Shown: positions 1 to 64,000 of the stretch, in pieces
Layout: the number at the start of each line of letters is the position of its first letter
Numbering within the stretch: position 1 is the first letter of the stretch
NCBI GenBank assembly: GCA_964016885.1
Contig: OZ024743.1
Coordinates: 241,738,001 to 241,802,000 of the forward strand
Length of the DNA stretch: 64,000 nt
Source: Eledone cirrhosa
Lineage: Eukaryota
Direction: 5' to 3'
Notes under the pieces: generated by a model
Seen by the model: the letters and a program-made list of their open reading frames with translations, nothing else
The model's database searches: none
Told to the model about the DNA's origin: nothing
Program-made: the position numbers and the translations under genes

Positions 1-95
1 AGGCCAGCAATTACCCAATTCAGATCGTAAAGGGACGTAACTATGCTGGAAAGCATGGCGTCCGACCCTCTACCGATACTGCCAATCCACCGCCC
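1..95 (-). mobile_element. tRNA-derived SINE fragment (head plus tail, internally deleted)
   Basis: Reverse complement reads ggcggtggattggcagtatcggtagagggtcggacgccatgc..., matching the SINE copies at 16.5, 46.2 and 61.6 kb. Confidence 0.8.
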
Positions 96-597
96 CTCTA
101 ATGTAAGGAATAATAATGTCCGTTTACAATTGTTTCACTACTCCATATAATGTTTCTGGATCAATCGATTATGAGATTGTTATTGATCTGGTTCAGAGAA
201 AGATAACTGACTTAAATTATATTATGGAGCAGATCTTCAGAACTTCAGATGAGATAATGAAAATATTAATATAGGTAAAATGGAAATGAAATAAAAAATA
301 TAAAATGAAATAAGAGGGTTACGTGTCCGTAACGATTACGTAGTTCACGAAAAGGGTCCTGGAGAGCTTAACTGTATGCTATAAACAAGCATTACGCATC
401 TATCGAGGCTATAGTAGACAAATCTGCCTATGCGTAACAAGATGGCTACTTTTAGGAAATGTATCTTATTAAGTAGAGACGGGTTTCAAGGGAAGTAACT
501 CCTTGAAAAGTTAAATTCACAAAAATGTATAACTAAGATAATGCAAGGGAGCTTAAAAGGGAGCTTCTATGTGACTTTTGATTTGCTTAAATAATGA

Positions 598-629
<32 letters not shown>

Positions 630-664
630 ATGTATATAAATATATATATATATATATATATTTA

Positions 665-992
665 CTAGATCACCCGTGACCCGTTGTGTCATGTTTACTT
701 AAAAATAATGTTCACCTCCCCGCTATCTCTCTCTCTCTCTCTCTCTCCCTCTCTATTTGTCCCTCTTTCAATCTACTCTCTCACAGCCAATCTCTCTTTC
801 TCTCTATCTTTCTCTATATATATTTACGAAGGCACCCGGAAAACCCCCGTATCTCGGGAAGCCGTTCTCCGATTTACGCGAAATTTGTTTTATTACATTT
901 GTATTCCCATTTCAGGGGCAACTTCCCATGACGCGCCGTTTTGGCTGTATTAAATTACAGACGAGACACAATCACAGAGTTTTAGTAGTATA
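665..992 (-). mobile_element. Non-autonomous Helitron-like element, copy 1
   Basis: Minus strand starts tatactactaaaa and ends ...acgggtgatCTAG. Internal sequence (766-990) is homologous to 1747-1990. Confidence 0.55.
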
Positions 993-1648
993 CTAGACCA
1001 CCCGTTTGATCACGTTCAATTAAAAATATTTTTTTAAAAATATTGTTTACTTTAAAATAATTTGTAAATAATTAAAATATACACAGAGATGTATATATAT
1101 TCGAAGGACAAGACTTGTCCTACACTGTTTCAAACTCAATCTTGCTGAGAACTACGTAAAAGGTACGTGTGTCTGTGTGTGCTTATATATATGTATGCCT
1201 GTGTTTGTTTATATATATATGTGTGTGTCTATGTATCTCTCTCTCTATATATATAGGGTGTCCCCAAAAAAATGTATACACACTGATTGAATGCTTTTGA
1301 AGTGTGCATATATTTTTTGGGACACTCTGTATATATATGTGAGTGTGTATGTATATATATGTGTGTGAGTATTTGGGTGTCTGTGACCTATATACTCTGG
1401 TCACAGACACACACATATATATATAGACACACACTTAGAAACCCCTCCTATTTAGCAGGAAATGTCGCTACACATATCCTGTCCTAACACAAGTTATACG
1501 ATACATATGGCTTAATATTCAGTCACCAAATTCGACCTAGATACAGTAATACCGTATTCGATTCTTCGAAGTCAACTGTTATAATGCCATTCAACAACAC
1601 CACCAGCTCTCTCTCTCTTTCTTTTTTTCTTCCATTTTCCCCCTCTGT

Positions 1649-1745
<97 letters not shown>

Positions 1746-1992
1746 CCTTTCAATCTACTCTCTCACAACCACCATCTCCTTACCTCTGTCTTTCTCTCTC
1801 TCTCTCCATTTAGGAAGGTACCCCGGAATACCCCGTATATCGGGAACCCGTTCTCCGATTTACGTGAAAGTTGTTTTATTCTATTTCAGGGGCGACTTCC
1901 TTTCAAAGTATTTTTCCAATTATGCACCGTTTTGGGTGTATTAAATTACAGACAATCACACAATCACACCATTTTAGTAGTATATATAGAGA
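993..1992 (-). mobile_element. Non-autonomous Helitron-like element, copy 2 (tandem, with nested inserts)
   Basis: ctagaccacccgt at 993 mirrors ctagatcacccgt at 665. The right end ttttagtagtatatatagaga gives a TC...tactactaaaa 5' end on the minus strand. Confidence 0.5.
1254..1329. mobile_element. Tc1/mariner-type mini-MITE
   Basis: Imperfect palindrome tagggtgtccccaaaaaaatgtatacac...gtgtgcatatattttttgggacactctg flanked by TA. A related copy lies at 8447-8523. Confidence 0.6.
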
Positions 1993-2039
1993 TGTATTTT
2001 AATTATGTCTCATATAAAATAATACAACTGGCTATCCGC

Positions 2040-2167
2040 AAAATACGTATAGTTAGCACCCCAAACGTATAATTGGGATTATACTAAGGTATATCCTAAA
2101 GTTTGTTGAGTGAGACGGAAACGGAAGCCGGTCGGAATATTGCTTAAAGCTTTCTCTGTTAATGTAT

Positions 2168-2170
<3 letters not shown>
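2040..2170 (+). repeat. Diverged 3' fragment of the hammerhead-bearing repeat at 44.06-45.11 kb
   Basis: tatagttagcacccc...gtttgttgagtgag...agctttctc aligns by eye to 44295-44408. Confidence 0.7.
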
Positions 2171-2249
<79 letters not shown>

Positions 2250-2815
2250 GGAAATCCTACTCTTTCAGAGTACGGCTACTTCTTTGAACTAAAAAAAAAG
2301 ATATATAGATAACTCCAAAAACATGTTATCGATGTTGCTGTCGCTGATGCCGCCTTAGATGGCTCATCAAACCACAAAGTGACTTACTGCAATACTACAC
2401 AGTGTGCAGTTAAGTTTCCCACCTGCTTGTGTCTGGTTGGCCTAGTACGCCTTGTGATGCCGTATTAGCCTACTTGAAGAGTGACACATTTTGGTGCAGA
2501 TGCCACAAGGTGTAAGGGGTTACCAAAGGTGTTATTTCCATGAGTATGACGTCTGCTATGGCTTAGTAGCCAAGCCATTTACGTACTGACACGTCACCAT
2601 TCCCCACAGGTAAGATATTCCGACAGTATGTTGTCCATGACACACATCTATAGAGCAAGTCTGCAAGCACACATGTTGGTGAATGCTTTTACCAAACCAA
2701 CAGCAAAAACGATGACAACCAAAGTCGGCGAGCAGATAATTCTGTTTTACGCCTGTTTCATGCTATTATGTCATCATACAATGAACGTATAAACCCTGTA
2801 AACCTTTCAGGACAA

Positions 2816-3502
2816 CTAAGTTGCAAAGGTATACGTGAGATCAATAAAGAAATTGTACAAATTAAGCTGTTGTTCCTTACACTTCTCCTGCATTTGTCGC
2901 ACCGTGTAGATCATATCTGTAGTGCCACGATATGGACGGAAACTACACTGAGATTCCGGCAGAATGTTGGGGGCAATGTCTATCAGCGGACAATTAAAAA
3001 ATATTCTGGCAAAGATTTTACCAACAACTGATAGTAGTGAGATCCCACGATAGTTGTCACAACCAACTTTGGGTCCCTTCTTGAAGCGGAAGATGAGAAT
3101 GATACCCTCCCAGCCCTGTGGGACTGCATCCTTCAATCCCACCTGGCGGTATATTTTATGCAGCAGATAATGTACTTTAGGGCCACCTTTTTGCAGTATT
3201 TCAGTCACTATACCATCGTCCCCAGGCACTTTTCCAGTATTCATTTGACCCACTGCAGTCTCAACATCTTCCAATGAAGGAGTATCATCAAACTTTTTAG
3301 TGACAGGAGCCTGCTCCTGCCCCTCAATTACGTCGTAATTAACTAGAGATGCGTGGCTTTGGAGGTCATTCAGGGGCTCACGCCGTCTTGCCTTGATTTC
3401 ATCTGGATTTTGCAACACTTTGTTTCCATTCTTTAACCGTAGTAGAGCAAACACTTTGGTGATCATACACTGTACACAGTTCGTTATATAATGTTTTAGC
3501 AT
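2816..3502 (-). pseudogene. RTE reverse transcriptase fragment
   Basis: ORF track 228 aa with RT domain 0-3 motifs. Confidence 0.9.
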
Positions 3503-4014
3503 GCTGAGGCTTGTATATAATGTGCTTTATCACGTCACCATGAATCTTTTGCTACTCAGAGTTCACGCTGCACTCCAGCCTTTCATTCTTTGAAAGTCTT
3601 CTCCAGCTGAGATTTTCCTATACCTTACTTCAAGCATGACAAAAGCTTGTCTAGACACACTTTCTTTTACCTTAGAAGGCTTTCCACTAGTGGTTCATTT
3701 ACAGTAAACCAATCCTGATTTTTTCTCTGCATAACCCAACGTCGTGGCCGCTGCCTCATACAGCTATTTGCTGAAAGATAGACATGCATCATCACATACA
3801 ATTAACTGAACTTCTTCTTGAAATTTCTTTCGTTTTTCTGGGCAAGTCAATTGTGAAACCTTTATACGTGTCTGCACTCTGACATCACCATGCTTTATTT
3901 TTTTCCGAACACGAACACGGAGTGTTGCTCTTAGGAGCCAGTAGTATGTCCAGCACTCTGGTCCCTCTCATGCAACATCTCACAAATCGTTATGCTTTAA
4001 AATAACATAATCAA

Positions 4015-4090
4015 TAATTGTTTCTACTTTAGGCACAAGGCCAGCAATTACCCAGTGCATTACTGGTACTTTATTTTATCGACCCCGTAA
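4015..4090 (-). mobile_element. SINE 3' fragment nested in the RTE LINE
   Basis: aattgtttctactttaggcacaaggccagc...ttttatcgaccccgtaa is the SINE tail. Confidence 0.8.
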
Positions 4091-4250
4091 ATATGCCAAT
4101 AACACGAAAGAGGGTGCATCCAGGGCCCCATGTACTTGTTATTCTGTCTGAACCATGTGTTTCCTATGACAAGATTGAATTCCTGGTACACCTGTAGAAG
4201 AAGAAGTCAAATTTTATTGCATTTCGCATTCCATGACGTCCTATGCTACT

Positions 4251-4830
4251 CTATGTAGAAAAGTCACACCCAACCCAAGTATTCACATCCCCCAACACTA
4301 AAAGTTTGTCATCTCTGTTTACATTTTTCAAGACTATTCTTGGATCTATATAAAATTTAACTATTTCTTCTAGGGGACTTACAAGTGATGGAGCAGCATA
4401 AACACTGACCAACGTCATATAACGGTTACATTGGAGAGGAAGCATAAGTGTCATAATTCGATCGAAGATACCATGCGGAAGCTCTGCTAGGTGTTGCACC
4501 AGGGCGGTTCTTAGAGCAAAACCGACTCCAGCTTCAAAACGCTCATTTTCTGGCTGGCCCTTGTAGAATGAGGTGTATCCTGAGATTGGTTCCTCTAGTT
4601 GGCCTTCCTCAGCTAGTCGTCTTTCAGAGAGAGCGATGAAACACTTTACAAATAAGAGCAGTTCGACGTTCATGATGATTGGAGCCTGGGAAATCAAATA
4701 GCGTGAGCACATACCAGGACCGAATTTTCAAAGATGTCGCTGAAGATGTATTCTGTCCATTGTTTGTGTTAGTAATTTCATTTTCGGTATATATGTATTC
4801 TTCCCACATAAGGGAACAGCCGTCTCCCAC
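4251..4830 (-). pseudogene. RTE AP-endonuclease fragment (frameshifted)
   Basis: ORFs 4624-4830 and 4251-4712 with GVGFAL, TLVSVYA and LVLGDVN motifs. Confidence 0.88.
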
Positions 4831-5371
4831 GGGCTGCTGGCCAGCTTAGATACAGGCAAGCCTTTTTACACCACACATTCTAGGCCCCTCCTAGCTAGCA
4901 TGTGATTAGTGATATCCCTAAAGATGTTTGATGCGTCACTTGGGATGATGCTAAGTCATATCATTGCCTATGTTTGGAGACAAAGCGACCGATATCCTAA
5001 GTCGGTACGAGTGAGCTTGCTACTACGTACTTCCAGCTCGTTAGGCCTGTAAATATCACAACTATCTCCATGGTCGCAGGTCTTTTTAAAATGAAACGTC
5101 TGTTAACCGACCAGGTTCTAAGAAGTTCCTGCGAGTGAATTTGATTATAGTGAGAGAAGCCAAGGCTCAACATAGGTTTGGATTCATTTTCAGATTTTCT
5201 ACCAGAGTTTCGTTAAGGCAAACGTTTGGATGGCCGTTGACTCCGCCCTTTGATGAGTATTGTTTTTCACAAAAAGCTAGCTTAGTGGATTGCTAGTTGA
5301 GTCGCCAACGACCCAACTATGCGACAGGTTGTACTGGTTTACGTGTCACCAGTAGCGGTTGAGAACGCATT

Positions 5372-5405
<34 letters not shown>

Positions 5406-5632
5406 ATAATAATAAATTTCAAGACTAAAATCCAAATAGGGCTCGATAAGGATAAGTATATATCAAATATATAAGAACCGTAGAGCAAATATTTATTAAA
5501 ATAACAGATTCAAGTTTAAGCAAAGAATCGCTGCTTTCACCCTTAACGGGATCTTCTGAAACTAACAAATCCAATCTGTAAACGCAGAAGTGGATATTTA
5601 AAAAAACGTTGCAACCGGAGGAAGACAGGAAG

Positions 5633-5687
<55 letters not shown>

Positions 5688-5689
<2 letters not shown>

Positions 5690-5832
5690 ATGAAAATAAA
5701 AGTTACGGGCGAAAGAGGGTAATATCCATCATCAGTTGTCTGCTAGGAATCATAGGTATTTCTTCGCGGATTCCTAGCAGACAACTGATGAAGGATATTA
5801 CCCTCTTTCGCCCGTAACTTTTATTTTCATTA
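5688..5832. repeat. Near-perfect fold-back inverted repeat (about 64-bp arms)
   Basis: taatgaaaataaaagttacgggcg...gctaggaatc / gattcctagc...cgcccgtaacttttattttcatta, with one visible mismatch. Confidence 0.95.
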
Positions 5833-6315
5833 TACTTAAAAGCAACCACACAGCCCGCCATTTTATTCATGGCCAGTCTGTGGATATGCGAATCTGGCTG
5901 ATCAGTGGATCTGCTAATATGCAGATCTGACTGATCAGCCAGTCTGCTTATATGCAAATCAGGCCGATCAGTCACTGTGTATTTTTGAAAATAGCATATA
6001 TTTACACTAGCTCTGACAGTTTGGCAGGTGAACAGTGAGCTGTACTGGTGAAGGGTGATACCCAGAAACATTAGTATCCCCTAGAGGTCACTATTCTAGG
6101 TGGGAGCACCTAGAATTGTTCATATACTATGCACAAACGGTACAACGAAGAATCTCGTATATCTGGAAGATTTCTTTTACTGTTTTTTTGTATCACACAG
6201 ACACCACGGCCTCGCCTCATAGTGTAAGCAGATAAACATCCAATACAGTCATTTTCTCTTTTACCTGTCGTTTCTTATCATCTGTTTACCCGGGCGAAGC
6301 TGGGTACGTCAGCTA

Positions 6316-6316
<1 letters not shown>
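5831..6316 (+). mobile_element. Non-autonomous Helitron-like element with internal ~33-bp subrepeats
   Basis: 3' hairpin tacccgggcgaagctgggta followed by CTAG-T. 5' tatacttaaaagc. Tandem subrepeats at 5872-5975. Confidence 0.6.
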
Positions 6317-6375
<59 letters not shown>

Positions 6376-6529
6376 GTGTATAGTCTCTTCGTCACTGTAT
6401 CGCAATGAGTTCACTCTGATTAGGTTTTCACACGTTTAATTATTGAGGAAATTCCGAAATAATAGTTGATCCTTCTATGCATTTAGTACTCTGTCCATCC
6501 AAATTTATATTATATTATATATTATATAT

Positions 6530-6579
<50 letters not shown>

Positions 6580-6641
6580 CCGGTCCTAGCAGTGAACTTA
6601 TTTTATATATATATATACATGTATATATATATCTATATCTA

Positions 6642-6719
<78 letters not shown>

Positions 6720-6758
6720 TAACCGGTCCTAGCAGTGAACTTATATATATATATATAC

Positions 6759-6796
<38 letters not shown>

Positions 6797-6890
6797 ATAC
6801 TTTGGGAGGGTCATGTTGCCAATAAGAATATTATTATCGGATTCAACACACGTTTCAGATAAAGAATCTTGCTAAACAAATTAAGAAACG

Positions 6891-6927
<37 letters not shown>

Positions 6928-7158
6928 GAAACACACAGATACATGCGGACACACACATATATACATGAATGCATCCGCACCCAACTGTGAGTTAAGGGTG
7001 CCAACTTCACCGATGTTGCTCAATGAATGACTGGGACAGACTAATTCAGTTTGAACCAGACTGAACCAGTATCAGAGTTAAAAATACATTATGAAGAGAG
7101 AAGAAACATTTAGATATAATTAGTAATAAAATGTATCATACCTAAACTGTTCCTAAAT

Positions 7159-7246
7159 TCCTCGACTACGTAGTTTCGTGGCATAAACAAAAACAATATA
7201 TCAAAGATATAGAGTCCTTGCGAGGTCTGCCGACTTATCAAGAGGA
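7159..7246 (-). ncRNA. Type I hammerhead ribozyme motif (U3-A8 core variant), copy 1
   Basis: Reverse complement: tcctc-TTGATAA-gtcggca..tgccac-GAAA-ctacgtag-TC-gagga. Confidence 0.8.
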
Positions 7247-7749
7247 TACCTCATTTTACTAGTCTCAAGAACGCGTCTACACGACGTGAGAAAGAATCCC
7301 AAAAGGCGGAGGGGGAGACAGTCACGCGATATAACGGTCGAGAAACAGAGCTAAGCCTCTTATAACCACGAAGAAAATACCACGGAGGCGGAGGGGGTAT
7401 TCATATCGAGGCCGTAGAAGAGGTAGTGAAGAAGGCGAGAAGTATGAGTAATGGAAGCTTTCCAGTTGTCCCCACACTTCAAAGATTGCTCGACCAGAGG
7501 GAGTTATTAATATATTTAGAAACACACAGATACATGCGGACACACACATATATACATGAATGCATCCGCACCCAACTGTGAGTTAAGGGTGCCAACTTCA
7601 CCGATGTTGCTCAATGAATGACTGGGACAGACTAATTCAGTTTGAACCAGACTGAACCAGTATCAGAGTTAAAAATACATTATGAAGAGAGAAGAAACAT
7701 TTAGATATAATTAGTAATAAAATGTATCATACCTAAACTGTTCCTAAAT

Positions 7750-7837
7750 TCCTCGACTACGTAGTTTCGTGGCATAAACAAAAACAATATATCAAAGATA
7801 TAGAGTCCTTGCGAGGTCTGCCGACTTATCAAGAGGA
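7750..7837 (-). ncRNA. Type I hammerhead ribozyme motif (U3-A8 core variant), copy 2
   Basis: Identical to copy 1, 591 nt away. Confidence 0.8.
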
Positions 7838-8232
7838 TACCTCATTTTACTAGTCTCAAGAACGCGTCTACACGACGTGAGAAAGAATCCCAAAAGGCGG
7901 AGGGGGAGACAGTCACGCGATATAACGGTCGAGAAACAGAGCTAAGCCTCTTATAACCACGAAGAAAATACCACGGAGGCGGAGGGGGTATTCATATCGA
8001 GGCCGTAGAAGAGGTAGTGAAGAAGGCGAGAAGTATGAGTAATGGAAGCTTTCCAGTTGTCCCCACACTTCAAAGATTGCTCGACCAGAGGGAGTTATTA
8101 ATATATTTAGAAACACACAGATACATGCGGACACACACATATATACATATATACAGACTGTCTCCCCCTCCGCCTTTTGGGATTCTTTCTCACGTCGTGT
8201 AGACGCGTTCTTGAGACTAGTAAAATGAGGTA

Positions 8233-8320
8233 TCCTCTTGATAAGTCGGCAGACCTCGCAAGGACTCTATATCTTTGATATATTGTTTTTGTTTATGCCA
8301 CGAAACTACGTAGTCGAGGA
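8233..8320 (+). ncRNA. Type I hammerhead ribozyme motif (U3-A8 core variant), inverted copy 3
   Basis: Stem I tcctc 8233-8237 / gagga 8316-8320; core TTGATAA 8238-8244; GAAA 8302-8305; palindromic stem III ACTACGTAGT; GUC with predicted cleavage after 8315. Confidence 0.8.
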
Positions 8321-8389
8321 ATTTAGGAACAGTTTAGGTATGATACATTTTATTACTAATTATATCTAAATGTTTCTTCTCTCTTCATA

Positions 8390-8439
<50 letters not shown>

Positions 8440-8446
8440 TTACATA

Positions 8447-8523
8447 CGGAGTGTCCTACAAAAAACATACACGCTTTTATTAGAATGCTGTTGAAGTGTT
8501 TATACATTCTTTGGGACATGCTG
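8447..8523. mobile_element. Tc1/mariner-type mini-MITE (diverged)
   Basis: cggagtgtcctacaaaaaacatacac...gtgtttatacattctttgggacatgctg, similar to 1254-1329. Confidence 0.5.
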
Positions 8524-8530
8524 TGTATGT

Positions 8531-8566
<36 letters not shown>

Positions 8567-10469
8567 ATATATATATATTTATACACATATACATATCCAA
8601 CTCTCCTCAGCAATTCACACTAGAGCTCTCTTTTCTTAAGTATGTAACAACATTTTCATCTCTGCTACAACACTCCGATTGATAATTTTGCTATCTAGAA
8701 GTGTTGCAAGAGTCTAACGTTTCACTCCATATTGTTCGATGCAATATATATTTAAAAACTAAAGTGGTTTACAAACAATCCTCCCAATGTGGAAATATAT
8801 AAATCAGGTCAACATTTCAAAGAAGAATCTGCAGTATTTATCATATTTATTAAATATCTTTTAAAGGAAATCGTAACACTTAGATCTGACATATTACTAT
8901 AATCGAATACCATCCTTCCAGCATCATACAAAACCTTATGTAGATCTGTAATTATACATAAAAGAACACCTGATCAGAACACCTGGAACTGTGTTATTTT
9001 TGTCAAATGTCATAATTGTCGAGTAGTAACTCAATACGTCAACAATGAATTTTGTCATTCATCCTTATTCATCCTTGTTTGTAAGCTGGTATAAATTGAT
9101 TATTGATCAATAGGTTAGGTAAAACTGCCTTAAAGTAAAACAAGTTGGCTATTTCTAAATCCTTTTTTTTAATTAATAGCCATAACCGTATTTTCAATAT
9201 ATGAGATATTTTGTTCATGGTGGAAGTTCTGGTGAAAAGCGCGACATTTTTTATTATACTTTAAAAGGACAACTGAAAATATAACTCAAGACTCATCTGT
9301 CTCAACATGCGGTGACTATAAACAAAATAGACTAGAGATTGACACTGAATATGCAAGTTTCGAGCTGAAGAATAACATGTAAGTGTCCTTTTGTAATGGA
9401 AATATAGGCGTTAAAATGTATTGAATTCCAAAGAAAGAGGCTAACATTTATCGTAGTAATTAAACATAGTAGCTTTTTTATTTGTTTAACATTGCTGGGT
9501 GGTATACAACGTGTTGTTACAAACTTTGGAGTTCGAAGCTGAACTGGGTTCAAACAGGTGTTTGTTGAGGAAGAGATTTGCTATTGTTCAATGTCTCTTA
9601 AGTCTCTTAATAACAGGAATACATTTTGTTGTTAATTGTTCTATCCATAACTTGTTACAAAGCAAATACAGCATACGTCCCTCGAAAGACTAATCTTATA
9701 AACTGAAATAAGTAATTATCACCTTGAAAGCTGTATCTCTTGTGGACATTGTGAAGGGGAATCTGATGTTACGCCGCTTTCAGATCCAGGTTGCTGCAGA
9801 ATACAATATATTGGGAGAAAAGGAATGCAAGAGCTATTCAATATAAGTCGATAGGATCTGAAAATCAATAGTAATTTATTATTAAATGCTCGTCGATATC
9901 AAAGCGTTGTTTTATTACTGGTTCTTTATAAGACCAACTATGTTGACCCAAGACAGACTGGGGGCACAATAATACCAAAGTTGTTTAGTCTGTCTTTTTC
10001 TAATGAACAATTCATGAAATTGAGAAAAATACGAAAATCAGTAACAATTTGTTCCAAAGCTTTGTATACATGGAACAAAATACGAGAAAGGAATCATCAA
10101 CATAGGAACCAGTCGAGCAAATTTACAATATTATTTTTACTGGTTCTCACAGTTTGAATATAACAAAGATCTGTCAAGTAAGAAAATCATATCACAGAAT
10201 TATAATGGAACACACGTTAGGAAAACATTGTAATACATATTTTAAAAGATAAAATAAAAACACTTTAGATGCTTGAAATAGAGAAAGATGAACAAAACTG
10301 TAGTCTATTTAGATTGAGGTGCCAGGCCAAGTTGAAGGCATTGTTGCAATGTTTGAAGTGATAAATTCTTGTAAGCATACTCGTATATGTAATATGTGGC
10401 ATTACATATATGTATGCATATGTATATGTGTATGCTTGCATTTGTACAATTACATACACACATATTTAT

Positions 10470-10574
<105 letters not shown>

Positions 10575-11272
10575 ATACATACATTAGACATAATAAAACG
10601 CTGGAAATTAAAAAAATATTGATCGAAACCTTGGAAAGATCTGTGGTTTCTTTTTTGTACATCTACTAATTTTTATTTTATATTATTTTTATTTTTTCTC
10701 ATACCTATCTGGATATCTAATCGAATGTGTTATTGTGCGAGTTAACATATAGGACATATTAAGATATGCTGAGACGATAAAAGTGCCTACTTGATGCCTC
10801 TTATAAAGGCTATTTAGATGTGTTTACCGTTTGAAGATACATTGACGTGTTCATAGCGATCAGGTCATATATGTAAGCTGAAATACTTTGATATGAAACA
10901 TAATGAGAAGAGTGACGTATGTGAGTATCTATTACGTATGTATATAAATATATATGGATATGGGCTTGTGAGAGTGTGTCTGTGTGGGTGTATGTTTGTG
11001 AATGTTGTGTGTGTGTGTTTTTGGCGTATGCTCCCGTTTACACACACACACACACACACATACAACATATATATATAGAGGAGAATACGTGTGCGTATGT
11101 GTGTGTCTGTGTGTGTCTGTGTGTCTGTGTGTCTGTGTGTGTACAATGTGTATGTGTGTATCTATATTGAAGTATTTTAATAGAAAGATATATCTCGCTG
11201 CTAAATTATTATAATAACACTTTAAACGCGCATTTAAATCTCCATTCGAAAATGTGAAGTTACGCATGCGTG

Positions 11273-11303
<31 letters not shown>

Positions 11304-11321
11304 AACACACACAAAGACACA

Positions 11322-11423
<102 letters not shown>

Positions 11424-11829
11424 TATATGCATAATCCTTTTTATATTAAATGTGCAAGTTTATGCCAGTATGCATGCACTTATAAATACACACACGCACA
11501 TACACATATATAAACATACAAACTTACACGTGCATTATTCTTTCATTTTCCCCTGCATATATATAAATTTTCTTATATTTGTGTGTGTATATGTGAACAT
11601 AGGAACGTATATACCTATATATGTGTATGTCTATGCTTTTACTATTCATATGTATATTATACGCGGGCGTATTTCTGAATATTCTATGTAAAGCTGCCAG
11701 ATTCTATGTCTGCCTTTGTATGTGTTTGTGTGTTTGTTTGTTTGTGTCTGTGGGCGTGTAGGTGTGTGTGTATGTACGTATTTGTGCAAGCGTGTGTCTG
11801 TTCAAACATGTATGTAAATACTGCTGTTG

Positions 11830-12250
11830 CCAAGATTCTTACTGTGGTCACTGGTCTGGCCAACAAAAACCTCTCCCTCCCTTCAACTTCCATATAGTCT
11901 ATATTCACTCTCCAACAACAAACATCATACTCTCTGAAACTCCCATTTCTTTTGCCAACCACATTTCATCTCTATGATATCATCCCCAACCACGCACACG
12001 GTACAAATACTTCTCCATTATTGTTACTTGTCAAGTTAAGTTGAACTACTGCTATCACGCTTTATGCGGATCTGGCCATCAACTGATACCATTATGAAGA
12101 TAGTCTGGCCGTTTTCCTTTAGCCCAGAAGGGAATGCAAGTTTTTTTCTGTTTGATTGCCACGCTGAAATTGTCTGATGGACCAAATTAAAATGGCTGAA
12201 TATAGACACTTCCTTAGCCAAGCCCTCATAAACATTTTCAAGTTTCACTT
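11830..12250 (-). pseudogene. Possible highly decayed Ty1/Copia integrase remnant
   Basis: Frame-hopping minus-strand translation gives SNNNGEVF (cf. SDNGGEF), NG-VSESM (cf. QNGVSERM) and RFLLARPVTTV (cf. FWAEAVTTA) in the expected order. Confidence 0.35.
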
Positions 12251-12554
12251 GAAAGGAAATTGAAGGTAGAGAAGGAAGAGCTGCCTTTTAGCAAATATGT
12301 TGAAAATGGATGAAAATGGATGTGAATGAGTCAACTCTGAGCATGCACCAGTAGATTAGAGGGAAATCGGAAGACACTTGCCTTTGTGGTTCAAAGAGAC
12401 CGTGACCTTTTGGGGATTTTTCCACACGTAGCCCCCGTATGTCCCTACCTGCCACTCCTGAGGAATTCTATTTGATTGATTTTATTGTTATCCACTTTGA
12501 ATTTGTTTTCGTTATTTCACCATTTTAATATGTTGTTATGTAAATCCGCGCTGT

Positions 12555-12707
12555 AAGTGATCGGTTGTGATACTATAATAATTGTTTCTACTTTAGGCAC
12601 AAGGCCAGCAATTACCCAGTTCAATAAAGTACCAGTAATGAACTGGGTAATTGCTGGCCTTGTGCCTAAAGTAGAAACAATTATTATAGTATCACAACCG
12701 ATCACTT
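12555..12707. repeat. Perfect 69-bp inverted repeat built from a SINE tail plus flank, 15-nt spacer
   Basis: 12555-12623 is the exact reverse complement of 12639-12707. Confidence 0.95.
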
Positions 12708-12741
12708 TGTTAAATAATTGTGGTTAATGAAGAAATTATCA

Positions 12742-13510
12742 TTCCCGCCGAGGTTAACTTTGCCTTTCATCCTTACGGGGTCGATAAAATAAAGTACCAG
12801 TAATGAATTGCTGGCCTTGTGCTAATAGTAGAAACAATTATTATTAATAAATTAGAGGATGAAACTGATTGAATGCACTTGCCATATTCGTCAAGGTTAC
12901 CGTGGCTTTTTGTGGGCTTTCTCCACGAGTGACCCCCAGAAGTCTCCTCATTTTTGAGGATTTTGTTATGTTTGACTTGTTAAATGTATATTTTTTAGTC
13001 GTTATGCACCTTTCTCTCACGCATAATCCCACATTGTACCGTCCTGTACCATCTTTATCGTCTTCTTAATGTAAGACTTGTGTGGTCAATGAAGAAACGC
13101 CATGCTTTGCAGCATAGAATTACGGTCCTTTACGGTCTGAGTTCAAATCCCACCAGGGTTAGCTTCGCCTTTCATCCCTACGGGTCGATAAATTAAAGTA
13201 CCAGTCACGCACTATGGGCGATTTAATCGACTTTTCTCTCCCCCAAAATTGCTGGCCTTGTGCCTAAATCAGAAGCCATTATTATTAATGGTGGTGGAGT
13301 GGCAGCATCGGTAGAGCGTCGGACACCATAGTTCACGGCATAGTGTTACGACCCTTTACTTTATTAGGTTCAAATTCCCCCAAGTTAGCTTTGCCTTTCA
13401 TCCTTACGGGGTCGATAAATTAAAGTACCAGGAACACACTGGGGTCGATTTAATCGACTTTCCCCTCCCCCAAATAACTGGCCTTGTGCCTATTCTAGAA
13501 ATCATTATTA
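12742..13510 (+). mobile_element. Cluster of three tRNA-derived SINE copies (about 12742-12845, 13097-13287, 13290-13510)
   Basis: A-box-like tggcagcatcgg, B-box-like gttcaaatc, central gcctttcatccttacggggtcgataaa resembling the Meta/MESC SINE domain, and (tta)n tail. Confidence 0.85.
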
Positions 13511-13902
13511 ATGCTTCTTTTCACAGATTCCCCTTTCATTTAATATTGTTGTAATTGTTATTGTTATTGTTGTTACTGCTATTGCTTTTGTTGCTGTTGT
13601 TATTTCGATAACCAAAATATCGGATGTTTAACTCGCTTGGTTATTCTAAACATCGTTCAAGCTTATTTTTGTTTGTCTACCTGTTTGTTTCTTTTATTCT
13701 AAATGGTCTGCCATATTTTCACGCTCGCTCAAAAAAAATATGGCGCCATTTCTGTCCACCAAAACGTGTGTCGACGCCATTTTTACTGCACATGAGGTAT
13801 TTGCGAGGAAAGTAATGGAAAATGGGAAGATAGATTCATATAAAGCATACACGAATGAACGCTATATATGTATATCTGCATATGCATTATGTTGATTATA
13901 TA

Positions 13903-13955
<53 letters not shown>

Positions 13956-14067
13956 GTATATGTGTGTGTGAGCGCGTGTGAGTGTGTATGTATGTGTATA
14001 TGCAATAAGTATATGAAAACTTACATATAGGCATGCATGGGTACATACATACACACACGCTCAAAAG

Positions 14068-14107
<40 letters not shown>

Positions 14108-14123
14108 AAAATATATATGTGTA

Positions 14124-14154
<31 letters not shown>

Positions 14155-14363
14155 GTAAATACATATGTATACACATATATATATATATATATATGTAAAT
14201 ACATATGTATACACACATACATACATACATGCATACATACATACACATATATATACAGTGGAAAAGTAATCATTATTCTCACCATTATTGTTATTAATAT
14301 TATTATTACTACTATTATTTTTACCACTAACAGCATCACTACTACTACTACTACTACTACTAC

Positions 14364-14436
<73 letters not shown>

Positions 14437-14866
14437 TACTGCTGCTTCTACTACTACTTATTTAAATTTTGTGTATATTTATTCATTCAGTTGTTGCGAT
14501 GTTTGCTTAAAACAGGAAAATGAAAAATTGTTTCAAAACCTGGCAAAATAATATAAAGACTTAGGGATGGCAGGTGGCGGGTGGGGGGAATATATTCTTG
14601 AAAATTTGTTTCTGTTTAAAATGTCTTATTTTGATTTTCTTTTAAATCTAATTATGTTTTATTGTTTGGTTATTGTTATTGTTGTTTCTTTGTTGTTGTT
14701 GTTGTTGTTTTTGTTGTTGTTGTTGTTGTTGGTAATATTTTATAAAATTTATGTTTAATGTATTATATTTTTGATATTTCTTTACTTTACTTTTATTATT
14801 TACTCAAGTAATGTTTAGTATTATTTCCCATTTCTGTCATTTATTATTATTAGTAGAATTGTAGTG

Positions 14867-14903
<37 letters not shown>

Positions 14904-14932
14904 CAGCAGCAGCGGCGGCAGCAGCAGCGGCG

Positions 14933-14969
<37 letters not shown>

Positions 14970-14977
14970 TAGTCGTC

Positions 14978-15008
<31 letters not shown>

Positions 15009-15082
15009 CAGTAGTGGTAGTGTTGTCCGTGTGGAATGCATGGAAGCCCCCTCATTCTCGTCATGGACATCACTAACGGCAT

Positions 15083-15189
<107 letters not shown>

Positions 15190-15261
15190 TGATGGTAGCT
15201 AAGATGCTTCCATAGGCGGTATGCCGGTTAAGCACTCTATACTCTTACAGAGCAGAGTATG

Positions 15262-15533
15262 ATAGAATAGAAAACGAAAAATCAGTGATGCATCTGAACT
15301 CAATTTATTTTGTGTTACAATTGTTTCGATTGCGGACAGCTCGAGATGCGATCATTGTGTGGATCTGTCTGATTCTGGACCCGCCGGTTCGACGGACACG
15401 TCTAATGATTTCGGGTCCAGAATCAGACATATGTACACAATGGTCGCGTCTCGAGCTTTCCGCAGGCGAAACAATTATAACACACAATAAATTGAGTTCA
15501 GATGCATCACTGATTTTTCGTTTTCTATTCTAT
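15262..15533. mobile_element. MITE-like long imperfect palindrome (122-bp arms, 28-nt spacer)
   Basis: 15262-15383 pairs with 15412-15533 with scattered mismatches and abuts (TA)n. Confidence 0.75.
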
Positions 15534-16279
15534 ATATATATATATATATATATATACATACATAAAAAAGTTGAAATGCACTTGTAGTCTTAAGAAGATT
15601 TATTTGCATTAACTTAATCGATTTCACAATTTCGTGATTTACAGGATTTGTATGAGGTGGAAGGACATGGAATTATTCCGTAACTGCCACGCCTCTGGTC
15701 GAATTTAGAAAATTCGCTGGTTTTTATAGAGAAAGCCTGTCTCAGATTGCCAACTGTTTAAATTTCAGGTTAAATGTTTGAGAATGGTGACGAGGTCAGG
15801 CATAGAATTTTGTTAGTTCTTCACGACGTCCAAGATGCACCAAGTTACGACTTTTTTGGTTCAGTGAACGTATTATGTAACAGTCCAAAAGTCAAGACTA
15901 TGTAAATTTAATGAATATGTCATATGACAGAAGGAACGTGTCTATGTATTTGTATGTATTTGTATGTATTTGTATGTACATAGTTGTCTATGTTTTAGTG
16001 CATTAATAATTGTTAGTGAGTGTTTCTCCTCTGGTTGGTTCCCCGCGTGGGGGAGAGTAATCCTAAAAATTGTTCATATTATATTTTCCCTTATTTATTG
16101 TGTTTATGTTTTATCAACTCTCCAACTGTCTGTGGAATAACGTCTTCGTTATTATCGTTGTTTTTATGTAACTATATTTATCCACTCCCTCGTGGATAGT
16201 AGCTCCCATTTTTATAAGCTGGTGGCTGAAATATAAATCATTTGATTGTCAAAATCATTTAAGTGTTGTAAAAATGTCC

Positions 16280-17097
16280 TGTGGTGTTTGTTTCCGTTCT
16301 TTGCATTCAGAGTTCAAATGTTGTCTATGTCAACTTTACCTTTCACCCTTCGATAAAATATAGTACCAGATAATTTCTGGGATCAATTCAATCGACTTTC
16401 CCCTCACCTAAATTACCGGCCTTGTGCCTAAATTAGATAACATTAATGATTTCTTATATAGGCGCAAAGCCAGCAATTTTGGGGGGAGGGGAAAGTCGAT
16501 TAAATCGACCCCAGCGCGTAACTGGTACTTTATTTTATCGACCCCGTAAGGATGAAAGGCAAAGTTAACCTCGGCGGGATTTGAACTCAGATCATAAAGG
16601 GGCGTAACTCTATGCTGCAAAGCATGGCGTCCGACCCTCTACCGATACTGCCAATCCACAATGGCGGTTGATTAGCAAAGTCGTTAGAGCGTCAGACAAA
16701 TGTATATCTTCTGGCTTGTCACACTCTGAGTTCAAATCCAACCGAGGTTAATTTTGACGTTCATCATTCCGCAATAAATAATAAAAATACCAGCAGAGAA
16801 TCGTTTTAATCGACGTTTCCTTCTTGACCAAATCGCTGGCCTTGTGCTTAAATTAGAAATCATTGTTATAGTGGTTGTTGGGCGGTAAATGGCGGTAGAG
16901 CGTCGGGTACCCTGCTTCACCGTATAGAGTTACGGCCCTTTACATTCTAATTTCAAATCTCGCCGAGGTAAGCTTTACCTTTCATTCTTACGCGGTCGAT
17001 AAAATAAAGTACCAGTAATGCACTTAGTTCGGTTTAATCGACTTCCCCTTCCCCTTCAAATTGCTGGCCTTGTGCCTAAATTAGAAATCATTATTAT
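16280..17097. mobile_element. Four adjacent SINE copies (+, -, +, +)
   Basis: About 16280-16447 (+), 16446-16659 (-), 16663-16866 (+) and 16881-17097 (+), same family as 13.3 kb. Confidence 0.85.
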
Positions 17098-17569
17098 GGT
17101 TGTTGTAATCAGCAGCAACTGAAATCTGATCATCATTGATAGGGTCAGCTTGTCTCACTCGTCATCAGCATCATCGACATCACCTATATCACCTATATCA
17201 CCGTCGTGATCATCATAGTTATCATCACCATCAAGAGCAGCAGCAGCAGCAGCAACAAGTCACCATCACCACTATCACCATCACCATCAACAGCAGCAGC
17301 AGCAGCAGCAGCAAGTCACCATCACCACTATCACCATCACCATCAACAGCAGTAGCAGCAGCAGCAGCAACAGCAGCAAGTCAGCATCATCATCGTCATC
17401 ATTACTACAACAATAAGCAGCAGCACCAGCAGCAGCAACAAAGACATCATCATCATCACAACCACCTACATCATCATCATCACCATCAACAGCAGTAACA
17501 ACAACAAATACATCATTGTTGTTGTTGCTACTATTGATATTGTTGTTGTAGTTGTCATGTCACAAGGTT

Positions 17570-17675
17570 TGTTGTTGTTGTTGTTGTTGTTGTTGCTGCT
17601 GGTGTAATTGTTGTTGTTGTTGTTGCTGCTGCTGCTGTAGTTGTTGTTGTTGTTGTTGTTGTTGCTGCTGGTGTA

Positions 17676-17708
<33 letters not shown>

Positions 17709-18600
17709 GCTGGTGTAATTGTTGTTGTTGTTGTTGTTGTTGTTGCTGCTGGTGTAATTGTTGTTGTTGTTGTTGTTGGTGTTGTTGTTGCTGGTGTAAT
17801 TGTTGTTGTTGTTGTTGTTGCTGGTGTAATTGTTGTTGTTGTTATTAATGGTGTAATTGTTGTTGTTGTTGTTATTGCTTTTGTAATTGTTGTTGTTGTT
17901 GTTGTTGTTATTGCTGGTGTAATTGTTGTTGTTGTTGTTGTTGTTATTGCTGCTGTAATTGTTGTTGTTGTTTGTTGTTGCTGGTGTAATTGTTTTTGTT
18001 GTTGTTGTTGTTATTGCTGGTGTAAATGTTGTTGTTGTTGTTGTTGTTGCTGGTGTAAATGTTGTTGTTGTTGTTGTTGTTGTTGTTGCTGGTGTAATTG
18101 TTGTTGTTGTTATTGCTGGTGTAATTGTTGTTGTGGTTGTTATTGCTGGTGTAATTGTTGTTGTTGTTGTTGTTGTTGTTATTGCTGGTGTAATTTTTGT
18201 TGTTGTTGTTGTTGTTGCAGATGTAAATGTTGTTGTTGTTGTTGTTGTTGCAGATGTAATTGTTGCCGTTCTGCTTTTTGTTGTTGTTGTTGTTGTTATT
18301 TATGGTGTAACTGTTGCTGTTGTTGTTGTTGTTATTGCTGGTGTAAATGTTGTTGTTGTTGTTGTTGTTATTGCTGGTGTAAATGTTGTTGTTGTTGTTG
18401 ATATTGCTGGTGGAATTATTGTTGTTGTTATTGCTGGTGGAATTGTTGTTGTTGCTGTTGTTGTTGTTATTGCTGGTGCAATTGTTGTTGTTGTTGTTGT
18501 TATTGCTGGTGTAATTGTTGTTGTTGCCGTTATTGCTATTGCTGTCGGTGGTGGTGGTGTTCGCATTTCTCATGCTGTTGTTGTTGTTGTTGTTGTTGTT
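17570..18600. repeat. (GTT)n-derived minisatellite punctuated by gctggtgtaatt
   Basis: Recurrent gctggtgtaa(t/a)t motif separated by variable (gtt)n runs. Confidence 0.95.
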
Positions 18601-18788
18601 GCGGCTGCTGTTATTCCTTCCATTGTATACTCATACATCCTCTTCCATCTCGTCTTTCATTCGTGCCTTCCATATATTCCATGATTTATTCAGCTCGTCG
18701 TTTACTTCTTTATTCAAATTATTTTTTCTTTTATTTACATAAAAATGTATTTTACATACGTGCACGCATATGGATACATGTATATATA

Positions 18789-18824
<36 letters not shown>

Positions 18825-18921
18825 AGTGAGTGAGTGAGTAAGTGAGTGTATGTGTGTGTGTGCGTGTGTGTGTGTGCGCATATGTATACATATATATCCA
18901 TATGAATATATGTATGTATAA

Positions 18922-18991
<70 letters not shown>

Positions 18992-19020
18992 GTTTATATA
19001 CATATATATGTATGTATGTG

Positions 19021-19083
<63 letters not shown>

Positions 19084-19858
19084 GTGTGTGTATTATGCAG
19101 GCATTAGTATTGATATTTTCAATTTTGCTTTATTTCATTTTATCTATATTTCTTTCTATGCGTATTTATGTAAGTATTATTCATTGGTTGCTTTTTTTGC
19201 TGATTTATATTTATTTATTTAGGCGTGCCCTCTGCTGTCGAAGATTACAGAGAAAATCAGTCGGTGTGGTACCACGAAATATATGGTTTCTGTTCTTGAA
19301 ATAACTGATTACTGAGAAGAGAAAAGACACAGGCAGAAAGAATATACAGAAGAAAAAATCAGGTTTTATTCAAAGGACAGCAATAGAATTGGCGGCGGCG
19401 GGGGGGGGGGGGGGGTAGTGGGCAAGTGTGAGGCAGTGGAGGGGATGGGGGAGATTGAATGGAAGAAAGGTTGGAAAGGGGAGAAAATAGAAATTGTGAA
19501 GGAAAGAGAGAGAGAGAGAGTGTGTGTGTGAGAGAGAGAGAGAGAGAGGGGGGGCCGTACCGTTTGTTCTTGCTGATTATCGGTCTTAAGAATCGATGCA
19601 CGTTGTACATATAGGGGGAGGGGTGAACGTGTGTATATATATACATATTCGTGTCTCTGTACTTGTCATTTTCTGTGTATTTGGGAATAGCGTTTAATAT
19701 ACACACATATATATATATATTTATGTATATATATATATACACATATATATATATATATTCTATCTATATATATATATATGCGTGTGTATGTCTCTGTGTT
19801 CTATATCTATCTATATATATATATATATAAATTCTCGAAGAAACAGGGAGCTTGTGGT

Positions 19859-19891
<33 letters not shown>

Positions 19892-21611
19892 ACACACACA
19901 TATATATGTATATATCTATATATGTATATGTGTATATATGTGTGTGTATGTCACGTCATTGTTTATCGGACATTTAGTGTTGCAGAAGCTGTATCTAAGC
20001 CTGAGTAATTCTTAACTAGGATCTTCTCTCTTTACCCTGTTTGGGGAAAATGTAAACAAAAGCACTGCAGAGACCGCTGCTTCCTAAGGGACTTCAATGT
20101 ACATTTTGTGAATGATAAATAACAATACATAATAAACGTCAAGACCCTTACTAAAATGCTGAACAACCCATGACCGGGACAACAGAACCATTTGTGTCTA
20201 GAAGGTTGACTCGCTTCTAAATCAAGTTTTCAGACCACAGTAAAATGTAACTCACCAATGATGGACAACTGAATGAATATGGCGTCAGCTATCTTTTATT
20301 TTTAAGGAAAAAATTCATCTAATATGCGGAGCTTATATAGAGCAGGATTTGATGTAATCTGGCAGTTTCTAAATATTTATGAATCTCTAGTTAAACATCA
20401 ATGTTTTGTTCATACACACTTGATATAGACACAGAAATTAAAAAATGCTTTTTCTCCAACCTAAGCTGCGTCCTATACAAGATGCTAAAAAAACAAGACC
20501 ATATCACAGTTGATAAATTGCATAATCCTCGAATGGTAAATTTGAGTAGGAGGGCATGAGAAGTGTAAACTGAAATGGTGTTCTGATCCAAATTAAACGT
20601 AAGTGTACGTTATCATAGGAGATAAACAAATTCCTGAGAGATTCCAGTGTCAATCACTGACATATGATTGACTATTTCATCGTATGGATTCGTGATCACA
20701 AAGATATACAAATAACATGTCGTGACAGGAAACATTGATTGAAGGAAGTGACCAATGATTAATACGATTTAACATAGTAATAACACTCGTCACTGATGTA
20801 GAAAATCAACACCAAGTATATTTCAGTAATAGGAGAGATAAAGTATCTCTATCTCTGACAAAATGATAAACTCCCATCCATTAAGCTGAAACTATGTGAT
20901 GTTGAAAGCCCGTGATGCACTCTATCGAGCTGACCATTTTACATATATACATACATATACATGTGTGTGTAGCGAAAGGTTCGGTGGGAAGGAAAAAGGA
21001 AAAGAACGCTCTATATAACGAAAAAGAGCTAATTTATTAATTCATTCACGAAACATTTATCTGGCTACTTTACGTTTTAAGGCATATGAGTGATACGTAT
21101 CTGCAGAAGTAGACTGACTTTGTTATTCTTTCATCAGGCGTTGAGGCAAAATGAATAAGATTTCTGGATGAGATCTCGTGCGAAAAGGGGACTTAAGCAG
21201 GAAGATATGTTAATATATAGTTGAAGGGATGCGTGTAACCTTTTGAAAGTCACTCCACATATAAAAGTACTACATCCACCATAATTTCCCCATACAAACA
21301 ACACTCAACCTTTACACTACAATAACAATTCGAATACTTATACACATTCTCACACTTACGCTATGTCACATCATAATGCATTACTATTTTTCCACTTTCA
21401 AAACCATTTCTCAAGACTACATAGGTGTTGCCTCCCTTTCTTCTAGTTATATCTCCATTTCACACGATATCTCAAGCCGAAATTTCATTCAGTCATTTTG
21501 GCTCTACGCCTCATGTAAACACAGGAAATTTGGACTCCTTATGCATTTTGACCTATGTCTTGAAACCTCAGGTAGTGTGATAATTATTTCGTATGCGAAT
21601 CATAATATATA

Positions 21612-21741
<130 letters not shown>

Positions 21742-22044
21742 GTGTGTGTGTGTGTGTGTGTGCATGCATATATGTATATGTGTGAGTGAATGCATCACTA
21801 TGTATTTATAATGATATATATAAATCACAGACACGTAATGAATACGAATGAATATTGTATAATGTAGCAAGCGGATGTAGATTGTTACGTAATTGTACAG
21901 AAACATATGTTAAAGATTGAACACCCAATAAATTTCTCCTGTCCAAATCTTCCTACCTAGTTTTTCCTGATTTTTTCCTGATACCATATCTATATTTACA
22001 TATATATATATATATATACATATATATAAGTGTGTGTGTGTGTT

Positions 22045-22080
<36 letters not shown>

Positions 22081-22299
22081 ACATAATTTGGATATACATA
22101 TCTTTACCATTTCCTATTTTCGGTTGCGTTAATGCAATTTAAAACAAATGATTTCTTTCAACAAGAAACCTGGACAAAATTTAGACTTTGCTTTGACCCC
22201 ACTCCAAAGAATTCTAATGATACCTTCTTTCGTACGCCAATTCTTACTTTTATCGCTGTGTCTTTTATGATGATAAAGACAATATTTGGCAAGTAATAC

Positions 22300-23690
22300 T
22301 GACTCCATTTTAGGAAAAGAAGGAAACAAAACAAAGAAAAAAGAGACAATAGTAAAACGCACGAAGTAAAGATTGAAAGAAAGTTTAAAAGAATGAGAGA
22401 ATGATAGAATTAGTTTAAAGGAATGTAGTAGAAAAATTAGGAAACACGAGAGAATCAAATATAGGAATAGAAGGATTGGAAGATGAAAAAATAGAAGAGA
22501 AATTTGACAGGGAAATTGGAAGAGTTATATGTAAGTGAAGGAAAGGTGGAAGATCATAGAGCTAGGAGAAAGAAATTCAAGAAAGAAGGAAGAAAGTGTT
22601 AAAGGAAGGGAACAATAGAGGTGATGAGTGTGAGGGAAAAGGAAGGAGGGTAAGGGCACGCAGAACGAAGTACGAAAGTGGCGAGGGGGAAAAAGGACGG
22701 AAGGAAGAAAAGTATAGGGAGGGAAAGGATGGACATAGGAAGGAAGGAAGGATAAGTGGATGTAAGGAAGGAGAGGCTAGGTAGAAGGAAAGAAAAACGG
22801 AGGAAAGAAGAGAGAGAGAGTGAGAGAGGGGGTGAAAGGAAGGACAGAAGGAATGACAGATGGTATAATGAAGGGAATGACAGAAGGAAGGAATGATGGC
22901 AGATATGACAGATTAATGAAAGAAAGGAGGCAGATAGGAAGGAATGCGAGAAAAAATGCGAGAAAAACAGGAAAAAAGATTTAATGAAGAAATGAATTGC
23001 TGCAAGACGGAAGGATGGAAGGCAAGGGGTAAAGACGGAAGAAATGACGGAAAGAATAAAGGAAGGAAGAGCAACCGAAGGGGGGGGGGGACTTAAGAAT
23101 AAAGGAAGACAGGGAAGGAGGGAAAAAAAGGAAAGACGGAAGGCTAAATGGAGGGACGGAAGAACGAGAGGCAGAGTAAATAAGAAAATGCATTTATGAT
23201 ACGAAAAGTGTAAAGATGTTTCAACCTATAAAAGTGTGAAGGAAAAAAATAAAAGAAGAATCAAGGTAAAAGGAAAAAGAAATTTATGGAAAACAATCGG
23301 AAAACTTTGTAAAAACAGAAAGATGGAAATAGAAGAAAGAAACGAATGAAGATAATAAAGGAAGGAAAGGGAAGGACAGACAAAGAGGGGGAAAGAATAA
23401 AAGAAAGCAGTGCAAAAACAAAAAAGGAAGGAAAGAAAAAATCAATGAGATAAAGAGTGAAACGAAGGAAAGGAAATAACGAATTAAAAAGAAACAAATA
23501 AGCAACAAACTGACAAAAAGAAAAAAGGTAAGGGAAGAAAGAAAGAGTGAGGTACAGGAATCAAAAACAGAAAAATATTAAGGAAAGAACAGAAAAGAGA
23601 AAGAGGGAGAGAGAGAGAGAAACAGAGAAAAATATATAGAAAAGTACATACAAACATATATACAAAAGTAGACTGAAAAAAAGTGAAGGT
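22300..23690. repeat. Purine-rich low-complexity tract (about 1.4 kb)
   Basis: Strong G/A strand bias with no coherent ORF. Confidence 0.85.
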
Positions 23691-23725
23691 TGCCAATATA
23701 TATATACACATATATATATATATAT

Positions 23726-24137
23726 GGTGGCTGCCAACTCGTTTTCGAGTACGGCCACTACTTTATATCCATGTAGGAAAACCCCTACCGATGCGCTGAA
23801 CGAGTGTGACTTTTTAGTCCAGCCAGCGACTTGAAAACTCTGGTACAAACACTACACTTGTGACAATTACTGACACATAGTGTTGGGCCCATTGTACCCT
23901 GTGGTGACAAGTGCAGAAAGATCTCCAGATATAAAGCAATGCCTGTGCCGTGAAGCTTTTATAGTGAGCAAAGGCACTGCACAAAGCCAGTCCCACTCTC
24001 TTAACCAAGATGATATTTACCAAAAAGAAGAACAAGTCAACATCACTGGATACCATCAGGGTTGCAGGTGTTATATCAGAGTTTTCCTTCTCCTAGAATT
24101 CTGCCTTGACAAAGGCTAAGGGGTCATCTCTCCCGGA
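23726..24137. mobile_element. Interspersed repeat resembling RTE 5'-UTR or RTE-related SINE sequence
   Basis: agagttttccttctcctag...tgccttgacaaaggctaa resembles RTE-associated untranslated sequence (from recall). Bounded by microsatellites. Confidence 0.35.
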
Positions 24138-24173
24138 TATATACATACATACATACATACATACATACATACA

Positions 24174-24210
<37 letters not shown>

Positions 24211-24534
24211 CAGTAAGAAAAGAAACGTAACAATGAAAAAGAACAACGCCAGAAGACATGAGAAACACTTGTGCGCTATTAAGGGAAAATTGTTGGAAGA
24301 AACTCTAGTACGAATAAAGGAGAGAAAATGTGAAAATCGTAAATGATGGTTCTAAATATGACTGGATGAATGGATTGGTTGGTGCAAAATGGATGAGTGG
24401 ATTGGTTGGTGTAAAATGAGTACAATAGTTAAATGGTGATGGTTACTAGAGTATCGGATTCAGGAAGAAAAGGGACAGGAAAGGATGAATAATAATATTT
24501 GTTTCTACATTCGGCACAAGGCCAGCAATTAGAG

Positions 24535-24925
24535 TACATGTAGTTGATTTAGACAAGCTCTCTAATGCATGCGCTGCACGATAAGACAAAGGCCATGTAC
24601 ACGCCACAAGTTGGGGTAGTGTAGGTGAAGCCAGATATTCTCGTGGAGGGAAAACACTTGAAGTGGTAAACAGCTTTGTGTATCTCGGAAGCACACTTAG
24701 GAGAGATGGTACCCTCGATGCTAAAATAAATCACAGGATTGCGAAAATATGCCTTACCTACAGGAAGCTTGGGAAGCGTGTCTGGTCAGATCGGGGTATC
24801 ACAAGAAACACAAAGCTCTTTGTGTATGAGGCCTGTTTTCTTACAGCCTTGCTATATGTAAGTAAAACGTGGACAACTTATAAACATCACATCAGGCAGC
24901 TGGAAAGAGAATCACATTTGTGAAG
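24535..24925 (+). pseudogene. RTE LINE RT C-terminal/thumb fragment
   Basis: VVNSFVYLGSTL..INHRIAK..TKLFVYEA..LLYVSKTWT. Confidence 0.88.
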
Positions 24926-25011
24926 GTGTTTGCAAACGAAAAGCCGGCCATTAGCCACCTGCGTGCACATGACCGTGCAATTTTCAATTAAGAGATAGCA
25001 CTCTTCTGACC

Positions 25012-25094
<83 letters not shown>

Positions 25095-25184
25095 ACACAC
25101 AAATGTATATAGATATATATGAAGCAATTTGTAGTTTACTTGAACCATTGTATATGATATAAAGAAATTCGAAGTTGGAAAGCT

Positions 25185-26877
25185 ACGACAATGTGGGTTT
25201 AGACAGAAAATAATAATATCGTAAGAGGTTGAAACAGGGGTTGTTTTTTACCTTAATTTATTCATGTCCTGATATTTCGAGATACATATCTCTTCTTCCA
25301 AGGAAAATAAAGGGACTATTCCAGTGTCCGATGTGGCTTGATATACCTTGATGGCCGGAAGTGGCTTTATAATTTTTTTTCCTAAGCTATGGGATCCAGC
25401 ACATCGGGCCTGCTGGCCATCACTTATATGAAGCAGTTGGAACGCAAGATCCTCAACACCTGCCGCTTCTTTGCCTTCGTCACCCGATATATAGATAACA
25501 TACTCATCTTTACACCATCCCGTGAAGAAGCAGACAAAATATATACGGCATTTTCCAACATGGACATTAACATAAGGTTCAGCATGGAACACTCTGATGA
25601 CACTGGATCCCTCTCCTTGCTAGACTTCCAACTCAGGGTAACGGCTTCTACAGAAAAGCCGCTTGCAGGGACCTGTTCGTCCATTTCAAATAGGCCCTAC
25701 CCCTTGGTGTCAAGTCCGGATCCATAAGGAATGAACTGAGACATATTCAGAATAAATGCAGCACCACAGGAGACCGAGACATGCACACCACACGCTTCCT
25801 GGAAATGCTTAAGCTAAACGGTTACCCGACACCCACCGTGAACCGCGTTTGAAATAGGAAACACTGCATTCGAAGCACGAACTCCACGAACTCCTGCTTC
25901 CTGAAGCTCCCACATTTCAGTGATGACAGAACAGCCATCCGCAGTCCATCCGAAGAGAAGGACTAGACTTACAACTAACCCACTTGGGGCCCTCACCAGG
26001 TGGACAACTATCTAGGAGACAACTTTGAGAACACAACAGACGCAGCACGCTGGCCAACTGCACCATCGATAACACAGACATATGCCATCAAACATACGTC
26101 GTGTACAGAGTCCAGTGTGATACATTCGACAACTTCTATACAGGTAGCACCACCAGATACCTACACATCAGAACTAAGGAACACATTAACACTAACGATT
26201 CCTCATTCAAGAAACACTTAGAGAAATGGTAAAACACCACAAAAAAAAAATAACAGTTAAGGTTGAAACAAAAGAAAAAAACCTCGGCATTCTCAGAATT
26301 AAGGAAGCATTAATCATAGCCAGAGCACACCCACAAATCAATAATAGACTAGAACTATAGAACTAAGCACACAATACCTAACATAGGACTAGGCACAGGA
26401 CACCGATCTTAGAAGGCCACTGGACTCTACATATAGGGGCACACATAGTCCCATTTACGAGTACATTATCCATCCGGGAGAAATTGTGTATATGGATTCA
26501 TGAGTTTACACGATTCTATCCTTGCTTGTTTGCGCATTTGCGTGCGTGATTACACATGCACATGTTTGCATGCACGTGTGTCAGCGCATATTAGAATATA
26601 TGCGTCCAAGCAGATTTAAAAGGGAAACAACTCTGTGCCCCGTTGACCTGTCCAGACCATAAATTTAAAACGAAAGAGGTTAGAAAAAAAAATGATAATA
26701 AAATCACTTCCGGTCATCATGGTATAGCAAGCCACATCGGACACTGGAATAGTTCCTTTATTTTCTTCGGAAGACGAGATATTAATCCCAAAATATCAGA
26801 GCATATGAATAAATTAAGGTAAAAAACAAACTGTTTCTTATAATATAATTATTTTTCGTCTAAACCCACATTGTCGT
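25185..26877 (+). mobile_element. 5'-truncated Penelope-like element with inverted pseudo-LTR
   Basis: RT motifs MGSSTSGLLA..M..LE..RYIDN (25389-). GIY-YIG remnant VVYRVQC..FYTGSTTRYLHIRTKEH..RIKEALII...PQIN (about 26095-26360). 25185-25383 is a diverged reverse complement of 26682-26877. Confidence 0.9.
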
Positions 26878-27096
26878 GTATAAATATATATATGTATATA
26901 TATGCATAGATATGGTAGTTAAGTGTGTAACAACAGTTACGGCGAGGCGCCGTTCGAAGCACTCAATACTGTTACAAGGTCCGTTTTGTAAAGATTCTAC
27001 ATATGTTGCTACACTGACTTCGACAGTTTTAAATCCCCCCACCTCTCTCTCATATATATATATATATATGTATATATGTGTATACGTATATATATA

Positions 27097-27248
27097 TAAA
27101 GGAAGTGTGGTAAGGAACCAGGTGGAACCATAACGCACCAGAGTACTCAATACTTAGGGTAGTAGAGAGGGTAATAGGAAAATGCTCAAGACCCAGACGG
27201 CAGAGCTCGAGCCGTTTCGACGGCTATTTCTGCCGTCTTGAACATTTT

Positions 27249-27321
<73 letters not shown>

Positions 27322-27407
27322 TGTATATATATATATATATGCTTAGAGGGAAGAAAATGTAAAGCCCGAGCCGTTTCGACGGCTATTTCTGCCGTCTTGA
27401 ACATTTT

Positions 27408-27483
<76 letters not shown>

Positions 27484-27520
27484 ATATATATATATGCTTA
27501 GAGGGAAGAAAATGTAAAGA
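27097..27520 (-). mobile_element. Short repeat (probable PLE pseudo-LTR end) with fold-back and local tandem duplication
   Basis: Homologous in opposite orientation to 41195-41335. Hairpin at 27175-27253. The segment cgagccgtttcg...gaaaatgtaaag occurs twice. Confidence 0.65.
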
Positions 27521-27972
27521 TACGCGATCACATAATTAGATAGATAGATAGATAGATAGATAGACACACAATATGATCAGTAGACAAATGGATTGATTAG
27601 TCGATTAATTGATAAACAGATCGATGATCGACCTAATTATTTGATTAAATGTCAGACGTTGTAACATCAATATCCTAATCAAAATGCTATAATGTTTTAT
27701 AGAAAGTGTGTTTGTCCCCTTTCTCTTGCTCCTGTTCACCTATGACATTTGTTCTTTCGTCAAATATAATTAAGAGTCTTAGTTCGAGCTACACAATAAA
27801 CTGCAAGGTACACAATACTATCTACTCCGAATTTTTACAGGTTATACATAGATCAATCAGCAGAGAATAATCTAAACAAATATACTAAAAGTTAAAGAGC
27901 GCCTAGATAAACGATGTGATTCAGTTTTGATACATAAGCAAACTTAAGACATTGCATTCAATGTTACTAGGT

Positions 27973-28290
27973 GACAACCGAGGATTATCCGGCCGCTTCC
28001 TCGTCGCACCGGTCGCCGTCGAGACCTCGTGCATAATCGGACCCCGTACTGCCGAACACCTCCGCAGAATCGGATCGTCGGCAGCCGTCTAAGGAAGAAG
28101 CCCCGCGAGGTGGGGTGACTGTTGCAGTGGGTGACTCTGGCCAATGTCCGTGGAAATGCTTTGGTGGTCTTGTCCGCGTGGGGAAGCCCCAACACGGCCG
28201 CGCCCTAGGCTATGAGCCTATCAGCCTCCTCCTTCCCTCTCTCATTCTTCTGTGACCCTAGACCCCTTGCCTTTCCCTTCCATTTCCGTT
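27973..28290 (+). mobile_element. CRE-type (restriction-like endonuclease) LINE 3' end, not in the ORF track
   Basis: Manual translation from 27973: RGLSGRFLVAPVAVETSCIIGPRTAEHLRRIG ... LLQWVTLANVRGNALVVL, paralleling the element at 56.9-57.6 kb. Confidence 0.8.
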
Positions 28291-28548
28291 TTTTTAATCT
28301 TAGTAAAGTTATTATGAATTTATAGAAGAGCCGAAAAATTAGTTTACATTTGTGTTTATATTTTTATTCTGTAGGAATAGTATAAACAATTTGTAATGTT
28401 ATTTGTACAACTGTGGATTCTGTAAACTATTTAAATTAACATTTAGATCTTGGAACGTTAAAACTCATATTAACCAGCCGAACGGCACGCAACTGGAACG
28501 ACAGACAGTAGTCTAGGGAATTGATCCACTTCACCACATTGTAGCCTA

Positions 28549-28935
28549 TAATTGTTTCTACTTTTGGCACAAGACCAGCAATTACCCCAGTGTATTACTG
28601 CTGCTTTATTTTATCGACCCCGTAAGGATGAAAGGCAAAGTTAACCTCGGCGGGACTTGAATTCAGACTTAGGCACAAGGCCAACTATTTCGAGAGAAGG
28701 GAAAGTCGATTAGATCGACTCTAATATGTGATTAGTACTTTATTTTATCGACCAAATTAGGATGAAAGGCAAAGCTAACGTCGGCGGGATTTGAACTCAG
28801 AACGTAAAGAGCCGTAACTCTATACCACTAAGCAGAGTGTCCGACGCTCTAGCGATACTGCGAATCCACCGACCTAGCAACACAACTAATAGTAAAGCAC
28901 GATGTCTGAGGCTCTACCGATATAGCCAATCCACC
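28549..28935 (-). mobile_element. SINE copies (two to three, nested or adjacent)
   Basis: Tail aattgtttctacttttggcacaag, core ttatcgacc..taaggatgaaaggc twice, head aatccacc twice. Confidence 0.85.
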
Positions 28936-31168
28936 ATGATAGTAAGACGTGACAAATCGATGAAGGGTAACTGATTGACTGATTGAATATGGCGTCAGAT
29001 ATATCTCATTTGTAAAGGGATAAAACCAACAAATTTTCGGAGCTCATATGAAGCTAGTTTTGAGATAACAATACTCTGTTAGTTTTGAAAGATTGATGAA
29101 TCTCCACTTCAACTTGTTGGTTTTATTATATACGACATTCATCAATGGCTGTTTATAAACACTTGATGTACACACAGAAGTTAAAGAAGAATTTTACACA
29201 AACTTCCAGGCACATATAAACCACACTATAGCACTATAGCATTAATATAGAAGTATCCTAAAAACACTATTTCTCTAAATCAACCCTGACAAACATTATC
29301 TGCAATATTAAGCCTCATTAGTACAAAACATTATACTGGTGCACACACTAACAACAATATGTAGAGAGAAAAAACGTGTTTAACTTGTGGACACCACCAA
29401 AGTGGAATCCTTTACATAATCACTTGTTTTGCTGGAAATAGCAGCTAAATTTGACTTAGAAGGACAATGTCGTAATGTAGACATAAGATGGACGCTTACT
29501 TAAAATATTATCGCTCACACAGACCGCCACGAGTTTTTTCTTATTTATGTTTTGTTTGTGTATTTCAATACAGTTCTGCTTTATTCTCTGAAGAAAAAAT
29601 ACAAAAAAAAATACAACGCATAAAAAAACCAATGTAGGAGATGTCGTTAATTCCTTCAACTCTTTAATTCTGATTTCCATTTCTCCATGAAAATTTTCTT
29701 TCTTGTTATGTTATATATTTTTCCTCCGGTAAACACTAAACTTCTTTATTTCCAGATCGATAATCGATATAAAAACATTGCAACTATTATAACTGTTTTT
29801 GCGGTGATTCGTGAACGTACCTGTTCGCTACAGAAAATAACCACTTTCTTCGGATGAAAATAAAATTAAGACTCATGGATGTCTATATATATTTTACTCG
29901 ATTGAAAATAATATCAGGTGGTTGAGAAAACAATGAAATCTGAATTTCTCTTAACGTTGTTGTCGCCATCGTTGCCGTAGTCGTAGTTGTTGATGTTGTA
30001 GTTGTTGTTGAGCTTCATGTAAGTCGTCATCCAGCAGATCTATTATCAAATGCCTTCTAGCCAACATCTCGTTATTAGTTTCGTTTGTCTTTTTAGCCAG
30101 AGTATATTGAATTGCCAGAATCGTTAGAACGTAGAAGAAAATGCTTTATGGTGTTTGTTCCGACTCTCTGTACTGAGTTCAAATTCTGTTGAGGTTAAGT
30201 GGGTTTTTCATCATTTTAGAGTCGATAAAATATAGTGCGTGTCCGTTGATGTGAATATTAGAGTATCGATTGAGATGCTTTACAATATTTCTTGCATCTC
30301 TTTGCGTTCTAAAGTCTCGTGTAGTATACTTAATCCGTCCACCCTGTCATTGGGAGCCTTTAGTGGAGTTCACATTTTGCTCCGGGACATTTTCAGCCAC
30401 GCCTAGATAATAGCTTTAACTAGTAGACTAAACTTAGTGAGGAACTGGACGCTTGGACTGGAGATAGACATGCCATCCTTTCTAAAGTCCATTGAAATTC
30501 CATGATAGACACAGTCAAACGTCTAGAGATGTTCATCAGGCTGCACCAGTTACTTGATCGACTGATTGATGGTGTTGCACGTGTTATTCCAGGACTTTCT
30601 TTCTTCCTCCCATCAGTCTTGGAGGCTCAAGAAAAGAGGCTCCCAACCTTTTTTGTATCATCATCCACTTTCACATGGAAATATTTTCCACCGCCCACCT
30701 GTATAGTAAATATTGAAAAGGATACCAAATATGTTTTGCTACTAGTTCGTTATTCCCTTTTACTTCCTGTTCTTTTTTTTTGTGTTTTGTTTTTTTTAAC
30801 ACCGGTTCTTTGCATATATCCTTTAAATATTTTTTTGCAGGTAACATAAGTTGAAATACCTTTTTAATATTCAAAATTCTATATCGTCCACCAAAATTCC
30901 TATTCGCCCACCATTTTCTGTTCAGTTGCTCATCGCTCACCCCAACAGTTGAAATCTCCGACCAGTGGGCGATATCACCCAGGTTGGAAAACCCTGCTCT
31001 AGAACAAGCAAGAATTGCTGCCATCATTCCTTCACTGACTAAATGGCAAAAAACAGACAATATTTTGACTTTTATAAGACTGTAAGGTGGGATTTGGGTG
31101 GAATTAGGATTATTTCTCTTTCATACAGAAATTCTTTCTTTGGCCTGTTAAAACATGCTTTTTATACA

Positions 31169-31465
31169 GGGGTCACGTGACCGAATGGTTAAGAGGCTCA
31201 TTTCTCAATCATGAGATCCCACGTTCGATCCTACAGTGTGGCTTCTTGGGCAATAGTTAATCACTATAATCTCTGATCGATTCATCGATCCATGGAGTGT
31301 ACGCAAAATTCAAAGGGCCACCTTTATCGTAAATTGTGCGACGCTGAATCTCCGTGAGAATTATGATAAGGGTGCACGTGTCTGTGGAATGCTTAGTCAC
31401 TTACATATGAGTTTCACAAACTGGCTGTTCCATAGACCGAACGACTGGAACACTCCTCGTCGAAA
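31169..31465 (+). mobile_element. Second tRNA-derived SINE family (CORE-like), diverged
   Basis: A-box-like tgaccgaatggttaaga, B-box-like gttcgatcc, ttgggcaa core-like motif and (aac)n tail. A fragment also occurs near 1135-1178. Confidence 0.6.
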
Positions 31466-31544
31466 CAACAACACCAATAGCAACAACAAGAAGACCAAAC
31501 ACACCACTATCAGAAACAACACACCTGCCCTAATAAAAAGAATA

Positions 31545-32328
31545 ACACCACCGCCAGCAGCAGCAGCAGCAACAGCAATGGTAGCAGCAACAGAATAGCA
31601 CCACCGCCTGCAGCAGCAGCAGCAACAGCAATGGTAGCAGCAACAGAATAGCACCACCGCCAGCAGCAGCAGCAGCAACAGCAATGGTAGCAGCAACAGA
31701 ATAGCACCACCGCCAGCAGCAGCAGCAGCAACAGCAATGGTAGCAGCAACAGAATAGCACCACCGCCAGCAGCAGCAGCAGCAGCAACAGCAATGGTAGC
31801 AGCAACAGAATAGCACCACCGCCAGCAGCAGCAGCAACAGCAATGGTAGCAGCAACAGAATAGCACCACCGCCAGCAGCAGTAGCAGCAACAGCAATGGT
31901 AGCAGCAACAGAATAGCACCACCGCCAGCAGCAGCAGCAGCAACAGCAATGGTAGCAGCAACAGAATAGCACCACCGCCAGCAGCAGCAGCAGCAGCAGC
32001 AATGGTTGCAGCAACAGAATAGCACCACCGCCGGCAGCAGCAACAGCAATGGTAGCAGCAACAGAATAGCACCACCGCCAGCAGCAGCAGCAACAGCAAT
32101 GGTAGCAGCAACAGAATAGCACCACCGCCAGCAGCAGCAGCAACAGCAATGGTAGCAGCAACAGAATAGCACCACCGCCAGCAGCAGCAGCAGCAGCAGC
32201 AGCAATGGTAGCAGCAACAGAATAGCACCACCGCCAGCAGCAGCAACAGCAATGGTAGCAGCAACAGAATAGCACCACCGCCAGCAGCAGCAGCAACAGC
32301 AATGGTAGCAGCAACAGAATAGCACCAC

Positions 32329-32359
<31 letters not shown>

Positions 32360-33203
32360 AATGGTAGCAGCAACAGAATAGCACCACCGCCAGCAGCAGC
32401 AGCAACAGCAGTAATGGTAGCAGCAACAGAATAGCACCACCGCCAGCAGCAGCAGCAACAGCAGCAATGGTAGCAGCAACAGAATAGCACCACCGCCAGC
32501 AGCAGCAACAGCAATGGTAGCAGCAACAGAATAGCACCACCGCCAGCAGCAGCAGCAACAGCAGCAATGGTAGCAGCAACAGAATAGCACCACCGCCAGC
32601 AGCAGCAACAGCAATGGTAGCAGCAACAGAATAGCACCACCGCCTGCAGCAGCAGCAACAGCAATGGTAGCAGCAACAGAATAGCACCACCGCCAGCAGC
32701 AGCAGCAGCAGCAGCAATGTTAGCAGCAACAGAATATCACCACCGCCAGCAGCAGCAGCAGCAGCAGCAATGTTAGCAGCAACAGAATATCACCACCGCC
32801 AGCAGCAGCAGCAGCAGCAGCAATGGTTGCAGCAACAGAATAGCACCACCGCCAGCAGCAGTAGCAGCAACAGCAATGGTAGCAGCAACAGAATAGCACC
32901 ACCGCCAGCAGCAGCAGAAGCAGCAACAGCAATGGTAGCAGCAACAGAATAGCACCACCGCCACCAGCAGCAGCAACAGCAATGGTAGCAGCAACAGAAT
33001 AGCACCACCGCCAGCAGCAGCAGCAACAGCAATGGTAGCAGCAACAGAATAGCACCACCGCCAGCAGCAGCAGCAACAGCAATGGTAGCAGCAACAGAAT
33101 AGCACCACCGCAAGCAGCAGCAGCAGCAACAGCAATGGTAGCAGCAACAGAATAGCACCACCGCCAGCAGCAGCAGCAACAGCAATGGTAGCAGCAACAG
33201 AAT
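31545..33203. repeat. Minisatellite: agaatagcaccaccgc-(cag)n-caacagcaatggtagcagcaac
   Basis: Roughly 30 units with a fixed frame and a variable CAG tract. The long ORFs here are repeat artefacts. Confidence 0.97.
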
Positions 33204-33236
33204 CACAATTGTAGTAATAAGACATACAAGTACATT

Positions 33237-33870
33237 CAGTGTTGGTTAGTTATGACATGTCTTACCATCAACACCAACAACACAGTGTTGGTTAGTTATG
33301 ACATGTCTTACCATCAACACCAACAACACAGTGTTGGTTAGTTATGACATGTCTTACCATCAACACCAACAACACAGTGTTGGTTAGTTATGACATGTCT
33401 TACCATCAACACCAACAACACAGTGTTGGTTAGTTATGACATGTCTTACCATCAACACCAACAACACAGTGTTGGTTAGTTATGACATGTCTTACCATCA
33501 ACACCAACAACACAGTGTTGGTTAGTTATGACATGTCTTACCATCAACACCAACAACACAGTGTTGGTTAGTTATGACATGTCTTACCATCAACACCAAC
33601 AACACAGTGTTGGTTAGTTATGACATGTCTTACCATCAACACCAACAACACAGTGTTGGTTAGTTATGACATGTCTTACCATCAACACCAACAACACAGT
33701 GTTGGTTAGTTATGGCATGTCTTACCATCAACACCAACAACACAGTGTTGGTTAGTTATGACATGTCTTACCATCAACACCAACAACACAGTGTTGGTTA
33801 GTTATGACATGTCTTACCATCAACACCAACAACACAGTGTTGGTTAGTTATGACATGTCTTACCATCAAC
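33237..33870. repeat. 46-bp near-perfect tandem repeat (about 13.8 units)
   Basis: Unit cagtgttggttagttatgacatgtcttaccatcaacaccaacaaca, with a single visible variant near 33715. Confidence 0.98.
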
Positions 33871-33978
33871 ATATATACACTGCCTCTATATGTACATGTA
33901 GAAGCAGTGTATATTACTGTAAGTATGCTTGTATATATGTATGTGGGTTTGTATGTATGTGTGTATGTATGTGTAAAT

Positions 33979-34335
33979 GTATGTATGTATAGATGTATAT
34001 ATGCATGTTTATATGTATGTCAGAATGTATGTGTATATGTATAATCAGGTATGTATGTATAGATGTATATATGCATGTTTATATGTATGTAAGAATGTAT
34101 GTGGATATGTATAATCAGGTATGTATGTATAGATGTATATATGCATGTTTATATGTATGTCAGAATGTATGTGTATATGTATAATCAGGTATGTATGTAT
34201 AGATGTATATATGCATGTTTATATGTATGTAAGAATGTATGTGTATATGTATAATCAGGTATGTATGTATAGATGTATATATGCATGTTTATATGTATGT
34301 AAGAATGTATGTTTATATGTATAATCAGGTATGTA
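33979..34335. repeat. 70-bp tandem repeat (about 5 units) derived from (TATG)n
   Basis: (c/a)agaatgtat recurs at 34021, 34091, 34161, 34231 and 34301. Confidence 0.93.
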
Positions 34336-34940
34336 TATAAGTATGTATGTGTATAAGAATGTATGTGTATACGTATATGCAGGTATGTGTATGTGTATAT
34401 GCAGGTATGTACGTATGTATGTATGTATATGCAGGTATGTATATAAGTGTGTTTGTGTATATGCATATGCAGGTATGTATATAATTATGTATGTGTATAT
34501 GCAGGTATGTACGTACGTATGTATGTATGTGTGTATGTATGTATGTTTATGTGTCTCTCTGTGTACGTGTATGTGCCTATTTGTGTATGTGTTTGTGTGC
34601 GTGTGTGTGTGTTACATTGCTTCCACTGTTTCTCAGTTTCCGGTTGATTGATGGTGGTTGTTGAGTATGAGAATTGTGGGCAGTAGTCGGAGGAGGATGA
34701 CGTGAACCGAAAGGGGGTGAGATGGGTGAAGAAGAAGAAGAAGAAGAAGAAGAAGAAGAAGAAGAAGAAGAAGAAGAAGAAGAAGAAGAAGAAGAAGAAG
34801 AAGAAGAAGAAGAAGAAACCAGTGTAAAACCTAAGCAAAAGTGGTATTGTACAATATTGTGTAGTATGATGTAGTGTAATGCACTGTGGCTTAGATTGGT
34901 GCTGTACCTGCTTGTGTATATATATGTCTATGTGCGTGTC

Positions 34941-34999
<59 letters not shown>

Positions 35000-36689
35000 T
35001 TGTGTATGTGTGCACATGTGTGTGCGTATGTGTGTGTAAGTTTGTGCCTTTGTATGTGTGTGTGCTTGTGTGCATGTATCTGTGTGTATATGTTTGTGTG
35101 TAATTTTGTGTGTGTGTATTGTAGGAGGTTGGGGTGATGCGACAGACTATGAGGAGGTTTTATAAAAGTCGTATACGTATATATTATTGCTTGACGCACG
35201 CAATGCTTTGCAACGTAAGTAAGCTTAGCTGGCTTTTACGTTGACCCAGAGACCTTGTCGTAAATATTGGGGAAGATTATGGGTTGCCATTGAGAAGGAT
35301 TTTGGCAGCAGACTAAACCGGGAACAACTATAAACAATATATAACTATAGATGTCAAATGTCTTACTCTCAACCACCAGCCAACAGCGGCCATGAACCAT
35401 GTATCATATTCTCTTTATTGTTTTTTTTTTCTTTTTTCTTCAATAATCTTGTTTTTCTTGCGTGTTTTCACTGCACTACCAAGCATCCAGTGCTTTTATT
35501 ATTGTTTTCTGATATATAGTGTGCTTTCTATATAATATATAGTGTAGTGTGTAGTAGTTCTGTTTTCTATATATTGTGTATCTGTATATATCCTGAGATT
35601 TCGGTTATGTATTTCTCTACACATTTTGAATCATTCTCAATGGATCTATTATTATAGGGAATTATACATAAAGAATATTAAATTAATATTAAAGTTATGA
35701 TTTAAGATAATGATAATTAATGATTCAATTGAGTGAACGATGTAATAACTATACTGATGTAACAGTGTAATTATTATAATGTTATTAATTATTGGGAATT
35801 GAGGCGTAATAAAATAATTTCATCTTCCTTCTCATCTAACCAGGTGATAAACTACTTCAACAAAATTATGTGGTGTGATTGTACAAATATATGTCAGTGT
35901 AATTACTGTGCCTTTAGAACCGCGAAAGTTCCATGGATCCAGCTTGATATTATTATGGCAGCGATTAGGGCGGGGGATTTGCTGTAGCAGTAGTGCCTCG
36001 GACAAAATACTTTGCAATATTTAATTATGACTTTCCCGCTTAGATCAACTTCGCCTTTCTTCCTTCTGGGTCGATAAAATAATGTGCCAGTTAAGTCGAT
36101 ATAATCGATTTTTCCGTTTCCTGAAATTGCCAATATTAGAAAGAAAGAATTATTAAGTCAGTGGGCAACAATATCTGCAAAAGCTCGAATCAAAATTCTT
36201 GACAATGTTTAGTTACGTCCCTTTATACAAGAGTTAGCTTTAACCTCATTTGCTCCAGTGCTCGACAACATAAGTTTCCCAGTAATATACTGAGTTAATT
36301 CAGTTGAAATGGTTATTTCAACGCATCTTCCTCGTTATCATCCGCGTTAACGCTTTTTCAATTCTGTTCACTGGGATCATGAGAGGTTGCTTCCACTTAG
36401 GGCTCCGCTTGTCGGAGACTGTTCTCCTACATTGTCCAGGCAGTATCACTGGTAGTGGTATAGATCGCTGATTTTTATTCTCACACACACATTTAACAGA
36501 TCAAAGTAATTCATCAAAATCAATGAGATTGCAGCTGTATTTCCTACTATTTAAAACAGACTATGTCGAGTCTTCTCTCCAACAGAGTTAGCGACGTTGT
36601 GACTGCGTTAGAATTATTTAGTATTATCATCGTCACCACAATAGTCCATATCACCATTACCAACATCCCAATCGTCATCATTATCACCA

Positions 36690-36767
36690 ACATACCCCAT
36701 TACCATCAGCATCATCATTGTCATCATCATCATCACCATTTTCGTCATCATCATCATCATCACCACC

Positions 36768-36813
<46 letters not shown>

Positions 36814-36964
36814 CCACCACCACCAACGCCCTCATCACCATTATCATCATCATCACCATGTTCGTAATCATCATCATCATCCTCATCACCATTATCAACA
36901 TCATCAGTCATCATCATCATCATCATCATCATCATTATCACCACTATCATCACCATTTTCGTCG

Positions 36965-36998
<34 letters not shown>

Positions 36999-37000
36999 TC

Positions 37001-37031
<31 letters not shown>

Positions 37032-37202
37032 CACCAACATCGTCCTCATCACCATCTTCATCATCATCAACATCACCAACACCTCATCACCAACATCCTG
37101 ATAACCAACATCATCATCATCATCATCACCACCATCATCATCATCATCATCAACATCACCAACACCCTCATCACCAACATCCTGATAACCAATATCATCA
37201 TC

Positions 37203-37234
<32 letters not shown>

Positions 37235-37240
37235 CATCAA
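36690..37240. repeat. (CAT)n/(CAC)n low-complexity tract
   Basis: Degenerate trinucleotide repeat. Pure (GAA)n runs lie nearby at 34728-34817 and 37427-37548. Confidence 0.95.
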
Positions 37241-37917
37241 ATGTGTAGCAATTAATATTGATATGGTTGTTGTTATTTCTATGTTTATTGTTCCTTGGAG
37301 CAACATTTCACCTGGATGATATATAAACACTACTGATGGTTTATAATGTAGATAGAAGGCCACCACTTTAGAGGGGAGGGGAATTTAGATTATAAGACCA
37401 CGATTTTTGATTGGTAACTTATCTGATAGAAGAAGAAGAAGAAGAAGAAGAAGAAGAAGAAGAAGAAGAAGAAGAAGAAGAAGAAGAAGAAGAAGAAGAA
37501 GAAGAAGAAGAAGAAGAAGAAGAAGAAGAAGAAGAAGAAGAAGAAGAACCTCAACCATATTTGACGATAAAATGTTTCTGGCAGTTCGGACGTGACAGAT
37601 GATGACGTGGTAGAATAATTCTAGAGCTCATTAATACAGGTCTAATAAAAAATAGTCAGCTTTCACGAGTGTAAAAGACGATTTCTCCAATGAAGAAACT
37701 TATTTAAATTTTGTTGAACGGCTCCCGCTTGGTGGACTAAAGAATTAGTAAATGTCTTCACTCAACTGTATCATTTCATTTCATCATATAAAACTGTGTG
37801 TAACTTTGAACTTTCATTTCAATTCAATGATATGGATATAATTGTTCATGAAAGTCTGCTGATGCGATGTAACTATCAAGTTCATATTCATAAACATACA
37901 TACTTACACACAAACAG

Positions 37918-38041
<124 letters not shown>

Positions 38042-38179
38042 TTTCTGTATATTTCCAACATCCTAATATTTCATGTTTTCTCTTTTTTTTTTCAATTCAG
38101 GCAACAATAATGGCATCGTAGCATGGTAACATGTAACATGTTCTACACAATGTATAGAGTGGTTCTTTCTTTAGTTTGA

Positions 38180-40089
<1,910 letters not shown>

Positions 40090-41078
40090 GATACCAAAGC
40101 TACACGAGACAACTCACTGTTGTAGACAAGGAATCTCCTACACAACAGTACGAGATTATATCAGTCTGATGTGGGGACTATGGGCCAGATATCCCTTGCC
40201 AACCTCAACATGCGATCTCATTAGGACACCTTTCACAGCATCAGACGAACCACATATTTATTCTCTGTAGCCAGATGTGACTTTCCATCTCAGCAACGTC
40301 TAACAATTTCTTCGTAATGTATTTCCTTTTTTTTTTAGCTGCTAGTCCATATATAGGTCAACTCCATATATAGAAATGATTGAAAAGCCGTCAACAATGC
40401 AAACTGGAAATAAAGGTAAGTAAATGAAAGAAAAACAGAGGAATTAAATTTCCCCTCATATATTTCCAAAATGTCCACTATAAAATGTTCTACATTTGTA
40501 TAGAGGTAAGTGAAACGTCGTGAAATTTCCAGCGTTGCAGGTTTACTGGTTTGTGCACATTTGTGGTTTTGTATTACCCAGTTAGTATCAATTTTTTTGT
40601 TAACTGTCAAAAAATGTTTAAACTGTCGGGTTATATTTGTTGAGGATTCAGTAAATTGTATCATGATCCGTATGACATCCCAACCAGCCGATCAATTGTT
40701 CACTGCATTTACTGCAGCAACACTAACAAGAAGTGCCTGCATGGGCAGTCTTTCACGGCTTCCATCTCGTCAACTAATACGATTCTGATACCACTTTCTG
40801 AAAAATATGCTTTTCCATATTTTGACGCACGTGTATACAAGCGTAGAAAATAAAGTGTTAATCTTAGCATCTGGTGGTGTTGAGACGCTATGTGCAGTTA
40901 GGGATGTACTGGGCTTCATCAACCTGATATCTCAGGTGGCGCGGCTTGTAATGTGTCAGTTCTGCTGAAACATGGCTTCTGTTAGAACAAGCTGTTCAAC
41001 TATTGCATGCAGACACACACAAACACAAGCACATACATGTATATTATATATGAACAAGTATATACATACATATATATA

Positions 41079-41147
<69 letters not shown>

Positions 41148-41151
<4 letters not shown>

Positions 41152-41333
41152 AAGTATGACCCCGACGGCAGAGTTTAAGCCATTTCGACGGCTATTTCTG
41201 TCCAGAAATAGCCATCGAAACGGCTTGAGCTCTGCCGTCGGGTTCATACTTTTTCCTATTTCCCACTCTACTACCCTAATTATTGAATACTCTGGTGCGT
41301 TATGGTCCATCATGTTCCTTACCACAATTCCTT

Positions 41334-41335
<2 letters not shown>
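41148..41335 (+). mobile_element. Short repeat (probable PLE pseudo-LTR end) with 5' fold-back
   Basis: 41148-41200 pairs with 41203-41255. The remainder is homologous to the reverse complement of 27097-27232. Confidence 0.7.
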
Positions 41336-41380
<45 letters not shown>

Positions 41381-41444
41381 CATTCATACATAGATACACA
41401 CAGCACAAATGCATGCACAATATCATAAACTAATGTATACAGAA

Positions 41445-41509
<65 letters not shown>

Positions 41510-41648
41510 GTAAGAGGTGGGTCAGAGAGAGAGGGAAGGAAAGAGAGATACAAACACATCTACATTTACATGCATTCAGATATGTATGTATACACATATG
41601 TTTGTGTGTGTGTGCATACATATATGTATATACACACACACATATATG

Positions 41649-41689
<41 letters not shown>

Positions 41690-42235
41690 CGAGATAGACG
41701 GAGAGATGTATATATATATCTGTGTGTGTGTGTGTGTGTTTATGTATCTGTATGTATATATGTATACATGTATACATGTATACATCTTCAAAACTCAGCT
41801 CTACAACTTAGATTCTCCAGTATTTCTCAATCGATTTATGTATTTATTGATTTACCCCCTTCTCTAAGACTTTATAAATGACCTGCTCTGATCAATGGCT
41901 ACATTTATAAACTTCTTCTTCCTCGTCCACTTCATTTTTGCTTCTTCTGTTCCCAATCCCCTCCTCCTACTACTTTCTTTTCATCGTCTTCCTCGTTTCT
42001 TTTTCTTCTTTTCACTATTTTCAGTCATGAGACAGCGGCCTTGCTGGAGCACTGTTATGAAGGAGATTTATTCCATTACAACAATACAAATTCTTCCTCT
42101 GGCACTTCTATCATTCTCGTAAAACAGGAAAATGTAAACTGGACAGACAACTGAATCGGATAACTGGAATGGACAGAAATACCGCAGAATGTTCCAGTTG
42201 AAATGGTCTCCTTCTCATACGCTTGTACACACACA

Positions 42236-42329
<94 letters not shown>

Positions 42330-42341
42330 CTTACAATACTA

Positions 42342-42400
<59 letters not shown>

Positions 42401-42481
42401 CGTCTCTGTGTGTGTGTATATATATATATATAGAGAGAGAAGAAGTTTATGAAATGGAAATGCGGGTATACAGAATTTATT

Positions 42482-42598
42482 AGGTAACAATTGTTTCTAT
42501 AGTGTATGGGTTACCTATACCTCGCTATTTGAATAATATAAAAATATTATCATAAACCGAAGGTACACTGTAAGCAAACACACCATGTCGTCAGACCT
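42482..42598 (-). ncRNA. Type I hammerhead ribozyme motif (inverted pseudo-LTR copy)
   Basis: Reverse complement of 43773-43889. Confidence 0.75.
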
Positions 42599-42978
42599 TT
42601 GTATTGGAATGATATGAAAATATTTTATACACTAGATAAAAGAGAAAGAAGGAGGTAGGAAGAGAAGGGGAAGAGGGAAGTGAGTAAGGTGGAGGGAGTC
42701 TTAGGATTTAAGACTGTCAGATTAGTAGAGATTGTAAGGAGAGAATGTTTTGGCAGCAGTTAGCTTAATGAGGTGTGTTAGGGTTGGCGGGAAAAGTAAA
42801 TTCTTCTAGTGGTGTTGTTCGGACAAAATTTAGTTAAAGGGGTCACAGACAAGTTATTGGGGCTATTATAGTAGCAGGTTATTTCTGAAGGGGTCCAGAA
42901 AACAGTGTTTAGTACTATTATTATAGAAAGCCATATCCAAAGCAAAACATAAAAATAATTGTAACTGAACAATTGTAA

Positions 42979-43374
42979 CTGAATAACCAGTGCCTAGCAC
43001 GCAATATTGTCTACCGATGTACAATAAATTCCGGAACCAACAAATGGTATTACGTCGGATGTACCGCAACTTCTTTCAAGGCTCGCCTATACCAACATCG
43101 ATCTTCAATCAGGCACGAGAAAATGCGCTCCGTAACAACCCTCGCCGATAAAGCCTGGCAGCTCCGGAGGAACAATCAAGCATTCTCCCTTGATTGGCAA
43201 ATTATTGCAGCTGCGCCTGCATATAAGCAAAATCATCGATTCTGCAAGTTATGCAATTTGGAGATATACTGCATTTTAACGTCGGTAAACAAACTTTTGA
43301 ACAGCAAAATTGAACGTTCTCTATACTGTAACCACCGTTTGAAAACGACTTTTTCTTTTTTTAAATGCATATAA
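42979..43374 (+). pseudogene. PLE GIY-YIG endonuclease domain (probably Naiad-like)
   Basis: In-frame extension of ORF 43123: LNNQCLARNIVYRCTINSGTNKWYYVGCTATSFKARLYQHRSS...W.L...CKLCNLE...LLNSKIE...CNH. Confidence 0.88.
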
Positions 43375-43772
43375 TGTTACCTTTTTACACCACCGTTTTC
43401 AAATTTCTGTTTTATATGTTTATACACAGGATATGGCTTTCTATAATAATAGTACTAAACACTGTTTCTGGACCCCTTTAGAAATAACCTGCTACTATAA
43501 TAGCCCCAATAACTTGTCTGTAACACTGTACCACTTTGACCCCTTTAACTAAATTTTGTCCGAACAACACCACTAGAAGAATTTACTTTCCCCGCCAACC
43601 CTAACACGCCTCATTAAGCTAACTGCTGCCAAAACATTCTCTCCTTACAATCTCTACTAGTCTGACAGTCTTAAATCCTACTAGTCTGACAGTCTTAAAT
43701 CCCCTTCTCTTCCTACCTCCTTCTTTCTCTTTTATCTAGTGTATAAAATATTTTCATATCATTCCAATACAA

Positions 43773-43889
43773 AGGTCTGACGACATGGTGTGTTTGCTTA
43801 CAGTGTACCTTCGGTTTATGATAATATTTTTATATTATTCAAATAGCGAGGTATAGGTAACCCATACACTATAGAAACAATTGTTACCT
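43773..43889 (+). ncRNA. Type I hammerhead ribozyme motif with 90-nt stem II region
   Basis: aggt-CTGACGA(43777-43783)-catggtgtg..tacactata-GAAA(43874-43877)-caattg-TT-acct; palindromic stem III ACAATTGT. Confidence 0.75.
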
Positions 43890-44124
43890 AATAAATTCTG
43901 TATACCCGCATTTCCATTTCATAAACTTCTTTTCCATATTTTCTCCGGATTTTAAAACACACTTTATTATACGTTGAGCAATCTCTGACGTCGGTTGACT
44001 CCATCCAATGCAACTACTTAGTAACATTGGAATACAAATTTACTAATTATATATATATATATTGATGGTGATTATCGCTAAATATTGATATTGATTTGGT
44101 TATCAATATTAATATTATTGGGCA

Positions 44125-44234
44125 CCCACTGAAGAATTATAAGAGCCCACTTGTATAAGTATCTGTTGATCTTATACAAGCTTCTACATAATTTGGTATA
44201 ATTTCACCCAACTTGTAGAAACGAGTCGTCTGGG
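44125..44234 (+). ncRNA. Hammerhead motif, intact core but 3' strand of stem II deleted
   Basis: ccca-CTGAAGA-attataaga...GAAA-cgagtcg-TC-tggg. Has a 13-nt deletion relative to copy 2. Confidence 0.7.
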
Positions 44235-44809
44235 AAGTGATATATTCGATATATCTCATATGAAATGATACAGCCAATTCTCCACACAATACAATATAGT
44301 TAGCACCCCGAACGTTTAATTAGGAATATACTCAGGTATTTCCTAATGTTTGTTGAGTGAGTTGGAATTTGGCCGGAGTATCGCTATTAGCTTTCTCCGT
44401 TTATGTATTTATACATTTACTCTTGGTGCAACAGATATGAACTTTCCCGAAATAAGGTATGACTCTCTTTGTTTATTTTTTATATGAATATTGACTGTTT
44501 GTTCTTGTATCTCATTCTGTTATTTTGCCCGAGAAAATATCTATATGTGTCATTAAGCGAAGCGCACATATGGTTATCTTTTCATATCCAATTGAGTTCT
44601 CAGCACGTGGCTTGAATTCGTATCGGAATTCAACTGACCTGCGCATGTATTGTTTTTTGGCGGTAGTCTCCTTCCTCCTATTTTCGAGAGAGTGTGATAT
44701 TTTCTTTAGAACTGCTGGACTAACAACCTAGCAGCTCCCTCAAGCACTGATGGTGATTATCGCTAAATATTGATGTTGATTTGGTTATCAATATTAATAT
44801 TATTGGGTA

Positions 44810-44932
44810 CCCACTGAATAATTATAAGAGCCCACTTGTTTAAGTATCTGTTGATCTTATACAAGCTTCTACATAATTTGGTATAATTTCATCCAACTTG
44901 TAGAAATCTTATAATGAAACGAGTCGTCTGGG
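44810..44932 (+). ncRNA. Hammerhead motif, full 9-bp stem II but G8-to-U core change
   Basis: ccca-CTGAATA-attataaga...tcttataat-GAAA-cgagtcg-TC-tggg. Confidence 0.72.
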
Positions 44933-45408
44933 AAGTGATATATTTGATATATCTCATATGAAATGATACAGCCAATTCTCCACACAATACAATATAGTTA
45001 GCACCCCGAACGTTTAATTAGGAATATACTCAGATATTTCCTAATGTTTGTTGAGTGAGTTGGAATTTGGCCGGAGTATCGCTATTAGCTTTCTCCGTTT
45101 ATGTATGTATATATATATACTATAAAGAATGTCCATAGAATCATTTGATAAGATATATACACCATTTCCTCTCCCAATCAACATAATCAACCACACAAAA
45201 AAACAATTAAACCAGGCTATAAGATTAAAAGGCACCTATGAAGAAATAATAGATAATTAAACGACAGCCATCTATTCGCGATCAACAGCTATAGAATATT
45301 TTCGCAATCAGCATTTCAATAGCACGTGGAAATCGATTAAATATATCGTCAACCATACACAATTAGGTATAAAATTAAAGTTAGAAGAAAAAATGTATAT
45401 AAACCTAC

Positions 45409-45494
<86 letters not shown>

Positions 45495-45931
45495 TGTATG
45501 AGTGTGTGTATATGTATGTATATACCTATACATAGATACACATACATGTGTATGTGTGTGCGTGAGTACACGCACGCTTTTGTGTTTCTGTATGTATGTG
45601 TGTGTGGACTTACAATGAATAAGAATTGCAATACAAAACCTAGCTAGATATATCTCTGCAAAAATATGCAATTACCACCCTAAGCAATACTTATTATATA
45701 AACAGAAAATATACACCAGTCACAAATAACAATATACACTCAACTGATTGGCTGCAAATCAAAATTTCAGATTCTTGCAGTATTTTCTACATGAATCCTA
45801 ATACTTCTATAAACATCAGAAGATACATATCAGCATTACTTCATCTAGGAAATGTGACAACGAATGTTTAGAAATGTTGAGGATGTGTTTGGAAATCTTA
45901 TTGTTCCAGATATACTGCAATGCACACATAA

Positions 45932-46353
45932 ATAATTGTTTCTACTTTATGCACAAGGCCAACAATTTGAAGGGGAGGGCGAAGTTCATTAAATTAACCC
46001 CAGTACTTACTGGTGCTTTATTTTATCGAACCCGTAAGGATTAAAGGCAAAGCTAAACATGACTCTAAGTCGTAAATCATAGCGTCCGACGCTCTGCCTA
46101 TACTGCCTCCGCCTCCCTCAGTAAAGAAAAAATAATGCTTTCTAATATAGGCACTAAGCCAGCAATTTTTTGGCGGGAGGGGAAAGTCGATTAAATCGAC
46201 CTCAGTGTGTGAATGGTTCTTTATTTTACAGACCCCGTAAGGATGAAAGGCAAAGCTAACCTCAGTGGGATTTGAACTCAGATCATAAAGACCGTAACTC
46301 TATGCTGCAAAGCATGGTATCTGACGCTCTACCGATACTGCCAATCCACCGCC
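45932..46353 (-). mobile_element. Two tandem SINE copies
   Basis: About 45932-46113 and 46135-46353. Both heads are followed by cctcagtaaagaaaa. Confidence 0.85.
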
Positions 46354-46861
46354 CTCAGTAAAGAAAACATAATGAGAGCAAAAGACAGTCATATTTTCAA
46401 CAGAACATGGCACAAATTGTATCTCTGCGTTTCAGACATCTTTGGAGAAATCGTTGATATGAATATCAAATAAGACGAAATACTTGATTTTGATTTGTTG
46501 GTGGAGCATACTAAAACATAATTTGTAATAATTTAAAATAAATAAAACGAGATATAACGATATTTATCTGAGGTTGATAACTATAAAAGTATTAAAATGT
46601 TAGAATGTTAAAGGAAGAAATATAATGATAATAAGGACCAAGTACGAAAGAAAGACATAGAGTTAGTGATAAAATATTCTCCATTTTAAAAGTCGCAAGG
46701 ATAAATTTCATGAATGAATGCGTGTGTCTGTGTATGTTTGTGTATGTTATGGTTGTGTTATAATCATATCTATATCTGTGATATAATTAGATATAATTCC
46801 CCTTGTATATAACGCTACTAAAGAATACATTTGCCTTACTACTCAATTGGTTTATTTCAAA

Positions 46862-47182
46862 AAGAGGTTCTCAAACGTTTTGGGTCACCGTTCCCCCAAC
46901 CCTATTTCCAGAGAGACCTGCCTACACGCAAGTTGTAAATAATATATAATAAATAAAATCGTTAATTTATATACAATAAATAATATAATATATACTATGT
47001 ATAAATAAATATTATATATGTTTTATTTTATTATATTTATATATAATATATATATTATTTGATATTTAATATACTATTATATCATCTCTACCGCCCACCA
47101 TCCCCTTAGGCCCCAGCACCCCCTCACTCTGGACCTTCTCAACGCCCCCGGGGTGGTGGTCGACCCACTTTGAGAACCTCTG
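46862..47182. mobile_element. hAT (Charlie-like) MITE
   Basis: TIRs agaggttctcaaa / tttgagaacctctg; 8-bp TSD atttcaaa / atttaaaa (7 of 8 match). Confidence 0.75.
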
Positions 47183-47760
47183 ATTTAAAACAACTTATCA
47201 ATTTCCCTTCGAAACGATAACAGAAGCAATGCCATCTCGCTACTTTTAAATGGAAATTCTAAATCAAGAACAAACTTTACTATTTACAATGAGAAAACCC
47301 TATCGCAAGCCGCATCTTAAACATGCAGAAAAATCTATGAAATTCATGTCGAAAAGAAACCTATTCGAAAAGACTTCTACAATGAATGATCATCTGCCAT
47401 CATGCAATATTTCACACTTACAAATATTCCCATAGCCGAACTATGTTTCTAACTACTCTGGCACTTTTATATACATGTATTCATACATTTGATCTTAGTA
47501 CAATATTTATTACTTGTTTAATACCTATCTTTCTATTTTAAGTAGCGGTTATGTTGTTTCCTTAAACTTCTATATATGTTATCCTCTCATGTTCCATATA
47601 TCTAGGTTCAAAGCATTTTATTATTTTTATATATAATTGTTTTTAAGTGTATTCCCGTATAGTTTATTTCTCTGTTGAGAGATAAGCTTGTTTGCACATA
47701 TTTCTGCATATATATATACATATGTGTATGAATGCATATATATATACATATGTGTATGTA

Positions 47761-47819
<59 letters not shown>

Positions 47820-48119
47820 ACATATATATACACACTTATATATAAACGTACATATGTGTGTATGTGTGTGTATGCATCTGTGTGCATAAATTTAACTTGG
47901 TCTGCCTGTCTGTAATAGTATAATGTAGCGTCAGATGTATTCAATAGTTGTACCTTGACTATACTCATGTAAATGTCTATATGTATAAGTAAATCATTCC
48001 ATATGAATGTTTATATGTACATAAAGTTTCTAACTCATCTTATATATGATCAAATCTTATATTATGTATAGTTATCTGTAGGTCTATATATTTGTCTGAG
48101 CGTAACCTTTTTAAAACAG

Positions 48120-48316
<197 letters not shown>

Positions 48317-48477
48317 CTATCTCGACCCCAAAAATAAAAGTACCAAATATCACACCAAATGTAAACATCTGGTGGATATTAGCTGGTTTCATCAATTTTG
48401 ATGAAGATATAGTAATTTCGGTAGGAAAGTCCTCCAGGGGCATATTCAACGGTACAAGCGTAGAAGTTCTGGTCCAA

Positions 48478-48885
48478 ATGAGACCAGAACGGATAGCTCG
48501 AATACCACAACGTGTGCCTCTGGATGGAAATTCCTACATAAACATTTCTGTTGAGGGTAGGCAGCCTTCATGTTACCACTGTTTAAGCAGTGGTCACCTG
48601 AGAGCTTCCTGTCCTCAATTAACTGCATTAAAAAAAGCACTACTGCCGACACCTAACACAACACAATCACCACCACCACAACAACAACAACACACAAAAA
48701 TAACAAAAACAAACCAAACTGCAAACACAGTCCCACCCAACCCCTCCCCACCTAATACAACTCCAGAAACACCCACACACATAACAGCTCCCCAAAATGT
48801 ACCCCTCCCCAACAACACGGATGAGGCCTCATCTCGTCACCCAGTGACGATGAGGGGGGGTGGGGGGTGGCTTTCCCACCAGTAA
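48478..48885 (+). pseudogene. Tx1 ORF1 (gag-like) CCHC fragment
   Basis: CX2CX4HX4C motif followed by a low-complexity P/T/Q region. Confidence 0.8.
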
Positions 48886-49526
48886 AAAGAAAAAAGAAAA
48901 GACATAACACAAACAAAAAAACAAAAATGCAACAAACACACAAACACCAATACAAGCGACGCAAACAGCACAAACAAAAACACCGCCTCCTGAAAACAAA
49001 ACACCTACTACAAAACGTAAACACACACAAGAACCACAGAAAAGAAGCAACACAACAAAAATGTTACACCTACATAAATACTAACAATAAAACATTAACA
49101 GACACCATATATAAAAACCCCTCGGTGGAGACCGAAGGGAAAACTTTTACACACTCTGCGGAGAATCCTAATCTTAAAAGGATTAGGATCTCCATGGACA
49201 CACATAAACAGTTAAAATAAAAATTTCCAAACGACGTAGGTAACCCCTGCGTCAAACCCTATAACCGCGTCCTTTTGAAATATTTCCCCAAACCCACCCA
49301 GACACTCCCACCCCATCCACCCCACCCCCACCAAACATCTCCGTCCCCACCCCGCCAGAGACCACTACCCCACCCCCACCAAACATCTCCGTCCCCACCC
49401 CGCCAGAGACCACCACCCCACCAAACAACCCCTCCAACTCCCCCATCGAAATTGTGCAGCCTGGTCCCCAGGAGACGAAATGGTGAGTGATTTCTTTTCC
49501 TCTTCTTTTAACTTTTCAGCACTAAC

Positions 49527-52500
49527 ATGGCCAATATAAGAGTTGGATGTGTGAATGTACGCGGCCTGGGGATGCCCTGGAAACAGGGCAAACTCTTAAA
49601 CGACCTCAGGTCGCACACTATGGATGTAGTAGCCATTTGCGAGTCCAGGATCCACAGCGAGCGACAACTGGCCACGATCTTCGACGACTTTGAGATCTAC
49701 GCATCTCTCTGTCAGCAAGATGATGGGGGTGGGGTTGCCGTTTTGCTGCGGAAGCACCTGGTCCTCGTAACACAGACGGTACATCTGGACCCGGAGGGTC
49801 GACTGGTGGTCCTAGACGTTGATGGTAGTGAAGGTGGAGCCTTCAGGCTGGTGGCCGCATATGCCCCGTCCGGGACACCGCGGCCAGACTTCTTCAAACG
49901 TCTAGAGACTTTAAAGGAACGTCCCGCTCCCTGGGACTGGAATGGAATCCTAGATGCACGTTGCGACTATGTGGGAGCTTGTCACGATAGAGGGGTGTAA
50001 CAGTCTGAAACAGTTAATCGGCCCATTTGACCTGGCCGATAGATATCGACTAGATTTTCCCAGTGTGCCACTGTGGACGTGGACTAATCCTAGCGGAACA
50101 TCTAGATCGTACCTAGATAGGGTTCTAGTTAGAAAGAAGGATAGGGACATGTTAAGCTGTCCACAAATGTTCATGGTTGCCTATTCAGATCACAAATTAG
50201 TGACCTGCTTAGTCAACCTTGACAGAACCCATAGACAGGGACCCGACTACTGGAAGCTGAACTTGTCGTTACCGGAATGCAAAGCCTACAGTAGACGGAT
50301 TAGCACTTTAGTTAAGCAGCACTTGACGGGGGCCATTGTCAACAACAGATGGTGGTACTCTCTCAAGTGGGCAGTTAGATTAGACTCGATAGGTTTTAGT
50401 AAAGAATTAGTGTTAGATAGAAATAAGACCGAAAAGGAACTGGTAGATAAAGTAGAAGAGGCACTTAGGAGTGGCAACGTAGCCAGCGTGCTAGCGACGA
50501 GAACGGCCTTGGACCAGTTCTTCGACGCAAAGCATGAAGGCTGCGTTGTCAGAAGCAAAATATGTGCTCTGGGAAACGAGGGAGCCAAAGCTCTTAGCTG
50601 GGACCACGTGACGGAGGCGAAAAGTGGCAACAAGTCCACGATTCGGTCTTTGGAGGACCAAGACGGACGCGTGATACGTGAGCCGAAGCAAATGTGCTCG
50701 GCCTTTCAGCGGCACTTTGCTCAACTTTTCGGACAGGGCTGCGCGCCGAGAGGGGCTATGGATTTCGGTCCATACCTCGACGGCCTACTGCGACTTTCGG
50801 ACAGCGAGGCGAAGTCCTGCGAAAGTCCGATTTCGGCCGCTGAGATAGGGGGCGCGCTGAGCCAATGCGGCAAACGCAAATCTCCAGGTCTCGACGGTCT
50901 ACCCTACGAATGTTACGGTCTCCTGGAAGCGGTCTACTGCAACTGGCAGCAGAACGGGAGAATTCCCAGTTCTGTGACCAAGGGCGTAATCACGTTAGTC
51001 AGGAAGGACGAGAATAAGGGGGATGACATAGGCAACTTCCGGCCCATATCTCTGCTCAACACAGAGTTACAGATTTTGGCCAAGGTGTTGGCAAAGAGGC
51101 TGGCACTTGTCGTCGAAAACCTGGTGGGAGAAGCGCAGACATGCGCAATCCCGACCAGGTCCATACACGACAACCTCCACCTCATACAATACATCATAGA
51201 GAGGGTAGGATGTAAACCCGGCTTCGGTGGGGCCCTGATCAACTTGGATCAGTCTAAGGCTTTCGATAGGGTTGACCATCGTTACCTGGATGCGGTGCTT
51301 GAGGCGGCAGGCTTCGGACCCGTGTTCAGGGGCTGGATTGCTGCAATGCACAGCAGCAACATCTGCTCAAGGTGTAGGTGAACGGCTACCTCTCGGCGCC
51401 GTTCCATATCACGCGATCCATCCGACAGGGATGTGTTCTCTCCTCCCTTCTGTACGTACTGACTCGCGAGCCACTACTGCGAAAGTTGGAACTAATGCAG
51501 GGCATCCCTTTGGTACCGGGACTGCGAAAAGGGGCGTCGGCCTACGCCGACGATGTGATATTAATGGTGTCGAGAACCTCGCACCTTTCTGGAGGAATAC
51601 GAAGGTTCACAGGAGCGAAGCTGCACCGGGACAAATCTGACGGTTTGCAACTCGGAACGTGGAGAGGCAAACTGATGACTTCCGATGGCGTCGTCGGACA
51701 CTAGACGGAAGGAGAGGTAAAGCTGCTCAGGGTCTGGTTTGGTCCGGACCTCCAGGTGGAGAAGAACTGGAACGAGGTGACGGCCAAGTTGTTTGCGCTC
51801 ACCCAGAAGTGGGCCGAGTGCAAACTATCTTTGAAAGGTCGAGCGAAGGTGGCGAACACTTTTATAGCGTCCGTCATCTACTACCGCTTGACCGTCGTGC
51901 CTTGTCCAGCCAAAACGCTCGCCAAAATGGAGCGCGCGCTCTTCCAATTCCTTTAGAAGAAACAGGCTCCTTTGGTGAGAAGATCAATCTGCTGCCAACA
52001 CCCTTCAAACGGAGGGCTGGGGATGCCATGACTGACGATGCGCAAACACGCGCTCAGGCTGCGGCACCTCCACGTATTCCTCACCACACAACCGGTGTGG
52101 GCCTCGTTCATGAGGCAAGCCTTCCCACAACTCGTCTCGCTGACCGAGCTACAGTCCTGGGTCAAGCAAAGACCGAGGTAAATGGGCGACTGGCTCATCG
52201 AATGTGCTCTGGCAAACGGACCAGGCGATCAGTGGAGACTCCACTTCGACATTCTATAGAGGGTTGGTCCGCAGCAAGTGCGACGACACGCTCGGAGAAA
52301 CTCTCGGTGTAGAGGAGGGCGAACTGCCAATCTGTTCGGTAGGACCTTCTGCCCGGGACCAATGGACAACTTCCAAAATTCCCTGGCCTTGGCAGTGCTA
52401 CCGAGGAGCTCTACCAGTTCGAGGCATGCTCTACAGACACGGGCGCCCGGGTAGGGACCCTTCGAAAAAGATCTGTCCGAGATGCGTGCGCGACGAGGAA

Positions 52501-52890
52501 AACGTCGCACACGCATTTGTACACTGCCAGGGCGTTACGGACCTGTGGGGCTATGTATAACGACTATTGTCGCGGGTGGGACCAATCCAGTTGACCACCG
52601 AGTCCATTGTCATGAACAAACCGCCACCCTCCTTCAAAAACGAGGGAGAGGCGGCTTTCCTATGTGTTATGGCTATGGTGAAAGAGGTTATATGGTGGAC
52701 GAGGTTAAAAGGACTGAGGTCAGACACCTTTCTCTCCGTCGAGCAACTGATTCGTTTTTTCAAATATCATTTTGGAAGAAGAATCAGGATGGAGAGAGAG
52801 GCGCTGTACCGCAGCAAATTTTATAAAAGGTGGGTGAATGTGGCAAAGATGGCCCGAGAGGTTGGGCCTTCTCTCTATATAAGCCTGTAG
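49527..52890 (+). pseudogene. Tx1 ORF2 (EN-RT-zinc finger), multiple frameshifts and stops
   Basis: Collinear pieces 49527-50000, 49954-51381, 51378-51704, 51756-51956, 52204-52560 and 52567-52890. Confidence 0.93.
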
Positions 52891-53109
52891 GTTGGGGAAA
52901 AAGAGGAAGAGAGGAAGGGAGTACTCACTCTTGGTGCTCCTGGAGATGAGGATTGTACATTTTTTCGGGGTGTGTACAACCCATGTGTAACGCCTCCCCC
53001 GTATTTGGGATATCAATTGTTATTTGTTATTTTATTAATAGTTTTATTTTCATATACCTGTATGTAAACTCCCCATTTGTATTTGCCCCCTTCTTTTGTG
53101 CCCTTGTGG

Positions 53110-53164
<55 letters not shown>

Positions 53165-53285
53165 GTCTATTCTGTTATCTCCTTTTTAACCCACCTCTTA
53201 CTCACTCTTAGGACTTTACTAGCAAACCCACACTAGACGCTCTGGTCCTGTGCTGAGTTGACAGATATATACACAGATGGATAGG

Positions 53286-53371
<86 letters not shown>

Positions 53372-54499
53372 CATAGATAGGGAAAGAGCGAGTGAAATCG
53401 TTGAAGATTATTTAGTCTGACATCACAATTATTAGAAAAATAATAACAGAGAAAGGTAAAGAGACGAAATTTTGAAGAACATGGCTTATATATAACAACC
53501 ACGTTGATACAATATTATTCTTTAATCTCTTAAAGACCTATATTTAAGAGCATTTCAAGGGACAATTATCCATCCAGCTAAGAAGTCTCCCTACTTTCAC
53601 CTTCATTCATTCCCTGACATGGCTTTAAACTCCATTGATGTTTTATCCCGTTGTATGTATTGAGTAGAAAGGAGAGTGTAAGCATAATCTATGTCAAATC
53701 ATTAAGGAGATTAAGGAGTAAAGGTAGATTGAATTGATTATTAAATTCATTCATATATGTAAGATATGGAGATTACGGTGCTTGTTTCACGATATTCATA
53801 TCGATAAGTGTACGTTTGTTGCTTTAAACCTTAGAAACTATAATATATTATTTCGCTAATTCAAATGTCTAACCTTTCTTCTAACTAGTCTAATTCTTTA
53901 TTGATTTGAAACGTACCAGCTTACTAATCCCCAAGAAATATATTTCATTTATCTATTAATATAATTTTCAGCGTGTAATCTGTCCGCCGGCCTTGGAACG
54001 TTAAAAGTATTGTCACTGATTTAAGAAGCCAGTTGATACACACAGACATACACATGCAGAGAGAGAGAGCGAGAGAGAGAGCGCGAGAGAGAGAGAAAGA
54101 AAGATAGAGAGAGAAAGGGAGATAAAGAAAGAGAGGGGAAAACGTACAAATGAAGAGCAAATGCTCATAGCGTTTGTATGAATTAACGTTTAGATGGAAT
54201 ATATGAAATAAGTATGTTGTCTTGATTATACATATATTAACCTTGAATAAATCCTTTTTCACAAATCACCGATTTATTTAATACTATAGTTATATTAGCA
54301 TTACCTATGTTATGAATCGTTCCAGCCGTCGTGAATTTTAAATGTATATATTTATATATGTTTATTTATTTATTATATTTAGTCTTATTGTGTGTTAATA
54401 ACTATTTTAGATTTTAAAACGTGCATTTGATTATTTGCCCAAACAATTTTTTAAAAGAATTCATAATAATTGTTTATATAGAAGTGTCTGATGTTAACC

Positions 54500-55130
54500 A
54501 CAGTGGTAAAGGGATATTCTCGAAGTTACGTATCATGTGATATTAACCATCTGGTTGATAATATATATCTTAAATATTTCCCAAACCCTCTACTTAATTT
54601 CGTGACATCTTGTCTTAAATTTAAAGTGGATCGTGAAGCATTATTGGGCGAGATAGTCTACGGCATCAAAGCCGCCTCTACAATCGATGGAAAAGTAAAG
54701 GATATTTTGCAAACTGCCAGGGAAGTTGTTGGAGAAGTCTTCTCTGACATGATTGAGGAAGACTGTCAAAAGAAACATCAAAGACCATTGAGAAATCCTT
54801 ACTGGTGCAGATTGGAAGAACTTCTGAAATTGTTGAGAAAACGAAAGCCCATTACATTAATTATTTTCTACACATGTGATGCTCACAGCAGCTATTCCTC
54901 AAGCCCAGAATTTTAATGATATGATCATGTAGGATTCTTCTATAAAACGACGCCTATTTATCAGACGTGAGATCACAGCTAATTGAAACAGTTGTTTGTT
55001 AAAGCCAAGGGAAGGTAGAAGCAGCTTCTCATAAATATAAGTTACGTCTTTTTTACCAAGGAAGCCCGAATCGTGTATCACCATTCTAATCTTGAAAATG
55101 CACAGCCACCAACCTCCAGAAGACTGACGT
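54500..55130 (+). pseudogene. Possible decayed piggyBac transposase fragment
   Basis: VDREALLG..YGIK (cf. IDE.LLG..KYGIK), ITLIIFYT (cf. IT.DNFYT) and LPRKPESCITILILKMH (cf. YVPKK.K.V.LLSTMH) in the correct order. Confidence 0.35.
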
Positions 55131-55562
55131 TACATTTCCAGCAACCTACATAGGTCCATTTATATAATTGTTTTTAATAAGCGTGTTTTGCAAAAGCGTG
55201 TTTTTTAGTAAAAAGCGTGTTGAAAAATAAGTTAACTGTATACGATGCGAGTCAACACTATTAAGATATTAATCTTTATATTTTCTAAACCTGCTGATAT
55301 CCGGTGTATAAAATACCTTGGGGTTCATGTATTGTAAATGGCGGATTTTTTCTTTTGTTATTCCTTGATTCCTGGTTTCTCGGAATTCTGAGTCTAAGGT
55401 AGGTAGTCTGTAGTTGGAATGTTTGGTTGAGAAACTTATAGTTACCTCAATTAAGAGGGATGAAACACCTGTCCACATGTGTGAAATAAACCCAAATATA
55501 CAGGGTCAGAATACACAAAGGAGCGAGGATAAAATTGAAAACTATTGCGGAAAACACTTGTA

Positions 55563-55748
55563 CGAGAGTCGGCAGAAAAGTTCATAGGCGGATTATGAAA
55601 GATTATTGCCAGAGCTGTGAAATCAATCTTGTAAGTATTAATTTCAAAACTTTGCAGTGTTTCTTTCCAAGGACGATGTGGTCACTCTATGACAATATAT
55701 TGATCAGCGTATGAACTTTCAATCTATGAAATTTTCAGCCAACTCTCG
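55563..55748. mobile_element. mariner-type MITE
   Basis: TIRs cgagagtcggcagaaaagttcatag / ctatgaaattttcagccaactctcg with TA on both sides. Confidence 0.8.
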
Positions 55749-55899
55749 TATAAGAGCAAATCTTGAAACCGAATGGAGAGACTAAAGAAGAGGGTAGATA
55801 AAGTTGACTGTGGTAAGACGACAAAAAATACTAGAGTAGGATGTTCGGTGATACCACCACAAAGACGAATTAACGGATAGATTTAGAAGGGCTTTAGAT

Positions 55900-56160
55900 A
55901 AGCTAAAGGTAGTGGAAGAACCAGTAACTCATATAAAGACCTTTATCAGCAGAACTTACCCATTTAAGAAAACACCCTATACCAACAAAATGTATACTCA
56001 TTAAGGTAAGCCCACAAATAAACTATAGAACTAGAAAATATTCAGATACAAATAATGTCTACACACTGAACAGAGGCAATACTCAGACAGATTAAGGAAA
56101 CCACGCAAATAACAGAAGGTAAATCCACTCTCAAAAGAAAGCATGAATGTAATGGCAAGA
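55900..56160 (+). pseudogene. Very decayed PLE endonuclease C-terminus
   Basis: ILRQIKETTQITEGKSTLKRKHE resembles the R.IKEA..I....P.LNR..E end of PLE GIY-YIG domains. Confidence 0.4.
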
Positions 56161-56623
56161 ACCCCACAACTTATCGACTGATGACAAAACAAATATTATG
56201 ACACATAAATATAAAGAAGTGCATAAAGATACTTACCCACGATATAATGTAGGAATAGAATAACTACACAGTCACGGGTGAGTTAGAGAATATATTATCA
56301 CACACATATACACACAAAAAGTAACTTGGAGGAGAAACAAGGCATAAAGATACATATGCACACATGCACATGCCAAACACAGAAACTTGTGGAAATAGCA
56401 GCACATATGAAAACACAGAAACATACACGCATGCACGAAGAACATGCACATCACAGAAACACAAGTTAGAGTAAATAAGACAAGATCAAAATAAAGAAAC
56501 ACAGACGAGAACGAATAAACAATGAGATGGTCATAGAATGTGACGAAACACTCTTGACAATTAAATATGACAATTCAACAACCATCTACTAAACTATCTG
56601 ATGAGAGGATTAGATATACAACT

Positions 56624-56814
56624 AATAATGGTTTCTACTTTTGGCACAAGGCCAGCAATTATTCCAGTGCATCACGGGTACTTTATTTTATCGACCCCGT
56701 AAGGATGAAAGACAAAGTTAACCTCGGCGGGATTTGAACTCAGAACGTAAAGGGCCCTAACTCTATGTTGCTAAGCAGAATGTCCGAGGCTCTAGCGATA
56801 CTGTCAATCCACCG
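56624..56814 (-). mobile_element. tRNA-derived SINE
   Basis: Same family. Shares the flank gacctag(t/c)aacacaactaatagtaaa with the copy at 28871-28897. Confidence 0.88.
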
Positions 56815-56869
56815 ACCTAGTAACACAACTAATAGTAAATGAATAAATTGAAAATCTAACAGTAACAGT

Positions 56870-57620
56870 AGTAGTATGTGCTTAGCAATGTGTCCGAACA
56901 CGGAAGAGCCGAAATCCCACTGTCATCGCCTCCATCTCTCTCACCCTCCCGTCTCTCTCTATTATGGTATCCCACGTGAAGGAGAAGGCGTTTCCCCGGA
57001 GGATGGTAAGGGAGATGCGCTGGAAGAGCCATTCCATCTCGCAAGGCTCACACCTGCGGCTGGCCAGCTCAGCACCTATGGTGGTAAGTAGGAAGGTAGC
57101 CCTAGGGCCAAGGACACCAGAAGTTTCCAATGCCAAGGGCACGACCGTAAACATGTCGGAGAGCGATCGGTACTTGGAGTGTTTGCCCTCCTCAGCCCGA
57201 AGTGCAGCAGAACCTAGGTTAGTCGCACTGCACCAGGTGGCGGCTGGAGAAAGTGTCACTGCATGTGGCATCCCAGGCGAGGGGGTTCGCCACCGCGGAA
57301 CGGGAAGATGGTCATACCGTTTGGCCTATTGCCGTCCCCTCGGTCCATCCCCACCGCCTCGAGCTGGGAGGGGAAGCCTGCAGCAGCCAAGCCATGTTTT
57401 ATGACCTCGTCGAGGGCGGGATGGCGTTGAAGGCGGCCGGCACTGTACCGACAGGAAAGCGGGTGGAGGCCGAAAGAGTCGACGGTGGATCCACAGCGAC
57501 ATTTGTGTGGTTCACAGATCCGGTGGTCAAGCCTCAGGGAAACGCAGTCTATCGTTGTCCAGCTGCGTCCCAGTGGAGAAGGAGGGTAAGGCATGGAGCC
57601 AGGCACCACTGTTTACTAAT
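56870..57620 (-). mobile_element. CRE-type LINE 3' end (CCHC plus restriction-like endonuclease)
   Basis: LRL..CRCGSTVDSFGLHPLSC..RH..RPNG (RPDG-like)..AEEGKHSKY..VPLALETSGVLG..LFQRISLTILRGNA. Confidence 0.88.
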
Positions 57621-57956
57621 AGTAAAACTAAAGTGAAACTCAACTGTATTGTTTGCAGTGCGAGTGACAAACTAGTGTCAAAGGTTTATCACTTTCTCTT
57701 CGAGAGGTATATTCTATGTGTATATGTATCGATAAAAGATATAAAGACTTCCAAACAGTTTCAATGTAACAAAATTGACTCTCGAGATATTGTTCAACCG
57801 GAGGTCATATATGGTAAAAGACACTTGTCCAATATGATGTGTAGTAGGATCGAAACTGGATCTATGTAGTTCCAAAGATAAATACTTAATCAAACCACCT
57901 TGTCTAAACACATATATTCATATGATATATACTATATGAGTGTGTGTATATATATA

Positions 57957-57995
<39 letters not shown>

Positions 57996-60363
57996 TGTGT
58001 GTGTATGTATGTACGTATGTGTATGCATGTGTGTGTGTATGTGTGTTTGTATGTGTGTGTGTGTGTAAACATGTATGGTTGTATAGATTTACATTCATAT
58101 TCATACATGCATATATAATCCGTTAGTAAATATATTGGCTTTACACACATATTCACCTGTACACTGACACATAACTATATATATATGTATGTATGTGTAT
58201 ATATATATACAAACATACATACACACATACATAAATACATATACTTATACAGAAACACACGTATGTGTGTGTATAGAGACTGTGAGTTCAGATAGTAAAT
58301 GTAAGTAAGAATATTTATCTCAGTGTGTATACAAGGGTGTTTATGAAAGGGTCCGAACGATAAATTTAGAGAGGAAGTGAGAGATACGATAGATGAGAGG
58401 AATTAGAGAGCATTTAAATACAGAGAGAGTATGGTGGGGAGAGCAAGACACATAATAAAAATCTCTTGAGAGACGGGTGTAGAGAGGGAAAGAGAGGGGG
58501 AAGAGAGCAAGGGGAGGGAAGTAGTGTATATAATAACAAAGATAAAGTAATGGGAGTGATAGGATGAAAGAGAAAGAGCAATGGAGGGTGAACGGTAAGA
58601 AACAGAAAAAAAGTTGAGAGTCAAATGTCAAAGATTGAAATCCCTGTTCTTAAGAATTTCACTAAGCATTTAAAAGGCGGTGAGGTGTGGTAGTGTGTGG
58701 CTATATAATCTGGAGAATATAAGGTTGTTGCTGGTGTTGTTGTTGCTGGTGTTGTTTTTGTTGCTGTTGTTGTTAGAGCGGGTGTTGGATGGAAGGTGAA
58801 TGTATTTGGACGCGTCGATAATTTATTTCAAAAGCATTTTCTGTAGGGGTTATGGACAGGAAGTAAAAGCGAAATAAATAAAACAGCTCAAAGGTGAAAC
58901 TTGCAAAACGAAAATGAAAGTAAAAGATAGAAAAAATCATTTTTAATGTACGAAAAACATTAAACAAAGAAAACAAATAATAAAGTCATAAAAATAAGTA
59001 ATAAAGAAAGTAATAAATGTAGACATGTATAAAGAAAGAAGATTCTGGCAAGAGATGAGCGGAGGTGAGTGAAGCAGCGATAATACCTGAAGGGCGGAGA
59101 GAGGGGACGAAACACCTTCAATGTTATAATTTGAACATTAGAATGGTATAAACATCAGTGAGTAACGGGATCGACAATAGAGGATGAGGAAGAATTGACT
59201 AGAATCGCGTGAAAAAGAAAAAGAACGGTGGTTGGGTGGATGGAGAATGAAGTGTAGCAGATGGTGGGTGAGATATTAAGATAAATAGATGGAGAGGTTA
59301 AGGGTTCGAATGTATTTACCTTTGTGATATTATTTACATCTGTTCTTCGGGCTTTCGTTCCCATTCGTACTATCCTAATGCTAATGGATATCCACTTCCC
59401 CATTCAAAACCAAACATCTTTTCCGATCTTTTCAAATCAACATTGAATATTGATAGAAATAACAAGTGTACAACAGGGACAGTTATTGTAGCTTATCAGG
59501 TGAAATTCCTACGGTTCATCTTCCATCAGCTACGATTTCACGTAAATTTACTACAAATCAACGTCTTCGTCATTGTCGTCGTTTTTTCTGTTGTTATTGT
59601 TGTTATTGTTATTGTTAATGTTGTTGTTTTGGGGTAACTCTAAGTCAGTTATAATCTAAGGGACCAAGGATTCAAGATGTTCCAAGTGAGGCAATCCTAT
59701 CTTTATTTGGAACAATATTGCCCAATGTTACATTCCTTCTTTAACATCTTTAACATGTATGCCACGCATTTGGAGGGAGATTTGGATGATACCTTTAGCA
59801 AATCTAAGGACTTGTGGCTTGAGAATAAATCGTATTCATCACAGGAGTTCAGTAGTTTATCCCAATCTATAGCTCATATCATCTCAATGGTCTAAGGAAC
59901 TGTAAATATTAGCTGTTTCATTTTGATGAAAGTTACCTCATATTCAATGACACTTTCACCGCCAACCACCTATTATTATGGCCTTCTGACATTCCTGTTG
60001 TCAGGTTTAGTAACTTAAACTCGGTCATCACCACTTCATCATAGTTTTTCCTTGATCTTTCTCTTCTACAGTCTGCATTCAATAGGAAACTGTACAATTT
60101 TTATACATATCATATCTCCATACCAAAGTAATCATATCTATTTCACACTAAGTCTTATTCCTCTTATAGCCATGTTTTTCATCAGCTCGTTTGGACTGTT
60201 CTTCATGCGCATTAACATTATACATCCACTCGAGTATACATACTTGCTTTCTTGCTAGTCTTCGTAAATCCTCTGCATTCAAGGCCGATGCCTCGCAACA
60301 GTGCACAATATCGCACATCGTACGCAAGCATGCAAACATGTACACACACATATAATTATGTTG

Positions 60364-60521
<158 letters not shown>

Positions 60522-60900
60522 TTTGGGTAAAGTAAACAAGATTAGACATAGATGTTACCTATTTACTTTCATGTCCTGATTTCTGTTTCGCTGAGTAATA
60601 ACAGTAATTTGAGTATCTGAATACTGTGAGAAATTTCACCTCATCGGGAAACTTCTCACTTATGAAACATTCTTCAGATTTATCCGCTACCAACAATAAT
60701 TTCTCACGTGTTTAACAGTCAACAGAATGGTAGTGGTAGGTGGACAATGGCAAGTAGCCGGCAGCAGTTCGATGCATCGAAATGTTATACCCTACCTTAG
60801 GGGAGTAAATAGGTAAAAACCACACACACACACACTCACACATACACACACATACAGACACACATATATATATATCTATATATGTATGTATATATATATA

Positions 60901-61067
60901 TATTCAATTATAAAGTGAACAACACGAAATATAACTACTTCATTACCAAAGGTTTCTGGATCCCATACAATATTAATATACGACTGGATCGCTCATCAGA
61001 CAGAGATCCAGAAACCAATGTTAATGGAATAGTTATATTTTGTGTTATTCACTTTCTAATTAAATAC
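60901..61067. repeat. Diverged fold-back inverted repeat containing a degenerate hammerhead-like motif
   Basis: aacacgaaatataacta..ggtttctggatc / gatccagaaacc..tagttatattttgtgtt. Confidence 0.75.
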
Positions 61068-61114
61068 CTCTATTCTACCACTCTTTTTTCCTCTGCTTTT
61101 CCTCCGGAATTACC

Positions 61115-61224
<110 letters not shown>

Positions 61225-61562
61225 TACAAGGGTAAAATAATCCTCGAGTGAATGCTGACATTATAAGATATGGACATATCTATATATTAGTAACAGAACT
61301 TGAGAGAGGTTATCACAATTTATATATTTTATCTCATTTTTGTAGAAACACGTGTAAGATACGTACAATGTCTTAATCACTTCATCTTGGATATTTAACC
61401 ATTTTGTATATGTATATATATATAAATATATATATATATATTTGTGTGTGTGTATATCGATATCTGTGTATATATATATGCATATTGTTATACTTTGAGA
61501 GGGCCATATAGCAAATAAAACACATACAACAGTTTCATTTCATTCCAGATTGTATTATTATT

Positions 61563-61750
61563 GTGGATTGGCAGTATCGGCAGAGGGTCGGACGCCATGC
61601 TTTGCAGAATAGAGTTACGGCCCTTTATGATCTGAGTTCAAATCTCGCCGAGGTTAGCTTCGACTTTCATCCTTACGGGATCGATGAAATAAAGTACCAG
61701 TAATGCACTGAGATAATTGCTGGCCTTGTGCCAAAAGTAGAAGATTATTA
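61563..61750 (+). mobile_element. tRNA-derived SINE
   Basis: gtggattggcagtatcgg (A box), gagttcaaatc (B box), core and tail. Confidence 0.88.
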
Positions 61751-62344
61751 GTAGTCAGGTAATCAATCGATTCATCATTTGCTTTGGCAACCATATTGTT
61801 ATTATTTAATTAAGAAACCTCTTTCGTCACACATTCTCTGACCTCTGCAATGACTTTTTTGTCCCTCTGTGTCACCTCATCGTTTCGGATTTCTCCCATC
61901 GACTCTAAGATGATGGAGCATTTGAAATATAAAATATACTTATTCTTACTGACTAACATGACGAAATATTATACTTCGATTTGATGTATGTTACGAAGAT
62001 TAACATCAGATACATGAACAACTAAATTACTGGCGAAGATATTAAAACTAATAGATGCTATAATTATGTATTTGAATAAGAAGACATGTACTTACCTGCA
62101 GGGTTAGATTTCTACACAAGTACAAATCAAAGCATGGTATTAGTTAAGTAAACTAGTAGTGGTATATACTATCGTGTTATGTTAAGTGGTTTATAAATTA
62201 TCTGTGAAACATATCGAAGAATGTAATAGCAGTAACACTTGCAGAGATTTGTTTGAGATGGATGAATGGATGAATATAAGAATCTTTGCAGTACCATCAG
62301 AAATACTGCCTCTAAGCAAGCTCTCTCTCATCCAGCTCTTTCTG

Positions 62345-62505
<161 letters not shown>

Positions 62506-62506
62506 T

Positions 62507-62597
<91 letters not shown>

Positions 62598-63167
62598 ATA
62601 TATATATATATATATATACACATATATATAGGCATATATATGTATATTTCATCATTCATATATATGTTATGATACCATAAATTAGTATATAACTGCTCGA
62701 ATTTCTTAATTTGTTATGCTGCTTATACTGTGACTAGTACTTCCCACCTCTTTCTAACGGATACGACGTCCAGTCCTATTTGTATCTGCCTCCACTGTTA
62801 AATAACTAACGAATTCAGACAGATATAAAAGTATTTATACTCTACTGGAAATTATCCAAAGACGATTCCTCTGATGGTTAGTTTCGCGTCTTCCTTAGCT
62901 ATACCAAAATTAATTGTTGGTAATCGATAATCAATTATTTAGACCGGTTTTTGCTTCGGTTTACTTTTTCTTTTATTTCTCATTCGATCTCATGATGAAG
63001 GGCTAGTGTTTGAAACATTAACACGCTATTTCTGCTATATCAAGAATTAAACTAATATATTTCTTTATTGCACTGTATAACAATAAAGTACAATGAAGAA
63101 ATATATTAGTTTAACCCATGATATATTAGGAAATGCTTCGATGCTCCGTTTAATTTATATATATATA

Positions 63168-64000
63168 CTAGCAGTGTATCCCGGCGTTGCAAGGGTAAGG
63201 ACATTGGTAATAGCACCTCTAATGAGAAACGTTTATTTGTGAGTGCCTGTTAAGATTATATAGGACAAACTAAACTCACACTCAGAAACAGAATGACAGT
63301 TCATCGCCAACAATTACGAGATCCAACCACGAGACAGATACCACTCAGCGCACATCTAGACATTTGCGCAAGTAATAAGACGCCCAAATTCCAAGTCTTC
63401 CCATTTTACCTTTGCGCTAACAATACAACAGAACAAATACGAATAAATAAGGAAAATATGTTTATTCAAAAATATAGACCAGCATTAAATATGGTTTAAT
63501 ATACATTATGTCAACACCATAACATGCTAACCATCCAAACAGACACATACACACACACATAACACCTTATACTTTAGAAAATAAAAATCCGAACTAAATA
63601 AACCTTAACATACGTTTGCACTGACAATACAACAGAACAAATACGAATAAGTAAGGAAAATATGTTCATTCAAAAATATTCCTACTAAAGGAATCATTTT
63701 CCTACACACACACACACACACACACACACAATATATATATATATTCTCTTCATCTTAACATGCTAACCATACTCCCACACAGATAACACCCATACACACA
63801 CATAACAACCCCCACACCCACATACACAACTCCCTCCCCATTTTCTACTAATAGAATCACTTTCCTACACACATATATACACACACACAAAATATATATT
63901 CTCTCCATCTTAACATACTCCCACACACACACACATAACACCCATATACACACACACACAACTGTCTCCCCCATTTCTACTAATAGAATCATCTTCCAAC
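63168..64000 (-). mobile_element. Helitron-like 3' end followed by a PLE endonuclease fragment and subrepeats (may extend past the window)
   Basis: Reverse complement acccttgcaacgccgggat..ctgCTAG-T. Repeated catcttaacat and ttctactaatagaatca blocks downstream. Confidence 0.45.
63264..63499 (+). pseudogene. PLE GIY-YIG endonuclease C-terminal fragment
   Basis: DYIGQTKLTLRNRMTVHRQQ...LSAHLDIC...R..KENMFIQKYRPALN. Confidence 0.85.

Follow-up and report, generated by a model that had tools for sequence, protein, structure and literature searches.

Results

Structure of the insertion

The window (the whole stretch of 64,000 nt of Eledone cirrhosa DNA analysed here) harbours a non-coding insertion, flanked on both sides by (TA)n and consisting of two arms that meet head-to-head. 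The sequence has an exact period of 591 nt across 6919–8148, followed by an inverted arm (8156–8395) that is 100% identical to the unit. The GC content of the unit is 42% and its longest stop-free frames are 86 aa on the ribozyme strand and 71 aa on the other, in agreement with the earlier note, which had described a tandem of 591-nt units without any ORF. An 88-nt hammerhead motif is present in three identical copies, two on the minus and one on the plus strand; the positions, the strands and the 57 nt separating UUGAUAA from GAAA that had been reported for them were all confirmed, as was C17 at 8315 for the predicted cut base of the plus strand copy. Unit positions are counted from the base 3' of the predicted cut, so that position 1 is window 7754 on the minus strand. 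The features of the insertion are:

6893–6918, no strand: (TA)n target, left side
6919–8148, minus strand: long arm of 1,230 nt (2.08 units), running from unit position 198 to 245, with its 5' end at 8148 and its 3' end (end B) at 6919
7159–7246, minus strand: hammerhead copy 1, type I, with a U3-A8 core, a long insert in stem II, a palindrome as stem III and a GUC triplet, C17 at 7164
7164–7754, minus strand: 591-nt monomer between two predicted cuts (position 591 is C17 at 7164), a predicted circular RNA with putative release and circularisation
7350–7398, minus strand: GC-box-like and TATA-like motifs, at about unit positions 357–405, identified by alignment and present in older subfamilies
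7510–7674, minus strand: 165-nt "tail" from end A (7675) to end B (7510), with a predicted fold of hairpins, one of them just before end B
7750–7837, minus strand: hammerhead copy 2, C17 at 7755
8149–8155, no strand: 7-nt filler at the head-to-head junction, repeating the neighbouring 8141–8147
8156–8395, plus strand: short inverted arm of 240 nt, from unit position 432 to 80, with its 3' end (end A) at 8395
8233–8320, plus strand: hammerhead copy 3, C17 at 8315
8396–8430, no strand: (TA)n target, right side

The motifs at about 357–405, which we take to be GC-box-like and TATA-like, may possibly function as an internal promoter. The left flank beside the (TA)n (6793–6893) is itself repetitive and was found in 31 fetched loci adjoining insertions of this kind; possibly this is a repeat of the host from which the (TA)n target derives. 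Elsewhere in the window a near-perfect 64-bp inverted repeat with a 17-nt spacer forms a MITE-like hairpin (5688–5832) that was unmatched among the fetched loci, and an open frame at 42979–43374 (plus strand) resembles a GIY-YIG domain, a PLE fragment by a motif recognised by eye.

The hammerhead motif

The core boxes UUGAUAA, GAAA and GUC make up a type I hammerhead core in which U3-A8 is present in place of C3-G8, and the motif has the complete type I layout with a 5-bp stem I, the pairs G10.1-C11.1 and A15.1-U16.1, a 57-nt stem II region and a palindromic 3-bp stem III. A search of Rfam with window 5000–11000 (E ≤ 10) gave low-complexity miRNA matches only and missed all three U3-A8 hammerheads of this stretch. 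Among genomic copies UUGAUAA is kept in 142 of 144 full motifs from non-redundant loci and in 24 of 27 rows of a set enriched for the older subfamily (four truncated rows dropped), both sets having been selected on the 3' core, and 90.8% of the stem cells are paired compared with 35–56% when slid, which supports all three stems.

The covariation score within the family is not above that of shuffles (0.098 vs 0.096) and the sole two-sided stem change affects one pair of stem I (U-A in 18, U-G in 6 and C-G in 4). The hammerhead fold lies 1.5 kcal/mol above the local MFE, which contains a competing hairpin. Two hairpins had been proposed within stem II. In the small inner one (cct-cgca-agg) two of the three pairs form in only 8/27 and 5/27 diverse rows, and it fails in older copies; in a long hairpin, 14 of the 15 pairs hold in 20–27 of these rows. 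These alignments make one long hairpin the most likely structure of stem II. Among PLE hammerheads, weak activity or assistance by protein is frequent (PMC11167929, PMC4209133).

The U3-A8 core had been regarded as a double compensatory change that argues for selection on catalysis. It is not novel, being a published natural hammerhead variant, with about 1,300 matches in Schistosoma PLEs (PMC4209133) and natural examples active in vitro (PMC3088659). U3-A8 hammerheads also number in the tens of thousands in the genome analysed here, where the core is common to several PLE-type families that retain it with differing stems, and it is therefore not a change special to the 591-nt element. No C3-G8 relative or ancestor of the 591-nt family appeared among the first 100 matches listed, so a double compensatory change cannot be assigned to this lineage.

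A young high-copy family

Exact matches to the 14-nt 3' core number 8,149 in the genome, compared with 7 for the reversed control, and a two-box pattern has 7,229 compared with none; with counts so far above the controls the motif is not due to chance. Searching the 3.0-Gb genome with the unit gave 399 first-look candidates, the 40 scored being mostly 99–100% identical. A set of 51 unselected loci, comprising all loci that contain the first 100 matches listed of the 14-nt core, ranges in identity from 100% down to about 77%. The 591-nt repeat is a young, dispersed, high-copy and non-coding family. Its dispersed loci carry different numbers of units, which argues against the tandem being an assembly duplication, and the previous suggestion of a non-coding, PLE-dependent hammerhead repeat is supported. 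At one locus (L044) a later duplication at the DNA level has doubled an entire two-armed insertion, the copies lying 2,554 nt from each other.

Public contigs of 621 and 620 nt (monomer + 30) were found in runs X1 and X3, and joints going back 591 nt in runs X7, X8 and X10; these fit a circle or a tandem equally. The unit is present in runs of many organisms, and horizontal transfer was considered as an explanation, but there were 0 reads in 1,938 Mb of raw Hi-C data of organism F, and the contig run of this organism contains GATC-joined pieces and a piece of family A (described below). Trace carry-over is therefore more likely, and transfer is not claimed.

Fixed ends and two-armed insertions

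The earlier note overlooked the most informative features of the family, namely two fixed internal ends and A>G scars. When analysing the arms, the 5' ends were found to be scattered and the 3' ends to lie at two fixed points, A and B, 80 and 245 nt after the predicted cut. At unselected loci (TA)4 is located within 20 nt downstream of 72 out of 75 A or B ends. These 51 loci consist of 27 simple two-armed, 21 one-armed and 3 complex insertions. In 24 of the 27 simple two-armed loci one arm ends at A and the other at B, the remaining three are of other types, and neither A+A nor B+B was seen; the one-armed loci end at A (11), at B (9) or elsewhere (1). The window copy obeys the same rule of one end per arm, with B at 6919 and A at 8395, as do 11 of the 13 two-armed loci among the best hits (the other two are cut by the locus edge). 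In an older subfamily of roughly 80% identity A+B was found in 9 of 11 cases, one of them approximate, the exceptions being L265 (A+A) and L267 (B+B); exceptions in other loci are L040, L058 and L061.

The arms reach up to 4.9 turns of the unit. Only 1 of 118 arm 5' ends falls within 5 nt of the predicted cut, which is crossed by 103 of the 118 arms (a figure inflated by selection on the motif) and twice or more by 42. At the GUC|GAGGA junction between units zero bases are added or lost in the listed motifs. The two arms overlap in unit positions at 38 of 41 loci, and for this reason classical twin priming from a single linear RNA was discarded as an explanation. A few junction bases are common to both arms at 33 of 41 loci, a raw count uncorrected for chance.

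As in non-LTR retrozymes, every non-coding unit of the tandem has a type I hammerhead, and the copies are dispersed and mobile in a genome that also contains an autonomous PLE; the family also has the tandem plus inverted 5'-truncated arm, the one-end tail and the microsatellite target of a non-autonomous PLE.

A>G scars and the template

Variants were analysed at 57 young loci, 48 of them with repeated coverage, and were called private when confined to one sampled locus (a genome-wide check was made for the L081 haplotype only). Fifteen private variants sit in all covering units of their locus and eight of these span both arms. On the ribozyme strand A>G outnumbers T>C among the private fixed variants by 9 to 1 (p = 0.0012), and by 14 to 4 if variants with as many as three carrier loci are included, while A>G accounts for 2 of the 72 variants present in only some units, some of the 72 being alignment noise. 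This bias, together with a circular-fold z of -5.8 for the ribozyme strand vs -1.7 for the other, agrees with the earlier assignment of the minus strand as the RNA strand. From ADAR chemistry, A>G in DNA copies is read as A-to-I RNA editing, and the scars are likely to be edits of the RNA template.

The two arms of L081 measure 4.9 and 2.7 units, and every covering unit in both has the same seven A>G changes together with two of other types. A 33-nt marker for this haplotype gave 7 genome matches, all within the L081 insertion, compared with 2,289 for the common form. The best explanation for the haplotype is a single edited RNA circle that was copied repeatedly from two start sites; a parent array could be absent from this assembly. 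At L028 A15.1>G is found in all four units; this variant has 18 matches at 11 places genome-wide (10 outside L028), and may therefore be recurrent or inherited.

Candidate partner enzymes

A genome search for GIY-YIG gave 10,597 candidates, 150 of which were scored; 30 loci returned from this search and 20 loci with long frames were examined, and a further 30 loci with canonical hammerheads were examined for homology to the unit. Bar one nested copy (L107), long homology of the unit to family A or to any of the 79 candidate PLE or hammerhead loci was not found.

Family A encodes, at L142, a 938-aa frame (P0001) with RT, a CX4CxxC linker (CGRSNCGTC) and GIY-YIG, the RVT_1 match (E 2e-6) being just under the cut-off and the GIY-YIG match over it. 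With an RT, a CX2-5CxxC linker and GIY-YIG at its C-terminus the protein is of Neptune/Nematis type, as judged by domains rather than by a tree. The family is located at L142:3150-9260 (minus strand) and in L162–L191, and the L142 ORF is apparently frameshifted near its 5' end. Its hammerhead, with 11,539 exact 30-mers, has U3-A8 and a palindromic stem III and ends in GUA. Numerous copies of the family consist of a short pair of pLTRs, head-to-head and within (TA)n.

The ends of family A lie about +80 and +145 after its cut, with (TA)n flanks, and the end motifs are alike in family A and the unit (a pyrimidine tract then ATA, and TTTCTAA then TA). Among 24 inverted pairs of family A, 22 are A+B (19 clean and 3 with altered junctions), one is B+other and one unresolved. 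At L033:4373-4451 and L057:4046-4158 family A insertions adjoin unit insertions in the same (TA)n tracts, indicating that targets are shared. When the unit was compared with family A for descent from a pLTR, only the short end motifs, the spacing of end A and the core variant were common to both. On these short common features family A (L142-type) is likely the best candidate for the mobiliser of the unit.

A second coding PLE family (L159:5050-5800, L083, L085, L089, L093, L101, L102, L106 and L158) has the UUGAUAA core, ACCGGU as stem III and one commonly used end, about 200 nt past the cut; in L093 and L158 both arms end at this site, and the A+B rule may not hold in this family. An 18-nt match of the unit to it lies upstream of the L159 ribozyme in pyrimidine-rich DNA and is probably due to chance. 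A further U3-A8 repeat family, with a spacing of 319 nt in L227, occurs in L192, L211, L213, L221, L226–L229 and at L142:500 and has two ends, one with TTCTAAT ahead of (TA)n. A 5.8-kb tandem "family B" was a false positive in which a LINE ORF had been read antisense; L222–L224 contain a young 5.8-kb two-ORF LINE (AP endonuclease and RT) in head-to-tail arrays, and related fragments are present at window 48115–52800.

Discussion

Proposed mechanism and alternatives

The fixed ends and the A>G marks suggest that a single RNA, probably a circle, is copied by a PLE-type enzyme from both sides of a break. We consider it probable that the window contains one insertion of a non-LTR retrozyme, a PLE-type element that encodes no protein. 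Self-cutting is predicted for its 591-nt RNA, which likely forms a circle and would be copied into (TA)n from both break sides by a PLE RT/endonuclease. Tandem copies would be transcribed on the ribozyme strand, the strand to which the A>G bias points. Cutting after GUC would be the work of the U3-A8 hammerhead, which probably acts as a dimer paired via the palindrome of stem III; the monomer would be ligated, and some molecules would undergo A-to-I editing, as suggested by the scars. A PLE protein, supplied in trans and with family A as the best candidate, would nick both (TA)n strands and prime cDNAs at unit positions 80 and 245, where the fixed ends are observed. Each RT would then pass the ligated junction for up to 4.9 turns before stopping at scattered points, and the two cDNAs would be joined head-to-head, giving the anatomy seen in the insertions. 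Mobilisation of a retrozyme circle by PLE RT has been proposed (PMC7229834). With a purified PLE protein, nicking and extension of both strands were observed, starting at two internal sites downstream of the hammerhead of that PLE (PMC11167929). Of the retrozyme dimers tested, 8/9 did not cleave (10.64898/2026.07.22.740005). A more detailed proposal, for which we see the chances as evenly balanced, is that an RT dimer grips one ribozyme-made circle at two sites 165 nt apart, primes on opposite (TA)n strands and rolls in both arms, and that germline A-to-I edits thereby enter the genome and drive the evolution of the family.

Alternatively, the element could be a non-autonomous PLE whose template is an uncut, linear transcript reading through an existing tandem array, the hammerhead being a vestige or a protein-binding fold and no circle being formed. 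Ribozyme cleavage is dispensable for PLE insertion, with ribozyme mutants still inserting and uncut RNA as the main substrate in vitro (PMC11167929), and the absence of run-off at the cut site, the weak covariation and the insertion of L028 with A15.1>G in all four units are compatible with such a template. An edited linear multimer should, however, vary from unit to unit, whereas L081 has the same seven A>G in both arms and is parentless in the assembly. Internal priming would moreover keep copies no longer than their parent, so that long arrays would need another source, and the core is kept in nearly all motifs of both sets (each selected on the 3' core). We regard this explanation as unlikely.

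Non-LTR RTs are capable of template jumping, and repeated jumps of the RT from the 5' end to the 3' end of a cut linear monomer would account for both the identical private variants and the tandem units with no need for ligation. The 5' ends are nevertheless not piled up at the cut and the GUC|GAGGA junction has no added or lost bases in the listed motifs, making such a template quite improbable; the absence of run-off at the cut is better accounted for by a circle than by a linear monomer. Growth of the arrays by DNA-level amplification or gene conversion after insertion of a single unit, a satellite-like process proposed in the Discussion of 10.64898/2026.07.22.740005 and in line with the whole-locus duplication at L044, is the least credible, as the arrays are short and dispersed, their variants are common to both arms despite different fixed ends and scattered 5' ends, and the fixed variants are strand-biased A>G.

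Comparison with known elements

The 591-nt element resembles the non-LTR retrozymes of Metazoa (Cervera and de la Pena 2020, PMC7229834; Li, Clavereau and Pollet 2026, 10.64898/2026.07.22.740005) in that its tandem units are non-coding and have one type I hammerhead each, its GC content is under 45% and PLEs coexist with it. At 591 nt the unit is longer than the 170–400 nt retrozymes of the former study and inside the 51–972 bp range of the latter, and it differs from the elements described in both by its U3-A8 core, by a stem II region of 57 nt, and by insertions that have two arms with two fixed ends and bear A>G scars. Expression and cleavage have been shown for those retrozymes and are predictions for the 591-nt unit. 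The LTRs with type III hammerhead, PBS/PPT and 4-bp TSD of plant LTR retrozymes do not match the unit, which is type I, arranged head-to-tail with no LTR pair, and ends in (TA)n.

With EN+ PLEs (PMC8557442, PMC3846280, PMC11167929) the family has in common partial tandems, an adjacent inverted 5'-truncated copy, a one-end tail, (TA)n targeting and two internal RT starts downstream of the hammerhead; of these, the tail, the truncated arm in inverted orientation and the targeting of (TA)n have been described as characteristic of PLEs (PMC8557442, PMC3846280). In contrast to these PLEs, the unit has no ORF, its tail is 165 nt instead of 30–40 and the whole element is the repeating unit. Its near-strict rule of one end per arm also differs from the in vitro results described in PMC11167929, in which both strands had the same start sites with no strand difference. 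Minimal hammerheads of the Schistosoma mansoni Cercyon PLE (PMC4209133) and natural U3-A8 hammerheads (PMC3088659) have the same core covariation and a palindromic helix III suiting dimers, but those described there are heterogeneous and mostly single, whereas the unit motif is nearly invariant and tandem, with a 3-bp stem III and a long stem II.

The element is a real and young non-LTR retrozyme or non-autonomous PLE, and its class, U3-A8 core and PLE-type anatomy were already known. No published account of the 591-nt family, of edited haplotypes across both arms or of a quantified one-end-per-arm rule was found in a search with most subscription papers and supplements outside its reach, where similar figures could exist. 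What the 591-nt family adds is a quantified priming of one end per arm, a candidate enzyme whose own insertions follow this rule, and A>G haplotypes that mark single molecules. In the accessible text of the cited papers the copying of retrozyme circles by PLEs is proposed rather than demonstrated, and the origin of the PLE tail and inverted arm is called undefined (PMC8557442, PMC7229834). A 591-nt substrate with two mapped starts, a candidate enzyme and single-molecule marks makes both circle copying and the origin of tail and arm directly testable. If the proposed mechanism is true, the reverse transcription of a circRNA by a rolling circle could be read from these genomic insertions, in a genome that also encodes a candidate enzyme.
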